Made by a program: the position numbers and the translations under genes. From the NCBI GenBank assembly GCA_963789265.1, contig CAWBKB010000007.1, positions 384,001-448,000 of the forward strand: 64,000 bases of DNA, written 5' to 3'. Shown here one piece after another: positions 1-64,000 of this stretch (the first letter of the stretch is position 1; each line of letters opens with the position of its first letter). The notes under the pieces are model-generated. The model was not told where the DNA came from. It was given only the letters and a program-made list of their open reading frames with translations, and ran no database searches. Source of the DNA: an uncultured delta proteobacterium. GTDB lineage: Bacteria > Desulfobacterota > Desulfomonilia > Desulfomonilales > Desulfomonilaceae.

Positions 1-364
1 GTTCCTTTTCCCCGTTGAGCTCCCTTGACAGGCGCTGACTCTACATGAAAGGATTCGATCTGGTCAGGAGCGAAATTTAGCGGCACTTTTTGAGTCGAGC
101 CACCCTTCTTTTTGATCACCAGATAGTTGTCGGCTTGGCTGATGATCGTGGTACAAAAGACTATCGCCAAGGCTACAACAATTATTTTTGGCAAAAGAGA
201 TCTCATCTGTTCACCTCACCCCCGCAAAAGGGGGATTCGGCATGACCGTTGATGCCGATCCGATACGAACTGAGATGCGCCAGGAGTCTTGCGTGAGGGA
301 ATTGCGGCACTCGGCTATCCGCTCCGGCGCCGCAACCGCCGCATCGTGATCTTTTGGCGGCATT

Positions 365-1177
365 TTAGTGCGCGATAAACTGTAGCTCATTAGGCGAGCC
401 GGCAAGCATCCGGTGGCCGGCAGCGGAATCTGTGCTTGATTGCCGACCGATTCTGCTTGATTTGACCAGGGAAGCCAATCCTTTGTTGTTCCTCTCAATC
501 CGCCTATGTTCTCTCGCTCTTCGAGAACGAGCAGTCTTATCTAAACTCTTCAAAGCCTTGCCTGTCAAGGGAATGGGAAAGTCTGTCAAGCGATTGTACA
601 CCCGCAGGACTTTTCGCACAAACCGGCCCGCGGCGTCTGAGCGATCGAGCTTGTGCACCGGGCCGGGCCCGATATTGTAAGCAGCTAGCGCCAGATAGGT
701 CGAATTGCGATAGTGTTTGTACCGCTCAAAACAGTGACGCAAGTATGCAGCACCGGCCATGATATTTTGATGCGGGTTCCAAGGGTCTGTTACTCCCAAA
801 ACCTTTAGCACTATGGGCCTCAGTTGCATGAGCCCCCGCGCGTCCCGGCAGGAAGCAGCCCTTGGCTTGAAACTCGATTCCACGTGAGCGACCGCGGCAA
901 TGAGGACAGGATCGATATTAAATTCGCGGCCTGCCAAAATGAATATCTTGGCATAGCCAGGATTGCCGCCGAGAGATGAGATCACTGCCTTGAGATTGTC
1001 CAACTCCTGGATGCTTATGCGGGCCGGTTTTCGCCCTGCACTTGCCAGTCGGCTAACAGCCGGCGGCTTGAGGCCCGGCATACAAATCTCCGGTCTGGCG
1101 ACAGCCGGATCGTAATCCACGGCCGTCAATATTCCCCCCAAAGATAGCATTAGCATGCCTTGGAGTATCATGTGCAA
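365..1177 (-). CDS. Soluble lytic transglycosylase (SLT domain) protein
   Basis: Motifs AVAHVESSF, ARGLMQL, NIMAGAAYL and ALAAYNIG typical of SLT domains; hydrophobic N-terminus; exact start uncertain. Confidence 0.85.
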   Translation of the reverse strand: MHMILQGMLMLSLGGILTAVDYDPAVARPEICMPGLKPPAVSRLASAGRKPARISIQELDNLKAVISSLGGNPGYAKIFILAGREFNIDPVLIAAVAHVESSFKPRAASCRDARGLMQLRPIVLKVLGVTDPWNPHQNIMAGAAYLRHCFERYKHYRNSTYLALAAYNIGPGPVHKLDRSDAAGRFVRKVLRVYNRLTDFPIPLTGKALKSLDKTARSRRAREHRRIERNNKGLASLVKSSRIGRQSSTDSAAGHRMLAGSPNELQFIAH

Positions 1178-2730
1178 TTACCCGATGCGATTGCCGCCGC
1201 AGGCGAAGGAGGTTCCGCTATTTCTATCGTAGGGTCGCCGGCTGCCCGGACCACCTGCTCCTCGGTCTCTTCCAAAGACTCTTCGTCGGGTTTCCAGGAT
1301 GATGGATATCTCTCCATAAATTTCACCTGAAACGGCAGAAATTTCAGCCTGCCAACATCCTTGGCCAGACGCCCCGAAGTCTCGAGCCCCACGAGTTCCC
1401 GCATACCTTCAGGGGTTACGGCCTCCGAGATTCCCTCCGCTGAAAAAAATCGTACGTTGAAAGCACACTGATTCAGGGGATTAAAGAGCCGCTCAGGGGC
1501 GACGATTCCTTTCAGATCGGGGAGTATCTTCTTCTCGAAGTCTCCTTTCGCTTCCACGTAAACCAGGCTTGAGCGGAATCTGTAGATGGCCATAAGTGAG
1601 CGAGCCTGGTCGAGAAAGCTCTTTCCGAAAAGGATTAGAGCTACGTTCAACATGATATCGACGATGAGGCTAAACAGATAGAGCCGGAAAAAGTCCTCGT
1701 AGCCTACGGAAAAGGTTGGGTATTGCATCAAGATGATCTGGAGAAATCCCACAAGGATCATTACCGAGCCTAGGGACAAGCTCATAAGGGCTCCCAACCG
1801 AGACGAAGTTCTCACATATTCGGGGAAACTTTCTATAAGCGTGCCGATCAGTGTCTCGCCATCTCCGCATGCAGCAGCCTTGGATCTGGAAATCCTGTTG
1901 GAAAAGCCCTTGTTGGCAAAAATTTTTGAGCCTTCTTCTAGAATGCTGAAAAACACACAGGGATGCCCTTTGCCCTCGACGATCATTGAATCCATTTCGC
2001 GGCTAGCTCCGGGTTTCTTTAAGGGTATGAGGCATAGAGCAACCGCGAGCTTCAGTGCGCAGACTACGAGCAGCAGATTGTAGAACGGCATGGGAGACGG
2101 TACCACATAACCTGTCCCGAGCCCGAGCCCCGATAGGTAAGGCGGCAATAGTTCGAATAGCTTGAAGAGATAGTGGATCACAATTGCCATGAAAAGGGCT
2201 TTCCAGACAAAGCGCACATTCCAACGTACGATCAATCCAGGGATCTCGGAAATGTACCTTGCGTTGGACCATACCCGGCCTATCAAGGAAAAAATGAACG
2301 AAGGGGGCCGATCGTACGAATGGAGTTTCCCGTCTTTTAGCCCAAGAGACACGTCCTCGGGGCAGTAGTAGTCCCCGGCCACCCGGAGTGCCGCCCTGAG
2401 ATGAGACATGTGCCTCAAGCCTCCGAACGTCCAGTTCAGACCGACTATCAATCCAGCCAGTGCGGCCACTGTGGTGATAAAAGTCCCCAGGATGAAGGGC
2501 ACATAATTGAGAATGAACTCGTTTACCTGGTCAGGAAGCCTGAGTGGGAAGAATTCGCGTAATTCGTAGAGGCGCGTCACAGACCCTAGAGTTACGAAGA
2601 TTCCGAGAACCACAAGGATGATCCCGTAGAGGAGAGTGTGGTTGGGAAGTTTTACTGTACCGCCTGAGCGTCCTGTGAATATCGAAGCCATACATAACCC
2701 CGAATAACGTTCTCGGCAGAGCAATACCAC
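1168..2730 (-). CDS. Hypothetical multi-pass membrane protein
   Basis: 520-aa ORF with about 6 hydrophobic segments, abutting the SLT gene; no family recognised; start uncertain. Confidence 0.7.
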   Translation of the reverse strand: MVLLCRERYSGLCMASIFTGRSGGTVKLPNHTLLYGIILVVLGIFVTLGSVTRLYELREFFPLRLPDQVNEFILNYVPFILGTFITTVAALAGLIVGLNWTFGGLRHMSHLRAALRVAGDYYCPEDVSLGLKDGKLHSYDRPPSFIFSLIGRVWSNARYISEIPGLIVRWNVRFVWKALFMAIVIHYLFKLFELLPPYLSGLGLGTGYVVPSPMPFYNLLLVVCALKLAVALCLIPLKKPGASREMDSMIVEGKGHPCVFFSILEEGSKIFANKGFSNRISRSKAAACGDGETLIGTLIESFPEYVRTSSRLGALMSLSLGSVMILVGFLQIILMQYPTFSVGYEDFFRLYLFSLIVDIMLNVALILFGKSFLDQARSLMAIYRFRSSLVYVEAKGDFEKKILPDLKGIVAPERLFNPLNQCAFNVRFFSAEGISEAVTPEGMRELVGLETSGRLAKDVGRLKFLPFQVKFMERYPSSWKPDEESLEETEEQVVRAAGDPTIEIAEPPSPAAAIASGNCT

Positions 2731-2869
2731 ACCACATATCTACTGTCAATTGAATTCGTTATATGATTTATCGTATGTTATAATTTATATAATTATCTCA
2801 ACATCGAAATATGTCTTGATGAATACTATAAGACAGGCTGGGAGCATGAAGTGACGAAGCAGGGGCTGA

Positions 2870-3032
2870 GTGACCATTCACTTATTCGGGGGATCTTCTG
2901 CACCTTATCATCGCGAGGGGTGCATGGTGGGGCAGGCTTTCCAGCCTGCCGGAGAAACCCCTGTACAATGGCGGGCTAGAAAGCCCACCCCACGAAGCCA
3001 GCCGCAAATTCCGGCTGTAACTGAATGCTTAC
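2870..3032. mobile_element. Short element bounded by about 15-bp inverted termini (GTAAGCATTCAGTTA type), carrying a REP doublet
   Basis: Left end GTGACCATTCACTTA, right end TAACTGAATGCTTAC; internal 2927-3027 is nearly identical to 45489-45600. Confidence 0.55.
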
Positions 3033-3136
3033 TGCCCTGAACCGTTTTCGATTGACAACCCGTCTCGAGTGGACTATTAGCGGAGCCATCATCATTGAGG
3101 ACTCGGAACAAATAATTAAGATCAGGAGAGGAGAGA

Positions 3137-3301
3137 ATGCGAACCACGGATGTGTCCGGTGCGAAAACCCGAAGGCAACCCTACAGGCCGCTTCAGGAAG
3201 ATCCGCGATATGACGAAATCAAGAAGATGATAGACGACTTCCCCGCGGAAAAGATGGAAAAGTTGAAAACATACATCGAGCGCTGGCTGCGCCACGCTTA
3301 A
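3137..3301 (+). CDS. Small 54-aa hypothetical protein (not in ORF track)
   Basis: AGGAGAGGAG RBS directly before ATG; reads MRTTDVSGAKTRRQPYRPLQEDPRYDEIKKMIDDFPAEKMEKLKTYIERWLRHA. Confidence 0.6.
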   Translation: MRTTDVSGAKTRRQPYRPLQEDPRYDEIKKMIDDFPAEKMEKLKTYIERWLRHA

Positions 3302-3375
3302 GTCCGGATAGACTATTTTTGCTAACAAGGGCCAGGTCAGACGATCCGGCCCTTTCTAACTGCCATCCGCGGATA

Positions 3376-4954
3376 CTATTCCCATTCGATCGTGCTGGGG
3401 GGTTTGGACGAGATGTCATACACCACTCGGTTGATCCCCCGCACCTCATTGATTATACGATTTGAAATCACTGCTAGAGTTTCATGAGGCAGCGGGTACC
3501 AGTCGGCAGTCATCCCGTCCGTTGCTTCCACGGCCCGGAGCGCGGCCACATGTTCGTACGTGCGCTCGTCGCCCATGACTCCCACCGACTTGACCGGAAG
3601 CAGCACGACAAATGCCTGCCAGATACTTCTATACAAACCGGCCCTCCGGATCTCTTCCATAGCTATGGAGTCCGCCTCTTGCAACAATGCCACGCGATCC
3701 GGCGTGACTTCTCCAAGGATTCGCACGGCCAGACCCGGGCCCGGGAACGGATGTCGCCACAGGATTGCGTCCGGAACCCCCAGCCGTGCACCCAGCTCAC
3801 GCACCTCATCTTTGAAGAGTTCCCGAAGAGGTTCGATAAGCTCCAAACGCATTTTCTGAGGTAGCCCACCCACATTATGATGGCTTTTGATAGTGGCTGA
3901 AGGGCCGCCCTTGAACGAGACGCTTTCTATGACGTCAGGATAAAGAGTTCCCTGGGCCAGGAATTCGACATTGGGAAACCTGGCTGCCTCGGATTCAAAG
4001 ACTCTTATGAATTCTTCGCCAATAATCTTCCGCTTTTGCTCGGGATCCGTAACTCCGCTGAGCCTGGTCAAGAACCTATCGGCTGCATCCACATAATCCA
4101 GTTCAATGCCAAGTTGGTCCCGGAATATGCCGAGAACCTCCCCGGTCTCTCCTTTTCTCAAGAGGCCGTTATTCACGAAGATCGGATGAAGGCAATCTCC
4201 GATAGCCTGGTGGAGAAGAGTCACCATTACTGACGAGTCCACGCCCCCGGACAAGGCAGCAACTACATGAGCTTTGCCGACTCGCCTCTTCACTTCCGCC
4301 ACGGCTGTCTCTACGAAGGAGGCCATGGTCCAGTTGGGTTCAAGCTTTGCAATCTTGTACAGGAAGTTTTTGAGTACGATTGCTCCTTCAGGGGTGTGGA
4401 CTACTTCAGGATGGAATTGGACGCCACTGATACGGCAGTCCTGGCTCTCAAACGAAGCAAACGCCGTATCCTCCGTGCTTGAGGTGACTTTAAAGCTTCG
4501 CGGAAGCTCGATAACCTTGTCTCCGTGGCTCGATCCACACCTGAGCGCCGGCTGAGATACCCTGAAGCAGAATCGAGTCATCCCGTACGTAACTCAACGT
4601 GGCCCGCCCGTATTCCCTGTCCTGGGCTGGTTGCACCCTTCCCCCCATGGTGTGGGCAATACCCTGTAGCCCGTAGCAAATTCCGAGGACAGGTAGCCCC
4701 AATTCGAGAATTTCTCGGTCGAGTTGAGGCGCATCGTCATCGTAAATGCTTGCAGGACCACCGGAGAGAATGATGGCAGCCGGCCTCTTTTGGCGAACAG
4801 CCTCCATGCCCCGGCTAAAAGGTTGTATCTCGCAGTATACTCCGGCCTCTCGAATGCGCCGGGCTATAAGCTGCGTATATTGAGACCCGAAATCGAGAAC
4901 AAGAACGTAAGACGTTATGAGCAACTCGTGACCCCCATTTAGGCTCCTCATCAT
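3376..4954 (-). CDS. guaA: GMP synthase (glutamine-hydrolysing); one apparent frameshift near 4532
   Basis: [52 protein letters not shown]; removing one base restores VWMSHGD. Confidence 0.95.
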
Positions 4955-5205
4955 GAAGATAGATATTATTCCTTATCCGTGGAAGGTTGTTTTGTCAAAG
5001 GCTTGGACGAAGTTTTGACGGGATCGGGGTCTCGGACCCTCTTTATGACCGCTACGTCAGTCTTCGTCCAATCTGTACCGGGGATGAACAGATGTGCGGG
5101 TGTCTCTGGCCGCCTGCGGCACAAGTACTCCGGTGCCCAAATTAGACCTTGAATTCTGGTTCCATTGCCGTCATTCCCGGGTGCGCGGGCCCGCGAACGC
5201 GAGGT

Positions 5206-5282
5206 TCCCCCTTCCGTAAAGGGGGGTTAGAGGGATTTTGGTATAAGCCCCTGAAAATCCACTTAAATCCCCCTTTAGGGGA
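5206..5282. repeat. Palindromic CCCCCTT..AAAGGGGG repeat doublet
   Basis: TCCCCCTTCCGTAAAGGGGGG...AAATCCCCCTTTAGGGG; related copy at 30290-30370. Confidence 0.6.
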
Positions 5283-5446
5283 CTTTGACGGCCCGTGGGC
5301 TCTATTCACATATAACATACTCGCGTTAAGTTAGCGCCTATGGGATCGGCGTCCGGGCCGACCGTATTGGATGGGTTGCAAACACACAACATTGCCCGAA
5401 ATAAGACACCGAATTTGAAAAATCGAGTAGTAATTGTGCGGCCCAC

Positions 5447-5483
5447 AAAAAAGAGAGATCGGGCATTTGACTCGATCTCTCTT
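5447..5483 (-). terminator. Intrinsic terminator downstream of the 5514-5993 gene
   Basis: GAGAGATCG/CGATCTCTC stem followed by a T-run on the minus strand. Confidence 0.7.
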
Positions 5484-5513
5484 CCGGAATATATCCCGGT
5501 TATAGATTCTCTC

Positions 5514-5993
5514 TTACTGAACTTGCTGTTTCTTGATCACTTCATACTTCAGGCCGCTGGTTACACACGGGTTGCAGCCAGGGGACGCTATCGAGTATTT
5601 CTCGATATTGCTCACCAGATGGCCGCCAGGCATAACAGGAGGAGGAGCACCCCAGGCTACAGGACCGCCGTAGGGGGGCGCAACGCATTTGGGAGGGATG
5701 ACCTGGACCTTCATGGTGCATCTGGTGCCCTTCCATACGCCCCAGGGCCTGAAACCGCCCGGAGCCGTGTACTGCTCACAATCGCACAGCAACAGCGTGC
5801 TATCCCCACCGATTGTGCCTGAAGTCGCCCTAGAGTAGGCCGTTTTCACTTTCATGGGGATCATTATCATGTCCCCAGAGACAGCACAGCCGCCACCCGC
5901 CATGGCAGGCATCCAAGCGCTAGCTACTCCCACCGCAGTGATGATCAGGGCCATAGCGCTGAGAACAACAATCATCTTCTTGACCATACCCAA
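5514..5993 (-). CDS. Secreted Cys/Pro/Gly-rich hypothetical protein
   Basis: AAGGAGG RBS, signal peptide (KKMIVVLSAMALIITAVGVASA), terminator downstream. Confidence 0.75.
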   Translation of the reverse strand: MGMVKKMIVVLSAMALIITAVGVASAWMPAMAGGGCAVSGDMIMIPMKVKTAYSRATSGTIGGDSTLLLCDCEQYTAPGGFRPWGVWKGTRCTMKVQVIPPKCVAPPYGGPVAWGAPPPVMPGGHLVSNIEKYSIASPGCNPCVTSGLKYEVIKKQQVQ

Positions 5994-6484
5994 TCCTCCT
6001 TTTATTAGGCCCCGCCAACCAGTCCACGGGGAGCCGAATTTGGAATTATAGACAAATCAAACCTATTGCCAATGTGATTATCAGAACCGTCGCAGGAAGT
6101 CAAGACATTTTTTCCCGAGAAAGCCTGATGTCGCCTCGAAATCATGTACGACCATACCAGAAAGAAATCTAAATTCAAACTTTTTTTTCAACGGCACCTA
6201 CTCGCGCACCTATTTAACGAATACACGCCTATCACCTCCGACACTGTAACTTGAAGCCATTGCCAAGAATAATATCGTCTTGGACGCTTGTTGTACGGAG
6301 TCCGAGTCGAATAGGATAACGGAATTTTTTTGCCCTCATTCCCATTCACGATGTCCCGCGAGTCCGGGGGGACCCTTTGTAAAGCGGCGCGAGCCGGGCA
6401 ACAATTTCGGCAGTTTTTATCATTTACCGCTTGATCCGGCACCAGCACCCCCGCAGAAACAACGTTGATCGGTTGAAGCTTTTG

Positions 6485-7757
6485 TCAAATATCCGAAGCG
6501 TATTCCCTCGGATCGGCGAGGCAACCTGCCACCGCCGTAGCGGCCGCCACCGCCGGAGATGCAAGAATGACCTCGCTTTCCGGATGCCCCATGCGGCCCA
6601 CAAAATTCCTGTTCGTGGTAGAGACTGCGCGTTCCCCTTTGGCCAGGATCCCCATATAGCCGCCGAGGCAAGGTCCACAAGTAGGGGTAGACACGGCTCC
6701 TCCCGCGGACAAAATTTCTTCGACAAGCCCTTCGGCCACCGCCTCCAGCATGATCTTAGGCGTCGCGGGGATGACGATAAGCCTCACACCCTTCGCAACC
6801 TTCCTTCCTTTCAATATGGAAGCCGCTGTACCGAAGATCTTCTATTCTGCCGTTGGTGCAGGACCCGATCACTACTTGTTCCACTTTCATCCCTTTGACT
6901 TCCGATATACGTCGCGCATTCTCGGGTAGAAACGGGAGGGCCACGGTCGGTTCGAGAGATGAGAGATCTATCCGAAGAGTCTCCGTAAAAGCCGCGTCAG
7001 GATCAGATTCATAAACCGCGTATGGCCTGCGGGTGCGGCCATCTGCATACGCCCGCGTCTCATCATCAAATGAGAAGATGCCATTCTTTGCGCCTGCCTC
7101 AATGGCCATGTTCGATATAGTGAATCTGTCTGACATGCCCAAATGACGGACCCCATCGCCCACGAACTCCATGGCCTTATAAAGAGCCCCATCCACACCG
7201 ATCTCACCAATTATGGAAAGGATCACGTCCTTGCCCCCCACCCAAGGGCCGGGCTTTCCCGTCAGCACAAAGCGCATTGTCTCAGGCACTTTGAACCAGC
7301 AGTTTCCCGTGATCATGGCTGCGGCAAAGTCTGTGCTTCCTACTCCCGTTGAGAAGGCTGCCAGAGCACCATACGTGCACGTGTGGCTGTCCGCTCCGAT
7401 TATGAGGTCTCCCGGTCCGACTAATCCCTGCTCCGGCAGCAGTGCATGTTCAATCCCCATTTCCCCGACGTCATAAAGATGGATCAGGCCGACTTCTCGG
7501 GCGAACTTTCTGGCCAGGCTAAGCATCTCGGCGGAAGCAATGTCTTTGGCCGGGTTGAAGTGATCCAGCACCACTATCACGCGCTCCGGATCAAAGACAC
7601 GAGTACCCCCCGCATCCCTAAAGGGGCCTATGGCGAGAGGAATCGTAATGTCATTGGCCAACGCGATGTCCACGCGTGCTTGGATGAGTTCTCCAGGCTG
7701 CACGACCTCGTTTCCGGTGTGAGCAGCCAAGATCTTCTCGGTCATAGTCATTCCCAT
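6485..7757 (-). CDS. leuC: 3-isopropylmalate dehydratase/homoaconitase large subunit; frameshift near 6831
   Basis: [49 protein letters not shown], split across two frames. Confidence 0.9.
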
Positions 7758-8074
7758 TTACGAAAGCTCCTTCTCATACAGTTCATATCCGGTGTGCAAG
7801 GTCATGTAGGCTTACTGGACCGGCAAAGAATTGCCCCCGTTGTCAGGCCGCTCTCTCCAGCCAATGGAGTTCGAATTTATATCTTTCAAAGCATCCCATT
7901 CTCCCGGTCTGGCCTTCAAAAAGGCGAATCGACATCCCTTTCACAGAAAAAATCGGAAGCAACGCGGAGACCTCACGATAACTGCTCCGATAATTCGCCT
8001 CGGCGCATCCACGTAACACATTACGTTTTTTTCTCGGGTCCGTCTATCTCAGCGAGAGCCGACTTCTGAGACAA

Positions 8075-8965
8075 TCACGACGCGTGATATCCGGGCCGCT
8101 CATTGAAGTAGGCCTCCAGTGCCTCCTCCCAGCGCCTCAATCGCGAGCCTGTCAGTTCTATAAACCTGGAATTGTCCAGAACTGAATAGGCCGGCCTGGG
8201 CGCGGGCCTGTCCAGTTCTTGGCTACTCATGGCCTCCACGTGGACGGTTGTGATTCCGGCAAGCTCAAGAATCCTGCGAGCAAATTCGTACCACGTCGTC
8301 TCGCCCGAATTGGTGACGTGGAAAGTCCCTCGCGCGGATAAGCCACACAGGCCGATGAGCGAGGCTGCGAAATCCGGCGCGTAAGTGGGGCAACCTTTCT
8401 GATCGCCTACCACCCTGAGCACATCTCTCTTCTGCGCCTGTGAAAGTATTGCCTCCACGAAGTTCTTCCCATGCAGTCCGAACAGCCATTGAGTTCGGAC
8501 GATACAATGCCTGTCCGGAAGTAACTCCCTGATGCTGCGTTCGCCTTCAGCCTTGGATCTGCCATATACCCCTAGAGGATTTATCGGGTCTTCTTCCAGG
8601 TAAGGTGATCGCTTGTTTCCGTCAAACACATAATCAGTACTTATGTGCACGAGGAAAGATCCGGTAGCGAGCGAAGCTTTGGCGAGATTTTCAGGACCTT
8701 GAGCGTTGGCGCTGAAAGCTTCTTCCGGCCTTGATTCACACCCGTCCACATCGGTATAAGCGGCTACATTGATCACCACGCTCGGCCGATGCGTTTCAAG
8801 CGCGTCCATTACTGAATCCGCTGCACGAATATCCAACTCATCCAGGTCCAATGCCACAGTCTTTATGCCACGTTCCAGCAGCAACCTCACCAGGTCTGTG
8901 CCAAGCATACCCTTGGAGCCTATCACGAGGTAAGGTTCCTGAAATTTCACCATAACCGCCTCCAC
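8075..8965 (-). CDS. rfbD: dTDP-4-dehydrorhamnose reductase
   Basis: GSKGMLG, AAYTDVDGCE, ISTDYVFDG, YGRSK, RPAPRPAYSVLD. Confidence 0.93.
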   Translation of the reverse strand: MEAVMVKFQEPYLVIGSKGMLGTDLVRLLLERGIKTVALDLDELDIRAADSVMDALETHRPSVVINVAAYTDVDGCESRPEEAFSANAQGPENLAKASLATGSFLVHISTDYVFDGNKRSPYLEEDPINPLGVYGRSKAEGERSIRELLPDRHCIVRTQWLFGLHGKNFVEAILSQAQKRDVLRVVGDQKGCPTYAPDFAASLIGLCGLSARGTFHVTNSGETTWYEFARRILELAGITTVHVEAMSSQELDRPAPRPAYSVLDNSRFIELTGSRLRRWEEALEAYFNERPGYHAS

Positions 8966-9142
8966 AATTATCTTAGCAGTTGAACTTGCAAGTGTTTTTC
9001 AATATGATGACCGGAAATCACTTCCATTGGCAAACCCCTGTCATTTTCGCAGGTTGTAGGATGGCAGGCCGTGCGCCTCGAACTTTCGGCCTTCAATCAT
9101 ACTGTTTATGACACTCATCTGCATCGGAGCGCAAGAATCGTG

Positions 9143-10363
9143 ATGAAAATGGTTCTTAGGTACGCACGGAAACAGGACCTTTCCGCAATTAAGAAGATCC
9201 TCAAACCCTGGATCGACCATGACCCGAGGATCCTTGAACTCCTGGAAACCTTACCCTTTATGGGTGAGCAAAGCACGATCAGTTGCAGAATACTCGAGAC
9301 AGACAAGTCCATTCGCTGTGTGTCACTCTGGTCGCAAGAAGAACCGAAGGAGGCACGTCTGCTGGCCCTTGGACTAGGTCCGGGAACGTCCGACCTCGGC
9401 TGGGATAGAAGGTTCCTGCGGGAAGAAATCCTGGCGTGGTCTGAAGTTGGGGTAGCGAAGGCAACAGTGCGTCTTCCCGAGTCTCTTGCCGGTTCACTCA
9501 TCGGCTGCCTGAAGAGCTGCGGATTCATGCTGGAAGGCATTTCTTCCTGTTGCAGTGTTGATGACAAGCCTCAGATATGCTTGTGCAAGCATTTCCTCTA
9601 CCGGGTCATCCCGAATTCTCAAGTCATGGACTTTTTACGGGATTTCTTGCTCTCTCTTGGGTACGAGGTGAGAGAGGAACCCGAGGGCCTTGTATACCGG
9701 ATTAAACCCCAGTACCACCTCCCCTTTATTTTCAGTTCCTGGCATCGCATCACGAAGAGCGGCCCGGACATAATCGTTCACCCTCCAGCGCGGGTGCTTG
9801 AAACTCACGAGTTGGAGACCCTCTTTTATCCTTTAAGGATCCACGCCCGGCACGAACAACCTCTGCTGCTGCCGATGGAGAAAAAAAGGGCCTTACATCT
9901 GATCGACCTTCCTCAGTCGGACTCCAGGCAAAACAGCCTCTTCGATTCCGGTCCCGTTCGCCGGGACAGGCCGGTCCACGCAAGCAATCTCACGTACGGT
10001 TACCCTACGGGGGTTCGGGGGATTCGCAAGGGTCTTCCACTGCTATTCTATATTAATAAAGTCGGTGTGGTCGGGTCGGGCCGGGTAGATGACTGGTACT
10101 TGGACGAGCCCAAAAACCTTTACAACAATATTGATGAAATGGGTTATTTCGATCCTGAAGACGTCAAAGAACAGGCCGCCACTTCCGGATCGAAAATGGG
10201 CAAGGTCCTGGTAATCCGCTTCCACTGGTACAAGCCCCTGAAACGATCCGTCACGCTGGAAGAAATTCGAAGAATGGATGAGAGTTTCAACCCCCAGCGC
10301 GCACGTACCTTGTCGGTGGGGCTTTTTGATTCGATAGTCTCTGCCGGAAACAGGGAGAATTGA
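9143..10363 (+). CDS. Degenerate GNAT-fold protein with a C-terminal EVE/PUA-like domain (tentative)
   Basis: N-terminal LRYARKQDLSAI...CGFMLEG GNAT-like pattern; C-terminal GIRKGLPLLFY..VVGSGRV..KRSVTLEEIR EVE-like pattern. Confidence 0.55.
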   Translation: MKMVLRYARKQDLSAIKKILKPWIDHDPRILELLETLPFMGEQSTISCRILETDKSIRCVSLWSQEEPKEARLLALGLGPGTSDLGWDRRFLREEILAWSEVGVAKATVRLPESLAGSLIGCLKSCGFMLEGISSCCSVDDKPQICLCKHFLYRVIPNSQVMDFLRDFLLSLGYEVREEPEGLVYRIKPQYHLPFIFSSWHRITKSGPDIIVHPPARVLETHELETLFYPLRIHARHEQPLLLPMEKKRALHLIDLPQSDSRQNSLFDSGPVRRDRPVHASNLTYGYPTGVRGIRKGLPLLFYINKVGVVGSGRVDDWYLDEPKNLYNNIDEMGYFDPEDVKEQAATSGSKMGKVLVIRFHWYKPLKRSVTLEEIRRMDESFNPQRARTLSVGLFDSIVSAGNREN

Positions 10364-10395
10364 TGCCGGCGGACACTCCCACGCGCAGCCATGTC

Positions 10396-10921
10396 ATGAC
10401 TTATGAATACAAAGGAATAAGGCCCAAAATAGGCCGTAACGTGTTCCTGGCCCCCGGTGTTGTGGTGCTGGGAGACGTCGAGATAGGAGACGGAAGCAAC
10501 ATCTGGTTTTACACGGTGGCGCGGGGGGACAGTCACAGCATAAGGATCGGGCGGAACGCCAACATCCAGGATCATTGCATGTTGCACGTCACTCGCGGAC
10601 GCTTTCCTCTCATAATAGGGGACGGGGTTGTCGTCGGCCACCGGGCAGTACCTGCACGGCTGCACCGTCCATAACAACGCGCTGATCGGTATAGGCGCGC
10701 TGGTGCTTGATGGGGCCGTAGTGGAAAAAGGGGCGATCATTACAGCAGGCTCGGTAGTCACTCCGGGGAGCACCATATCATTCAACCATGTAGCAGTCGG
10801 CATCCCTGCGCGCATTACCAGGGAAGTGACGGATGAGGAAAAGGCATTCCACCGGCAAAGTCTCTTGAATTACTACGAATATGGCCAAGTCTTCGACGAG
10901 CGGGTGCGACGATTACCATAG
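10396..10921 (+). CDS. Gamma carbonic anhydrase family protein; frameshift near 10651
   Basis: VLGDVEIG, RGD, NIQDHCMLH, GHRAV(L)HGC hexapeptide repeats across two frames. Confidence 0.9.
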
Positions 10922-11040
10922 GTCCGGCTCCACAATTGCTGCCGGCGCACGCGGGCATCCGGTAGGGCGGCCCGTGGCCGCTGGCCCGGGCTACGCCACT
11001 GACATGACACCGCGTTTTCGGTAGGGGCCGGTTTGAAACC

Positions 11041-11214
11041 CAATGCTGTTGACTTAAGCCGCATGCCTCTTGTCCAGGAGCTTTTCCTTCGACGGGCCTT
11101 CACCTCGTCATTCCGGCGGAGGCCGGAATCCAGGTTTTCCTAATCTCCCCTGGACCCCGGCCTTCGCCGGGGTGACGGTGGGGTAGACGGAGGTCCCTTA
11201 AGTCAACAGCATTG
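11041..11214. mobile_element. 174-bp MITE-like element with perfect 18-bp TIRs and an 11-bp flanking direct repeat
   Basis: CAATGCTGTTGACTTAAG ... CTTAAGTCAACAGCATTG; GGTTTGAAACC on both sides (11030-11040, 11215-11225). Confidence 0.75.
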
Positions 11215-11783
11215 GGTTTGAAACCCGCCCTTACACGCCTAATTCCGATTCGCTTTCAAACTAATGACAACGTATCTAGCGGGACAGTCCCGCCCAGACG
11301 GGATTGCCGGCGGCAATGCCTGCGTACGCGGGCATCAGGACCGGCCTTCCCGCGAGATCCAGGGTCGTTGATTGGCCGCCGGCGGGGACGCCGGTGCTAC
11401 TCCGCGGATTGGAGTACCAGGTGATGAATGGCGTGCAGTCCCGCGTTCCGCCCGAGATGCTCCACCATATCTTGTCCAGGATTGGCTACTTGACGGCGCA
11501 TTAGTATCAAATCGCGTCTGAAGAAGCCCGTGCCCTCTCGTACGAAGTTCCCTTAGTAATTGCCCGCCTGCTGCAACGAGAAACGTTGGGGTCGTCATCC
11601 GCTTAAAACCGGTGGCCGGCGTTACCTAGTGGGTTGTCTCCCGCCGCCTCTGCGCTCTTCACAAGAGACTGCGGTCTGAAATTGCTTAATGTATTACTTT
11701 AATTATTGACAATAGCTAACTGGTATGCTTTATTAATTCCGTTGCTTGGCAACGTCATCCACTAGTATGCGGGAGGAGTTCGC

Positions 11784-11963
11784 ATGCCTCATTCACACAA
11801 TATTGACTATTACATCGGACACATGAACGATGAATCCCTGGCGGACGCGCTGGCAGATTTTGAAGACCCGCTGGAGGGCCGGTCTGCCGAGATGTTATCC
11901 TCCCTGGACCTGGAAGACGATTTTGGCGAGGACGAGATCTCAATCGATTACGATGACTTTTGA
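11784..11963 (+). CDS. Small, highly acidic 59-aa protein (not in ORF track)
   Basis: GGAGGAG RBS; 19 of 59 residues D/E, one R, no K; AT-rich upstream region containing TTGACA. Confidence 0.65.
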   Translation: MPHSHNIDYYIGHMNDESLADALADFEDPLEGRSAEMLSSLDLEDDFGEDEISIDYDDF

Positions 11964-12136
11964 TCCTCCCCACTCCCTCCATACGCGCTCACGGCCGAAG
12001 AAAAGGGTCCTCTTCGGCCGTTTCCATTTTGAAAGGGCTGCCTTTCCCGAATGCGTCTTCTTCCTTGCCAATCCGGTTCAACGCTGAGTATTTCGATTTG
12101 TTCACGACGGTCTTATTTGCTTCCCCAGGAGGGATC

Positions 12137-12955
12137 TCAATTGGACAGCTTACCCGCGTTGTAGGCTTTGATATACTCCAAACAAAACCTGTCCTTGTTA
12201 ACTAGTGCCTCGGATGCGTAAATGAGTGCCATGAGTTGATTGTCCAGCGGATCGGCAATCACGGCATCGAGACCGTGGGCCATGCTCATAACCGCAAAGG
12301 CTCGGTTCAAGTGACGGCGTTCGGGAAGGCCGAACGACACGTTACTCAATCCGCTTACGAAGTGGAGACCCGGAAGTCTGTGTGACAGCTCGCGCATCAC
12401 TTCCAGCGTCTGGATCACTGTTTCCGAGCTTGTTGCCAGAGTCCGGACCAGGGGATCCAGGTAAATGTCGTCCAGAAGAATTCCATCCTTTACCAAACGG
12501 CCCACCAGAGATTCGCCGACTTCGATCGCCAATTCTTCGGACGATGGCAAGCCCCTGTCATCATTGCACAACGCAATGACTCGTGCATTGTACTGCTTGA
12601 CCAGAGGCAAGACGCTGCTGTATCGGTCAGCTTCCCCGCTGATCGAGTTGATCATGGGTCTTCCTATATGTGCGGCAAGACCCGCGGCCAGGGCCTCCGA
12701 GTTCGCACTGTCGATGCACAAAGGCAGATCGGACACCTCCTGGACGGTCTTAACGAGCCACCTCATGGTCTCAGGCTCTTCCGTTGCCGGGACTGTTCCG
12801 CAGTTGACGTCCAAGGCGTGCGCGCCCGCGGCCTCCTGGGCTTTAGCCACGTCTTGAATATGTGTTGCATCTCTCTCTTTTACAGCAGTCTTTATGCTCT
12901 TGCGCGTTGCATTTATTTTCTCACCAATAACAAACATCTTCTTTCCGAGGATCAA
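12137..12955 (-). CDS. Methyltetrahydrofolate:corrinoid methyltransferase (pterin-binding, AcsE/MT2-like)
   Basis: IGEKINATRK, LDVNCG, CIDS, INSISGE, DPLV, GLSNVSFGLPER. Confidence 0.9.
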   Translation of the reverse strand: MILGKKMFVIGEKINATRKSIKTAVKERDATHIQDVAKAQEAAGAHALDVNCGTVPATEEPETMRWLVKTVQEVSDLPLCIDSANSEALAAGLAAHIGRPMINSISGEADRYSSVLPLVKQYNARVIALCNDDRGLPSSEELAIEVGESLVGRLVKDGILLDDIYLDPLVRTLATSSETVIQTLEVMRELSHRLPGLHFVSGLSNVSFGLPERRHLNRAFAVMSMAHGLDAVIADPLDNQLMALIYASEALVNKDRFCLEYIKAYNAGKLSN

Positions 12956-12963
12956 AGGTGGAA

Positions 12964-13590
12964 TTAGGAATAAATCTCTTTACACAAATTCACGCCTACT
13001 ATGGCATCCTTTGCATAATAGTCGGCCCCGGCATATTCGCGCACCTGCTCATTGACCGGGGTTCCGCCAACGATAACTTTGACTTGATCCCGCAAACCCG
13101 CCGCGGCGACAGCGTCCACCACCTCCTTCATCGCGGGATAGGTGAAGTTCAAAAGCGCGCTCATTCCCAGGACTTTTGCTCCAGACTCTTTCACAGATTG
13201 AACAAATTTCTCGGCCGAGACATCCACTCCCAGATCGATGACGTCAAAACCTGCTCCTTTCAGCAGCGTGACGACGATATTCTTGCCTATATCGTGGATG
13301 TCTCCCTTCACCGTTCCGATGACAACTTTCCCGCCGGCGGCCTGTTCCGTTTGAATACCGGCCAGCAGCGGATCGAGTTTCTTCATGACCTGCTTCAGGA
13401 TTTCCGCTGAAAAAATGAGCTGGCTTATGAAGTACTTTCCCTCGGAGAAAAGTTCGCCGACCCGAATCATCCCGGCATTGCATTCTTGTACAATGTTGAG
13501 TGGGCCTGCCCCTTCATTGATCTTCCGATCGACAAGGTCGTACACCTTTTTTTCGTCGAGACCGGCCAGTGCCTGAGCAAGATCTCCCAT
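12964..13590 (-). CDS. Corrinoid (B12-binding) protein
   Basis: GTVKGDIHDIGKNIV, DLGVDV, GMSALL; GGAGG RBS before MGDLA. Confidence 0.93.
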   Translation of the reverse strand: MGDLAQALAGLDEKKVYDLVDRKINEGAGPLNIVQECNAGMIRVGELFSEGKYFISQLIFSAEILKQVMKKLDPLLAGIQTEQAAGGKVVIGTVKGDIHDIGKNIVVTLLKGAGFDVIDLGVDVSAEKFVQSVKESGAKVLGMSALLNFTYPAMKEVVDAVAAAGLRDQVKVIVGGTPVNEQVREYAGADYYAKDAIVGVNLCKEIYS

Positions 13591-13607
13591 TGCAGTCGCC
13601 TCCTGTC

Positions 13608-14975
13608 CTAAAGTGTCCATTGCCAAATAAACGTGTGGGCCATGGCCTCGAGTTGCTCCCAGTTCTTCTTGATAAGGTTTTCGTCCCCCGAAATCTGCCC
13701 AAGCTCCGCCTTCTTGACTTCCCAGGGGGTCAGAACCTTGCGCGGCTTCAAGGCTTCCGCTTTGGTTGTGGTCGGAGCCGGCTTTGGCTTGGCTTTGATC
13801 GCCTTGTTATGCCATCCATAGTCCATAACCGTGTCAATCATGGCTCTGAAGTTCTCGGGCTTGGTGTCGTACGGAAAGTTACATCCCGCGCTGATGATGT
13901 ATCCGCCACCTTTGCCGGCCCGCTCGCACAATTCTCGTACATGTGCTCTGACCCGATCTGGCGTGCCAAGAATCAGCATTGAGTCCTGAACTCCTCCTGC
14001 CACGCACTGGTAACCCTCCAGGTCTTTCTTCGCTTGGAAAATATCTCCCTGAGTATCGATGTCGCAGAGCACCCTTCCCTTAGGCATCTCTCGCATGTGG
14101 TGCCAGTGATTCCTCCAATCGCCTTCGAGGTATGCTCTGATGCTGTAACCGGAGTCGATGATGATTTCCATTACCTTCTTGAACGAAGGCCAATAAAACG
14201 TGTCAAATTGATCTGGAGACATAAAAATTGCTTTGTGAGTCGGGATAAATATCGGGTAGCGTTTCAGCGGATCACCCAGCGAAAGGGCCAAGTGGGCCAT
14301 TTCCTGCACGAGGACATCACAGGCAGCCAAAACTTTCTCCGGCCGGCGGAACATGTCCAGAAAAGTGGCGGTCATACCCCTCATTGCATCGGCAAGAGCG
14401 TCGAAAGGCGCCAGGAAGAATCCGGCCATTGGTTGGGGCATCCCGCATTTTTGCTCTAGGACCATCCCGCGATTCCTCATTATCCCGCCCATCATCATCT
14501 GAGCGAAACCTGCTTTGAGCATCGCAACGTACGAGCGGCCTGTCCCTCGATTTGCCAATTCGCCCAGAATTCGAGGCAATAGGATGTCGATCATGAAGCC
14601 CGTAGGATCGTTGATCAGATCGTCATACTCATCTTCCTTCATGTAATCCTTTTCGACGAACTGGAACTGCGTGTCGGGCGAAAGCTCCCTGCCCGGAAGT
14701 TTGTATGTCTTTACATCCAATGCATCATAAAGGGGTCCATAGATCCGGTTGTCCCTTAATACGTCAACTTCCGGAAAGTCTTGGGAGAACTTGATTTCCG
14801 CCTGAAGCCATTTTTCCGGATCGTCGATTGTCTCTTGCTTGGTGTTTCCCGAATAGACTTCCGCAAAATAATTGCTGCCCGTGGCAATGGGAATGCGGTC
14901 GTGGGGCTCCAGCGATATTGCCGCATGATAACGGCCCAGTCTTTCCTCAAAAAGTTGCCTCAATTCCTCGGGCAT
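13608..14975 (-). CDS. Uroporphyrinogen decarboxylase-family corrinoid methyltransferase (substrate-specific MT1-like)
   Basis: EPHDRIP, FMSPDQFDTFYWPS, LILGTPDRV, GGGYIISAGC, TKPENFRAM; adjacent to corrinoid protein and MT2. Confidence 0.85.
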   Translation of the reverse strand: MPEELRQLFEERLGRYHAAISLEPHDRIPIATGSNYFAEVYSGNTKQETIDDPEKWLQAEIKFSQDFPEVDVLRDNRIYGPLYDALDVKTYKLPGRELSPDTQFQFVEKDYMKEDEYDDLINDPTGFMIDILLPRILGELANRGTGRSYVAMLKAGFAQMMMGGIMRNRGMVLEQKCGMPQPMAGFFLAPFDALADAMRGMTATFLDMFRRPEKVLAACDVLVQEMAHLALSLGDPLKRYPIFIPTHKAIFMSPDQFDTFYWPSFKKVMEIIIDSGYSIRAYLEGDWRNHWHHMREMPKGRVLCDIDTQGDIFQAKKDLEGYQCVAGGVQDSMLILGTPDRVRAHVRELCERAGKGGGYIISAGCNFPYDTKPENFRAMIDTVMDYGWHNKAIKAKPKPAPTTTKAEALKPRKVLTPWEVKKAELGQISGDENLIKKNWEQLEAMAHTFIWQWTL

Positions 14976-15017
14976 GTCGACCTCCACCATAGTGTTACAC
15001 TTTGTCAGCCGAGGATT

Positions 15018-15064
15018 GTAGGGGCGACCGGTGGTCGCCCTGGGCGAATGCCATTCGCCCCTAC
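15018..15064. repeat. GTAG-tagged REP doublet
   Basis: GTAGGGGCGACCGGTGGTCGCCCT-GGGCGAATGCCATTCGCCCCTAC; near-identical copy at 28890-28936, related copy at 57149-57175. Confidence 0.75.
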
Positions 15065-15213
15065 AACATCCCGCTAGTAAAAGGACATCGTTTATGGCAA
15101 TTACTCTAATTGGAAATTCGCGAACTTCCCGTCGACAATGGATGGGGCGGATTATTGCGCGTTAAGTAAACTCCGCCCCATGACAATCAGCCGCGACCGG
15201 TTATCACCAATTA

Positions 15214-15696
15214 TCAGTAAATGCCGGGATAAGGCGGGGTCTCAAGGTCTTTCCAGCTTTTCCCCAGTGTCTTTTCGAAAAAGGACCCGAGGCGCTCGAA
15301 AAGCTTGGACCAGTGGGTTCGCCCCTGTTCAAGTTCTCCCAGAATTTCGGCCACGATTTCGGGCAACCTGTGCAACTCCTCTTTGGGCAAAAAGGAAACG
15401 GCGCCCTCTCTGATAGCTCGATTCACACTCTCCACGCTGATCGCTTTGGAGGTAAGCATCGCGGCAGGCAAATGTTGCTCACGGCAAGCTTCAAGCAATT
15501 TAAAGCCGTTCACGCCCATAATGTCCAGGATCACAAGATCGAAGACGTTTTCCCTGATCAGTTCGAGACCGCCATCGAAGTCCTGCGCAGTCATTACAAG
15601 AGAAGCGGGGAATCCTTCCTTGATGACTTCGAGCACATCGGGCTCGTCATCCACTGCCAGGAACTTCCTGCCATCCAAAATGCTTTCATCGAACAT
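15214..15696 (-). CDS. Single-domain response regulator (receiver)
   Basis: LAVDDEPD, DLVILDIMGVNG, MLT, FLPK. Confidence 0.85.
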   Translation of the reverse strand: MFDESILDGRKFLAVDDEPDVLEVIKEGFPASLVMTAQDFDGGLELIRENVFDLVILDIMGVNGFKLLEACREQHLPAAMLTSKAISVESVNRAIREGAVSFLPKEELHRLPEIVAEILGELEQGRTHWSKLFERLGSFFEKTLGKSWKDLETPPYPGIY

Positions 15697-15823
15697 AACA
15701 TTTGCTCCTTCGGCACAAACTCTTCTCGACGAAAATGGATTTGAACGATATCAGCCGCTTACGATAAAGAAGTAGATTTGTCGCCAGCCCCCCGGCAAAG
15801 ACCCGAGCCTATACATAAGAAAT

Positions 15824-17020
15824 TTATGCTCTTGTTTTCGTTGGGTCCACCGGCAACATCAGCAAAATTCCTATGATCGGCCCTGCTGCCAAGATCCACC
15901 ATACCGAGGAAAAAGACCCGGTATAATCGATTGTCCAGCCAAGGATGAACGGGCCAATCATTGACGCCAGTTGGAATATGACATTGGTTGTGCCGTTCGC
16001 TGTGGCAGCCCATTCTTTTCCGGCGAAGGCCGATATGAGAACCGTTAACTGCGGATTGGCACTAAATGCAAAGAATCCTGTCAAAAAACCGAGAGCCACG
16101 AGCATTGACATCGAATGCTGGTACCCGAAAATTATCGTGGCAGGGGCCGCCAACAGGTACGCAAAAATAATTAACCACTTGCGTTGGCCGGTCCAATCAG
16201 AAACGAACCCTGAAATCAAAGGAGCGATGACACCGCCGATCCCGTAAAACGTCATGACCAGACCTGCCTGAGCGATTGAAAAGCCCAGCTTTTTAATGTA
16301 CATGTTAGCCCACGTCACAGTCCCCAGTTCCAACCACATCAGACAAAAGCCGGCAAGCGCTGTCAAAATTAACCCTTGGCTCGCGGCTATCACCTTGAAT
16401 CCACCGAACAAGGTTTTGGTTCCGGCCTTGACCGTCCCGGTTGATCGCATCATGACCAAAACCAATATGCCCGCGGTTATTGTAAGTAAACCAACGGATT
16501 TGAATGCTCCGTGCCAGCCCACCAGCGCGTTGAGCGGGGGGATAAACAGATTTGTTAGCAGGATGCCCCCGGACGGCGCAGCAAGAAAAACCCCGAAAGC
16601 AATTCCCCGTTCCCGGGCGGGGAACCATTCCATAATGGCCAAGGAACAGGAGGAAAATACCGCGCCTGCTCCTAGGCCCGAGATAATTCTGAGAATAAAC
16701 CCCGTGTCGTACGTGGTGATGAACCCGAACGCGCATGTCGATAAACCTTCCAGCAAAAGGCTCGCGCCTAAAATAAACCTGACCCCGAACCGGTCAGCCA
16801 GTACGCCCGCCGGGATCTGCGTTATCACATAGCCAATGTAAAACGCGCTCATGTAGGCCCCGGCCTGGCTCATACTTATCTTCAAGACAGGGACTACTAC
16901 AGGGATAAGAGGCGGCCACGTGAACCTTGTTATGAACGTGAATAAGAAACAGGCTGCTACGAGTGCCAAAATCACCCACCGGTACGGGGCGAACTGAGCT
17001 TCTTCATGCCAGCTATCCAT
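15824..17020 (-). CDS. MFS transporter
   Basis: GVLADRFGVR motif A, about 12 hydrophobic segments, WFPARERG. Confidence 0.9.
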   Translation of the reverse strand: MDSWHEEAQFAPYRWVILALVAACFLFTFITRFTWPPLIPVVVPVLKISMSQAGAYMSAFYIGYVITQIPAGVLADRFGVRFILGASLLLEGLSTCAFGFITTYDTGFILRIISGLGAGAVFSSCSLAIMEWFPARERGIAFGVFLAAPSGGILLTNLFIPPLNALVGWHGAFKSVGLLTITAGILVLVMMRSTGTVKAGTKTLFGGFKVIAASQGLILTALAGFCLMWLELGTVTWANMYIKKLGFSIAQAGLVMTFYGIGGVIAPLISGFVSDWTGQRKWLIIFAYLLAAPATIIFGYQHSMSMLVALGFLTGFFAFSANPQLTVLISAFAGKEWAATANGTTNVIFQLASMIGPFILGWTIDYTGSFSSVWWILAAGPIIGILLMLPVDPTKTRA

Positions 17021-17178
17021 TGTCGGACCTCCTCTACCTTCGACCGCAGCAGATTTTTTGCCGGAAATAGAACCCAGGGTAACGTCTCCACAACAGCTTT
17101 GTCATGATCCCATTTTGGAAGATTTTGATTGACCTTTTTTGTGCAGGAAACAGATCTTGGTATTCGGTCGCGGATCCC

Positions 17179-17379
17179 CTATGCCTCGTTGATCTCGACG
17201 AGATCCGATGTCCCGAATCTCATTACATACGTGGTGGCGAGCAAGGTTCGGGCATTCCTTGCTATGGAAGGCACTGATCCAGCGAGAGCTTCTATTTCCT
17301 GCGCCAACTCTTCGATCTTTTCAACCCTGGAACTGACTTCTTTCAACAGTTTCTCGTCGGGAAATTCCATCCGATTCAC
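17179..17379 (-). CDS. Small hypothetical protein coupled to the CoA ligase gene
   Basis: Overlaps the ligase stop codon; helical composition; RBS-like GGAGG/GAGG upstream. Confidence 0.65.
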   Translation of the reverse strand: MNRMEFPDEKLLKEVSSRVEKIEELAQEIEALAGSVPSIARNARTLLATTYVMRFGTSDLVEINEA

Positions 17380-18705
17380 CTCTCTGCCTCCTTTCTGAGG
17401 TCAACATACCTCTTTGCCTTGAGCGTATGTCGCGGTAACTCGCCAGGAGATACCGGATCGATTACGAATCGCAAATTGGTCTTTGTCTTCAACCTGTGGA
17501 AGAGGTTTTGACAGAGGCCCTTGACCTCGTCCTGACCCAACTGCTCCTGCGGTTCCACTTTCAAGCTAATTTCATCCATTATCCCGTTATTATTAACGAA
17601 AATCATGTACTCCGTAATTTCGGGAAATTCAGCCCTAACCACTTCCTCTACTGTAACAGGGCTGAAGAGCACTCCCCGAATTTTGGTCAGATGGTCGATC
17701 CTCCCGGAAACCTCATGAATCATTGCCGAGGTTCGGCCGCACGGACAATCATCCTTCCCCTTCCTGACTATATCCTTCGTATTGAATCTGATCAACGGAA
17801 AAGACCGTCTCCCCAGAGGCGTGACTACAGCAACACCCAGTTCCCCTTCTTCAACTTCAGTGCTCTGATTCTCCATGTCGAGAATTTCGACAAGGAAGAA
17901 GGGTTCCATGAGATGTAAGCCCTTGCGTTCAGAGCACATTCCTGCCCAGGCACAAGGTTCCGTGCCGCCGATGTGATCGTAAACTTCAGCACCCCAAGCC
18001 GCTTCCAATCGTTTTCGTGTCGCCTGAGGGAGCGGTTCGCCGGCACACATCATTCTTTCGATTCCGAGGTCTCGAGGATTCAAGCCCATTTTTTGCGCCT
18101 CTTCCGCCATGTGGAGACCGTAACTTGGAGTATTCAATAGCGCTGTCGCCCGGACCTCACGAATCTTGCTTATCCTTGCACGAGTATCGAGTGCACCGCC
18201 CGGGATGACGGTGCAGCCGACCTTTTCGGCAGCGTAGTGCCCTTCCCAAAACGCGACGTAGCACGTTGTACCCGAAAGGGATGAAGACGCGGTCCGTCGG
18301 CCTGAAACCGGCCATCCAAAGAATCTGGCACCATACCTCAACTCGCCATTGCCAACTTTCCACGCTTTCAGGCACATACACGGGCTTGCCGGTCGTGCCG
18401 GAAGTCTGGCGAAAAATCGAGACCGCTTCGTCGGGGACGCCGGCAATAGTGCCGAATGGAAACGGCTTCGTCTCATCCTGAGATTTTCTGAGGTCGTCCT
18501 TGTCTATGAGGGGAAGCTTTCGCACGTCATTCAGGGTCACGATGTCTTCGGGCTCTATATCGCGATAAGTCTCGCGATAAAACTCACTGTTGAGCTTGAC
18601 ATACGAAATAAGCCGTCTCAGGCGCTTGAGTTGAAGGCGGTGGATCTCGTCTCTGGACAAGGTCTCCACATACGGATTCCAGTAGTTGCCGATTTGGTTT
18701 GCCAT
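17376..18705 (-). CDS. Phenylacetate-CoA ligase (PaaK) family aryl-CoA ligase; frameshift near 18261
   Basis: QTSGTTGKP, TPSY, AGEP, YDHIGGTE, FPLIRFNTKD, GRIDHLTKIRG. Confidence 0.88.
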
Positions 18706-19032
18706 TCCGCTTCTCCTTGTTAACGTCCTATCCGATCTTTAGATCGTAGAGTGGAGGTTCCTTCCTGAAGGTCACAATCCCGAAAACGATTTGGTGGCGA
18801 CGGGCATCTTGCCCGTTATTCCCAATAGACAGGCTGGAAGCCTGTCCCACCAATCCAAATTAGGTGACAACCTGCATTGCCTATGACGACTATTCTTTCC
18901 GGAACCACTATAACTCGCCATTCGTTGGATTCTCTGTTCTCGGATCACGCATATTTATCGCAGAGATTTTCCGGGTAGTTCGACCTTGGAGACCTCGATC
19001 TATGACCGATTTGTGAATTTAGTTTGCAAAGG

Positions 19033-19830
19033 TTATCCGGGCGAGAGAAGCGTATTAATCTTAGCAGCGACCTCTTTGAGCAATTCTGAAATCGTGGAGA
19101 GCTTCTCGTCGGATGCCTGAGCCTTCAAACCTGCCGCCCATATAGCTGCGTGCAGGTTCCTGGCTTGGGTATTGATCGGAACCGAGAGCGCCACGATTCC
19201 CTCAATATACTCTTCCAGGTCGTATGCTACGCCTTCCTGTTGCACATCCAAAATGCCCTTCTTAAAGACCTCTGCATCCACAATGCTGTTACGGGTGAAT
19301 TGCTTCAGACCATTTTCGGCGAGAATTCCGTCAAGTGAAGAGTCGGGAAGAAGTGATAAGAGAGCCTTGCCCCCGGCTCCGGCAACAAGGGGCAACTGCA
19401 TGCCCACTTCAGAACTTATTTTGATATCGACTGCGGCATCTACCTTGTCGATTATCACTGCCTTCGGTCCGACCCGGACACCCAGGAAAGTCGAGAAGCC
19501 GGAGGCTGTGCTGATTTCCTCTAAAAAAGGATGGACCACGCTAATCAGTTCTGCTCGGGAGCTTGCCACTCTTCCCAGGACATGCAGGCGCGGACCGAAG
19601 GTCAAGTGGCCGTCGCTGCTGTTCTCGAGCACGTGGAGGTCGAGCAGGGTGTGAACGATATTAAAGACAGTGCTTTTATTCAGGCCAAGTCTTTTTGAGA
19701 TTTCGCTTATGCCAAAGGGTTCTTTTGATCTTGCCATAAGTTCAAGAATGTCGAAGCATTTATCGACAGCAGGCACCCTTTTGAAGCGAGAAGCGGCTGG
19801 GCTTTTCATGTGGTTCTCCTGGGAGAACAA
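19033..19830 (-). CDS. IclR family transcriptional regulator
   Basis: VPAVDKCFDILE, HTH LGLNKSTVFNIV, GAGGKALL, FTRNSI, EEYIEGI. Confidence 0.92.
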   Translation of the reverse strand: MFSQENHMKSPAASRFKRVPAVDKCFDILELMARSKEPFGISEISKRLGLNKSTVFNIVHTLLDLHVLENSSDGHLTFGPRLHVLGRVASSRAELISVVHPFLEEISTASGFSTFLGVRVGPKAVIIDKVDAAVDIKISSEVGMQLPLVAGAGGKALLSLLPDSSLDGILAENGLKQFTRNSIVDAEVFKKGILDVQQEGVAYDLEEYIEGIVALSVPINTQARNLHAAIWAAGLKAQASDEKLSTISELLKEVAAKINTLLSPG

Positions 19831-19914
19831 TTATTATCCATAGTGAACAGCCGGCAAAATAATGTCAAGTAAAAAAATCGTGGTCCGGGAAGCCGTCAGT
19901 TACGCAAGAGTTGT

Positions 19915-20731
19915 TATTGCGAGAAGCAAAGCTACCGAACAATCGGCGCCTTCATGCAGCAATCGTCATTCCGGGGCACGCGGTCCCGCGTTCGCGGGAC
20001 AGTAGGACCGGCATCTTGCCGGTCGTCAGTCAGACCGGCCTCAGCTTGCGTAGGATGCGGTGAGCCTCGCCAACGCGAGGGAACCGCATCGGTCGCGGCT
20101 CGGTCATTGAGGGACTCCTCGGCGAGATTTTTCGCGACCGATGCGGTTCATCCCCCGTGCCGCGGGATTCACCACATCCTACACACTCCTCGCAATGACA
20201 GGAAAACGGCATTTGTCCCGCGAAATTAGACTCACTGATACGGATTTTTTTCCCTTGACATAGCGCGAGGTCCTGTTCAAAATAGAGACTAATAGTTTCC
20301 CATAGAGAACACAGGCAGATGCCAACGTGCCTAAAACCGCTCTCAAACAGAGTCCAATGACGAAACAAGAGTTCGCAATCGTGAAACTTTTGCCGTTCAG
20401 AAACCCAGTTGGTAGAACGGCCCAGGCAAATGACAGGCAGGATGCCTGTCCCACCATCACATCCGTCCACTTTACCGGTGGGACAAGCATCCTGCCTGTC
20501 ATTGCGAGCGCAGCGAAGCAATCTTTCTTCTCGTTCCCGGGCTCTGCCTGGGAACGCCTGCCTTCGAGGCTCTGCCTCACCTATGATAATGAAATAAAGC
20601 CAGTTTGCGGGCAGAACCCGCGAGATCTGGATTCCCAGGCGGAGCTTGGGAACCAGAAACCCTAAATCTTCTTGCTGGGACAGGCTTACAGCCTGTCTAT
20701 TAGGAATGACAGGCAAGATGCCTGTCCCACT
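19915..20731. repeat. Mosaic of several REP families between iclR and hcrB
   Basis: GACAGGCAGGATGCCTGTCCCAC copies, GTCATTGCGAGCGCAGCGAAGCAATC, TCCCAGGCGGAGCTTGGGA, GTAGGATGCGGTGAG...CACCACATCCTAC. Confidence 0.75.
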
Positions 20732-20778
20732 GGCAATGGAGCACCATAGATAATCCATCAAGCAAAAGGAGGGAGACT

Positions 20779-21753
20779 GTGAGGTTACCAAAATTCGAAT
20801 ACCGGCGCCCTGAAAGCATACAAGAGGCCTCGGCTATCTTGCTTGAGCAACCCTCAGCCAAGGTGCTGGCAGGCGGAACCGATCTTTTGGTCAACATGAA
20901 ATACAAGGTCGAGACGCCCGCCACAGTCGTAAGCCTCCAGAGTTTGCGCGACCTCGATTATGTCCGGAAGACAAACAGCAGCGTGAAGATCGGCGCGCTC
21001 ACCCCTCTTAAGAAGGTCTACAACGATCCCTTCGTAGCCGAGAAACTACCGGCCCTCGCTACGGCCGCTTCTTCGGTAGGATCGTATCACCATCAAACTA
21101 TGGGCACCATTGGCGGAAACCTGTGCCAGCAGACCAGGTGCAAGTACTTCAATCAATCCAAGTGGTGGCGGAGTTCCAGGGAGATTTGTTTCAAAGCCGG
21201 CGGAGAGATGTGCCACGTAGCCAAGAAGCAGCTAGTCTGCTACTCGACCTACTGCGGTGACGTAGCCCCTGCTCTGCTGGTGCTGAGCGCGGAAGTCATC
21301 TTGTCAGGAAAGAGCGGCTCAAGACAGGTCCCCTTGGAAGATATCTATTCGGGACAAGGGAAAACCCCGCTGAAGCTGGAACCCGGAGAGATCCTCACCG
21401 AGATTGTCATCCCCGTGCAGGCCGCAGAAGGATTTTCCACTTACAAAAAATTCGCCAATAGAGGCAGCATTGATTTCCCGATAGTGGGCGCGGCTTTCTG
21501 GACCTCAAGCAAAACTAAAGAATCGAGGGTGGCTCTCACCGCTGTCGATCGCAAGCCTCTTAGAGCGCGGCAGTTTGAAGATTTCATGAAAGATAAGCAA
21601 CCGGGTGACGAAGTCATCAACGCGGTAGACGGGCTGATAGCCAAAGAAACTAGACTGATGGCATCATCTATTGATTCCCTTTCGCTCAAAAGGAAACTTA
21701 TGGGCCTGTTGGTCAAAAGCGCCATCACCGAGGCCATGGGAGGTTCAAAGTGA
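20779..21753 (+). CDS. hcrB: 4-hydroxybenzoyl-CoA reductase-like beta subunit (FAD, with Fe-S insertion)
   Basis: LAGGTDLL, GTIGGNLC plus the Cys insertion CQQTRC..YFNQSKWWR..CFKAGGEMCHV..C characteristic of HcrB. Confidence 0.8.
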   Translation: MRLPKFEYRRPESIQEASAILLEQPSAKVLAGGTDLLVNMKYKVETPATVVSLQSLRDLDYVRKTNSSVKIGALTPLKKVYNDPFVAEKLPALATAASSVGSYHHQTMGTIGGNLCQQTRCKYFNQSKWWRSSREICFKAGGEMCHVAKKQLVCYSTYCGDVAPALLVLSAEVILSGKSGSRQVPLEDIYSGQGKTPLKLEPGEILTEIVIPVQAAEGFSTYKKFANRGSIDFPIVGAAFWTSSKTKESRVALTAVDRKPLRARQFEDFMKDKQPGDEVINAVDGLIAKETRLMASSIDSLSLKRKLMGLLVKSAITEAMGGSK

Positions 21754-22222
21754 AGCAAGGTATCGCCTTGAAGGTTAACGGGGACGTGTACCGAGGTCCT
21801 TATTTCTCCGAACCAGACTCTTCTCGAGGTCCTTCGGGACAAGCTGGGGCTCATGGGGACAAAGAGAGGTTGCGATCTAGGTGCCTGTGGTGCGTGTACA
21901 GGTACTGATAAACGGCGAAGCCTATCTATCGTGCCTCCTGCTGGCAATGGACGCGCAGGACAAGGAGATCGTCACCATCGAGGGCCTGAGTGGAAACGGT
22001 GAACTCCATCCGCTGCAGAAATCATTTGTCGAAGTTGGGGGTTTGCAGTGCGGCTTTTGCACACCGGGCATGATTATGACCGCCAAGGCCGTACTGGATG
22101 AGGACCCCAACCCCACCGAGGAAAGCATCAAGAAGAAGATGGCGGGCAATCTCTGTCGGTGTACCGGGTACAAGAAGATTGTGGAAGCGGTCATGGCCGT
22201 ACCCGGCGAAAAGGAGGTGTAG
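21750..22222 (+). CDS. hcrC: 2x[2Fe-2S] subunit of an XDH-family enzyme; frameshift near 21901
   Basis: GTG start overlapping the hcrB stop; GTKRGCDLGACGACT(V)L, QCGFCTPG, GNLCRCTGY. Confidence 0.78.
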
Positions 22223-22228
22223 AAACAG

Positions 22229-24521
22229 ATGGAAAAGAAATTCAACGTAGTAGGCGCCAGATTGCCCATGATTGATGCCGCGGCCAAGGTCAACGGCTCC
22301 GCGCAATTCACCGACGACCTCGTCTTTCCGGGTATGCTGCACGGAAAAATTCTACGAAGTCCGTTACCGCACGCAAAGATACTCAATGTGGATGTGTCCA
22401 AGGCAGTGCGCCTTCCAGGGGTTAAGGGAGTCGTGACAGGCGAGGAAATCCCGGATCGTCAGTACGGAATAGTCCCCAAAGCCAGTGACGAATACGCACT
22501 CGCCAAAGGAAAAGTCCGATACATTGGTGACGAAGTGGCCGCGGTCTGCGCAATCGATCCGGAGATAGCCGAAGAAGCCGTAGACCTGATCGAGGTAGAT
22601 TATGAAGAGTTGCCCGCAGTGTTCGACCCGAGAGAGGCAATAAAAGAGGGCGCGCCGATCATACACGAAGGAGTGGCCAACAATACGTCTTTCGCAATAA
22701 AAAAGGAGTTCGGCGACGTAAAGAAGGCATTCGCGGAGAGCGCCCTGGTCTCTGAAGACACCTTCTATTCTCAGCCCGTGAACCATGCGCCTTTGGAACC
22801 GCACGCGGCAGTGGCGCAATACGATCCTATTAGAGGACAGATGGTGTTGTGGTCCAGCACGCAGATACCATTCTTCCTCAGAAGAAATCTGGCCGCCACT
22901 CTCCAGATGCCTGAAAGCAAAGTTCGTGTCATCAAACCCAAAGTGGGCGGAGGATTCGGCCAGAAGATCGACATGTTCGCCAAAGACTTCTGCGCCGCGT
23001 GGTTCGCCATAAAAACCGGTAGACCGGTCAAATTTGTTTATGAACGAGACGAAGTCTTCATTGTAACCCGCCAAAGGCACCCGATGTATCTAACCGTTAA
23101 GACCGGCATGAGCAAGGACGGAAAGATTCTGGGTCAACAATTTCTCTCCTATGCCGACGGCGGTGCATATAACGGTCCTGCACCGACCATGATGGCCTTA
23201 TCCTGCTTCTTCCTCATGGTTCCGTATCATGTGCCCAATCTGTTCTACGAGGGATACCATGTTTACACAAACAAGCCTGTTGGAGGGGCCATGCGGGGAC
23301 ACGGGATTCCGCAGGCTCGTTTCGCAGTGGAACGCCAACTGGACTTGATGACAGAGCGGCTGAATCTGGACCCCGCGGAAGTTCGCGCCAAGAACAGCAT
23401 CAAGGCAGGAGAAACCGCATCCCGGAGGATTCGTTATCCACACCTGCGGATTTGCCGAGAGCGTGAAACTGGCGTCTGAAGCCATTGGTTGGAAGGAAAA
23501 GCGAGGCAAGCTACCCTTCGGTCGAGGAGTGGGTCTCGGCGGAGCCTCGTTCCCCAGCGGGGTGACCAACATGAGCCACATCAGTTCGGGCGCAGTAGTC
23601 CAAGTAGGGCAGGACGGCGGAGTGAATGTGCTAACCGGCGCTGCGGACATAGGCCAAGGTGCTGAGACTGTGATCGGGCAAATAGTCGCGGAAGAACTCG
23701 GCGTCCCCTTTGAGGACATCAGAGTGACCGCGGCCGACACCGGAACCTGTCCCCTTGACTCGGGGACCTTTGGAAGCGGCGTGACCGTGAGAGCCGGCAA
23801 CGCGGCCCGCATAGCCGCCGAATCGGTGAAAAAGAAAATATTCGAGTGCGTGGCGGACGAGCTGGAAGCCAATCCCGCAGACCTCGTGGCCAAAGACGGG
23901 ATGATATTCGTGACCGGGTCGCCTGAAATCAAGATCTCCTTCAAGAAGGCTTTGAAAACATATCAATATCGTGACCTGCCGATGCCGCTCGTGGGACGAG
24001 CATCGTGGATGGCGGACACCAGCGAGCCCACGACCCTATTCAAGCAGCCGGGGAATTTCTCGCCGAATTATTCCTTCATGACTCAGGCTGCGGAAGTGGA
24101 AGTCGATACGACCACGGGGAAGGTCAAAGTTATCAAGATGGTGACTGCGCATGATTGCGGCCGGGCCATCAATCCCATGCTGGTTGAAGGGCAACTGGAA
24201 GGCTCGATTGCCGGCGGCATGGGACAAGCACTCTATGAGGATGTGATCGTGGAGAAAGGGCAGGTGATGAATCCGTCCTTCCTGGATTACGGCTTTCCCA
24301 CTACAATGGAAGTTCCGGAAATGGAATCCATTGATATCGAGACCGATGATCCTGTGGGGCCGTTCGGCGCAAAGGAAGCCGGAGAGGGAACGCAATTGTC
24401 ACCCGCACCCGCGATTGTGAACGCTATCTACGACGCGATAGGAGTGAACTTCAATGAGCTGCCGGTGACTCCGGAAAAAATATTGAAGGCTTTGGAGGAG
24501 AAGAAGAAAGAGAAGAGATAA
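22229..24521 (+). CDS. hcrA: Molybdopterin-binding subunit of 4-hydroxybenzoyl-CoA reductase-like enzyme; frameshift near 23413
   Basis: ILRSPLPHAKI, VGGGFGQK, GAMRGHG, DIGQG, GPFGAKEAGEG across two frames. Confidence 0.78.
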
Positions 24522-24530
24522 AAGTTTTCC

Positions 24531-24820
24531 GGTGGGACAGGCTTCCAGCCTGTCTATTGTGAATGACAGGCAGGATGCCTGTCCTATTATCAATTCTTCA
24601 CCCTCTTACCAGTAGGACAGGCTTCCAGCCTGTCACTTTCTTGGTGGGACAGGCTTCCAGCCTGTCTATTGGGAATGACAGGCAGGATGCCTGTCCTACT
24701 ATCAATTCTTCACCCTCTTACCAGTAGGACAGGCTTCCAGCCTGTCACTTTCTTGGTGCGACAGGCTTCCAGCCTGTCTATTGGGAATGACGGGCAGGAT
24801 GCCTGTCCTACTATCAATTC
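24531..24820. repeat. REP cluster with a 112-bp tandem period downstream of the RAYT gene
   Basis: Repeated GT(G/A)GGACAGGCTTCCAGCCTGTC and GACAGGCAGGATGCCTGTCCTAC; CCCTCTTACC at 24601 and 24713. Confidence 0.9.
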
Positions 24821-24821
24821 C

Positions 24822-25271
24822 TCACATCCGACGTCCTGCCCAGCGATAATCCTCAATCTCCGGCCACCGCTTCACAGGATTTCCCAGAATGTATTCTGTC
24901 TTCTGAAGCAACTCCGCTTCATCCCTCACAATGCGGTCAAAGTACTCGTCCTGCCAGACTGGCACGGCCCTTGTCCGAGTTTTTCTCAACGCGTTGGCGG
25001 TAAAAGATTTCCACGAATGGACGATCTGTTGCAAAGAATGCGTGTCAAAGGGGGATACGAGTACATGCACATGATCATCCATGACAACATAGGCAAGGAG
25101 CTCGTAGCGCTTGCCATCGAAATGTCTTATCGCGTCGGCCACCAAGGTCCTTTCCTCGGGATCGAGAACGGGTTGGGCCTTTCCAAGACGCCAGGTGACA
25201 AAGTAAAAGGAGCTCTCCATTCGCCAATGCGGGAGTTTCCGCCGATATGTGATTAAACGGGGTGTTTTCAA
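24822..25271 (-). CDS. REP-associated tyrosine transposase (RAYT, Y1 HUH family)
   Basis: YRRKLPHW, YFVTWRL, YVVMDDHVH (HUH), SWKSFTA, WQDEYFDRIVRD, YILGNPV; REPs on both sides; TTG start after GAGGT. Confidence 0.88.
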   Translation of the reverse strand: MKTPRLITYRRKLPHWRMESSFYFVTWRLGKAQPVLDPEERTLVADAIRHFDGKRYELLAYVVMDDHVHVLVSPFDTHSLQQIVHSWKSFTANALRKTRTRAVPVWQDEYFDRIVRDEAELLQKTEYILGNPVKRWPEIEDYRWAGRRM

Positions 25272-25432
25272 AGGCGAGACCTCTTTGCTCTGACCAATGA
25301 CAGGCAGGATGCCTGTCCCACTATCAATTCCCACCTTACCAGTAGGACGGGCTTCCAGCCTGTCATTTTCCTGGTTGCCAGGCAACGCCACCACACCAAA
25401 GGGGTGATTCATTTCCCGCGCCGCGGAATTCA

Positions 25433-25687
25433 TCATGCCTCACGCGAACCCCTCTCTTGTCGTTTCTCGGTAGTTCCATCGCATCTCTCGCGCGTTGCCA
25501 ATGACGGCACTAGAATTCTCACATTCGGATCGTGAATGCCTTTCAAATCAAGCATGTCTTGTGCGCCAACTCTCAATGACTCTAGAAGTTCCTCTTGCGT
25601 CCGTTCCTGGGCGTTCACGCCAGGCAGATCTGTCAACCAGCCGATCCACCATCCCTCGGCTTTCTCTATTACTGCGTTATATTCCAT
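25433..25687 (-). CDS. hicB: HicB-family antitoxin (C-terminus possibly degenerate)
   Basis: MEYNAVIEKAEGWWIGWLTDLPGVNAQERTQEELLESL. Confidence 0.75.
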   Translation of the reverse strand: MEYNAVIEKAEGWWIGWLTDLPGVNAQERTQEELLESLRVGAQDMLDLKGIHDPNVRILVPSLATRERCDGTTEKRQERGSREA

Positions 25688-25689
25688 GA

Positions 25690-25973
25690 TTACCTCACGA
25701 AGGGGATATCCAAGTCCTTGCAGATCCTTCCGTAAGTATTCTCGAAAGCGATCGCGGATTGCCCAGACAGAAGGGCAAGACATTGTCATTGCGAGGAGCA
25801 ACGCGACGAAGCAATCTCAGTTTTGGCCGTGTGGAGATTGCTTCGCTTCGCTCGCAATGACAACGGACAGAAAACTCCCCGCCCACCAGAATGGATGCGC
25901 ATGTTTCTTGCCCTCTCCGAACAAGTTCCGCTCCATGCCGCTCCAAGTGCTTTATAAGTGCATGTCGTTTCAT
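25690..25973 (-). pseudogene. hicA: HicA-family toxin gene interrupted by a palindromic repeat doublet
   Basis: N-terminus MKRHALIKHLERHGAELVR(EGKKH) and C-terminus RICKDLDIPFVR-stop separated by foreign sequence including the 25785-25861 repeat. Confidence 0.7.
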
Positions 25974-26003
25974 TTTACCACAATTGTTGGAGTGGAACTT
26001 GAT

Positions 26004-26219
26004 GGTGGGACAGGCTTCTAGCCTGTCACTTTTTCCAGTAGGACAGGCATCTTGCCTGTCATTCCGCCTTGGTTGAATCCTAAATTGACAGGCAGGATGC
26101 CTGTCCCACTTTGATATCCCCACCTGACCAGTAGGACAGGCTTCCAGCCTGTCACTTTCTTGGTGGGGCAGGCTGGAAGCCTGTCTGTTGAGAATGACAG
26201 GCAGGATGCCTGTCCTACC
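26004..26219. repeat. RAYT-type REP cluster
   Basis: Six copies of GT(G/A)GG(A/G)CAGGC-N4/5-GCCTGTC in both orientations. Confidence 0.85.
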
Positions 26220-26222
26220 AAT

Positions 26223-26250
26223 AAAAAACCCGGAGGCCTAAACCTCCGGG
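26223..26250 (-). terminator. Intrinsic terminator of the porin-like gene
   Basis: CCCGGAGG/CCTCCGGG stem followed by T6 on the minus strand. Confidence 0.75.
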
Positions 26251-26306
26251 CTCTATTTCACACCATATTGTGGGGGGCGGGCTAAAACCCACCCCGCCCT
26301 ACATTG

Positions 26307-28289
26307 TTAGAAATCAACCACTATGCTTCCTTGGAAGCCGATTATAGGATCGATACCACGATTCGGATTCACCGGGTATGGTACACCGTTGATCGTGGCC
26401 GTGACGGTTGATCCGTAGTCCACGTATGCCCACTTGAACCAGTCACCCGGCTGCCAGTAAGCAATGAGGGTGTTGAAGGTCATGCCTTCCAGCAGTTTCC
26501 AGTTCACACCGGCATCCCATTCCCATCCAAGATAGTTGTCAGGAACGTTGGGAACCGGGGCAAACTGACCGGGTGTGCCGCCGCCAAGAAACGCCAACGG
26601 CAAGCCGACCGCGCCATATTGTCCGAAATACGTAGAGCCGAATCCCGGGCTGACCCTGATAGTGTTGGGCACACCGCCGCGGTACGCAGCTACCGGCGTG
26701 CCGGTATTGCTGGCACGGTCCGCGTACATAAACGAAGTGAACACGTTCAGGTTGGCGGCGACCGCGTAATCCAACCGTGCAGCATATCCCAGGAAGTCCT
26801 GGAATGCGCCGTAACCTCTGACGTCATACGTATTGTTGCCTGTTCCGTAGAGGCCCATCAGGAACTGGTACGGGGCGATGGCTTCCCTCGCGCCGCCGAA
26901 TACGAGGAACTGGGTCTGCTTGTCATACACAGTCGCCGCACCATGATACGGGTCGGGGCCGCCGATGGCGCCCCAGTAGTCCAGGAACCCGCCGCGCCGG
27001 TCGTCACCGCTGTGATAGAAGCCCGCCAAAGTTAGCTTGGCAGGGCCGCATATCGCGCCAAGTTCGACTTCCCAGGCATCAGCCCATGTGGAAATGGACC
27101 GCCCACCCTTTTTCGTCGCGTCCGCGTACTCCCAGTCATATTCAACGTTGAGGAAAAATCTTCCATTGAAGTACTTGAAGTACATGGGAGACAACCAATA
27201 ATGAGTGTCCCCGACCATCGGATTATTTAAATTGTCCGCAAAGGTTCCCAAGCCGAGGTACACAACGGGAAACGCCGAGTTGTTGAAATCATCCGCTCCG
27301 TTGACTCCAGCAGGAGTGGAAAAGGTAGTACCACCTAATAGGCCAGGGACTATATCGCAGTGCGCGTCTTCGTGGAATAGAGGCACGAACAGCCAACCCA
27401 AATTCACCGGCCCGTTAGCGTACGTGAAAGCAAACACCGAGTCAAATTCGGACCTTGTGCGGTTCTTGTCGGTGCCCGCTGCCATAGTAAGGCCGGGTGT
27501 GTTTGTCAGAGTGGCCGCGGCGTTTACCGCGAAAGGATCGGCCCCGGCATCTCTCAGATTCATACCGGCGATAAAGGTTAATGGGCCGTAAGGCACCACA
27601 AGCACAATCTTCTCGTCGTCCAGATCTTTCTCATGCGCGGTGCTCCAACCAAGCCCGAAGTCAACCCCGCGGCGGCCCAGGACAAGGATTCCCCAGGGGA
27701 GCTGAGCGGTCATCCAGAACTTTTCCCACATGCCGGTACACATGCCGGTTGCTCCAGGGCCGTTGCCGTTGGTGCCGTCGTTTGTGATGTACCAGCCCGT
27801 GTAACCCAATGCTCGGCTGTAGTTGTCGGAAATGTAGGTGCCCATGCCAGTAAGACCAACATCTTGGCGAATGGGGTGATGGCCCCGGAGGTTTGTTCCG
27901 GTGAGCCAGTACTCACCTCTCAACCGAATCGCGGGGTTAACCCGGATTTCAGGGTACAGCCATACGCGCTGGTCCTGGATCGATGCATCCGAAGCCTTGG
28001 CTGCAAAGCCCTGGGCAAAAACATAATAGTTGGCGACATCGATATTGATCGCGTTATTTGCCGCAAAGCTGTAGACCGGGCCTGCAAAACCTTGGGTTCC
28101 ACCGGCGGCTGCACTAGGAGTAGTAAAGGGGGTATTGGGTCCACCGAAGAGGTCCCCCTGACCCATTCGTGAGAAGTAGCGATAGCGGAATTCCGCCTCG
28201 CCTGTCATGGCGAATTCCCACGCGAATGCGGGGAGAGCTATGGCTGCAATGAGCAGCACGCCCAACAGAATAGTAAAAAATCTTTTCAT
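26307..28289 (-). CDS. Large outer-membrane beta-barrel/porin-like protein
   Basis: GGAGG RBS, signal peptide ending AFA, aromatic/Gly-rich amphipathic strands, LGWEWDAGVNWKLLEG, C-terminal Phe. Confidence 0.75.
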   Translation of the reverse strand: MKRFFTILLGVLLIAAIALPAFAWEFAMTGEAEFRYRYFSRMGQGDLFGGPNTPFTTPSAAAGGTQGFAGPVYSFAANNAINIDVANYYVFAQGFAAKASDASIQDQRVWLYPEIRVNPAIRLRGEYWLTGTNLRGHHPIRQDVGLTGMGTYISDNYSRALGYTGWYITNDGTNGNGPGATGMCTGMWEKFWMTAQLPWGILVLGRRGVDFGLGWSTAHEKDLDDEKIVLVVPYGPLTFIAGMNLRDAGADPFAVNAAATLTNTPGLTMAAGTDKNRTRSEFDSVFAFTYANGPVNLGWLFVPLFHEDAHCDIVPGLLGGTTFSTPAGVNGADDFNNSAFPVVYLGLGTFADNLNNPMVGDTHYWLSPMYFKYFNGRFFLNVEYDWEYADATKKGGRSISTWADAWEVELGAICGPAKLTLAGFYHSGDDRRGGFLDYWGAIGGPDPYHGAATVYDKQTQFLVFGGAREAIAPYQFLMGLYGTGNNTYDVRGYGAFQDFLGYAARLDYAVAANLNVFTSFMYADRASNTGTPVAAYRGGVPNTIRVSPGFGSTYFGQYGAVGLPLAFLGGGTPGQFAPVPNVPDNYLGWEWDAGVNWKLLEGMTFNTLIAYWQPGDWFKWAYVDYGSTVTATINGVPYPVNPNRGIDPIIGFQGSIVVDF

Positions 28290-29304
28290 CTCTTCCTCCC
28301 AATCCAAAAAGAATCGAAAAAAGATGCCCTAAGGCAGTTAAACGCTGTACTCGTTTCGGCAGCCTCAACGCTCCCCCGAATTCCCCGCCGGCGGGGGATT
28401 CAGAAAAGCGCTAATTACGGCTTCTAGTCCGGTGAATCTCGAGTTCACCATCTGGTACAGATCTTCTGATTTCACATGTTTGTAACACCGGCCTAGCCTC
28501 GGTGTCAAGAAAAATTTGTATGATGGGGAATGGGGATGCGGCGGGAGCGGCGCTGACTAAGCGGTAGAAGGGTCGGGTACTTGTCGGCAGTGAGGTCAAC
28601 GACGTTAGAGTACATTTGCGACGAAGTGCCTGAAATTTTTATTTCATTAGAATTTGTATTATAGACTTATGAAAGGTATTTGCAAGTGTGTTTTGAAGCT
28701 GGCGTAGGATGTGGTGAGTCACACGGCAAGTGGGATGAACCGTCCCGCGGAACGCGGGATCAGCGTCCTGGGGATCTCCCGGCTTCTCGGCTGCATTTTT
28801 CGCGACCGATGCAGTTTCCTCCGCTTTCGCAGGGATCACCACGTTCAAGAGGACTGCCATTCGTCACCCCGGACCCCGATCCGGGGATGGTAGGGGCGAC
28901 CGCCGGTCGCCCAGGGCGAATGCCATTCGCCCCTACAGCCACATCCGCGGGCATGACGACAGGCAGGATGCCTGTCCCACCGACAAGGTGGGGATATGGT
29001 GGTTGGACAGGCTTCCAGCCTGTCATTTCCAACGCCGGCAGGGACGCCGGCGCTATCCCGCGGGACGCGGGATAGGACCGGCCTCCGTGCCGGTCTTCCT
29101 CGTTCCCAGGCCCGCGAGACGCGCATAGGCGTTAAGCGTCTAGCAGGACAACGTGCGCGGGAATGACGAAGAATCCGCAGATTGCGCAGATGCAAAAAGT
29201 CTGGATTCCCGCATGAGGGGGGATGGCGCGTTTTATATCTGTGTCATCTGCGTAATCTGTGGATGAGCCGGCTTCAGCGGCCCCGTATATGACCAGGGGG
29301 GCGT

Positions 29305-29389
29305 GTCATTGCGAGGAGCGGTGCGACGAAGCAATCTCCTGTACCGCTTCCGTTACCTTGTGAGATTGCTTCGCTGCGCTCGCAATCAC
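29305..29389. repeat. GTCATTGCGAG-type palindromic doublet downstream of GIY-YIG gene 1
   Basis: GTCATTGCGAGGAGCGGTGCGACGAAGCAATCTC ... GAGATTGCTTCGCTGCGCTCGCAATCAC. Confidence 0.85.
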
Positions 29390-29400
29390 AGGGTGATGTC

Positions 29401-29688
29401 CTACAAGTATTCATATAGATCCCGCCATTCGGGATTCATTGCTTCGATGAGGTCGATTTTTTTCTGGCGAGAGCCTGCCTTTATCTGTTTCTCACGGGCA
29501 ATGGCTGCGTGCACGTCATCTGTGACCTCATAGAACACCAGCTTGGAAACGTTGTACCGGTGAGTAAAACCCGGTACCAGCTTCTCTCGGTGCTGCCAGA
29601 CGCGTCTCCTGAGGTCGCGGGACACCCCCATGTACAGAACCGTGTTACTGCGATTGGTGAGGATGTTGACGTGGTATTGTCGATACAC
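29401..29688 (-). CDS. GIY-YIG nuclease family protein (small, stand-alone) 1
   Basis: YHVNILTN..VLYMGVSRDLRRRVWQH..GFTHRYNVSKLVFYE..AIAREKQIK..NPEWRDL. Confidence 0.88.
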   Translation of the reverse strand: MYRQYHVNILTNRSNTVLYMGVSRDLRRRVWQHREKLVPGFTHRYNVSKLVFYEVTDDVHAAIAREKQIKAGSRQKKIDLIEAMNPEWRDLYEYL

Positions 29689-29703
29689 GTTCTATAACTT
29701 TCC

Positions 29704-29829
29704 GAGATTGCTTCGCTTCGCTCGCAATGACAGGTGCCGATAATGTCATTGCGAGGAGTGAAACGACGAAGCAATCTCCTGTACCGATGTCACAACTTTC
29801 CGAGATTGCTTCGCTTCGCTCGCAATGAC
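29704..29829. repeat. Three GTCATTGCGAG-type palindromic units upstream of GIY-YIG gene 1
   Basis: GAGATTGCTTCGCTTCGCTCGCAATGAC at 29704 and 29802; opposite unit at 29745. Confidence 0.85.
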
Positions 29830-29937
29830 AGTAGGAGCAACCGGTGCGGAGGCCTGTCCTACCGCCGCGATGGTAGCGCCGGCGTCCCTGCCGGCGGATG
29901 ATGGGATGTGGCGGCACCCGAACGGCGGCCTTTGCCC

Positions 29938-30219
29938 CTACTTCAGCCTCTCCCTCGCGGAAGCCTCATCAATTCCGGGCACAAACAGGACCTTTTCACG
30001 TGAAGAACGGCCTCGCACTATGGTTATTGACGAAGGAGGCGCGCCAAGTTTCTTTCCAATGAATTTGAGCAGTTGTTTATTGGCCTTCCCTTCAACAGGA
30101 GGGGAGGTGAGCTTTACCGTCAAGCGATCGTCATGTTCCCGAATGACCGCATTTCTCGAAGAGTTGGGGGTCACGTTCACTCTTATGATGATGCCGTCTT
30201 TGTGTGCTTCGAGATACAT
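29938..30219 (-). CDS. DUF167/YggU family protein
   Basis: VNVTPNSSRN, VKLTSPPVEGKAN, IVRGRSSREK. Confidence 0.9.
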   Translation of the reverse strand: MYLEAHKDGIIIRVNVTPNSSRNAVIREHDDRLTVKLTSPPVEGKANKQLLKFIGKKLGAPPSSITIVRGRSSREKVLFVPGIDEASARERLK

Positions 30220-30450
30220 CGGGCGCTTCCTGCTTAGCTGGTGAAGTCAGTTGTGGGCTCCTTGGACCGCCGATATCCTTTCAAAGTCACCCTTTTCTAA
30301 AGGGGGATTTAGGGGGATTTTCAATGGGTTATCAGGAAATCCCCCCTGGCCCCCCTTTAAGAAAGGGGGGAACCCCGCGCTTCGCGGGACTGTCCCACCA
30401 TCATATCCCTACCTTACCGGTGGGACAGGCATCCTGCCTGTCACCGGCCT

Positions 30451-30750
30451 CTACTGCAGATTCATGGCGAGGTGGCGCAGAGTATCTATGAGGAACCGCT
30501 GCAGAAAAACGATGATCAGCAAAACTATAATTGGAGAGAAATCAATGCCCATGAACGGAAAAGGGAGCCAGCGACGGACGGTCGCAAACACCGGTTCCGT
30601 CACACTGTAGAGGAAACGCACAATCGGGTTATACGGGTCGGGGTTTACCCATGAGATCAATGCTGCAATGATCACGATCCACATGTAAATGGTAAGGACT
30701 ATGTTCAGCACTTCAGCAATGGCACCAAGAAAATTACCCAGAACAAACAT
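30451..30750 (-). CDS. YggT family membrane protein
   Basis: ALISWVNPDPYNPIVRFLYSVTEP, GIDFSPII. Confidence 0.92.
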   Translation of the reverse strand: MFVLGNFLGAIAEVLNIVLTIYMWIVIIAALISWVNPDPYNPIVRFLYSVTEPVFATVRRWLPFPFMGIDFSPIIVLLIIVFLQRFLIDTLRHLAMNLQ

Positions 30751-30898
30751 GGACCTTCTCGCTATTGAATATCAAGATAATACTTTTGTAGTTTGAAATT
30801 ATCAAGTTCATCACAATATGTCAAGTTGTTGTTCAGGATTCGCTGTCCGTTTGCCCCAATGCATGTCCCCCGCCCCGAGGACAACGCGACCAGGCCGA

Positions 30899-31053
30899 GT
30901 CGTCATTCTCGCGCACGCGGGAATCCAGGCATTGAATCTCAGTGGGACCGGCATCTTGCCGGTCGTCGTCATTCCCGCGTACGCGGGAATCCAGACTGGA
31001 CCCCGGATCTAGTCCGGGGTGACGACGTCATCCTCGCGCACTCGAGAATCCAG
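30899..31053. repeat. Downstream part of the 30-bp direct-repeat array (3 units)
   Basis: GTCGTCATT(C/T)-type repeats at 30899, 30965 and 31024; 36-bp and 29-bp intervals. Confidence 0.85.
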
Positions 31054-31054
31054 G

Positions 31055-31348
31055 CTATAACGTAATGACTTCGTACAGGTCTTTCCAATCCGGGTTCCTT
31101 TGCTCTATCAGATCCAACTTCCAAGCCCTTCTCCATTTCTTGATCTGTTTTTCCCTTGCTATTGCACTTTCGGCGGTATCATGAACTTCAAAATAGACGA
31201 GCCTGTTCACACCATACTTCATTGTAAAGCCTTCTACTAACTTTTGCTTGTGCTGCCAGGTCCTCTGAATCAAATTGGATGTCACCCCTGTATACAAGGT
31301 TCCGTTACGTTGACTCGCCAAGATGTAGACATGAAATTGCTTACTCAC
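31055..31348 (-). CDS. GIY-YIG nuclease family protein (small, stand-alone) 2
   Basis: FHVYILASQRNGTLYTGVTSNLIQRTWQHK..GFTMKYGVNRLVYFE..AIAREKQIKKWRRAWK..NPDWKDL; GAGG RBS then GTG. Confidence 0.9.
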   Translation of the reverse strand: MSKQFHVYILASQRNGTLYTGVTSNLIQRTWQHKQKLVEGFTMKYGVNRLVYFEVHDTAESAIAREKQIKKWRRAWKLDLIEQRNPDWKDLYEVITL

Positions 31349-31387
31349 TTCAACCTCATCTGGACCCCGGATCAGGTCCGGGGTGAC

Positions 31388-31808
31388 GGCGTCATTCTCG
31401 CGTACGCGAGAATCCAGACGAGGAGGGATCGTGCTAGAACCCAGGGGTCCTGAGTCGTCATTCTCGCGCACGCGGGAATCCAGACTCTGAATGACAGGCA
31501 GGATGCCTATCCCACTAAAGTCGTCATTCCCGCGGCACGCGGGAATCCAGACGATCTTGGTTGCCTCATCGGTACGCAGATCACTCGTCGTCATTCCCGC
31601 GCACGCGGGAATCCAGAACCGGCTGCCTCGATCATACTGACCGTGAAACCGGAGGTCGTCATTCCCGCGCACGCGGGAATCCAGGCCTAATGCTGTTACA
31701 CCTGGCACGACGTGAGGGAGTTGTCATTCTCGCGCACGCGGGAATCCACGCTGGACCCCGGATCTAGTCCGGGGTGACGGCATCATTACCTCGCACTCGG
31801 GAATCCAT
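31388..31808. repeat. CRISPR-like array: 7 palindromic 30-bp direct repeats with unique 35-38-bp spacers; no cas genes
   Basis: Consensus GTCGTCATTCCCGCGCACGCGGGAATCCAG at 31388, 31454, 31520, 31587, 31655, 31720 and 31779 (degenerate); spacers 36, 36, 36, 38, 35 and 29 bp. Confidence 0.88.
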
Positions 31809-31885
31809 TGTGGGGGCACCTCTCCCGGGTGCCCGCAAGACGGCAGACACTATCCCGCGTCGCGCGGGACTGCCCCTACTCGTCC

Positions 31886-33754
31886 CTACTCCGCCCCTTC
31901 TTTCAACTCGTCAAACTTGAATTGAACGGTCACCACTCCATCAGTAACCGACTTGTGCAAGACATAAGGTAGCTTATCGAAAGTCTTGAGCATCGGCTTG
32001 TTCGAGAATAATACGTCTGCTCGAAAACCCTTCATGCCGCGTTCCTCCGCTATTTCTATCAGGTAACGAAGAAGGCTGCTCGCGATTCCACGGCGCTGGA
32101 AGTCTTCGTCCACCATGAATGCTACGTCAGGATACTCCGATCCCGGCTCAATCATGTACCGAGCTTCGGCAATGATGCGGCGATTTTCCCGCGGGCCGAT
32201 CGTGACCACCAGGGAGCACCCTTCTTCTTCCCGCAGGTTAACGTACTTCTGCAAGTTTTCATGCGGCATACTTTTCCGGGGGCTGAAATATCGAAAATAG
32301 ACCGAACCCTCCGAAAGATTGTAGAACAGGTCCCTCATCATGGATTCATCGGATGGCTTGACCAATCTTATGTGAGCGTGAATCCCGCCCTTGAAGACGC
32401 GATCGGTCCGAATCCGCCGACGGAACTCAGGCGAAAACATGCGATAATAAACCTGGTTCGGATATACATAACCCAACTCCCGGGCTTGCCTCATAAGGTC
32501 TTCTCTGTGGTCGGGATGTGCGATCTCAATCAAGGCCATGGCGCGCTCCCGGATCGACTTGCCGCCCAGGTACGCAAGCCCGTATTCCGTTACAATGTAG
32601 TTAACCTCACCACGATTCATGATTACCGCGGATTTGGGGCCGAATGTGGGGACAATGGTGGATCGGCCGCTTCGGATGGAAGTAGATCGGAGACAGATAA
32701 TTGATCTGCCGCGCCGGGAAAGGCTCGCGCCCGTCATGAAGTCATGATCGCCTCCGGATCCTTCAAAAGCCGTCCATGAGGGGACCCCTTGCTTTATTTG
32801 GCCTCGCAGGTCTACCTGAACAGCCAGGTTTACCGCTACCATGCGGTCATTCGAGGCAATGAAAGACGGGGTGAGCAGCATATCCGAGGGATAAAGCTCG
32901 ATAAGGGAATTGTCGTGCACGTAGTCGTACAAACGCCGCGTGCCCATGCAACAGGTGGCCAAAGATTTGCCGCGAAACATTTTTTTTGTGCTGTTATCTA
33001 TAACGCCAGCCTCGATCAAGTCGATGAGCGGGTCGGTAAAGATCTCCGTGTGAATCCCCAGGTGCTTGCGGTCCTTGAGATAGTCCATGAGGCCCCTGGA
33101 TATGCTTGCAAAGCCGAACTGCACGACTGAGCCGTCTTCTATCAACTCACTCGCGTAGGCGCTTATCGTCATTTCCCGCTCACCGAGTACTTCTATGGGG
33201 AGTTCGCAAAGTTCTTCAGCCGCGTCAACGAGATAATCGATCCTATCAACCGGAACGAAGCTGTCACCGTGTGTTCGGGGCATCCAGGGGTTCACCTGCG
33301 CAATCACCATGCGGGCGGATTCCACAGCGGAGAGGCTCGTATCCACCGAGATACCGAGGCTGAACCGTCCGAATCTGTCGGGCTCGGAGACCTGAACTAT
33401 GGCCACATCTACGGGTATTCGTCGGTTTCTGAAGAAGTTAGGGATCTGGGAATGAAAAAGCGGGACATAATCGGCTTCGGATGGCAGTTCGGATTCTCCC
33501 GTTCGGCCTCCAACAAAGAAAGTCTTGATCCTGAATCGGCGATGGGCCTTTTTAGCGAGCGCTGTAGCCTCACGGCCGCTTATAAATTGGATCATTTCAA
33601 CATCTTCAAGGGGTGACTCTCCGAGGGCTTTGATTATTGTTGCGGGTTCGGAACACATGCTGCCCAGATAAATTCGGTCGCCATTTTTGACGCGGGCCGC
33701 GGCCTCTTCGGGAGAGACAAGCTTTGAGGCGTATTTGTGCTTCCAATTGTCCAT
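31886..33754 (-). CDS. Acetyl-CoA hydrolase/transferase fused to a C-terminal GNAT domain
   Basis: DVAIVQVSEPD..SLGISVD, LGIHTE, GSGGDHDF, YIVTEYG, IEIAHPDHRE; C-terminal VAFMVDEDFQRRGIA. Confidence 0.88.
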   Translation of the reverse strand: MDNWKHKYASKLVSPEEAAARVKNGDRIYLGSMCSEPATIIKALGESPLEDVEMIQFISGREATALAKKAHRRFRIKTFFVGGRTGESELPSEADYVPLFHSQIPNFFRNRRIPVDVAIVQVSEPDRFGRFSLGISVDTSLSAVESARMVIAQVNPWMPRTHGDSFVPVDRIDYLVDAAEELCELPIEVLGEREMTISAYASELIEDGSVVQFGFASISRGLMDYLKDRKHLGIHTEIFTDPLIDLIEAGVIDNSTKKMFRGKSLATCCMGTRRLYDYVHDNSLIELYPSDMLLTPSFIASNDRMVAVNLAVQVDLRGQIKQGVPSWTAFEGSGGDHDFMTGASLSRRGRSIICLRSTSIRSGRSTIVPTFGPKSAVIMNRGEVNYIVTEYGLAYLGGKSIRERAMALIEIAHPDHREDLMRQARELGYVYPNQVYYRMFSPEFRRRIRTDRVFKGGIHAHIRLVKPSDESMMRDLFYNLSEGSVYFRYFSPRKSMPHENLQKYVNLREEEGCSLVVTIGPRENRRIIAEARYMIEPGSEYPDVAFMVDEDFQRRGIASSLLRYLIEIAEERGMKGFRADVLFSNKPMLKTFDKLPYVLHKSVTDGVVTVQFKFDELKEGAE

Positions 33755-34104
33755 TGTCGGTTACTCTTTCAGCGGAGGCAGAGTTTAGCGACCGGCGCGG
33801 AGGCCGGTCCTACCGTTGTGGTGAACTCCGAATAGTGGGGCAGTCCCGCGCGGAACGCGGGATTGCCTGCCAAAGAGACAGGCAAGATGCCTGTCCCACC
33901 AACACCATCCAGCGCCGGAGGTCGCGTAGGATGTGCTGAACCCTGCGAATGCAGAGGGGAAGCGCATCGCTCGCGTCCCGGCCAACTCCCGTCCACGACC
34001 GACCCCTTACAGATGCGCTTCACTTCGCTCAGCACATCCTACAAGACTCTTTCGAATAGTGGGGCAGGCAGGATGCCTGTCCCTCCAATACCATCCAACG
34101 CCAA

Positions 34105-35173
34105 CTACCAAAGATCTGCCAAAAACCCCTCTTCCTCGACCTCTTGCCGTATGCGTCGGATTTTGGAAAGTGAGTCGAAAAAACACTCGAGGATCTTCGG
34201 GTCGAAATGGCTTCCATTACATTCTTTCATCACGGACAGAGCTTCAGCCTCGGGGAAGGCCGGCCGATAGACGCGGTCGGAGATCAGGGAATCATACACA
34301 TCAGCCACCGCCACTATACGGGCGGATTCCGGAATAGCTTCTCCTGCCAATCCGTGCGGGTATCCCGAGCCGTCCCATTTTTCGTGATGCGACAACGCAA
34401 TTTCTCCCGCAGTTTTCAGCACCTCGAAATTCGACCCCTTCATAATCCCGGCCCCTATCTCGGTGTGCTTTTTCACTATTTCGAATTCTACGGAGGTCAA
34501 TTTCCCCGGCTTGAGCAAAATACTGTCAGGAATGCCGATCTTGCCCACATCATGAATAGGAGCCGCTATTCTGATGTCGTCCACTTCTTTGGCCTCCCAC
34601 CCGAGGTAAGCCTTTGACAGCTCCGCCGAGAAAAGCCCGATTCTCTTGACATGACCCGGGGTCTCGTCAGTGCGTCGGCCTATGGCGGAAGTGAGCCGTA
34701 GGACGAATTGCTCTTCTTGCTTACGGACTTCTCCTATCCGCTGTCGGACGTGCTCAGCCAGGTTGCTCTCGGTACTCATGGCTCAAACGGCTGATATCCC
34801 GGCGTTCCAGAGCACTGGCGACGCTTATCAGGATCTCGTTCTTGTCAAACGGTTTGATTATATACCCATAAGCGCCGAGTTCCAGCGTAAGGATTGCTGT
34901 TTTGCGGTCATCTACCGCGGTGACCATCAGGACCGCCATGTCAGGGTACAGGGGCCTGGTGATTGTCAAGAGATCGATCCCGGACATGCCCGGCATCATG
35001 ATGTCGCTAATCAGCAAATGAAACGTCTGCTGTTCCATGAACTTCAAAGCGGTCTCTCCATCGGACGCGGTGACGCATCTGTAACCTTCACCGGTCAACC
35101 AGCGAGAGAGAATTTCTGAGATGTGCGGCTCATCGTCTACAATAAGAATCTTTCCGTCTCGGCCTTCGGTCAT
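34105..35173 (-). CDS. Response regulator with HD-GYP phosphodiesterase domain; frameshift near 34771
   Basis: ILIVDDE..SDIMMPGMSG..KPF; HDVGKIGIPD, HHEKWDGSGYP, VADVYD. Confidence 0.88.
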
Positions 35174-35802
35174 TGCGGACCCCTTCCAGGTTGCTTTACA
35201 GATTCCCACACGTAACATATATATTATACTTGTTTTTTGAGTCAATGAAAAACCGCAACGGAATACAAAGCCTGGCGCTTAGTACAGCGTTTCATAGGTA
35301 CGGTTTCTTATTTCGGGCAATGTTGTGTCTGCTTACAACCCTGTTCGACGCCGTCACCCCGGACTCCGATCCGGGCTATGTAGGGGCGGACCCGCGTGTC
35401 CGCCCCTACAGATGCTCGCGTACGCGGGCATAACGGCAGGCAATCCCGCCCGGGTCAGAGGTAGGGGATTTCGTGTTACGATTTTGTCCGGTTCAAGAGT
35501 TTTGAGACAGTTCCATCTTGCCTGTCGATCATGAAATGACAGGCAATCCCGCCCAGGCGGGACTGTCCCGATACATGCGGGGGAGGAAAACGCGTCATTG
35601 GAGATAGAACGAGCAAAAGCCTGCACGCGCAAACTCTTGCTCGATCTTTTACGTTGGCACGCCTCGAAAGTGGTCTTAAGGATAAAGCCCTTTCGGCCCT
35701 ATCATCCTTGCTCTCCGCCGAGAGAGAGGGTAAGGACGATGTCCTAGCAATTTCAAAGCGTTTTGTGGCAGTTCAGTAAGGCTATAAGGCTAAATCGGCT
35801 TT

Positions 35803-36111
35803 TTACCAGCGGGACTGCCTGTGCTCTCTTCTTCCGCCTCCGCCTCCGCCTCCGCCCTCTCTCTTCGGGCGAGCCTCATTCACTTTCAGACTGCGGCCTT
35901 TGAAATCTTTGGTGTCCAATTCCTGAATCGCACGCAAGCCCTCTTCACGCTCAGCCATCTCGATGAAGCCAAATCCTCGAGATCTACCGGTGAATTGGTC
36001 GGAGATAATCTTTGCGGAATCGACCCGGCCGTAAGCCTCGAACAGTTCCTTGAGTTGGTCCTCGCTTGCGTCGAAGGACAAGTTACCGACATAAATGTTG
36101 ATCGCGCTCAT
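35803..36111 (-). CDS. RRM-domain RNA-binding protein
   Basis: IYVGNL (RNP2), RGFGFIEM (RNP1), LKVNEARP, Gly-rich tail. Confidence 0.93.
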   Translation of the reverse strand: MSAINIYVGNLSFDASEDQLKELFEAYGRVDSAKIISDQFTGRSRGFGFIEMAEREEGLRAIQELDTKDFKGRSLKVNEARPKREGGGGGGGGRREHRQSRW

Positions 36112-36493
36112 TCTTTCGCTCCTTTGTGAAAAAACACCCTTGTATGAACTACATGAGTGCAGGGTTGAACATTACTATCCAAGAGATACGGGAGTAGATT
36201 CACCGGAGTGATAAATGTGCGGGTTATTAGCACGGGCGTATTCTTAAATCGTGGTCTCTCTCTTCTTGCTTCACGCCCGTCAGCTAAAATAGGCCGGGGG
36301 GGAAATACAAGGAAATCTTTACGTTGCAATATAGGACAGGCTATTCCACCTGTCAAGATATTTCCGTCGAAGATAGTATGTATTCACTAGATGTGGAGCA
36401 AAAGGTTGTTGTTGCGAGTCCCGCGCCTCGCGGGAAAGCAATCTCCTCCCCATGCGCTCGCGTAAGATGCGGGGAAGCCCCGCGAACTCGGAC

Positions 36494-37732
36494 CTACTGC
36501 ATTTTGGGCATGTTGCACCCTGTTTGCTCTAACGAAGGGGTAATCGCCTCGCCCGGAAATATCTTCATAGAATCGAGTCTCCGGCACCGCAATTTTGCAT
36601 CAAAATCTCCCGTCAAACCCCAAACCCCGTCGATGATCGCTTGATGATCGCCTGCTCGAATAAGAGTTCGTCCTTGAGGCAGGTCCACAAATAATCCCTC
36701 GAGGGCCTTTACGACCTTGTCCTTGTCGACTGTGCCGGCTTTCTTCACTGCTTCAACATAAGTTTTTACCCCCGCGTACCCTCCCTGAGCATTAAAATCG
36801 GGAAACACGTGGTATCGCGCCCTGTACGCTTCCACGAACTGTTCATTTGCGGGCGTAGTCTGCGCTTGGAACCAATAAAGGCCACTCAGCCATACTCCCT
36901 TTGGCAGTTCGGTTCCGAGTCCAATCATGACATCTCCTGAATACGCGAGGTTCATCAATACCTTCCGACCGGCGCTGAAAAAACCGGCAGCGGAGGCCTC
37001 ACGAATGAAATCCATCAGATTACCCGAATAGAGTGAGATCAGAACGCCGTTGGCTCCGGTCTTCATGATCTTTTCGATGTACGGCTTGAACTCGAGAGTC
37101 GTAACAGGCGCGTAGGCAATTTCCGATTTCGGAGCAAACGTCACGTCACTGCGCTTATCCCGAAGATAATTCTGAAAGTATTCCCAGCACTGGTAACCGA
37201 ATAGATAGTCGGGTCCTATTGTTGTCCAGTGCGTAACATCCTTCATGTCGGCTGCCAAGGTCGCTGCTCCCATGATATTCTGAGGCCCATTCATCGAAAT
37301 GCGAAATGTGTACGGATTGCACTTTGGGCCCGTAACATCCGGCGTCATGGCAAGCGTGATGATGAGAGGAGTCTTCAATCGATCCATCTCCGGGGACACG
37401 GCATCCGCCACAGCACTGGAAACTATGCCCAACACCACGTCGACTTTCTGATCGCTCACAAGCTTTTTCGCCGCTTCAACACCAACCTTGGGTTTCAGTT
37501 GCGTGTCCGAAAAGATCCCTTCCACTCTTCGGCCCAGCAGACCACCTGCTTGGTTGACTTCTTCCATTGCAATCGTGGCGCCCTGCTTGGCACCTGCGCC
37601 GTAGGTGGCAAGCCGGCCGGAAAACGTGTAGAGAAAACCTAATTTTATAGGCTCCTGAGATATACACGGAGAGGGACGGAAAAATGTGATTGCGATGAGG
37701 CAGGAAGCAACTAAAACCGAGATTGCTTTCAT
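36494..37732 (-). CDS. Branched-chain amino acid-type ABC transporter substrate-binding protein (stand-alone)
   Basis: IKLGFLYTFSG, EEVNQAGGLLGR, PDYLFG, AVKKAGTVD, IRAGDHQA; signal peptide. Confidence 0.88.
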   Translation of the reverse strand: MKAISVLVASCLIAITFFRPSPCISQEPIKLGFLYTFSGRLATYGAGAKQGATIAMEEVNQAGGLLGRRVEGIFSDTQLKPKVGVEAAKKLVSDQKVDVVLGIVSSAVADAVSPEMDRLKTPLIITLAMTPDVTGPKCNPYTFRISMNGPQNIMGAATLAADMKDVTHWTTIGPDYLFGYQCWEYFQNYLRDKRSDVTFAPKSEIAYAPVTTLEFKPYIEKIMKTGANGVLISLYSGNLMDFIREASAAGFFSAGRKVLMNLAYSGDVMIGLGTELPKGVWLSGLYWFQAQTTPANEQFVEAYRARYHVFPDFNAQGGYAGVKTYVEAVKKAGTVDKDKVVKALEGLFVDLPQGRTLIRAGDHQAIIDGVWGLTGDFDAKLRCRRLDSMKIFPGEAITPSLEQTGCNMPKMQ

Positions 37733-38270
37733 AGCGGCTCCTTTCGGGTGGTCTGGAAACGCGAAGCGCAGTGTTCTATTTGCAATTATATGTTTTTACA
37801 GTAAGTTGCGGTTTATGGACGGAAAACTTGAGGCTTTCCACCTTAATACCTTGCGGGCCTGCTTCTACCACCTCCTTCCGCCAGGGTCCTATAGGAGCTG
37901 CTCAAATTGCAGTTGGTCTGCAAGCGGTCCCTGGTAAAGTGCTCGAGATCCACGACTGAATACCACAAGTGCGCATTTTGAGTGTCTGTCCGAAGGTGCG
38001 GGGCAGGTGATATGCACCACCTATCTCGCAAGAAGCGAGGAGATCCTCATTGCAAGAAGAATACCTGTCTGCCAAGCATCCCGAGAATACTCGGCTTTTG
38101 TTCCTCAGTCAACAAAAAGGTAAACTATCTTTCAGCCTGAAAGGTGTTTTTTTCTTAGCGGATTGCTCGGCCAATGTGCGGAGTACACAGGAATCTGCTC
38201 TTTCGCTAGCCGATGAATGCTAGGATGGCCCAATTACCTTCCAATTCGGAAACAATTTCGACCTTGGACC

Positions 38271-38299
38271 TTGTCACCCGTAACGTATCATGTTACAGT
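38271..38299 (+). promoter_or_regulatory. Sigma70-type promoter with overlapping operator palindrome for higBA
   Basis: TTGTCA-17 bp-TACAGT with TGn extension; GTAAC-N7-GTTAC at 38280-38296. Confidence 0.6.
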
Positions 38300-38305
38300 G
38301 TTAAT

Positions 38306-38584
38306 ATGGTCGTCAGATTCAAGCACAAGGGCCTGGAGCGCTTCTTCGCCGAGGCCAGCCGCGCGGGTATTCAGAGCAAACACGCGAAGCGCCTCCGCCT
38401 TATCTTGGGTCGTTTGCATGCCTCGACCAGCCCGCGAGACATGAAATTGCCCGGTTTGAATATGCATGAATTGAGCGGAGATCGTGGGGGTTATTGGGCG
38501 GTCAAAGTTAGTGGTAATTGGCGTGTAACTTTTCGCTTTGTAGGCGAAGATGCCGATTCAGTAGACTATGAAGACCATCCGTGA
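38306..38584 (+). CDS. higB: HigB-like toxin (plasmid maintenance killer family)
   Basis: [41 protein letters not shown]. Confidence 0.88.
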
Positions 38585-38592
38585 GGTGTAAT

Positions 38593-38880
38593 ATGCTGAT
38601 GCACAATCCTCCTCATCCCGGAGAGATCCTCAAGGAACTATGTTTGAAGCCGCTTGGACTAACTGTAACCGAGACAGCCAAGGCGTTGGGTGTGAGCCGA
38701 AAGACATTGTCCGGCATTCTCAATGGTCATGCCGGGATAAGCCCTGAAATGGCCATACGGCTCTCCATTGCATTTGACACCACGGCTGAGAGCTGGCTAA
38801 ACCAGCAGGTGCAATACGATCTGTGGCAAGCGGAGCAGCGCCGAGATCAGCTCAGGGTCAAGCGCCTGTCCGCGGCTTAG
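38593..38880 (+). CDS. higA: HigA antitoxin (XRE HTH)
   Basis: [42 protein letters not shown]. Confidence 0.92.
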
Positions 38881-38933
38881 ATCGGTAGGAAGACGTGGTA
38901 GAGGCCCGTCATCAACTGAGGTATAATTAAACT

Positions 38934-39176
38934 ATGAAACAGGATGCTGCGGAAATTTTAAAGAAGGCCCTGGAGCTTCCACCTGAAGCGCAAGCGGCAA
39001 TTGCCGGATCATTGCTTGACAGCCTTGACCAGACTCTCGATGACAACGTGGAAGCGGCATGGGAGGATGAGATCCTCCTACGTCTGAAAGACATCGATGA
39101 GGGCAGAGTCAACCTGGTGCCCCGGGCTGAAGCTCGACGGCTGATAACGGTAAGTAACGGCACGGTGAATCTGTGA
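38934..39176 (+). CDS. Putative addiction-module antitoxin component
   Basis: ALELPPEAQAAIAGSLLDSLD..VEAAWEDEILLRL..GRVNLVP. Confidence 0.78.
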   Translation: MKQDAAEILKKALELPPEAQAAIAGSLLDSLDQTLDDNVEAAWEDEILLRLKDIDEGRVNLVPRAEARRLITVSNGTVNL

Positions 39177-39427
39177 GCCGGCATCAAAAGCTTCTCTTTC
39201 AGATCTTGCGTGGTGTGTCAGACGACAATATTCCTTTCGATGGTCTATGCGCGCTACTCCTGCGGTTGGGTTTTCATGAACGCACCCGCGGTAGCCATCA
39301 CATCTTTAGGAAAGAAGGGATTGACGAGAAGATCAACCTGCAACGAGATAGCGCACAGGCTAAGGCATATCAGGTTCGTCAAGTGCGGGCAGTGATACTA
39401 AAATATCGTCTGGGAGGAGACCTCTAG
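39173..39427 (+). CDS. hicA: HicA-family toxin
   Basis: LLRLGFHERTRGSHHIF, INLQ, AKAYQVRQVR. Confidence 0.85.
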   Translation: MSRHQKLLFQILRGVSDDNIPFDGLCALLLRLGFHERTRGSHHIFRKEGIDEKINLQRDSAQAKAYQVRQVRAVILKYRLGGDL

Positions 39428-39640
39428 ATGCAAAAATACGAAATTATTATCTATTGGAGCAATGAGGATCAGGCATTCATAGCTGACGTGCCGGAACTGC
39501 CCGGCTGCATGGCACATGGGGATAGTGAAGAGTTAGCGCTGCAGCAGGCCAAAGAGGCCATTCAGCTATGGGTTGACACCGCGCGAGAGTTTGGAGACCC
39601 AATACCTGAGCCCAAAGGCCGCCGCCTTATGCTTGCGTGA
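39428..39640 (+). CDS. hicB: HicB-family antitoxin
   Basis: YEIIIYWSNEDQAFIADVPELPGCMAHGD, GDPIPEPKG. Confidence 0.9.
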   Translation: MQKYEIIIYWSNEDQAFIADVPELPGCMAHGDSEELALQQAKEAIQLWVDTAREFGDPIPEPKGRRLMLA

Positions 39641-39745
39641 GGAGCAGTTCGTGGGTCGGGCCATACTCGATCACACGGGCTGCCCTACAAATTCCTGGTA
39701 CGGCCGAACCCAATGCCGGTTTTGTCTGCAAGATTGTACAGAATG

Positions 39746-40450
39746 TCAGGTTGTTACCAGAAGATCCTCCTTCGCTCGACGTTCCAGCAGCATCTCAGCC
39801 ATCTCAAGATCTTCGACCGTGGTGATCTTTGTGTTGTCCCGAGAATCCTCGACGATGTCCACCAGAAGCCCCATACGTTCCACGAGCATCGCGTCGTCAG
39901 TTCCGTTGAAGCCGGCTTCCAGGGCTTTCCGATGTGCTTCGAGGATCAATGACGTGCGGAATGTCTGAGGCGTGTGAGCCAGCCATAGGTCCGAGCGCGG
40001 AATGGTCTCCAGATGACCGTCGGTCCTTTTCTTGACTGTGTCGCGAATCGGCAAGCACGCGAGGGCCGCACCGATTGATTCGGCAGCTCTGATAGTAGCC
40101 GTAATGACATCAGCAGAAACCAGAGGCCGCACCCCGTCATGAATCGCGACTATGTCCGTGTCTTCAAGCATGGTCAGGCCGTTGTAAACTGAGGCTTGTC
40201 TGGTCGAGCCTCCGGCAACGACCGCTATAACTTTTCTCAAATCGAAAGGTTCCAGAATTTCCGATCGACAAAGATCTTCATCTTCAGGGGGGACCGTCAC
40301 AACAATGCGGTCAATGAGCGGGTGCTTCTCAAAGGCGATCAAAGTGCGAGCCAGGATCGGAACCCCTTTCAGAGCTAAATACTGCTTCGGGATGCGGCTA
40401 CCCATCCTCACGCCGGCACCTGCCGCTGTGATAAGCGCTGCAACAATCAT
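39746..40450 (-). CDS. ispD: 2-C-methyl-D-erythritol 4-phosphate cytidylyltransferase
   Basis: AAGAGVRM..PKQY, GGSTRQASV, IHDGVRP, TPQTF, TDDA, KITTVEDL. Confidence 0.93.
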   Translation of the reverse strand: MIVAALITAAGAGVRMGSRIPKQYLALKGVPILARTLIAFEKHPLIDRIVVTVPPEDEDLCRSEILEPFDLRKVIAVVAGGSTRQASVYNGLTMLEDTDIVAIHDGVRPLVSADVITATIRAAESIGAALACLPIRDTVKKRTDGHLETIPRSDLWLAHTPQTFRTSLILEAHRKALEAGFNGTDDAMLVERMGLLVDIVEDSRDNTKITTVEDLEMAEMLLERRAKEDLLVTT

Positions 40451-40708
40451 CTGCCTCGGCTCCAAAGCAATTTCAAAACGTGAAGAGCATTTGAAAGCGT
40501 GCCGGGGGCAACTTTTTGCAAAAAGTTTCCCCCGGCAACCCCCTTCAAAAACTCTTTATCATCGCAAATGCTTGCACCCGCCGCCAGTCTGATGACGAGG
40601 TCGAAAGGATGAGTGCCGGCTGGTCTTGGATCAAGCATCGGCCTGTGCCCCTAAGGCAACGGGAATGTAAATAACTAGAGCATTTGCAGCCACTTTGGCG
40701 TTCCGCGG

Positions 40709-42121
40709 CTAACCGGTACTCTTGAGATAATGTTGATTTTTCAAGATCTTCAGGATCCTAGCCTTCCAGCCTCTGGGGACGTGGATCGTATGAGTCAATG
40801 TGCGATTGTTGCGGGAAGCTCTGAATGCCGTCTCGCCTTTGGCCAAGCTCCCGTTGATCTCTCGGATGAAACGGACTGGGGCTTCGCATACCGCAGCAAG
40901 AAAAGTCAAAGGCAGGTCTCGGGTCAGTTGAATTCCCTCGAGGGTGTCAAAATGCATCGGCGAAATTGGAGGCACTCTCACACCGTAGAACTTGCGATTC
41001 GCATCTATAATCGAAAACGCGATCCAACGAGGAACATAATTCTCGGTCTCCAGGGGAAGTTTCATATCCCAGTACGAGACTGTATGATACGCGGCTATTC
41101 TAAATTTGGTCTCACTTAGACCTGCATTGTACGCGGCTGCAGCCGTGAGCCAGCTCGATCTATTTGCAGAATCCGAGATTTTGGTCCGCAGCCATTTCAA
41201 GTATCTGGCAGCAGACCTCGTGGAAAGTGCCAGGTCCCGGCGCTCGTCTTTCCAGCCGTCCACTTGTAAAGTCCAGTCCTGTTCGGGGTCTTTCGCGATG
41301 GATTGCACCGCGGTCGGCCTTACGAATTGCCACCACCCGTGAGCCATTGACCGCGACATTACGGTTCGGTTGTAACCCGACTCCAACGCCGGCAACAGAG
41401 CGAGCTCAGAGGGAACGCCTTCCATGTGCAAGATCCGGCTGATTATTTCTCCGTAACGATCCTTCCGCTTGAGCCAAATCCCTGTGGTATTGCGAAAATC
41501 CGTCAGGAGATAAGTCAACTGATATTCAATCCTGCGCCGCACGTCCGCTCTTTCCAGAGGGATGCGCTCGCCGCAGAAAATGAAGCCGGCTTTGGTCGTT
41601 CCCGGCGGCAGTCCCTTTCCGGGCGTTGTCACTGTCAGCGTGTCCGGGGGCCGATAGCTTAGACATTCGAGAATGTGTCTCGAAAGGATCGCTTCCCTCT
41701 TGGACGCAGCGATGACCTCATGTCTTCGAATGGCACCGAGTTGGACGCCAACATCTCTAACGGGATCGGCTATAAAAAAATCACTAGGAAGATTCTCGTT
41801 CCACAGAATGAATCGAGCCAACAGACTTTCGGGCGGTCCGGGAATTCTGCCTGACGAAGACAAACCTTCCAGTGCCTTGAAATCCATGTTGGCCGGCACT
41901 TTCCCGTAAGTTTTTATGATTGAGCCGTAATTGATAGGTAGTTCGCCTCCGCGTGAATCCGCATAAGCGATCTCCGCGGCCAGTTGGCGAGAAACATAGT
42001 ACGCTGCAAGAAGTGGAAGCCTGGCATGCACGTCGCGCTCCACAGCCGGGTAATACACCATGGCAAAGCAAATTACCGGGACCAGGAAGCAGGGACCGAT
42101 TGCATAGAGGAAGTAACTCAT
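40709..42121 (-). CDS. MltD-like lytic transglycosylase
   Basis: LPALESGYN, AHGWWQF, DERRD..STRSAARYLK, AAAYNAG, LPLETENYVPR. Confidence 0.85.
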   Translation of the reverse strand: MSYFLYAIGPCFLVPVICFAMVYYPAVERDVHARLPLLAAYYVSRQLAAEIAYADSRGGELPINYGSIIKTYGKVPANMDFKALEGLSSSGRIPGPPESLLARFILWNENLPSDFFIADPVRDVGVQLGAIRRHEVIAASKREAILSRHILECLSYRPPDTLTVTTPGKGLPPGTTKAGFIFCGERIPLERADVRRRIEYQLTYLLTDFRNTTGIWLKRKDRYGEIISRILHMEGVPSELALLPALESGYNRTVMSRSMAHGWWQFVRPTAVQSIAKDPEQDWTLQVDGWKDERRDLALSTRSAARYLKWLRTKISDSANRSSWLTAAAAYNAGLSETKFRIAAYHTVSYWDMKLPLETENYVPRWIAFSIIDANRKFYGVRVPPISPMHFDTLEGIQLTRDLPLTFLAAVCEAPVRFIREINGSLAKGETAFRASRNNRTLTHTIHVPRGWKARILKILKNQHYLKSTG

Positions 42122-42921
42122 GGTCCACCGGTTCCCCTGCCGGAAGGGGCGCCCTTCTTCTCCTGAGACCCTGGGCTTCCCAGCAAGCGAGCCAAATAGA
42201 GAACCCTGGGGTTGTTGGGCACTAATTCAAGAGCTTTTTGGGCCAGTTTACCGGCATTTTCTCGGTCGCCCGCGGAGATCATCGCTACAATGAGATTGAT
42301 TCTGGCAGGAATATAGTCCGGGAAAGCTTCCACGTTCCGTTGGTAGAGTGCAATTGCGGCACGGGACTTGCCCTGTCGTTCTAACGTGATCGCAGCGTAA
42401 AACGACGGCCGGGGATCCTTGGGGAAGAGCCCCCGAGATAACCGGAAGATTTCCGAAGCCTTATGGAAGTTTCTAGCTTCGAGGGCCTGTAATCCCTCCC
42501 TGATAAGGTCCTCCTTTGAAGGATTGGGCGTCTGGATAGGCGTAATCATGCTGTGCGAAGAAGCCAACTGTGCGAGATTACGTACGGCCGGTCCGTCATT
42601 GGGGTTCACCTCAAGGGCACGGCGATAAGCCTGGGCTGCTTCCTTCCATTTGCCTTGATCCTCCAACGCGGCTCCCATCTGCACCAGGGCGCGGACATTC
42701 GTGGGCGAAACAACGAGAACTTTCTTAAAGGCGCTGACAGCCTGGGCACTCTTCCCTTCGATCCTGAGAGCTACGCCGTTGTCGAAGTCGAGAGGTTCTT
42801 CCGAGGCACAGGGACATACGCAGACAAGAAAGAAAATAAGTGTGGCTAGAAGAGGAGCGTGATAACGCAAGAGGCAGTCCTCGGCGTAAGAATTACAATA
42901 TTCAACCATTATAAATATCAT
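42118..42921 (-). CDS. TPR-repeat exported protein
   Basis: TPR patterns (AAQAYRRALEVNPND, KALELVPNNP); hydrophobic N-region; start uncertain. Confidence 0.8.
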   Translation of the reverse strand: MIFIMVEYCNSYAEDCLLRYHAPLLATLIFFLVCVCPCASEEPLDFDNGVALRIEGKSAQAVSAFKKVLVVSPTNVRALVQMGAALEDQGKWKEAAQAYRRALEVNPNDGPAVRNLAQLASSHSMITPIQTPNPSKEDLIREGLQALEARNFHKASEIFRLSRGLFPKDPRPSFYAAITLERQGKSRAAIALYQRNVEAFPDYIPARINLIVAMISAGDRENAGKLAQKALELVPNNPRVLYLARLLGSPGSQEKKGAPSGRGTGGP

Positions 42922-43106
42922 ACAACGGGCGGCAAGCGAAAGGTTCCGGAAGGCGGGACTGTGCCGATAAGCGTTAAAATAGCGTTCATCCGATGGTCAC
43001 CAGGCGGTTGTCCCGTAGAGACATTTTGATAGTAGCCCGGTGCTTCAGAAACTGTCTCAAAAACAATGAAGCGGTCGGAATCGTAGCACGAATCCCTCAC
43101 GCTGTG

Positions 43107-43187
43107 TCCCTCTCCCAGAGGGCGAGGGAAGTGCAAAACTGCCCTGGGTCTGCTCCTTCTCCCTCTGGGAGAGGGTTGGGGTGAGGG
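43107..43187. repeat. CCCTCTCCC..GGGAGAGGG palindromic doublet
   Basis: CCCTCTCCCAGAGGGCGAGGG and CTCCCTCTGGGAGAGGGTTGGGGTGAGGG. Confidence 0.65.
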
Positions 43188-43482
43188 CGACGACTATACG
43201 AATGAGCCTGAATCGTGGCACGATTCTGGTCATCAAAATAGTTTTGAGACACTTTCTTCAACGCCGGGAAGGAGGTCAAAAGAGAGCCCCAGCGTACCAC
43301 AGAGACTTCCGAATGTGATCCCGAAAATCAATCCTTCAAGCGTCCCTATGGGACGCAGAAGCGATATATGATTGGTCGCTTACCCGGCAATCCCGCGTTA
43401 TGCGCGGGACCGGGCTACTATGTCGGCGCCCCTGGGGGTTCATAAGATTGCAAGAGATGCCTTATTTTTACGCCTGTGGGGA

Positions 43483-45060
43483 TTATGCCGGTATCTGTCG
43501 GGAAACCGACTGTGCGTCACAGTCGGGATTGCATGCTACCAGTCTAATCTCGTTTGCTATCGTCTTGGCAATGGTCTCTCGAAAATCATTGTGATGCTCG
43601 AATAGAACCAACGTATGGACAAAATACTCGAACCTATTTCCAAGTGACCATATTGCTTTGAAAAGGAACTTCCAGAAGATCCAGCGCGATGGGTTCAAAA
43701 TTCCTTGACGCCCGAGCATTAGCAACAGAGCGCGCATCTGGGCAGGCGACGGTAAACGAAAAGGCTTCTTGACCGAAAGCGGCTTCATCAGCGAAAATTC
43801 GTCAAATGCCCGCTGATAGTAGGATTGGGGATCATATAGGCTTTCATATATGCTGATGACTTCTTGAACCAGTTGGGCCACCGGGCGCGTGGTATTGTAA
43901 TTGATCAGGCCGATGAGGCTGGTCGCCTTGTCGGAAGCTATGACGGGTTCACGCCCTTCCTTAACGAGACGCTTCCACAAATCCGTGCCGGGCGGAGCCT
44001 CCAGGAAATTGACGAGTACCTGAGGGATGTGGTTTCGGTTGGCAAAATCTATGACCCGACGGTCTGCTCCAGGTTTCTCATTATCGAAACCGATTATCCA
44101 GCCGGCCTCAATTTGCAGTCCGGACCGTATGATTTTGTGACAAGCCAGGTCAAGGTCTATTCGGGAATTCTGGTGTTTCTTGGTCTGCTCGAGACTGTCC
44201 CGGTCGTCGGTTTCAATTCCCAGGAATACCTTGTAGAAGCCCGCCTCGACCATGAGGTCCAACAGCTCTTGATCTTCGGCGACATTCACCGAGACCTGCC
44301 CGTTGAAATCAAAGCAATGGCCGACGGATTTATGCCAAGGGATAAGTTCTCTCAGCAAGCTCTTGGCATCTCGACGGTTTCCCACAAAATTGTCGTCAAC
44401 AAAGAAAATGTTTTCCTTCCATCCGAGCCGTCTGAGGATGTCCAGTTCGTTGATGATTTGCGCAGGGGATTTGGTCCTGACCTTGCGGCCCAACATGTTG
44501 GTGACGTCGCAGAACTCACATTGAAAAGGGCATCCCCGCGAGAACTGGACGCCCATAGTCAAATATTTATCCATGTCCAGGAGATCGAATCTTGGGGCAG
44601 GCCACTTTTTCAGTTCCGGCCTTGATTCTCCCCTGATCACAACCCCAGACTCATCGAGGTTCAAAGCTTCCAAAAATCTATCGAGGCAAGATTCAAGCTC
44701 TCCCACCACAACAATGTCCGCGCCGTCTCTCAAAGCGTCTTGCGGCGCATGAAAGACAGCGGGTCCGCCTACAACAACCTTCTTACCCTGCCCCGTGGCA
44801 TCCCGGACCGCCTGGACAAATCCTTGGCGCTGAACATTCATGCCGCAAATCAGCACCACGTCGCAAGCATCCCAGTCTTGCCGCGTGATTGTTTGAAAAG
44901 TCAAGTCAATAAGTCTGAATTCCCATGCCTGAGGAAGGAGCGCCGCAACAGTGATAAGCCCGAGGGGAGGATGCACGGCTTTTCGCCCGAGCATGTGCAA
45001 AACTTTATCAAATGAATAAAAGGTCTTGGAAAAACCTGGATTCAACAAAAGTACTCTCAT
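43483..45060 (-). CDS. B12-binding radical SAM protein (DUF4070-like C-terminus)
   Basis: PPLGLITVAALLP, VVGGP, SRGCPFQCEFC (CxxxCxxC), FVDDNF, GIET, IIGFD. Confidence 0.9.
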   Translation of the reverse strand: MRVLLLNPGFSKTFYSFDKVLHMLGRKAVHPPLGLITVAALLPQAWEFRLIDLTFQTITRQDWDACDVVLICGMNVQRQGFVQAVRDATGQGKKVVVGGPAVFHAPQDALRDGADIVVVGELESCLDRFLEALNLDESGVVIRGESRPELKKWPAPRFDLLDMDKYLTMGVQFSRGCPFQCEFCDVTNMLGRKVRTKSPAQIINELDILRRLGWKENIFFVDDNFVGNRRDAKSLLRELIPWHKSVGHCFDFNGQVSVNVAEDQELLDLMVEAGFYKVFLGIETDDRDSLEQTKKHQNSRIDLDLACHKIIRSGLQIEAGWIIGFDNEKPGADRRVIDFANRNHIPQVLVNFLEAPPGTDLWKRLVKEGREPVIASDKATSLIGLINYNTTRPVAQLVQEVISIYESLYDPQSYYQRAFDEFSLMKPLSVKKPFRLPSPAQMRALLLMLGRQGILNPSRWIFWKFLFKAIWSLGNRFEYFVHTLVLFEHHNDFRETIAKTIANEIRLVACNPDCDAQSVSRQIPA

Positions 45061-45835
45061 ATAACACTCCCCGGTAACATACATTCGAAACGGTTCATGT
45101 CAGCTTTTGACGCATTGAAGCTTGCAGGCTTTGCCACGGGGCCGCCCCTGCGTCTCGGCTCCGGACATGAAAGAGCCACCACCTGCGGATCAGCATATTA
45201 TACAAAAGGCTGCATTAGGTGTCGGCCAAGAACAGCGCTCCAGCACCGTGCAGGACGCGCTTATTCACGATGGGATGGCCAAGTTGGCGGCATGATGCCG
45301 GAAAGTTGTAGGCAGAAATTTTTGCGGAACCGGGTCTGATAGCCACGTTCCAGACACCGCCTGTGGCTTACTTCCGGAAGTTCACGGGGTCTTGGAACGG
45401 ACTCCCGTCCTGCCGTGTGCTACACAATTACCGTCATTGGAAGATACTGTCAAGTGAGCCGAAATGGGCAAGATAACCATTCAGTCTTGTGGGGCAGTCC
45501 CGCGAGGCGCGGGACAGCCTGCCGAGGAAACCCCTGTTCAATGGCGGGCTAGAAAGCCCACCCCACGAAGCCACCCGCAAATTCCGGCTGTTACTGAATG
45601 TATGCTGAGCAGGTTCTGCCGATCCCCTTAAGATCAGAGATCAGGATTAAGTCACGTTAATCTCAACGCCTTTTTCAATCCTCCCTACCGGCTCAGATAT
45701 GCCGTCGGCACGGCTTGTCAGCCCTTAATGTGGATTGCAATGCCGTGAATCTTGCGGTAACGCCCTTTAGGTGATAGAGTTGGCAGCTACTGTCGTTCCG
45801 GCACGGATGGATCGCTTGCAATTCTGGAGAAGCCT

Positions 45836-46801
45836 GTGCACCTGCTCGACTCTATCAAATCTGTCATGGAAAACTTGGAGCAGGAACTGATTCAACAGTT
45901 GAGAAGCCGCGTTCCCGTGGCGTTCGAGATAAGTTCTCATATCATGAACAGCGGCGGCAAGAGGATTCGCCCGCAGCTCGCGGTCATAGCAGCCCGCATG
46001 GGTGGATATACGGGAATGGACGCTATCACGTTGTCAGGCGCGATTGAGTGCATCCATACCGCCACTTTGCTCCACGACGACGTGGTGGACCGTGCGGACA
46101 CTCGTCGGGGGCGACCTTCGGCCAATACCCTCTGGTCGAACGAGTTGTGCGTCCTTGGAGGCGATTTCATACTGGCCAAGGCATTCTCTGCTCTGACTTC
46201 TCTAAACAACCTTCGCATTTTGGAAATAGTGTCACGAGCCACAGAGAGATTGAGCGAGGGCGAACTCTTTCAGATGATGAACATTGGGAATATTCAACTT
46301 ACGGAAGAAGAGTATATACAGGTGATCACCGACAAGACGGCCGTCCTGATGGAAGCGGCTTGTCGCGGCGGTGCCATCTTGGGAAGAGTGGGCGATGAGG
46401 AGGAAGAAGCGTTGGCCCAATTTGGGTTCAATCTTGGTATAGCCTTCCAGATGACCGATGACGTGATAGATTACCGATCGGACAGAGAGACCATGGGAAA
46501 GAATCCCGGAAAAGATCTGGAAGAAGGAAAGCTCACTTTGCCCATGATTTGCGCACTCAAAAAGGCAAACTGTGAGGAAAGATCCCGTGTCGAGCGGATG
46601 ATCGCTGAAAAGAGGCTTTCCGACGGAGATCTCTCATGGGTGAGGAACTTCCTGGAGGAGCGAGGCGGGATCGAGGAGACACTGCGGAAAAGTCGCGATT
46701 ATCTGGCAATTGCCACCGAACGATTGAGCGTGTTCGAGGACTCGAACGAGAAACGCGCACTGATGACAGTTGCGGAGCGCGTCTTGTGCCGGACGTACTG
46801 A
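45836..46801 (+). CDS. Polyprenyl diphosphate synthase (IspB-like)
   Basis: GGKRIRP, LLHDDVVD..RRG, KTA, AFQMTDD, GKDLEEGKLTLP. Confidence 0.92.
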   Translation: MHLLDSIKSVMENLEQELIQQLRSRVPVAFEISSHIMNSGGKRIRPQLAVIAARMGGYTGMDAITLSGAIECIHTATLLHDDVVDRADTRRGRPSANTLWSNELCVLGGDFILAKAFSALTSLNNLRILEIVSRATERLSEGELFQMMNIGNIQLTEEEYIQVITDKTAVLMEAACRGGAILGRVGDEEEEALAQFGFNLGIAFQMTDDVIDYRSDRETMGKNPGKDLEEGKLTLPMICALKKANCEERSRVERMIAEKRLSDGDLSWVRNFLEERGGIEETLRKSRDYLAIATERLSVFEDSNEKRALMTVAERVLCRTY

Positions 46802-46946
46802 TTTCGCGTGCTCGAAGCAAAACAGAAAATCTGGCTGGAACTGTCTTATTTGAGAAAGGCTTTTCTCCGGCAATTCGATTTCTTGACAGAAGGTGCTCCC
46901 CCTGCTAGCAAAACGTATGTCTTCCGGTTCTTGTCGAGGGTCTCAC

Positions 46947-47604
46947 ATGGTGAGACGCAAACTGGCATTAATTCTGGTAACGATTATAGCTGCACTTGCG
47001 GCCGGCTGCCCGTTCCTTTGGAAGAGCGACGTCGTCAAGAAGAGCCCGGATCCTGAAAAGCTCTTCCAGGATGCGCAGAAGCGGTTTCAGGACAAACGCT
47101 ATTCCGAGGCCACAGAATTATACGAGCGTATAAAGTCCGGGTTTCCCGATTTTAAGCGGATGCCCGAGGTCTATATGAGGATAGCTGACGCGTACTTCGA
47201 TGACAAATACTATGACAAAGCCATCGCGGCTTATGGGCAGTTTATGGACCTCTACCCAAACGACAAGGACGCGCCAAGGGCAAAATTCAAGATAGGTATG
47301 GCCTACTTTAACCAGATCAAGAGTACCGATCTTGACAATTCGGTCGTTCAGAGTGCAGCCAAGCAATTCAAAATCCTTTCAGAAGATACCGGCGCAGGTG
47401 ATTGGGCGAAGAAGGCTGCAGAGAAATATCTCGAATGCCGCAAGAAGTTAGCGGCAAAAGAAATGTACAAGGCTCAAACGATGTTGACTATCGGCAGATA
47501 TCAAGACCGCGCGGCTGGCAGCCAAACGTATTCTGGATGAGTACCCTAAACTGGGGTACGATAAGGCCGCGTCGGCCCTGATCAAGAGCACAAAAGGAAA
47601 GTGA
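46947..47604 (+). CDS. bamD: Outer-membrane assembly lipoprotein BamD-like; frameshift near 47505
   Basis: Lipobox LAAGC, TPR pattern, FMDLYPND; C-terminus RLAAKRILDEYPK continues in another frame to TGA at 47604. Confidence 0.8.
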
Positions 47605-47660
47605 GGCTGTCTTTTCTCGTGCAAGATTACCTGCCGCGAACGCGTACCGACAACTCCTCG

Positions 47661-49202
47661 TCAGATCATCCCGTTGAGCTGCTCGTCCGACAAGCCTTCC
47701 GAAACCACAGTTCTGTAAGCTTTGACCGTGACCTGACCCGGTAAAGCTCCCTTTGCACGCCCCACATCGGCCACATCAGCCACGATAACTTCTATTTTGC
47801 CTTTGCCGCGGGCTTTGGAAAAATGAACTGCGATTCCCGCGGCGAATTGCATATCCTCTATGGTGGCCGCGTCATCACGCTCCCGGCGGAGAATCACATG
47901 GGCTCCCGCGAAATCCTTTACGTGGAACCAGAGGTCGCCTTTTCGAGCCTTCCTGCGCAACAAGAAATCGTTCCCCTTGGCGCTTTTGCCCACTAAAATG
48001 AGTCGGCCCGTCCGCGTCCGCATCTCACGAAATAAGCCCGACTCTGATGGAGAGGCCACTTCACCTTTCCGAGGTGATTTAGGCTGCGGCCAGGGGCCAA
48101 AAGGCGTTTCCAGAACCAGGCGTTCAAGTTCCGTCATGTCGGGAGCTTCCCCGAGGAAGAACAACAAGTCCTCGAGTGCCCTTTTTTCCTCGAAAGTCCG
48201 GTCGAGGCGTTCCTGAGCCTTCTTAGCTCCCCGTTTCCCTTTGGCGGCCTTCTTGAAGATTCGATTCATGTTTGCAACCGAATCCAGCGAGGGGTCCAAG
48301 ACAATAATTCGACGGCCGCCGGTCTCCCAGTCCTCGACTTCTACACTAGTCGCGCCTCTTTTCACGCGCTTCAGATTCGCCTTGAGAAGCTCCCCTTCCT
48401 CGTTGCGGTCCGTAAAGCTTTTGAGCCTTTGTGCGTCTGATTCGATTTTGTTGACGCGGCGTTCCAGGGACTGAATACGCGCCTTCAGAGGCCCTGCCAG
48501 CTTTCGCCTGAGGCCCTCCAGCAAGTGCGATTTCAACCTTGGGATGAAAAACGCGTCCACCGCTTCGTTCATAGACGCTAAACACCGATCCCGGGAGGCC
48601 ACAGCTTCAACCGTAAGGCGTGCTTTGCCGCCCGGCCCTGTCGTGATTCCAGGGGCGATCATGTCCGCATCCAGGTCATTCAGGGACTTTACAGTGACGT
48701 CATTTCTCAATGGCGGAACAGAGTAATGGAGGCCCGGCAGAAACCACCCTGCGCCCCGCTTCCTTCTCCGGGATGTGATGAAGACAATCCATGATGCGAT
48801 TGGATTTGCAATCGACCAGGAGAATGTTTGAATCTCGCCCGAGCAGTTCAGAACCAACTCTCTTTCCGTTCGCTCATACTCCGGCCCCCGCACGGTAAGG
48901 ATTCGAACTACCCTGTCATCCGGTGCCGCGGCAACTGCAACAATTCGCGCGCCCTGGAGATGGGCTCTGAGATACGCACAAAATCTTGGCGGAACCGGGG
49001 GATTGAGAATCTTGAGGCTGGTAAGGTGCAATCGGCCAAGCAGCGGATCCGCGCTCAGCATGAGCTTTTTTTCTCCGCCTGTCCTGAATCGTATGCGTAG
49101 CACTATTTCTCTGGGCAGGGGCTGATAGATCTTATTGATGAAGCCGCCTGGAAGCAGGTCATTAAGCTCCTGAGCTACTTTCTGAAGAACAGGCAGATCC
49201 AT
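47661..49202 (-). CDS. NFACT/RqcH-family (FbpA-like) protein; two compensating frameshifts near 48849 and 48742
   Basis: INKIYQP, FCAYLRAHLQGARI, DRVV, ILVGKSAKGND, DLWFHVKDFAGAHVIL; alternative frame restores ELLGRDSNILLVD. Confidence 0.85.
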   Translation of the reverse strand: MDLPVLQKVAQELNDLLPGGFINKIYQPLPREIVLRIRFRTGGEKKLMLSADPLLGRLHLTSLKILNPPVPPRFCAYLRAHLQGARIVAVAAAPDDRVVRILTVRGPEYERTERELVLNCSGEIQTFSWSIANPIASWIVFITSRRRKRGAGWFLPGLHYSVPPLRNDVTVKSLNDLDADMIAPGITTGPGGKARLTVEAVASRDRCLASMNEAVDAFFIPRLKSHLLEGLRRKLAGPLKARIQSLERRVNKIESDAQRLKSFTDRNEEGELLKANLKRVKRGATSVEVEDWETGGRRIIVLDPSLDSVANMNRIFKKAAKGKRGAKKAQERLDRTFEEKRALEDLLFFLGEAPDMTELERLVLETPFGPWPQPKSPRKGEVASPSESGLFREMRTRTGRLILVGKSAKGNDFLLRRKARKGDLWFHVKDFAGAHVILRRERDDAATIEDMQFAAGIAVHFSKARGKGKIEVIVADVADVGRAKGALPGQVTVKAYRTVVSEGLSDEQLNGMI

Positions 49203-49394
49203 TCACGTCTCGCGGCGGAGAGCGTTTTCTCCGTCTTCTTGTGAGGACAGCGATACGTCTCGCATTTTTTCGCAGGGTTCTTTCGGAATACCCTTTCAGC
49301 CGGATCGAGTATATCATAATGGCGCATTGCAAACTTTCCGGTTATGGTAGAACTAATGATGCTCGAGGGGCGGAGGACAGGCTGGGGGAACACA

Positions 49395-49907
49395 ATGAGT
49401 GTGCTTACGAGAGATGAATTGTTTCGAGCGATCAAGGACGGCCGGATTCAGATTGAACCTTTCTCGGAAGACATTGTCGGCCCAGGGTCTGTGGATCTGA
49501 ATCTGAGCAACCAGTTCAGGATCTTCAAGAAGATTCGCCACGCAGTCGCAGTGGATGATACCATGGACCTCGAAAGAATCACGAGGCTCGTTTACCGCGA
49601 GCATTCTTTCACCCTTTTGCCGGGCGAAACCATCTTGGGCATAACACGGGAAAGAATCCGTCTTTCCCCCAATCTCTGCGGATGGATACAGGGCCGGTCA
49701 CGCTTTGCCCGTATCGGACTTCTGGTGCACATGACGGCGAGTTTCATTCAGCCCGGCATAAATAACCGACAAGTTCTGGAAATCAGTAACATGGCACCGT
49801 TTCCGCTCATACTTAAACCGAATACGCGCATTTGTCAGATTGTGTTTCAGACCACTGTCGGTGAAGCTGTGTACGAAGGAAAACACAGGACCCAAGACTC
49901 TTTGTGA
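49395..49907 (+). CDS. dcd: dCTP deaminase
   Basis: PGSVDLNL, GRSRFARIGLLVH, IQPG, LEISN, RICQ. Confidence 0.88.
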   Translation: MSVLTRDELFRAIKDGRIQIEPFSEDIVGPGSVDLNLSNQFRIFKKIRHAVAVDDTMDLERITRLVYREHSFTLLPGETILGITRERIRLSPNLCGWIQGRSRFARIGLLVHMTASFIQPGINNRQVLEISNMAPFPLILKPNTRICQIVFQTTVGEAVYEGKHRTQDSL

Positions 49908-49966
49908 AGAGGCGATTTCCTGCCGGAAGTGAGGACCTGTCGTCCACTAATCATTGAGGCAATAGC

Positions 49967-50632
49967 ATGGCTAACAGAACCATCTCCATGTCGGATCAAT
50001 TGTATGATTATCTTCTGTCAACATCCCTCCGCGAGCCTGAAATTTTGCGTCGCCTCCGAGAGGAAACCGCTCCTCTGCCTCATTCGACGATGCAAACCGC
50101 GCCTGAACAAGGCCAGTTCATGGCTCTCCTGCTCCAGTTGATCGGAGCCGCCAATACCATAGAATTGGGTGTATATACCGGTTACAGCTCGCTCTGGACC
50201 GCGTTGGCTCTTCCTCCTCGAGGAAAGATCATAGCATGCGATATCAATCAAGAATGGACTTCCGTAGCTCGCCGGTACTGGCAGGAGGCCGGAGTAGCGG
50301 AGAAGGTTGATTTACGACTCGCTCCGGCTATGGAGACCTTGGATTCTCTCCTGGCGGACGGAAGACACGGACATTTCGACTTCATTTTCGTAGACGCGGA
50401 CAAGGACAAATATGACGACTATTATGAACGTTCCCTCGAACTCCTTCGGCCGGGTGGATTGATCGCTGTAGACAACGTCCTTTGGGGTGGACGGGTGGCT
50501 GACCCCAGTGCAAGAGAGGAGGCGACGGTGGCCATCAGAGCATTTAACGAGAAACTGCATCACGACGATCGGATCAAATTGAGCCTCGTCCCCATTGCAG
50601 ACGGCCTCACTTTGGCACTCAAAAAAGGGTAA
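49967..50632 (+). CDS. Class I SAM-dependent O-methyltransferase (caffeoyl-CoA OMT-like)
   Basis: PEQGQFM, ELGVYTGYS, FDFIFVDADK, VDNVLWGG, IADGLTL. Confidence 0.92.
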   Translation: MANRTISMSDQLYDYLLSTSLREPEILRRLREETAPLPHSTMQTAPEQGQFMALLLQLIGAANTIELGVYTGYSSLWTALALPPRGKIIACDINQEWTSVARRYWQEAGVAEKVDLRLAPAMETLDSLLADGRHGHFDFIFVDADKDKYDDYYERSLELLRPGGLIAVDNVLWGGRVADPSAREEATVAIRAFNEKLHHDDRIKLSLVPIADGLTLALKKG

Positions 50633-50638
50633 TTAGTC

Positions 50639-51785
50639 TCAGCGGCTGACCGCAGAGAGAAATCTGCCCAAAAGGGGTTGAATAATGTTCACCGCTTGAT
50701 GTTCGCACAATTCATGACAACAGAAACAGGAAATACACTTCCTCCGGTCAATCACCATTCCTCCGTCTATACGGCTGATGGCTTGCGGCGGACAATGGGA
50801 GACGCAGATACCGCAAACTTGGCACGATCCAGGGTCAATGGCCGGTTTGGTGATAACGTGATTTTCCATGAACCGTCGAACGGGGTTCCAGTATGAGAGA
50901 TTCCACGCCATTGTCACTGACTTAGGCGCTTTGAAATCCTTCAACGGAAATCCCTCAAGATCGTCTCCGACCGTACGAATTCGCTCGCTGTCGGATACCC
51001 CTGCTCCCAAATTCTCCCCAATGACGCTGGTGCGCAGCGCACTAACCTTGAATCCCACCAACCTACAAATGACTGCATCCAGGGCGACCGCGTCGGTGGA
51101 GGCTCCAAGGATTCCGAGGGAACGTGCGTTGCCGCTGTTGGGGCCGTTCCCCTCCATGGCCAAGACTCCATCCACGATGGAGAGAACCGGCCGTATCTTT
51201 TCATAAATTTGAATGAGGACTGTAGCGAAACAATCGACGTCTTTGCCCGCTTTTAAATGCCACGAGGCTTTATCAGTTCCGATCACGGTTCCAAACAGGT
51301 TCTTCATTGCGAGCGTAAGCACCATCTGCGTGTGGGTCTTCAGCTTGGCCAGATTGATAACCGCGTCGAATTCAAACACCTCTCGCGCAAGATCAATGCG
51401 GCGAAACAGCCGGCCCGTGGGGAATTCCACAGGCAGCTTTTCAACAAACGGGACCGCAGCAATGCCCATTCTTTTCATGAATGAGTCGTAACCGCATTTA
51501 GACAGAAACCTTGGACAGGTTTCCGAGGGGTGGACTATCGCCGATGAAAGGAACGGCTCCCGCGTCAACAACCATTGCGGCAACGGCTTCGACGACCGAC
51601 GGATGCGTAACGATCGCGCGGTCAGGGGTTGCCGATTTGAGCAGATTCGGCTTTAGCAGAACTCGGTCCCCTCGCTTTACCAACGAGGGCATTCCGCCAA
51701 GATCGTCGAGGCACTTTTCAAGGGCCTTCGCCAACAGCGGCGGATCATAATTGCCACACTTTCTCACAGTAACCAATGATTCCAT
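50639..51785 (-). CDS. DUF362 protein with a C-terminal 4Fe-4S dicluster; frameshift near 51507
   Basis: VLLKPNL..VTHPSVV..GDSP; KLKTH, MKNLFG, MEGNGP; CQVCGICVSHCP, CISCFCCHELC. Confidence 0.88.
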
Positions 51786-51901
51786 AAGGATTGTTTAGCA
51801 TTTGGCGGTCCATCGGTAAAGTCTCAAGCAACTGGACCTTCCGGCCGCTCCCGTATTTTGTCTTTGAAAGCATCGCGGCAAGCTCTCTTTCATTGCACCG
51901 A

Positions 51902-52201
51902 GTAATCATTCAGTTACGAGCGGTAAACGACTGGCATTGTGCCGTGGGGCGGACTTTCCAGTCCGCCAAATCTGAGATGAGAAACCGCAGACTGGAAAGT
52001 CTGCGCCACGAGCCAGATAGTAAGGAGTGCAATTTGATCCGTTGGATGGGCCTCTTTCCCAGTTGGGATGCCCCGCGCGGAACGCGGGGTTGCCCGTCAT
52101 CCACAATGGACAGGGTGTCCCGCGCCTCGCAGGACCTTCCCCCCATTGACTCCTCGCGATGACATGGACCGTGCAACTCCCGGGCATAACTGAATGCTTA
52201 C
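51902..52201. mobile_element. 300-bp element bounded by 15-bp inverted termini, carrying REP cargo
   Basis: GTAATCATTCAGTTA ... TAACTGAATGCTTAC (14/15 match); internal GTGGGGCGGACTTTCCAGTCCG doublet. Confidence 0.6.
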
Positions 52202-52486
52202 TGCACCGACTCTTTAAGTTTGCAACCAGACCCCGTCTCATGCTATGCTTAGCCGCTTCGGAGTGTTCGGGGCTGTAATTTCAGTATTGGTATTTTCCTC
52301 CAGCAAAACGTCCGCGAAGGCAGACTACGGGCTCGTACAGACAATGAGAGAGGTGTGCCTGCGGAAACCTACCCGGAACTTGAGCGCCTGTGTTGCGAGG
52401 GGACAGGTCGCTGGGGAGACTTGCGCTTGCGGCCGCGGTTTTGCGTGTCGCGGGCATTGTGAACTTTTGCGTGAAAGGAAATTGGC

Positions 52487-53810
52487 TTGATTCCACGCTA
52501 CACTCGCCAGGATATGCGAAGAATCTGGGAACCGAAGAATCGTTATCAGAAGTGGTTGGATATCGAGTTGGCCGTTTGCGAGGCCTGGACCGAAAGAGGC
52601 ATAATCCCGCCTCAAAGCATGGAAAACATACGAAAGACCGCCACTTTTGATTTGGAACGAATCAACGAGATAGAAAAAATCACGCGCCACGACGTCATAG
52701 CGTTCACTACCTGTGTGGCCGAACATGTGGGGGAGGACTCAAGATTTATACACAGGGGGCTCACTTCGTACGACGTAGTCGACTCTGCTCTCAGCTTGCT
52801 TTTGAAAGAGGCGGGACTGCTGATCCGGCAAGGGCTAGTGGAGTTATTGGGTGCTCTCAAGGATCGCGCATTGGAGCATCGCCATACCCCGATGGTCGGT
52901 CGCTCTCACGGTATTCATGCCGAGCCGATTACCTTTGGACTCAAACTGGCAGTACCTGTACAGCGAAATGGCCAGGCACCTCACTCGGTGGGACGTGGCC
53001 CTGGAGAGCATTTCGGTCGGTAAGATCTCGGGAGCTGTGGGAACTTTTGCCCATTTGGATCCAAAGATGGAAGAAGCTGTCCTGACGAAGCTGGGTCTTA
53101 AACCGGCCGACGCTTCCACGCAGGTGCTTCAGAGGGACCGGCACGCCGAGTACTTCACCGCATTGGCGCTCATGGCCTCAAGTATGGAGAAGATCGCAGT
53201 CGAGATAAGGCACCTCCAGCGCACGGAAGTGGCCGAAGTAGAGGAATTTTTCCACGAAGGACAGAAGGGTTCGTCCGCGATGCCTCATAAGCGAAATCCG
53301 GTCCTTACAGAAAATATCAGCGGCTTGGCTCGAGTTGTCCGTGGTCATGCGTTGGCAGCAATGGAGGATGTTCCACTTTGGCACGAAAGAGACATTTCCC
53401 ATTCCTCCGTAGAAAGGATCATCGCCCCTGATGCCACCACTCTGGTCGACTTTATGCTCCACCGCCTGTCTTCAGTGATATCCAACTTGAAAGTGTACGA
53501 AGAGAAGATGTGGCGCAATCTGCGGATGAGCCGCGGGCTTATTTTCTCGGAATCGATTCTCCTGCGATTGGTGGACCGTGGCCTAACCAGGGAACAGGCC
53601 TATGCGCTAGTTCAGCGCAATGCAATGAAGGCGTGGGAAGAACAGGCGGATTTCAAGGAGATCCTCCTGCGCGACTCCGATATCCTTCTACACTTGGAGG
53701 CTTCTGAAATAGAGGCGGCTTTCGATCTTGATCATGCTCTGCGCTGGGTCGATACGATACTTGACAGAGTTTTTAGCAAACAGTTACCGCATGTTGCACT
53801 AAAAAGCTAA
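52487..53810 (+). CDS. purB: Adenylosuccinate lyase; frameshift near 52955
   Basis: IPRYTR, TRHDVIAF, GRSHGIHAEPITFG, GSSAMPHKRNP, LWHERDISHSSVER. Confidence 0.95.
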
Positions 53811-53858
53811 TGTAAAACTTTCTTGACTTTTTGTGCAACTACCTGTAAAGAAAAGCGT

Positions 53859-55904
53859 ATGTTTGCTCGCAATCTGAAAAGAGTGATAGTACCCCTTTGG
53901 CGTCGGACTGCAAACATAGTCTTGATCGCTCTAAGCTTGGTCGTAACAGCCGCGGCGAGCGCTCCATGTTCTGAGCGTCTCTATCCTGTAGCTCTTATGG
54001 ACTGGATGGTGGAAGGAACCTTCTATGCCGTAATTGTCGATAAGTCCCAGCAGCGTCTCAGTGTATGGCGAATAGAGGATGGCGAACCGTCCATGGTCGA
54101 GTCTTACCGGTGCTCCACTGGGGAGAACGATGGTGACAAGTGGATTCGCGGAGATATGAGGACGCCCGAAGGGGTCTATTTCTTCTGTTCAGTCATCGAC
54201 GGCCATACTCTTCCTGCCAAGTATGGTCTGTGGGCTTTCACCACTGACTACCCTAATTTTGTAGACCGCCGCCGGGGGAAGAACGGCGACGGCATCTGGC
54301 TCCACGGACGAGACAAACCTCTCGGATTGAAGCCGGATTCCAACGGTTGCATAGCTCTCGAAAACCACGATCTGATCAAGGTGTCACGATTTATCAGGCT
54401 GCAAAGCACTCCCATCATCGTAGTCGAAAAGCTACGGATGGCGCCCAGGTCTGTGATTATGGAGCAGGAACGCGGGCTGAGGAACTTCATTGAGTCTTGG
54501 CGCCAGGCGTGGGAGTCGAAAAACGTTGATGCTTTCATGGCTCACTATTCACCGAATTTCCAGAGTTCCTGGCTCGATTTCAACGGCTGGAAGGAAAAGA
54601 AACGAAAGCTAAACACGCGGTACAAATCCATACGTGTCAAACTCGGCAACGTGTATCTATATCGACAGGACGGCCTCATCACCTCAATATTTACCCAGTC
54701 ATACACGTCCGACGGCTTCCATAGCTCGGGCATCAAAATCCTTTATATTACTCACCACGACAAATGCAAAATTTATGCTGAAGATTACCATCAGCCTGTG
54801 GATGATCCCTTTCCCGTGCAGTCTCTGCTCGCCAAAGCAGGAGCGGGTCCTTCCACGGGGGACGCAGAACCAAATGATTTTCGAATTCGCCTGGTTTCGA
54901 CGGATGAGCCGGAGCCGAATCCTAAAGATGAAATCGACACTCCACACCCTTCCGCCCCATCAAGAGGAGTTGCTCTTGATAGGCTGACGGCACGAAAGGC
55001 AAAGAGCATTGTCGCACCTCCTATTAAGATGAACGAAAAATATTTGGGTGGTCCGTCCCCGGATCGGCTCATTGTAGCGCGCCTGATGCCCACTTACGTC
55101 CCCCTGCCTAATATCGAGCCGGTCATGAGGAAAGGGACGCCTGAAGCTCAAGTGGAGACGGCTCCCGAGAAACCGATTCCCGGTAACGTGAACCGGAGTT
55201 TCCCTGAGGACAGGGTCGTAAAGAAGGCGAAGTCTGAAGCTCACGCTGCTTCCAAGGCACAAGTTTCAAAAAGAACCGATCCGAATTCTAAGAAGTGCAA
55301 AGTCGACCGGGGATCAGAGACGGCTCCCCACGTTCGCTTGCAATCCGAGATTAGATTCTTGCGATTGGCCCTGGAAAAAATGGCGCGGCAAGCGAGCGCG
55401 CATGCCATAGATACGGATAAAAGAGATCTCCCAGCCGGACATCACCCTGGCTCCGCGTCAAAAGTCACTGCGTCCCACCCCAAGATTTTGGCCAAAGGCG
55501 CGTCGTGTAACAAGGCGGTGCTGGCTTTCCTTCGTCAGTGGAAGCTTGCCTGGGAGCAAAAGAATCTTGACAGGTTCATGAAAATGTATCATCCCGATTT
55601 CGAGCATGAGGGGATGGATTACCAGATGCTTCTGAAATCCAAAAAGAATTTCTTCCGTAAATATCGGACCATCCACGTCAAGGTCGACCGGGTGGAAATC
55701 AGGAAGGTTAAAGGCCGAGTTCTGGTAAAGTTCGTCCAGTCCTTCCAAGGAGATAACTACCGTGATAAAGGTTGGAAAACCATGGTCTTGGCTGGCGGCA
55801 AAGATACAGGGTTCCGGATCGTTGCGGAAGGATGGACCGCCATATCGGGCTCTTCCTCCGATACCAGTACCCTAAAGTCCGGACCAGGGCCCGTTATTCC
55901 ATAG
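53859..55904 (+). CDS. L,D-transpeptidase (YkuD) protein with two NTF2-like domains
   Basis: VDKSQQRL, GDMRTPEGVY, GIWLHG..SNGCIAL; twice W..AWE.KN...F...Y. Confidence 0.85.
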   Translation: MFARNLKRVIVPLWRRTANIVLIALSLVVTAAASAPCSERLYPVALMDWMVEGTFYAVIVDKSQQRLSVWRIEDGEPSMVESYRCSTGENDGDKWIRGDMRTPEGVYFFCSVIDGHTLPAKYGLWAFTTDYPNFVDRRRGKNGDGIWLHGRDKPLGLKPDSNGCIALENHDLIKVSRFIRLQSTPIIVVEKLRMAPRSVIMEQERGLRNFIESWRQAWESKNVDAFMAHYSPNFQSSWLDFNGWKEKKRKLNTRYKSIRVKLGNVYLYRQDGLITSIFTQSYTSDGFHSSGIKILYITHHDKCKIYAEDYHQPVDDPFPVQSLLAKAGAGPSTGDAEPNDFRIRLVSTDEPEPNPKDEIDTPHPSAPSRGVALDRLTARKAKSIVAPPIKMNEKYLGGPSPDRLIVARLMPTYVPLPNIEPVMRKGTPEAQVETAPEKPIPGNVNRSFPEDRVVKKAKSEAHAASKAQVSKRTDPNSKKCKVDRGSETAPHVRLQSEIRFLRLALEKMARQASAHAIDTDKRDLPAGHHPGSASKVTASHPKILAKGASCNKAVLAFLRQWKLAWEQKNLDRFMKMYHPDFEHEGMDYQMLLKSKKNFFRKYRTIHVKVDRVEIRKVKGRVLVKFVQSFQGDNYRDKGWKTMVLAGGKDTGFRIVAEGWTAISGSSSDTSTLKSGPGPVIP

Positions 55905-56911
55905 TGCTTATGAGCGAGTCCGGCAGCTCTCGCCAGATCGAGTTGACCCCCTTCCGTATGAGAGTCGGATTGGCCCTGGCCGCCGTAATAGTCGGCCTCG
56001 CGATATTTGCAATCGTAGGACTGGCGGGTCTCCTCTCCAAGATGGGTAGCAGTACTAGCCCTGACGACGCGCTTGCACAAAAAGTTCAGTCGCTGCAGCA
56101 AGAGCTCAAGAAGAAGGACCTTGCGGTAGCAGCCCAAGAAAAGCGACTGATGGAATTGCAGGAATCTCCTGCGCCGGCAGGGGGCGGGTCACGTCGTACC
56201 AAGGAAATAGCCACAGCCAACGCGGGAGCCCACGGCCAAGAGCCTGCGCCTGCCAACGACGGGCCGCTCGCTGCTCTTCAAGACGCGGTCAAGTCGCCGT
56301 CCAGTGCGCCTGCCGAATCGAAAGGTACGGCAGAAAAAACCGGGAGGGGCTCGAGTACATTCTCTTCGGAGCCTCACGCAGAAGAGTCCCCTGGTCAGAG
56401 TTTGCCCGAGCAGCGCCCTGAGAGTCGCGAGGGAACAGTAGAGCGGACAGAGCAGGCACCGATCGTCAATTTTAACGCTCAGGATGTAACCGCATACGTT
56501 GGTGGTCGGAACAGCGGTAAACTCAGTTTCAGACTTATTAAGGATCACCCGGACACGATGTTTTCAGGATATGTGTTCGTATTTGTGGAGACGGTAGACC
56601 AGAGCGGAAAGAGCAGGATAGTCGTTTATCCCAGCAAGACCCGTCTCTCGGACGGATACCTGCCGATTGACTACAAGGAAGGGCAGCCCATCCCATTCAA
56701 GGTCAATGCTAGAGTTAGAGTGGACTTGCCTGATGAGGACATTTCTCCGGCGGCCTCCCTGTCCCGAGTGTCGATCCTCCTATATGATGCGGACGGCAAG
56801 ATTGTTTTCCAGCGAGGCTTCGATCGCAAGGAGCTGAAGGTTGTCGGCAATAGAGCCGGAAACACGGGAAACGCCCGCACAAGGGCCGGCCAGAAGAGGC
56901 GTGCCTTGTGA
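55832..56911 (+). CDS. Hypothetical membrane-anchored coiled-coil protein (start uncertain)
   Basis: One TM helix, coiled coil, low-complexity linker, globular C-terminus; coupled to the L,D-transpeptidase gene. Confidence 0.7.
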   Translation: MDRHIGLFLRYQYPKVRTRARYSIVLMSESGSSRQIELTPFRMRVGLALAAVIVGLAIFAIVGLAGLLSKMGSSTSPDDALAQKVQSLQQELKKKDLAVAAQEKRLMELQESPAPAGGGSRRTKEIATANAGAHGQEPAPANDGPLAALQDAVKSPSSAPAESKGTAEKTGRGSSTFSSEPHAEESPGQSLPEQRPESREGTVERTEQAPIVNFNAQDVTAYVGGRNSGKLSFRLIKDHPDTMFSGYVFVFVETVDQSGKSRIVVYPSKTRLSDGYLPIDYKEGQPIPFKVNARVRVDLPDEDISPAASLSRVSILLYDADGKIVFQRGFDRKELKVVGNRAGNTGNARTRAGQKRRAL

Positions 56912-57385
56912 ACCTAGTTCGAGTATTCTATTCTGTTTTGCAGAATTTGTGAGGGCGTAATGGGCCCTCATTTTGTTTGAGGTGTTTAGTCGGTATAGGC
57001 CCTGCTAATTGCTGACGAACTGTCGCTTGGTATAGCACGCAGAGATCTGAAAACGATTCGCTTTCAAGCAAGTGGAAACCCTGTTTCTGGTGGGGCAATC
57101 ACGCCCGGGCGTGATTGCCTGTCGTCGTGCCCACGTTCGCGGGGAACTGTAGGGGCGAATGCCATTCGCCCCTACCATCCCCAATCAGGGTCCGGGATGA
57201 CCCCACGTTCCGCGCGGGATGTCCCTCCACATCCTAATCCAGGATTGACACTTGTTTGGTGAGGCGCAGGTATAAGCCCTCAAAGAATACCCACCGAGCT
57301 GCGATGTAGCTTCTCCTGCCCCTGGAGCGAAACCGGACTCCGTTCATTCTCGGTTGCTACTGACACAGTCATCAGCGTATGGCAT

Positions 57386-57742
57386 TTAGCTAGTTCTGGC
57401 TACGTGATTATTCTCGTCCACGAATATATTGCGAGCCTTAAAGCCCTTGCATTCGGAATCCTCCAGGACTACGTACGAGCAGATAATTATCAGGTCCTTG
57501 ACCGATACCTTTCTTGCCGCGGCACCGTTCAAGCAGATCACGCCGGAACCCGGCTCGCCCTTGATCGCGTACGTGGTGAATCTCTCACCATTGGAGACGT
57601 TATAGATGTGGACCTGTTCGTATTCAAGAATGTCGGCTTGATCGAGAAGGATTGAGTCGATGGATACGCTTCCTTCGTAATCCAAACAAGCGTCCGTAAC
57701 TTTGGCCCGGTGGATTTTGGATTTTAGCATCGTCCGCTGCAT
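57386..57742 (-). CDS. panD: Aspartate 1-decarboxylase
   Basis: [33 protein letters not shown]. Confidence 0.96.
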
Positions 57743-57780
57743 TTCCCGGCTCCTGCAGGAAGATTTTGTAGTTAATGAGT

Positions 57781-58662
57781 TTACGCTGGCCCGAGCGCCC
57801 GGTCTTTGCCAAGCGCGCTATGTTCCAGCAACATATTGTCGATAAGGCGCGTCTTACCTATTCGGACTGCCAGCGCAGCCAACGCACTGTCTCCCACGAG
57901 TTCCAAATCCTGAAGCGTTTCCGGATGAACCAGGTTTATGTAGTCTATTTGGGCGTCCGGTTCACGCTGTATGCGATCCGACATCGCCTTCACATACGCT
58001 TTCGCGTCCGATTCACTCCGGTCCAAAAGGTTCTGCGCGTTCTGTAAAGCTTGGAACAGGCACACCGCTTGCTTTCTTTCAGTCGAAGACAAATAGGAAT
58101 TGCGGGAACTCATGGCCAGTCCATCATGTTCACGGACTATAGGGCACGGGACTATTTCGACATCCAGATTCAGGTCCCGCGTCATAGTCCTTATTACCTG
58201 GAGCTGCTGATAGTCCTTTTGGCCAAAATACGCGGCTGCGGGTGAAACGATGTTGAACAGCTTTAGGACCACGGTTGCCACTCCTCGGAAATGTCCGGGT
58301 CTGGAAGCGCCGCAAAGGGGCTCTGCCAATTTACCTACCTCGACATACGTCCGGAAGTCCGGCCCATAGACGTCCTTAGCAGTGGGTACAAATAGTGCAT
58401 CCACGCCTACCTGCGCGCATTTTTCCGAATCAGCCTCAGGATCGCGAGGGTAGCTGTCGAGATCTTCATTTCGTCCAAATTGAGTCGGATTCACGAAGAT
58501 GCTTGTCACCAATAGGTCGTTTTCTGAGCGACCGCGTTGCATAAGGCTCAAGTGACCGTCGTGCAGGAATCCCATGGTCGGAACCAAACCAATGGTTTGG
58601 CCGGCCTGTATGTGATATCTGGACCAATGCTTCATTTGGGCAACGGAAGTTAGCGTTTCCAT
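57781..58662 (-). CDS. panC: Pantoate-beta-alanine ligase
   Basis: [49 protein letters not shown]. Confidence 0.96.
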
Positions 58663-58676
58663 GCCTGTTTTCCCAC

Positions 58677-58812
58677 AAAAAAAGCCTTCCGTTAGGAAGG
58701 CCTGTTTATTACTCGATTTCCGTCCTTCCGTCCCGGTCGAAAAGATCCAGGCGGTATATGTGTTGTCAAACCGAATAGGTTCCGGGTCCAAGTGAGACTC
58801 CAGATCCTGGAT
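58677..58812 (-). promoter_or_regulatory. Structured panCD leader (candidate pan RNA motif) with an intrinsic terminator
   Basis: Two bulged hairpins (58778-58812, 58728-58754), then a GCCTTCC/GGAAGGC stem plus T7; TTGACC-18-TATAGT promoter at 58844-58815. Confidence 0.7.
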
Positions 58813-58999
58813 TTACTATATATCCGACAACGTTTATCGGTCAAGCCAAAAAAATTGTTTGGGGACCGTTATTGGAACGTGCCGAACAGAGGCAACCGTT
58901 GTTTTGTTGAAACCCTATCGTTCCCACGGACATCTAATGTAATAGCTGTTGTTCATCCGTGACGCGGCCCGAATTTTTCCAGGAAAGGAGGAATGCCCA

Positions 59000-59233
59000 A
59001 TGGCAAATTATGATAGAGCTGAACAGATTGTCAGAGAGATTGAACGGGTCACTCCTTATATGTACGAAGGGTTGTACGGCAACTTCTTGAGGAGTTTTAT
59101 GGACTCCGACAAGTCCAAATGGGTTGAGGATTTGTCCAACTACTTGACGCGTGCTAACCAGGATTGGGGCGATGTAGGAGAAGAAATAGCATTCCTTTTG
59201 TGGGAAAGATTTGAAAAGAGAATCTCCTGTTAA
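59000..59233 (+). CDS. Small 77-aa hypothetical protein
   Basis: AAAGGAGG RBS, hairpin terminator downstream. Confidence 0.7.
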   Translation: MANYDRAEQIVREIERVTPYMYEGLYGNFLRSFMDSDKSKWVEDLSNYLTRANQDWGDVGEEIAFLLWERFEKRISC

Positions 59234-59301
59234 CATGCCCACTTGTTTCGGTCAGTACGCGTCAGTTTGAAGTCTGATCTCGGGTGAGAAGATGATCAAA
59301 G

Positions 59302-59339
59302 ACAAAAGTCGCGGGAAGGATCGTTCCCGCGACTTTTGT
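59302..59339. terminator. Bidirectional hairpin terminator; related copy at 59544-59576
   Basis: ACAAAAGTCGCGGGAA/TTCCCGCGACTTTTGT perfect 16-bp stem between convergent genes. Confidence 0.7.
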
Positions 59340-59600
59340 TTGTCTTCAACATATATGGGGCAATTTATGTCCGTTCGCGATCAAATCCTCAAATTCAGCA
59401 CGGATCTGACAAAGCCTCCCACGGGACGCGGGATCGCACCCAAAGGCCAATTTTGACCGAATGTTGGGTGCCATCCCGCGTCCCGCGGGAAGCGCCATGT
59501 TTGGCGCCGGATCAGTGCAGTGACAGCGAACCGGCAAAAAGATAAAGTCGCGGGAGCGATGCTTCTCGCGACTTTTGTGCTTTTCCAAGAGTGTTTTTAC

Positions 59601-60797
59601 TTAGCTAGCCTTAGATGCTTCTTCTCCTTGTGCCGCAGCGGGCGGAACATAATTCGGTTCCACAGGTAGCGTGACATTTCTCCCCGCGGCTTTCGACCAT
59701 GCGATGGCAACCGTTCTGTAACCCAGATGCGCAAATTTGGAAAAAGGCAGGTACAGGAAGAGCGACAGTACGAACATCAGGTGAATCGTGTAAAGCGAAT
59801 ACGCGCCGGATGCCGAGCCTTCCAACCGAGTCAACTCCGTCAGCAGGCCGGTAGCACCCGTCCCAAAGATCATGAACAGGAACAGCCAATCAAAATAAGA
59901 GCTGTTTCCGGACTGCTCCGGCACGGTGAGCCGTCGAACCAGCATAATGCCCAGACCCAGTACGAACGCGGTCGCACTGATGTTACCAAGGAGCTTGATG
60001 GGGATCGTGCCGGGACCGTTACGAGACGGAGGGGCTATATGAAGTATGTCGATGTTGAACGCGACGATGGCCGTTGTCAAGAGCAGACCTATAAATCCCC
60101 AGAACACGAGTAGATGTGCGGCATACCGTATGTTGTTCGCCTCGCACTCTTTGAACGTTGTGTGAGGAAGGATCTCCTTGAGCGCCTCGATTAGGCTGGG
60201 AACGAATCCCTTGCGCTGAGCGCCCACGTCCAAGGGATTGTTGGATTCCAGCTTGCCCCAGAAACGTGTCAGGCTCACGACGAGAGAAACGACTGCGAAA
60301 AGCAGAGCAAGGGTGTAAACCACCTGGATGTATTTGTAGTCGATATACTCACCGTAGTTCACCGGCTTCGGAAAGGTGAACCCGTGGTTCATGACTACGA
60401 CCAATAGGACAATCACCACAGGAATACCCAATGTAAGGACTACCAGTGCCGGTTGACCTACGAGACTCCCGAGAAAGGAGGGCCAGGAGTTCTCCTGTAT
60501 GTTCATCTTCCGAGCGGCTTTGAGGACGTCACCCGGATATGCGCCTCGAGGGCACTGGGTAGAACAGTCGTTGCACTGATGGCACAGCCAGACATCAGGA
60601 TCGTTCAAGAGTTTCTTCTTCAATCCCCACTGCGCCCAAATCATCTCTTTGCGCGGATAGGGATTGTTGTCCGGGGAAATAGGACAGGCGACCGAACAGG
60701 TCGCGCACTGATAACACTTTTTCAGGTCGCCGGCCCCGGCCGCGATGAGGTCTTTGGTAAATTGAAGATCAGGTTCGGCAACGAACTCATTCGCCAT
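59601..60797 (-). CDS. qmoC: Quinone-interacting membrane-bound oxidoreductase subunit C
   Basis: KKCYQCATCSVACP..YPRKEMIWAQWG..WLCHQCNDCSTQCPRGA; TM domain with HLLVFWGF, LPFSKFAH. Confidence 0.92.
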   Translation of the reverse strand: MANEFVAEPDLQFTKDLIAAGAGDLKKCYQCATCSVACPISPDNNPYPRKEMIWAQWGLKKKLLNDPDVWLCHQCNDCSTQCPRGAYPGDVLKAARKMNIQENSWPSFLGSLVGQPALVVLTLGIPVVIVLLVVVMNHGFTFPKPVNYGEYIDYKYIQVVYTLALLFAVVSLVVSLTRFWGKLESNNPLDVGAQRKGFVPSLIEALKEILPHTTFKECEANNIRYAAHLLVFWGFIGLLLTTAIVAFNIDILHIAPPSRNGPGTIPIKLLGNISATAFVLGLGIMLVRRLTVPEQSGNSSYFDWLFLFMIFGTGATGLLTELTRLEGSASGAYSLYTIHLMFVLSLFLYLPFSKFAHLGYRTVAIAWSKAAGRNVTLPVEPNYVPPAAAQGEEASKAS

Positions 60798-60809
60798 GTG
60801 TGAACCTCC

Positions 60810-63092
60810 TTAAAAACCCTTATATGGGTTGGGATCGAAACCGGCGAGCGTTTCCATGAAATCGTCTACCAATTTCGGGATCGTATGGAATTCACTTATC
60901 GCCAATTGGTGGACAACTATACGTTCCGGTTCCAGGACGAGGCGCTGCAAAGTCTCTGAGATCTTCCCCATTCGATACTCCGCAAGCTCGCTCCCCTTCA
61001 TGAAGTGGCATTGATAGTCGTCACCGTATTTACAGCCGATCAACATGATACCGTCAATGCCCTTGGACAGCGCGTCGGCGATCCAAACCATGTTGATGTT
61101 GCCGAGGCATCTTAAAGGAATAAACCTCACAAAGGGGCTGTACTCAAGCCTGTTGATTCCGGCCATGTCCACCGCGGGGTACGCGTCGTTTTCACAAACA
61201 AAAATCACCACTCGAGGTTTTTCCGCGTACTCATCGGGAACATCTATGCATTTCACCATGGAACCGATCATGTCCACTGAATGATCTCTGAAGGAAATGA
61301 TCCGCTCGGGACACGAGCCCATGCAGATAGCGCAACGCCGGCAGCGGGTCGGATTGGGCAAAGGTGTGCCGTCAGGCTTTTCGTCATACGCACCGAATGG
61401 GCATTCTTCCGTGCAACGCTTGCACTGCGTGCACCTCTGGACGAAAATCTCGGGGAAGGACTCATCGCCGGCCCTCGGATGAACTGCTTTACCCTGAGAA
61501 ACCAGCTCAACACACTGAATGGCTTTCAGAGCCGCACCAACCGCGTCGGTTTCACAGCTCTGGAAGTCCATGGGCTGTCGAACGCAGCCGGCTGTATAGA
61601 TTCCAGTTCTTTGGGTCTCGTATGGAAAACAGATGAAATGAGAGTCGTTGAAACCGTACGGGTTCTCCGGTAAAAACGGTCCTTGGCGGTACTTGAGATT
61701 CAATATGGCCGCATCTCTAGTCGCAGGAACCATGCCCGTTGACAACACCACCAGATCGACATTGATCTTCATCTTTTCGCCGAGCAGCGTGTCCTTCAGG
61801 TCCACATTGAGCCCGGCAGACCCGTTGGAAACACCCACGGCAGTCCCCTTGGAAAGAAAAACGCCGGGGTCGTCCTGCATGGCCTGGTAGAATAATTCAT
61901 ACTGCCCCGGAGTCCGCATATTCTCATAGAAGATGTAGGCCCTGCCGTCGGGGTTGGTCTTTCGCAGATACTGCGCCTGTTTCAGCATGATCAGAGAGGC
62001 CACAGACGAGCAGTAAAGCAGTGGATGCTCGGCTTCCTGATTTGCCGCATCTATGAACGCAATGCTGCTCACTTCCTTGCCATCGGAAGGTCGCGTGATT
62101 CTTCCTTTGGCAGCAAGCTCCTCCATCTCAACACTAGTGATCACGTCGGGGTACTGACCGTAACCCAGGTGGGAATATCCTGACGCTTCCTCCGGCCGCC
62201 ATCCGGCCGCAAGAATCACCGCACCCACACGAACTTTCTCATGTTCGAAATCGGCGGTCTCCGTTACCTCTTCCTCAACCTCGGCCTGTTCCTGCGCGGG
62301 TGCAGCCGGTTTAGGCTCCTCTTCTCCGGCGGCTTTGGCATTCTTGGCCGCGAGCCACTCGTTCTGTTCTTTGTCGAGTTGGTCGATCCAGGGTCCGTCA
62401 GGGCGGATGATAACGTCGAACATGCCGGGAGCACCGGAAATGCTGTACACTCTCCGGCCGGTGTAGACTTTGATCTTTTCGACGGAGTTTACTGCTGCGA
62501 TCTTCTCATGAACCGGGGAATCGGTCACTTCGTTATACGGCGGCTTTCCGGTGAACACTTTATGGAACTTGTTGGCCCATCCACCCAGATCCGGATTCTT
62601 CTCGACGAGATAGACCTGATAACCTGCGGCTGCGGCTTCCAGAGCTGCCGTCATGCCGGTCATCCCACCGCCTATGACAAGGATGCCCTTGTCCACTGCT
62701 TCCATAAAAGGCGGTCTGTCCTCATATTTGGAAGTCTTTGTGATCCCCATCCTCATGTAATCTTCGGCCAGCATCTGGGTATCTTCATCGTTCGCCGGAT
62801 GTGACCACACCACGTGTTCCCGAAGATTCACCCGTTCGGTAATAACGCCGTCAAATGTGAATTCCTTCTGAAAGACTCGGGGAGAAGGCCCGGCGATGAT
62901 TACCGCCGTAAGCCCCTCGTTTGCAATGTCGTTTCTTATGATGGCAAGCTTGTCCGGATCACTCCAGTAAGATTCGGCTCGACAAACCGGTACCTTGAAT
63001 TCACCGGTGGCCACAGCGGAAAGGGCGTCGATGTCCAGCGCATCCTTAATCCCGTAACCTGTATCAATATAAACTGCGATCTTGTGGTCCAT
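60810..63092 (-). CDS. qmoB: QmoB (HdrA-like flavoprotein with ferredoxin and MvhD-like domains)
   Basis: NLREHVVWSH, GGGMTG, DSHFICFPYETQRTGIY, CTQCKRCTEECPFG, CENDAYPA, GCKYGDDYQCHF. Confidence 0.93.
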   Translation of the reverse strand: MDHKIAVYIDTGYGIKDALDIDALSAVATGEFKVPVCRAESYWSDPDKLAIIRNDIANEGLTAVIIAGPSPRVFQKEFTFDGVITERVNLREHVVWSHPANDEDTQMLAEDYMRMGITKTSKYEDRPPFMEAVDKGILVIGGGMTGMTAALEAAAAGYQVYLVEKNPDLGGWANKFHKVFTGKPPYNEVTDSPVHEKIAAVNSVEKIKVYTGRRVYSISGAPGMFDVIIRPDGPWIDQLDKEQNEWLAAKNAKAAGEEEPKPAAPAQEQAEVEEEVTETADFEHEKVRVGAVILAAGWRPEEASGYSHLGYGQYPDVITSVEMEELAAKGRITRPSDGKEVSSIAFIDAANQEAEHPLLYCSSVASLIMLKQAQYLRKTNPDGRAYIFYENMRTPGQYELFYQAMQDDPGVFLSKGTAVGVSNGSAGLNVDLKDTLLGEKMKINVDLVVLSTGMVPATRDAAILNLKYRQGPFLPENPYGFNDSHFICFPYETQRTGIYTAGCVRQPMDFQSCETDAVGAALKAIQCVELVSQGKAVHPRAGDESFPEIFVQRCTQCKRCTEECPFGAYDEKPDGTPLPNPTRCRRCAICMGSCPERIISFRDHSVDMIGSMVKCIDVPDEYAEKPRVVIFVCENDAYPAVDMAGINRLEYSPFVRFIPLRCLGNINMVWIADALSKGIDGIMLIGCKYGDDYQCHFMKGSELAEYRMGKISETLQRLVLEPERIVVHQLAISEFHTIPKLVDDFMETLAGFDPNPYKGF

Positions 63093-63096
63093 TGAC

Positions 63097-64000
63097 TTAC
63101 CTCCCCACCGTATCCTGAAGGGCCTTCAAGGCAGCTCCGGTAGCATCCTGCAAGCAGGTGCCGACATCCATAGGTCGCCTGGAAACACCGGCAGGATGTA
63201 CACCTTCGTCCGAGATCATGAATCCGAATTCGTCATAAGCCACGTTCAGACCCGGGACTTTTTCCTCGCTGGTGTTGGGTTGCATTCCGGTGGCGAGAAC
63301 AGCCATATCGAAGGCACGTCGAATTTTCTTGCCTGAGAGAATGTCCTCTCCTTCGAGGATCACGTCTTTCGTGCTCGGGTCCTCCGTTATATTAACGATC
63401 TTCCCCTTGGTGAGCAGCACCATTTCGTCTTTCCTCACTCTGTCGTAAAAGAATTCGAAACGACCATAGGCTCTCAGGTCGATATAGAAAATGTGCGCCT
63501 GCGCATCAGGATTGTAGTCCCGAAGGTACGTGGCCTGTTTCAAAGATGCCAGGCAACATATCGAAGAGCAATACGGCAAATGGTTCCTGTCTCGGGAGCC
63601 CGCACACTGGACGAAGGCAAGGTTGTTAACCTTCTTGCCGTCTGAGGGCCGAACGATCTCCCCTTTGGTGGGGCCTCCCGGAGCAGCCAGTCTTTCCATC
63701 ATCACATTGGTAATGACGTTGGCACATTTCCCGAAGCCCAACTTGTCCAGTTTAGAGGGGTCGTATGGCTTCCAGCCGGTGGCCCACACCACTGAAGCCA
63801 CTTCCACATTGAAAGTTTCCGGCTTGGCGTCCAGGTCGATGCGGATGCCCTTGTTGGTGCAGGACTCTATGAAGGAGTTATATTCCAGGCGGCCTTGCAA
63901 TTTCTTGAGGGCATCCCGGTCAACCACGAGATTCATAGGGTAGGCCATCTCGTAGGGCAAACGTACCGCTTTGACTGTATCCATATCGTAATTGAAGTCG
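63097..64000 (-). CDS. qmoA: QmoA (HdrA-like flavoprotein), truncated by the window edge
   Basis: ATGWKPYD, ITNVMMERLA, QCAGSRD..HLPYCSSICCLASLKQ, QDATGAALKA; upstream of qmoB. Confidence 0.9.
   Translation of the reverse strand, partial: DFNYDMDTVKAVRLPYEMAYPMNLVVDRDALKKLQGRLEYNSFIESCTNKGIRIDLDAKPETFNVEVASVVWATGWKPYDPSKLDKLGFGKCANVITNVMMERLAAPGGPTKGEIVRPSDGKKVNNLAFVQCAGSRDRNHLPYCSSICCLASLKQATYLRDYNPDAQAHIFYIDLRAYGRFEFFYDRVRKDEMVLLTKGKIVNITEDPSTKDVILEGEDILSGKKIRRAFDMAVLATGMQPNTSEEKVPGLNVAYDEFGFMISDEGVHPAGVSRRPMDVGTCLQDATGAALKALQDTVGR

Follow-up and report, generated by a model that had tools for sequence, protein, structure and literature searches.

What has written an array of regularly spaced hairpin repeats and unrelated inserts around a small nuclease gene? 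The locus lies in a 64-kb stretch of DNA (called here, at its full length, the window), and the original prediction took it for a Cas-less, CRISPR-like system formed by the array and the nuclease together. Our analysis assigns the gene and its hairpins to a nuclease-hairpin pairing that is already in the literature. It suggests, on balance, that the array was written by the adaptation module of a CRISPR system located elsewhere in the same genome.

The array extends from position 30899 to 31808 and holds ten copies of the repeat. All lie in one orientation (+ strand), as predicted, with start-to-start distances of 66, 59, 364, 66, 67, 66, 68, 65 and 59 nt. Six of the ten match the predicted 30-mer with at most 3 mismatches; 100 shuffles gave an expectation of 0. 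The length of 30 nt proposed for the repeat has to be corrected to 32 nt: every one of the eight full copies has AC, GC or AA at positions 31 and 32, where it copies the native junction with a second hairpin, H2. Since these two positions copy a junction with the next module, the length of the unit is set by the process and not by the hairpin. The full units are R1 (30899-30930), R2 (30965-30996, with the native H2 junction), R4 (31388-31419), R5 (31454-31485), R6 (31520-31552, with one extra loop base), R7 (31587-31618), R8 (31655-31686) and R9 (31720-31751, again with the native H2 junction). Two degenerate copies complete the series: R3' (31024-31053), which abuts the stop codon of the nuclease gene, and R10' (31779-31808). 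The first 30 nt of R7 and R8 are identical and fit the published NTS consensus CGTCATTCCCGCGMAVGCGGGAATCYRG exactly, R4 and R5 differ at 3 positions, and R9 is the most diverged full unit. H2 (CTGGACCCCGG..CCGGGGTGAC) is a second SRM-like hairpin in inverse orientation; its three predicted copies were located at 30996-31023, at 31360-31387 (11 nt from the start of the nuclease gene) and at 31751-31778. The array is heterogeneous in its repeats and is split both by the gene and by other hairpins.

Overlapping short-read contigs from two soil metagenome runs, which may derive from the source sample, span the array piecewise, so the array is not a misassembly. Two single-base indels of the assembly, at 31534 (the extra base of R6) and 31617, are missing from the short-read contigs, and in one metagenome contig without base 31617 R7 and S7 measure exactly 32 + 35 nt. 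A metagenome joint that skips 497 nt was discounted, being anchored by 27 letters within a repeat. Among the public runs that contain the sequence, none of RNA was listed.

The gene enclosed by the array (31055-31348, - strand, GTG start) encodes the predicted GIY-YIG protein of 97 aa, with a Pfam match (PF01541, E 6.6e-17) over residues 5 to 78 and no further domain. A search of NCBIfam and of solved structures gave the nuclease no specific name; the one match, a weak one, was to a UPF0213 protein. The protein is identical to its N. gonorrhoeae homologue at 57 of 89 residues (64%, E 3e-43). This 94-aa homologue is the only one in the gonococcal chromosome record, and 7 copies of the NTS lie no more than 1.5 kb from it. 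Its length, its flanks and the fact that it is the sole homologue suggest that it is the SsnA orthologue. Judged by likeness to it, the 97-aa protein belongs to the SsnA clade (CDD cd10448). The gene is flanked by R3' and H2 on one side and by H2 and R4 on the other. It is near certain from the sequence that this is an SsnA-type site-specific single-stranded-DNA nuclease among its cognate NTS/SRM-type hairpins, a class defined by a biochemical trait (cleavage of single-stranded DNA upstream of the hairpin, with double-stranded DNA and RNA left uncut). By analogy with the Neisseria enzyme, it would bind the hairpin in single-stranded DNA and cut just upstream. The pairing of Ssn nucleases with NTS (SRM) hairpins has been published (Chenal et al. 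2025, Nat Commun 16:2388, PMC11893778); that article places the cut about 3 nt upstream of the NTS and describes in vitro programming of Ssn by split hairpins on two oligonucleotides. The proposal that nuclease and repeat form one system was right in that the two belong together, but the pairing is a known one. Real as the ten repeats and the gene are, they do not amount to a new Cas-less system.

The hairpin is widespread in this genome. A blastn-short search located the repeat at 155 loci, which are spread over 7 contigs, are mostly solitary and divide into 76 of + and 79 of - orientation; 141 of them lie outside the three arrays. H2 has 90 copies. All five GIY-YIG paralogues have hairpin modules on both sides, and the genome holds three distinct nuclease-hairpin pairings. 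Y1_Tnp gave six matches, which are associated with a different, M-type hairpin; none adjoins the Ssn-type repeat, and the match in the window (24888-25172) has M-type hairpins around it. The other two arrays are mini-arrays, in each of which a further copy of the hairpin holds one insert, with periods of 66 and 65 nt. Exact duplication covers 34 nt at one and 33 nt at the other, and in both the copies on the two sides of the insert are of the same rare variant of the repeat. The flanks do not repeat the insert, so the mini-arrays are not tandem duplications. Both lie at least 68 kb from any ssn gene. The original prediction had offered two roles for the nuclease, a guided nuclease or a RAYT-like mobilising enzyme; nothing was found in support of either, and the two mini-arrays lie far from any GIY-YIG gene. 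Genome-wide, all eight close direct repeat pairs have periods of 65-68 nt, leaving out two 59-nt R-H2-R' composites, and a pair search that allowed periods of 45-75 nt again placed its matches in this genome (7 of 7) at 65-68 nt.

With a 32-nt unit, the inserts of the window measure 34, 34, 34, 34, 36 and 33 nt and those of the mini-arrays 34 and 33 nt (if the duplication in the mini-array on contig C4 is truly 34 nt, its insert is 32 nt). The inserts are mutually unrelated, with a mean best identity of 0.41, equal to that of shuffled sequence. Six unique intervals of fixed length had been claimed for the window. Four are indeed unique, with lengths of 33-36 nt: S4 (31420-31453, 34 nt), whose sole genome match is itself, S6 (31553-31586, 34 nt), S7 (31619-31654) and S8 (31687-31719, 33 nt). 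The remaining two are pieces of the dispersed M-type hairpin module, namely S1 (30931-30964, 34 nt; 130 genome blast hits, the best 26 nt at 100%) and S5 (31486-31519, 34 nt; an internal piece with 134 hits, the best 28 nt at 96%). S1 ends exactly where the M-type module natively abuts the repeat, and it may be the native flank of R2 rather than a captured piece.

One insert has an identified source. The last 35 nt of S7 (31620-31654) are a perfect copy, 35/35, of C5:828811-828845 in the same genome (the copy may be read as 35-36 nt). No hairpin adjoins the source, which lies upstream of a weak DprA-like gene within a competence gene cluster. The PAM of type I-C systems is TTC; the source is flanked by GTG upstream and GGC downstream, with no TTC in either orientation (n=1). 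For the other inserts no source was identified, and a blastn search of 31418-31719 against phage and plasmid records matched the repeat only and no insert. The predicted measured capture process is upheld: the inserts are unlike each other, a distant site is copied exactly in one of them, and the periods are held within 65-68 nt.

A candidate for such a process is present on contig C1 of the same genome, as a type I-C cas locus with an array of 27 repeats of 32 nt. Its 26 spacers measure 33 (8), 34 (11), 35 (5) and 36 nt (2), with a period of 65-68 nt. Intact ORFs for cas1, cas2 and cas4 adjoin this array; Cas1c scores 501.9 bits (cut-off 385), and Cas2 and Cas4 score 60.2 and 116.9 bits, both above their cut-offs. 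The label Cas-less accordingly holds for the window, where no Cas1 was found in 64 kb, but not for the genome, which has Cas1c, Cas2 and Cas4. This Cas1, the only one in the assembled genome (about 4% is unassembled), adjoins the I-C repeat, which differs from the hairpin. The geometry is shared: the duplication is 32 nt in the window and 33/34 nt in the mini-arrays against an I-C repeat of 32 nt, and inserts and I-C spacers both measure 33-36 nt with a mode of 34 nt. The sequences are much less alike. Hairpin and I-C repeat agree at 18-19 of 32 positions, the hairpin lies in a different register, and the I-C 3' handle is missing from it. Sequence likeness to the I-C repeat was dropped as a cause of targeting, since 2187 other 32-mers of the genome score at least 18 against that repeat and none of them holds an insert.

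We consider it somewhat probable that the resident I-C Cas1-Cas2 took Ssn hairpins for CRISPR repeats and placed spacers there off-target, so that a neo-CRISPR arose naturally; among possible writers, the Cas1c-Cas2-Cas4 module explains the array most economically. It would have used the hairpins repeatedly as surrogate CRISPR repeats, making staggered cuts about 32 bp apart that start at the G of GTCGTCAT and inserting a prespacer of 33-36 bp, after which gap repair would have doubled the 32-bp unit. Around the ssn gene this would have yielded six inserts, and at two further copies of the hairpin a single insert each. Integration would have been non-polar: S7, read as the youngest event, sits internally between R7 and R8, whose first 30 nt are identical, and still matches its chromosomal source perfectly. 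No leader could be defined for the array. Geometry and duplication are observed, as are the intact adaptation genes and the source of one insert; that Cas1-Cas2 catalysed the integration events we infer. The array is probably a by-product without crRNA function, given that its repeat does not carry the I-C 3' handle. We counted against Cas1-Cas2 as the writer that the source of S7 has no PAM, that two inserts are host hairpin modules and S1 is perhaps a native flank, that R4 and R5 differ at 3 positions and identity to the I-C repeat is low, and that the inserts match no phage or plasmid.

Other genomes with such hairpins bear on this reading in both directions. Counted in its favour is that the split between duplication and insert tracks the resident CRISPR system. 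Of 17 genomes in which hairpin pairs of 60-62 nt occur, 6 have type I-E Cas1e with an adjoining 61-nt array, against 1 of 20 controls (Fisher one-sided p = 0.026). The splits found alongside I-E are 28+33, 27+33 and 29+31 nt, a pair in G088 splits 35+31 where the resident array is 36+30, and the source genome has 32-34 + 32-35. An earlier comparison by strong Pfam Cas1 matches only, in which 1 of 4 arrays matched in geometry, is superseded, as the Pfam model scores type I-E Cas1 weakly. The other 11 of the 17 genomes have no I-E or I-F Cas1, and 8 of these 11 have no Cas1 whatever; G084, G099 and G102 have Cas1 of other types. In G089 the pair has a period of 68 nt, against 71-74 nt for the arrays, the pair in G103 splits 33+28 and fits no CRISPR type, the pair in G086 is a plain tandem duplication, and G001, the closest relative with Cas1c, has no such pair. 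Across many phyla, 78 isolated non-tandem pairs have periods of 45-75 nt with peaks at 53 and 60-62 nt, and a period of 65-68 nt occurs in 11 of 106 hairpin pairs sampled from other genomes. Multi-copy hairpin arrays elsewhere are mostly plain tandem duplications with periods of 59-73 nt and spacers 0.8-1.0 alike.

A process tied to the hairpin and independent of Cas proteins is the most serious of the other explanations; we judge it unlikely. After Ssn cleavage upstream of the hairpin, template switching or error-prone repair could have made the units, or some other ruler could be at work, and the match to the I-C period would then be coincidental. In many phyla it is common for hairpin pairs to enclose unlike inserts, at many periods, most genomes with 60-62-nt pairs lack the I-E or I-F Cas1, and the G103 split, the missing PAM and the two inserts made of host modules are as such a process would have it. 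The chance of landing at 65-68 nt by accident is about 0.1 per lineage (11/106), and the published Ssn cut falls near the 5' edge of the unit (PMC11893778). It is harder to see why the source genome should have only periods of 65-68 nt when 53 and 60-62 nt are commonest elsewhere, why Cas1e should be enriched where pairs of 61 nt occur, how a 35+31 pair comes to lie in a genome with a 36+30 array, and how the mini-arrays arose so far from any ssn gene. Moreover, GIY-YIG nucleases are not, to our knowledge, able to join DNA, and we know of no mechanism by which the duplication would be measured at 32 nt and the insert at 34 nt as well.

Tandem duplication of a 66-nt segment followed by divergence, or a chance juxtaposition of modules as in the Neisseria and E. 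coli mosaics, would make the locus an ordinary hairpin cluster. Most multi-copy hairpin arrays in other genomes are of this kind, and the intergenic site occupied by the array is a hot spot, with different repeat modules in each species. For the source genome a tandem origin was rejected and is largely refuted by inserts no more alike than shuffled sequence, by the perfect copy of a unique distant site in S7 and by the mini-array flanks; with eight periods all within 4 nt, an ordinary cluster is very improbable. We give equally little credence to a genuine orphan CRISPR array, which a CRISPR-Cas system with NTS-like repeats would have left behind or would serve in trans and which would yield functional crRNAs, in spite of the regular repeat-spacer geometry, the four unique spacers and a stem sequence that resembles type I-E repeats. 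Its repeat would be a 155-copy dispersed element in both orientations, mostly solitary; its copies are heterogeneous, the gene and other hairpins interrupt it, and the genome's sole Cas1 adjoins a different repeat. At the orthologous site, moreover, four same-genus species have nothing or another filling. When genomes of the same genus were searched for the pre-integration state, the sites orthologous to the array and to the two mini-arrays held other modules or nothing, never a single hairpin. For a strain comparison, metagenomes were scanned for the conserved flank, which gave no match, and a scan for pairs of the window's repeat variant found one 62-nt tandem duplication. Least credible of all is a guided system in which SsnA cuts a single-stranded array into hairpin-plus-spacer units that direct the nuclease. 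Cleavage just upstream of hairpins and split-hairpin programming in vitro (PMC11893778) would suit it, as would the position of the array beside the ssn gene and the match of S7 upstream of a competence-cluster gene; two of the eight inserts are far from any ssn gene, just one has a known match, and the hairpin arrays of other genomes are mostly trivial duplications. Hardly more credible is a working hybrid, with Cas1-Cas2 writing spacers beside Ssn hairpins and SsnA-cut units of hairpin plus about 34 nt guiding or modulating cleavage of matching single-stranded DNA. Incoming transforming DNA is an example of such a target.

The locus resembles several known systems. It shares with Ssn/SRM systems a single-domain GIY-YIG protein of about 95 aa, a hairpin-flanked gene and hundreds of dispersed intergenic copies; in the text of the article that describes these systems the words 'spacer', 'NIME' and 'tandem' have 0 occurrences and CRISPR appears as an analogy only (PMC11893778). 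The hairpins adjoining the gene here differ from those so described in forming an array of fixed period with unrelated inserts. Non-canonical spacer integration by Cas1-Cas2 reportedly yields neo-CRISPR loci, a finding ascribed to Nivala, Shipman and Church in 2018 (Nat Microbiol 3:310) and cited in PMC6698737 and bioRxiv 10.1101/148544. Our array is like such loci in several ways: a stretch as long as a repeat is duplicated on either side of an insert as long as a spacer, the site is apart from the array beside the cas genes, the genome holds an adaptation module, and an insert was drawn from the host's own DNA. It is unlike them in being natural and attributed to I-C, and in that as many as five or six inserts have gathered at one site. 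Its target, moreover, is not random DNA but a repeat that functions in another system, and other CRISPR types have seemingly struck this target family in other phyla. Orphan and mini CRISPR arrays are said by Shmakov et al. 2020 to have repeats identical or very similar to the cas-adjacent repeats of their host. Such arrays, which the review PMC8616872 also mentions, are likewise short, without adjacent cas genes and accompanied by a complete system elsewhere in the genome, whereas the repeat here, at 18-19/32 identity to the resident one, comes from a dispersed hairpin family. Regular geometry and unrelated spacers are canonical CRISPR traits that the array shows; its repeat is neither shared with the cas locus nor confined to the array. 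Among the findings that, according to the prediction, would refute it were broad spacing of the same repeat elsewhere in the genome and a cas locus using this exact repeat. The repeat is indeed widely dispersed; the existing cas locus uses another, and for that reason the array is not an ordinary orphan CRISPR either. In REP/BIME elements with their RAYT (Y1) genes, and in the dRS3 mosaics of Neisseria, recurrent modules are combined at variable spacing. Dispersed extragenic palindromes cluster there too, and a dedicated nuclease gene is flanked by them; four unique inserts and a fixed period set our array apart, and the Y1 genes of this genome go with the M-type hairpin, none being flanked by the Ssn-type repeat. 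BIME and RAYT are also discussed in PMC11893778.

The nuclease-hairpin pairing has already been published and is ordinary; the array matters if Cas1-Cas2 did write it. Few natural cases are known to us in which a CRISPR integrase has written into non-CRISPR DNA, and most of them are single scars. Here a dispersed host hairpin with a dedicated nuclease would have served as a recurrent surrogate repeat and grown into a multi-spacer array, and CRISPR-type footprints would be found at the same hairpin family in other phyla. More tentatively, and with doubt prevailing, NTS/SRM hairpins may be a general natural cradle at which the adaptation modules of several CRISPR types seed arrays, and hence repeat families. 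CRISPR-finding software would call such loci orphan arrays. The working hybrid, were it true, would be a DNA-level analogue of crRNA biogenesis. If Cas1-Cas2 integration at these hairpins is the correct reading, they would provide a natural substrate on which to test the birth of CRISPR arrays and repeat families and the minimal target features of the integrases.

Ten GC-rich palindromic repeat copies (R1 to R10') lie in one orientation around a GIY-YIG gene at 30899-31808, in agreement with the original prediction. Their start-to-start spacing is 66, 59, 364, 66, 67, 66, 68, 65 and 59 nt; six copies have at most three mismatches to the 30-mer, a level reached by no copy in shuffled sequence. 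The 364-nt gap contains a minus-strand ORF of 97 codons with a GTG start (31055-31348; Pfam GIY-YIG, E 6.6e-17), and the two 59-nt intervals are due to the presence of H2, another dispersed hairpin module, found here in three copies (30996-31023, 31360-31387 and 31751-31778). The repeat unit, first given as 30 bp, is in fact 32 nt, since the 30-mer is followed in each of the eight full copies by AC, GC or AA, two bases that reproduce the native H2 junction. Overlapping exact pieces of the array occur in contigs from two soil metagenome runs, so the array is not an assembly artefact, with the proviso that these runs may themselves be the source of the assembly. One base each at 31534 and 31617 is absent from these short-read metagenome contigs, and without these bases the array periods are 66, 66, 66, 67 and 65 nt; the extra bases reflect either errors of assembly at repeats or differences between strains.

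The text of Chenal et al. 2025 (PMC11893778) defines the Neisseria NTS hairpin motif as CGTCATTCCCGCGMAVGCGGGAATCYRG, describes SsnA as a 94-aa GIY-YIG protein that binds single-stranded DNA at the NTS hairpin and cleaves upstream of the hairpin, and reports such motifs in the flanks of 71% of homologues and on both sides of 42%. Copies R7 and R8 fit the NTS consensus exactly. The window protein is identical at 57 of 89 positions (E 3e-43) to the sole homologue on an N. gonorrhoeae chromosome record, which has 94 aa and seven NTS copies within 1.5 kb. On the strength of this fit and likeness, the gene plus its hairpins very probably form an Ssn/SRM pair. Nuclease and repeat were thus rightly placed together, but the pairing is a published one and not new.

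The genome under study has five Ssn-like genes, each hairpin-flanked on both sides, with three flank types (repeat with H2, an H2 variant, and the H3 module). The second such gene, on the minus strand at 29401-29688, encodes 95 aa, is 54% identical to the first and lies 1.4 kb away; it has H3 (TGTCATTGCGAGCGAAGCGAAGCAATC type) on both sides (29250-29400 and 29690-29900), as do two further paralogues, while the fifth has H2 variant flanks. There seem, therefore, to be three nuclease-hairpin pairings within one genome. Genome copy numbers are 90 for H2, 212 for H3 and 127 for M, a further hairpin module. Several repeat copies (30905-30924, 31460-31479 and 31726-31745) contain TTCTCGCG...CGCGGGAA, which gives a T-G pair on the plus strand and an A-C mismatch on the minus strand, and R4 bears a compensating change. 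This pattern hints that reading of the window hairpin is confined to one strand, as has been reported for NTS. A Y1 (IS200/IS605 or RAYT-like) transposase match, one of six in the genome, is found at 24888-25172 (minus strand) amid M-type hairpins (GACAGGCAGGATGCCTGTCCC; near 24560, 24673, 25296 and 26086), and M could be a REP family that has a RAYT of its own.

The repeat is dispersed over the genome: blastn-short gives 155 loci that do not overlap and measure 20 nt or more, spread over seven contigs with 76 and 79 on the two strands, most of them solitary within composite elements of several hairpin modules. Among these loci, the only same-strand neighbours less than 100 nt apart are eight at 65-68 nt and two 59-nt repeat-H2-repeat composites. 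A direct-pair search permitting periods of 45-75 nt found seven pairs, every one at 65-68 nt. Of the eight 65-68-nt pairs, the window contains six; the remaining two, at C4:156237-156332 and C7:124588-124682, are mini-arrays with one insert each and lie at a distance from all GIY-YIG genes. With a 32-nt unit the insert lengths are 34, 34, 34, 34, 36, 33, 34 and 33 nt, and likeness among inserts is 0.41, against 0.41 for shuffled sequence.

Not all six intervals in the window are unique, as had been supposed. Uniqueness holds for S4, S6 and S8, and for both mini-array inserts, but comparison with the host genome identified S1 and S5 as fragments of the dispersed M module and S7 as a perfect 35-nt copy of C5:828811-828845, a source without an adjoining hairpin. 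S7 is flanked by R7 and R8, identical over their first 30 nt, and the arrangement is exactly 32 + 35 in one metagenome contig. The mini-array duplications are exact (34 and 33 nt), the two repeat copies within each mini-array being one and the same rare variant, and in neither mini-array is the insert sequence repeated in the flanks. Array and mini-array units are, as their sequences read, insertions with target duplication. Tandem duplication as their origin was rejected, because the duplications flank unrelated inserts; the unlikeness of the inserts, the copying of S7 from C5 and the shared 65-68-nt period bear out the measured capture or insertion process proposed from the fixed insert lengths. 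The S7 source is found 31 nt upstream of an ORF with weak likeness to DprA (Pfam 24 bits, under the cut-off of 29.6) that clusters with prepilin peptidase and ComEC, competence-type genes (C5:826000-833100; locus L002, 4000-11100). A modulating effect of Ssn nucleases on natural transformation has been reported; as this is one case only, the proximity may be chance.

The sole Cas1 of the genome (C1:322311-323180) is a type I-C Cas1c by NCBIfam (501.9 bits, cut-off 385). Adjoining Cas2 and Cas4 are above their cut-offs, and the Cas3, Cas7, Cas8c and Cas5c matches are weaker. The array on C1, next to these cas genes, has 27 identical 32-nt repeats, which in the crRNA sense start with GTCG and end with GAAAC, and spacers of 33 (8), 34 (11), 35 (5) and 36 nt (2), for a period of 65-68 nt. 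The hairpin arrays share with it the 32-nt unit, insert range, mode of 34 and period, as well as the first four and last two unit bases. Solitary I-C repeat copies are present at C1:1048189-1048220 and C1:318533-318564 (28/32 and 27/32 identical), one 1.4 kb past the far end of the array and the other 730 kb off, and short I-E-like palindromes (GGTTCACCCCCACGTGCGTGGGGA) occur near that far end.

The array occupies a yggT / acetyl-CoA hydrolase-GNAT intergenic site (30751-31885) whose content differs in four same-genus species (L005-L008). The site is nearly empty in G004, holds ~270-290 nt of other hairpin modules in G005 and G006, and in G001 carries a different ~1-kb insert, which includes a small ORF with CCGCAGAG-rich repeats on either side; the array is therefore lineage-specific. 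None of the family's 69 other genomes has a 65-68-nt pair, one of them having a 62-nt pair, and G001 has Cas1c yet no such pair.

Across all species representatives, at least 122 loci in many phyla have two such hairpins 45-75 nt apart; multi-copy arrays among them are mostly plain tandem duplications. Removal of look-alike spacers left 106 pairs, with periods spread over 45-75 nt and peaks at 53 and 60-61; 11 have a period of 65-68 nt. The 60-61-nt class is the commonest (24 of the 106; NTS-type, unrelated inserts, e.g. L055, L084, L086, L089, L111 and L121), and in L089 an unrelated 63-nt unit takes the place of one unit in a series of tandem 61-nt duplicates. Tandem duplication accounts for 8 of 86 isolated pairs but not for the other 78. 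Of 17 genomes holding 60-62-nt pairs, 6 have type I-E Cas1e, in every case with an adjoining 61-nt array; the other 11 have no I-E or I-F Cas1, eight lacking any Cas1 match. Controls with pairs at other periods had Cas1e above cut-off in 1 of 15, and five further controls, screened with the Pfam model only, had no I-E-like match (6 of 17 against 1 of 20, Fisher one-sided p = 0.026, for two sets screened with different models, with genomes of unknown completeness and related genomes that are not independent). In G086, one of the six, the pair is a plain tandem duplication. The split into duplication and insert mostly tracks the resident system: 28+33, 27+33 and 29+31 with I-E, 35+31 beside a 36+30 array (seen for G088 and for locus L111), and 32-34 + 32-35 in the genome studied here. 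Exceptions are G103 (33+28) and G101 (~30+31); 61-nt pairs also accompany other Cas1 types (G084, G099, G102), and G089 has a 68-nt pair with arrays of 71-74.

No enzyme other than Cas1-Cas2 is known to flank an insert of fixed length with a duplication of fixed length. Given this and the geometry match, we judge it somewhat more likely than not that the arrays arose through off-target integration of spacers by the resident I-C Cas1-Cas2, the best available mechanism, on circumstantial evidence. The I-C module would integrate spacers off-target at Ssn hairpins, akin to the "neo-CRISPR" reaction as described for Cas1-Cas2 (PMC6698737; bioRxiv 10.1101/148544), and leader-independent integration would fit the internal place of the youngest insert, S7. 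In its favour we count the quantitative match, three independent loci (chance of 65-68 nt ~0.1 each, from 11/106, and jointly ~0.001 by our arithmetic), the self-derived S7 and the cross-genome Cas1e trend. Against it are the lack of a PAM at the sole traceable source (S7), the modest and unexceptional likeness of the hairpin to the I-C repeat, the possibility that S1 is native flank, and the lack of a matching Cas1 in most genomes with 61-nt pairs. The main rival, a Cas-independent, hairpin-linked process that made the units, appears to us unlikely, though a serious contender. Nothing points to transcription or use of the array.

Off-target integration has been documented in the laboratory, with a few natural hints besides; what would differ here is a natural multi-spacer array whose writer is taken to be a type I-C module. 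Relative to Ssn/SRM systems the nuclease-hairpin pairing is already known, novelty being judged beside the text of PMC11893778, whose supplementary tables might list family members or hairpin clusters. If the Cas1-Cas2 reading is true, the new element would be I-C spacers seeded on a hairpin that is cognate to a nuclease of another system, together with signs of the same hairpin family being hit in other phyla.

Follow-up and report, generated by a model that had tools for sequence, protein, structure and literature searches.

A stretch of 64,000 nucleotides from an uncultured delta proteobacterium (the window) contains, at 30899–31808, a series of similar hairpin units set apart by short intervals, two of which carry sequences of the REP family that flanks a RAYT gene in the same window. 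The first-pass annotation took the intervals for the spacers of an array. The questions raised by the locus are what sort of array this is, and how its intervals were filled.

Layout of the array

The array opens with unit 1 (30899–30930, 32 nt), a 30-nt unit followed by GC, which is an NTS-type, CGTC-tagged REP and, like all other array features except one gene, is read on the plus strand. It is followed by insert 1 (30931–30964, 34 nt), in which a GTAG-type REP arm (30942–30964) abuts unit 2. Unit 2, a second hairpin called B (CTGGACCCCGG...GGGGTGACG) and a degenerate unit 3 occupy 30965–31053, and this triplet recurs at 31720–31807 (family D2, 88 nt, 86% identical). A gene for a small single-domain GIY-YIG nuclease is embedded in the array at this point (31055–31348, minus strand; Pfam GIY-YIG, E 7.6e-17), its start codon at about 31348 being read from the frame. 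Beyond it lie a second copy of hairpin B with unit 4 (31360–31419), insert 4 (31420–31453, 34 nt, unique), unit 5 (31454–31485, 32 nt) and insert 5 (31486–31519, 34 nt), which holds an inverted GTAG-type REP arm (31493–31515) with its usual GAAT and TAAA flanks. Unit 6 (31520–31552) has one extra G and precedes the unique insert 6 (31553–31586, 34 nt); unit 7 (31587–31619) has an extra A at 31617 and precedes insert 7 (31620–31654, 35 nt), an exact copy of DNA on another contig. Unit 8 (31655–31686) is identical to unit 7 and is followed by the unique insert 8 (31687–31719, 33 nt). Unit 9, a third copy of hairpin B and a degenerate unit 10 end the array (31720–31808).

Contigs of two public runs (X1 and X2), which may come from the source sample, reproduced pieces of the array without differences, apart from one-base variants: the extra G of unit 6, at 31534, was missing from the X1 and X2 contigs, and the extra A of unit 7 from one X1 contig (depth 7.3 of 17.8). 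Among the contigs of four runs, no bridging contig was found that recorded the gain or loss of a unit. One X2 contig joined 30991 to 31489, and this joint probably belongs to another locus.

The array unit is a dispersed hairpin

When the whole genome was searched, the array repeat was found in 169 copies at 147 places, nearly all of them solitary. The unit begins with CGTC and finishes with CCA(G), and judged by its sequence it is a second kind of REP, of CGTC type, that belongs to the NTS motif class (dRS3). The published 28-nt NTS motif occurs exactly in units 7 and 8 (31589–31616 and 31657–31684) and with one mismatch each in units 1, 2 and 5; across the genome it has 6 exact matches, and 105 at three mismatches or fewer. 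An Rfam search of the array matched no family, CRISPR repeat families included. The unit together with hairpin B is the commonest arrangement across the genome, the usual composite element being a REP, the hairpin, the second hairpin and an inverted REP; a GTAG-type REP arm lies directly upstream of the hairpin at 26 of the 169 units. In many phyla the hairpin also makes up ordinary tandem arrays that lack CRISPR-like features, with linkers that resemble one another and with a wide variety of periods, and its family is much older, and much more widespread, than any single array. The hairpin itself was seen at 11 places in one Microcystis phage, the only match among 50,697 phage records.

The NTS motif is described as the target of small GIY-YIG single-strand nucleases termed "Ssn" (PMC11893778, Nat Commun 2025), and the GIY-YIG gene of the array is putatively Ssn-like. 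Its homologues in this genome number five, each flanked by hairpin repeats, and in other phyla homologues abut hairpin doublets at 9 of 120 loci. We had considered the association of GIY-YIG genes with hairpins as a new finding and dropped it, as the same study had already published it.

These features invite a reading of the array as a mosaic intrinsic to the hairpin, comparable to those of Neisseria, in which the hairpin would spread by its own mobility or recombination, perhaps helped by Ssn, with REPs as its usual neighbours and the period of 66 bp as a coincidence. The unit is dispersed and normally abuts REP arms, a GIY-YIG gene lies within the array with homologues beside doublets elsewhere, and the Neisseria elements are described as lying mostly in large clusters, many in intergenic mosaics interleaved with other repeats (PMC3733652). 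Against it, the Ssn enzymes have no known joining activity as far as they are characterized in PMC11893778.

Geometry of the units and inserts

The successive periods of the window array are 66, 66, 67, 66, 68 and 65. If unit 6 is placed one base later, the third and fourth become 66 and 67, and without the two extra bases, as in the public-contig variants, the series is 66, 66, 66, 66, 67 and 65. Two further intervals, of 59, are hairpin B and not spacers. Each of the nine full units is followed by A or G and a C (in one unit an extra A comes first), and the copied part of insert 7 begins right after this dinucleotide. With the dinucleotide counted as part of the unit, giving a target of 32 nt, the inserts are 34, 34, 34, 34, 35 and 33 nt long.

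The same arrangement was found in two two-unit mini-arrays, at C7:124588–124682 and C4:156237–156332, with periods of 65 and 66 and inserts of 33 and 34 nt. Hence, the insert length was 33–35 nt in 8 of 8 cases at three hairpin loci. In the main array the duplicated target measures 32 nt and overshoots the 28-nt motif by 2 nt at either end; lengths of 30–33 and 30–34 nt are allowed in the mini-arrays. The duplication in the C4 mini-array has to finish at CCAG, a register 2 nt off that of the main array. A genome-wide scan for direct repeats of at least 26 nt around a unique insert, at periods of 40–110, found the period 65–68 only at these hairpin loci, once the real CRISPR and one tandem repeat (C3:1469–2453) had been set aside.

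Private variants of the unit showed how the copies arose. For four such variants, 2/2, 2/2, 2/2 and 2/3 of the genome copies stand in tandem or within the array; units 1 and 5, for instance, share a variant that has only these two copies in the genome. It is clear that the tandem copies of the hairpin arose by duplication in situ. The inserts between them are mutually unrelated (pairwise identity 0.09–0.40), which ruled out a tandem duplication with ordinary divergence.

Insert 7 is an exact 35–36-nt copy, on the minus strand, of a unique intergenic stretch at C5:828811–828848, and thus a short piece of DNA has been captured in the array. The source is flanked by GTG and GCC and not by hairpin units; in a comparison that addressed the direction of copying, the region was not conserved in five congeners, and no Rfam family matched it. 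Five of the eight inserts, three of them in the window array, have no other copy in the genome (insert 4 was tested at up to eight mismatches). The three unique inserts of the window array had no match in 50,697 phage records or in IMG/VR (30-nt cores). The core of insert 6 was likewise without a match in the JGI metagenomes, which yielded no array built on this unit variant either.

A mosaic intrinsic to the hairpin gives no account of a 32-nt duplication that passes the motif by 2 nt on both sides, of a uniform insert length, or of an insert copied from a site that has no hairpin nearby. Nor does it account for mutually unrelated inserts, whereas hairpin arrays elsewhere have similar linkers. 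We regard this reading as unlikely. The array might otherwise be the orphan of another CRISPR system since lost, or have come from a tandem duplication of 66 bp with linkers diverged past recognition; its regular spacing, and unit variants that differ as in an old array, would suit such an origin. However, the geometry recurs independently at two other loci, in ordinary composites and as identical fresh copies, and units 7 and 8 are identical with unrelated inserts, one insert being a perfect copy of a distant site. Together with the age and breadth of the unit family, these results leave either form of this explanation very improbable.

Comparison with the resident type I-C system

The genome has a single Cas1, on contig C1, which was assigned to type I-C (Cas1c; score 501.9 bits, cut-off 385) and has cas2, cas4, cas3, cas7 and cas5 as neighbours. 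The true array that adjoins these genes contains 27 repeats of 32 nt, and its spacers are 33 (8), 34 (11), 35 (5) and 36 (2) nt long. The window array has no cas genes nearby, and its repeat differs from the resident one. Like a canonical CRISPR array it shows regular spacing and unique spacers; its repeat is not confined to arrays, and neither a leader nor a resident-like repeat was found. Several features expected of a neo-CRISPR are nevertheless present, namely a resident Cas1c, Cas2 and Cas4, a target of repeat length, and inserts whose lengths fall within those of the resident spacers.

The hairpin unit and the true repeat were also compared directly. They are identical at 19 of 32 positions in exactly the register of the duplication, a value that 20 of 200,000 in-register shuffles attained, as did 27 of 5,000 when the best of all registers was taken. 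The three founder units are all among the 38 most repeat-like of the 169 units. The PAM of type I-C systems is TTC. No TTC lies beside the source of insert 7 in either orientation, though this is only one source.

The REP-bearing inserts

The RAYT gene (REP-associated tyrosine transposase) lies at 24822–25436 on the minus strand (Pfam Y1_Tnp; NCBIfam REP_Tyr_transpos, score 85.8 bits, cut-off 80) and is flanked by GTAG-type REPs, for example at 25299–25321. The REP pattern has 21 matches in the window against none expected from 100 shuffles, and 334 REP cores were found in the genome at up to four mismatches, making up 0.13% of it. Since the GT(A/G)G-tagged palindrome is abundant and flanks a RAYT gene, a GTAG-type REP/RAYT system is present. 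GTAG-tagged REPs and REPINs reportedly go with RAYTs, as Bertels and Rainey are said to have described in 2011.

The interval 31484–31519 carries ATGACAGGCAGGATGCCTATCCCAC, one mismatch from 25297–25321 beside the RAYT gene, as had been noted at first. The interval 30929–30964 carries GTGGGACCGGCATCTTGCCGGTC, and the copy at 20002–20024 that had been given as its match proved to be a near match, one base off (GTAGG, not GTGGG); an exact 26-nt copy of this REP sequence is found at C6:266843. With a unit of 30 nt, both intervals measure 36 nt. A later insertion of a REP would have lengthened them, and both keep the length of the others, so that this part of the earlier argument holds. Its proposed comparison with the genomic background also favoured it: REP cores are present in 2 of the 8 inserts, against about 8 per 10,000 (~0.08%) of random 36-mers that hold a whole core.

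The earlier reading was thus borne out in part. Capture is real for insert 7; for neither REP-bearing insert was a source copy found in the assembly (none of full length for insert 1), and their capture is no more than plausible. The junction of the REP with the next unit in 30929–30964 is exactly that of the usual composite, and in 31484–31519 an inverted REP follows the unit as in one relative (G002), where the unit is followed directly by GAAT and an inverted REP. Only 1 of the 169 units, the one before insert 5, has an inverted REP arm downstream at a distance of up to 14 nt. Native neighbours would give the same orientation and junctions, which counts against capture.

The first-pass annotation went further, and took the locus for a working CRISPR-like array whose REP spacers show two selfish repeat systems interacting or competing. 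The excess of REP cores and the standard length of the inserts agree with this view. The rest does not: the array is not a CRISPR locus, its repeat is dispersed and routinely flanked by GTAG-type REP arms, it differs from the genome's own CRISPR repeat and matched no Rfam family, and the sole Cas1 is on contig C1 with no cas gene near the window array. The hairpin is probably off-register for guide processing, and the REPs are still abundant. The real array has no self-matching or REP spacer among its 26 spacers, against one exact self match and two of the REP family among the eight inserts of the hairpin arrays. There is no sign that REPs are targeted by the array or in competition with it, and we consider a working array of this kind most unlikely.

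Proposed origin of the array

We lean towards off-target integration by Cas1-Cas2 at the hairpin, that is, a natural 'neo-CRISPR', as the probable origin of the array. The resident Cas1c-Cas2, with Cas4, would have taken the hairpin as a surrogate CRISPR repeat at three places (the window array and the two mini-arrays). In each event a DNA fragment of 33–35 nt would have been pasted at the hairpin and the 32-nt target duplicated, and repeated events would have built a leaderless array. One insert is the cell's own DNA, and the two REP-bearing ones would probably be self-derived too, from the abundant REP-hairpin composites. Compared with its place in the true repeat, the hairpin is shifted 5–6 nt towards the 3′ end of the unit, so that transcripts are probably not processed to working guides, and self-derived inserts may be tolerated for this reason. 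The lack of TTC beside the only known insert source and the shifted register of the C4 mini-array count against a role for Cas1-Cas2, as does the failure to find an empty allele at any of the three loci.

It may be conjectured that three systems, the nuclease, the RAYT-type REPs and the integrase, are coupled. The cuts of Ssn in single-stranded DNA would fall a few bases upstream from NTS hairpins, which here adjoin RAYT-type REP arms, and would feed REP fragments to Cas1-Cas2, with the hairpins as surrogate repeats; NTS-type hairpins would then be a recurrent seed of new CRISPR arrays in many phyla, each with the geometry of its resident integrase. Such coupling would account for the REP insert at 30931–30964 ending about 1 base from the predicted Ssn cut site, and for the roughly 100-fold over-representation of REPs among the inserts. 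We consider it a doubtful extension of the off-target reading.

Relatives and other genomes

Hairpin doublets of the pattern used were found in none of 30 relatives, though two of these (G001 and G005) have Cas1. It had been proposed at first to look for orthologous arrays with and without the REP spacers. The orthologous intergenic region, flanked by the YGGT and acetyl-CoA hydrolase genes, was examined; it has unrelated content in G001 and is only about 10–290 bp long in G004, G005 and G006, and there was no array of either kind, nor any allele, to compare.

In other phyla, doublets with unique linkers matched the period of the resident CRISPR in four of the six genomes readable for both. 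The doublet and CRISPR periods were 61 and 61 in G037, 61 and 61 in G039, 60 and 61 in G040, and 66 against 65–66 in G038, where the target is at most 38 and the insert at least 28, against a 36-nt repeat with spacers of about 30. Of these four genomes one has a named class, and the others are from orders that were not placed. In the remaining two the periods disagree, G032 having doublets at 61 but CRISPR arrays at 72–79, and G036 a doublet at 61 with non-identical cores and CRISPR arrays at 70–74 and about 43. Unique linkers elsewhere fall at 65–68 in 14 of 82 cases, and coincidence of period is thus not negligible. The similarity of hairpin and resident repeat in the four matching genomes was not significant (129 to 634 of 2,000 shuffles reached the observed value).

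Cas1 was not found in G031, G034 and G035, all of them draft assemblies, that of G031 being only 1.5 Mb. Hairpin arrays and doublets show a variety of periods, also in genomes that yielded no Cas1 or whose CRISPR period differs, and this speaks for a mosaic intrinsic to the hairpin. No insert sources were found in G031 and G035. It may be noted that in G035 the insert-bearing element also exists in 'empty' form, in dozens of copies.

Comparison with known systems

How new CRISPR arrays and repeats originate is an open question, and the demonstrations of off-target integration come mainly from E. coli under forced expression. The present locus adds a natural array that has probably grown stepwise on a mobile hairpin, with the target and insert lengths of the resident type I-C system and one traceable insert, and offers a rare natural look at the possible birth of a new CRISPR array. 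Since doublets match the resident period in four genomes of other lineages, the pattern can be checked at scale. CRISPR finders will call such loci arrays, and "spacers" in them that match self or REP sequences should not be taken as self-targeting immunity.

The interleaved pieces in the mosaics of Neisseria and the BIMEs of E. coli are repeat families of 50–150 bp. Here, in contrast, five of the eight inserts are unique and a sixth has one distant source, all being 33–35 nt. What the locus shares with those mosaics, as they are outlined in PMC3733652, is the interleaving of hairpins with short repeats, in this case hairpin B and REP arms.

CGTC-tagged and GTAG-tagged REP families are reported to coexist in several species (Di Nocera et al. 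2013, PMC3733652), as both do here, and the REPs in the inserts begin with GT(G/A)G and flank a RAYT gene. The regular nesting of GTAG REP, CGTC hairpin, second hairpin and inverted GTAG REP, and the spacer-like inserts, set the present case apart from the families as that study presents them.

The motifs related to NTS and Ssn include the dRS3 repeat of Neisseria according to PMC11893778. The array resembles the NTS/SsnA pairing in the fit of its motif and in a GIY-YIG gene of about 100 aa flanked by hairpins, whose product is putatively Ssn-like. In the portions of that report consulted here, CRISPR figures only as a genome-engineering tool, in the introduction and the references, and unique spacer-sized inserts are not among the features described.

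The closest counterpart is the off-target integration that spawned new arrays in E. coli (Nivala, Shipman and Church 2018, Nat Microbiol, as recounted in 10.1101/148544, PMC7054753 and PMC6698737). As far as those accounts go, the two cases share a spacer-sized insert and a repeat-sized duplication of a non-CRISPR target, the need for a resident adaptation module, and targets with features of the repeat. They differ in that the E. coli events were single ones of a type I-E system under overproduction of Cas1-Cas2, whereas the present array is natural, belongs to a type I-C genome in which the enzyme would have played the same part, and has up to six inserts in a row. Its target, unlike that in E. 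coli, is a high-copy mobile hairpin, and some of its inserts are self-derived or, probably, REP-derived.

Identity of the array unit

The 30-nt unit, with 10 copies within 30899–31808, is dispersed: the whole genome holds 169 copies, spread over 147 places, and it is solitary almost everywhere. It starts with CGTC and finishes with CCAG, and is therefore a member of the CGTC-tagged REPs that Di Nocera et al. described in 2013 (PMC3733652). According to that paper, the Neisseria representatives are the dRS3 repeats, described as having no dedicated transposase. The 28-nt NTS motif, reported in 2025 (PMC11893778), is matched exactly by units 7 and 8. According to that report, NTS is the target of SsnA, a GIY-YIG nuclease of ~94 aa whose cut in single-stranded DNA falls a few bases upstream of it; such motifs typically lie on the flanks of the ssnA gene. 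A GIY-YIG gene of SsnA-like size is located inside the array (~31055–31348, minus strand). From the CGTC...CCAG ends, the exact NTS fit and this gene, it follows that the array, whose inserts were called spacers in the first-pass annotation, is made of a second REP superfamily and not of a CRISPR repeat. The same hairpin motif was found at 11 places in the 274-kb cyanophage MaAM05 of Microcystis (MW495066.1), the sole phage record matched.

There are five small GIY-YIG genes in the genome, all with a hairpin family on their flanks, which suggests that several nuclease-and-motif pairs coexist in one genome. The four genes outside the array are at 29401–29688 of the window (minus strand) and, elsewhere in the genome, at C7:55837–56133, C5:170657–170947 and C1:1097852–1098136. 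Each has its own flanking hairpin family, of the GTCATTGCGAG...GCAATC type or the CCCCGG type.

REP sequences and their arrangement with the hairpin

The RAYT gene (24822–25436, minus strand) matched Pfam Y1_Tnp and, with a score over the cut-off, the NCBIfam model for REP-associated tyrosine transposases. For the GTAG-type REP pattern, 21 copies were counted in the window (0 expected), and the 6.06-Mb genome as a whole has 334 with ≤4 mismatches. A 112-bp tandem repeat (24531–24825; 2.6 copies, 97% matches), made up of REP variants in alternation, runs a few bases into the RAYT ORF, whose downstream end is at 24822 on the minus strand.

Two array inserts contain this REP. The one in 31484–31519 is inverted and, as had been noted before, differs by one mismatch from the RAYT-side copy at 25297–25321. 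A REP variant is also present in 30929–30964, but one base distinguishes it from the copy at 20002–20024 to which it had been matched; an exact 26-nt copy exists at C6:266843.

The commonest arrangement in the genome is nested: a GTAG-type REP arm, the hairpin unit, a second hairpin (hairpin B, likewise built as CGTC...CCAG but of opposite sense) and an inverted REP arm. Examples are found at C1:279311, C1:758180, C6:77631 and, in the window, 30942–31026. A REP arm lies directly upstream of 26 of the 169 units and hairpin B directly downstream of 43, while 19 have both. The interval 30929–30964, where the REP abuts unit 2 and hairpin B follows, reproduces this layout exactly. In 31484–31519, the inverted REP follows unit 5 with its usual GAAT and TAAA flanks; a unit followed by an inverted REP in this way is seen once among the 169, and in the relative G002 a unit is followed directly by GAAT and an inverted REP.

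Geometry of the hairpin arrays and of the resident CRISPR array

There is one real CRISPR-Cas locus in the genome, on contig C1. It encodes Cas1c (type I-C model, 501.9 bits), Cas2, Cas4 and Cas3, along with divergent Cas7, Cas8c-like and Cas5c genes, and its array has 27 identical 32-nt repeats with spacers of 33–36 nt (mode 34). Within this array (C1:319934–321683), spacers 7 and 8 are identical, and spacers 1 and 11 represent a single target in closely similar versions; this target includes a ribosome-binding site and a start codon. The Cas8c-like region (C1:326987–329133, or 16988–19134 of locus extract L003) is read as two ORFs (481 and 262 aa) that overlap and match Csd1 only weakly; the large subunit may be split here or have diverged strongly.

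The geometry of the hairpin arrays is the same as that of this resident array. The periods of the window array are 66, 66, 67, 66, 68 and 65, or 66, 66, 66, 66, 67 and 65 when two one-base extras, missing from the public contigs, are removed. At two small loci of two units each, C7:124588–124682 and C4:156237–156332, the period is 65 and 66, respectively. After each of the nine full units comes A/G and then C, and the portion of insert 7 that is copied from a distant site starts immediately past this dinucleotide. Hence, the duplicated target has 32 nt and insert lengths are 34, 34, 34, 34, 35 and 33 nt, a division that again agrees with the resident array; the small loci permit targets of 30–33 and 30–34 nt. 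The tandem copies carry unit variants private to them, and both small loci are placed between the unit and hairpin B of composites that are ordinary in other respects. The unit duplications arose in situ.

When the unit was compared with the true repeat, 19 of 32 positions were identical exactly in the duplication register, a level reached in 27 of 5,000 shuffles with all registers allowed. We scanned the genome for direct repeats flanking unique inserts at periods of 40–110. With one tandem repeat (C3:1469–2453) set aside, periods of 65–68 belonged to the real array and the hairpin loci only. The repeat set aside has nine similar units of 66–68 bp and is not CRISPR-like because its linkers are alike. 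At C1:861364–861394, a direct repeat of 31 nt encloses a unique insert of 30 nt (period 61); it has no relation to the hairpin and corresponds to none of this genome's arrays.

Origin of the inserts

The inserts are mutually unrelated (pairwise identity 0.09–0.40). Insert 7 is an exact 35–36-nt copy of a unique intergenic site, C5:828811–828848, with no hairpin close to it. It is flanked by the identical units 7 and 8, as expected for a recent event. The units flanking the REP inserts differ at 1–2 bases, so these inserts would be older, and greater age may explain why no exact source of them survives.

That the REPs were captured as spacers, as the first-pass annotation had proposed, agrees with their 34-nt length and with the demonstrated capture of insert 7; captures from REP–hairpin composites would need a separate reason for the composite-like orientation. 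That orientation fits if the REPs are instead native neighbours of the hairpin, at the price of two 36-nt coincidences. The REP insert 30931–30964 ends ~1 base or less from the cut site implied by the published Ssn mapping. Speculatively, Ssn cutting beside hairpins could yield REP-bearing ends that serve as prespacers.

Hairpin doublets in other genomes

One genome per species was scanned for two such hairpins 53–77 bp apart, which gave at least 120 loci. Among the matches listed, most multi-unit arrays elsewhere are plain tandem repeats with similar linkers, and in many doublets the cores are not identical or the flanks are duplicated, indicating that the hairpin also clusters by other routes. 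Among the same matches, 82 linkers lacked a similar neighbour (period 60–62 commonest, with 30; 65–68 in 14), and GIY-YIG homologues adjoin the doublets at 9 of 120 loci of other phyla.

Cas1 was found in two of a first set of five genomes with unique-linker doublets, and in all five of a second set picked before their arrays were seen. Doublet and resident array periods matched in G037 (61; array 61, 155 repeats), G039 (61 and 61; array 61), G040 (60; array 61) and G038 (66, with a target ≤38 and an insert ≥28; array 65–66, with a 36-nt repeat and spacers of ~30). They did not match in G032 (61; arrays 72–79) or in G036 (61, non-identical cores; arrays 70–74 and ~43). In G033, Cas1 is seen only as a fragment where a contig ends, and none was found in the draft assemblies G031, G034 and G035. 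Counting the present genome, the periods agree in five of seven testable genomes, which supports, but does not prove, integration by the resident system.

In the Nitrospirales chromosome G036, a mini-array (~25-nt repeat, period ~43) lies near a weak Cas1 match (C1, ~799–800 kb; 9053–9569 of extract L179). The Magnetococcales draft G035 has a larger dispersed element (e.g., extracts L106 and L114) that occurs dozens of times in identical 'empty' form; in a few cases the element carries hairpin duplications with different 30–34-nt inserts at period 61, in an assembly where no Cas1 was found.

Proposed mechanism and comparison with known systems

We consider it moderately probable that the hairpin arrays were made by the type I-C adaptation complex, which would take the hairpin as a surrogate repeat. 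The type I-C PAM is TTC. No PAM-like TTC was found at the sole identified source (that of insert 7 on C5), and this counts against such integration, as do the register at the C4 locus, which is shifted by 2 nt, the genomes with mismatching periods or without Cas1 and the lack of hairpin doublets in 30 relatives, at least two of which (G001, G005) have Cas1. We infer that transcripts of the array are not processed into working guides.

Off-target integration is reported to found new arrays in E. coli (Nivala et al. 2018), and for Pyrococcus Cas1-Cas2, in vitro integration is described at sites outside CRISPR arrays that share repeat features (PMC6698737). No paper linking NTS or CGTC-REP hairpins to spacer integration was found in our literature searches. 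Taken one by one, the hairpin and its GIY-YIG partner, the GTAG REP/RAYT system and neo-CRISPR formation are already known. What seems new is their conjunction, together with a natural multi-insert array on an NTS hairpin with exact resident-system geometry and inserts of self and REP-family sequence; there is also a hint of recurrence across phyla.
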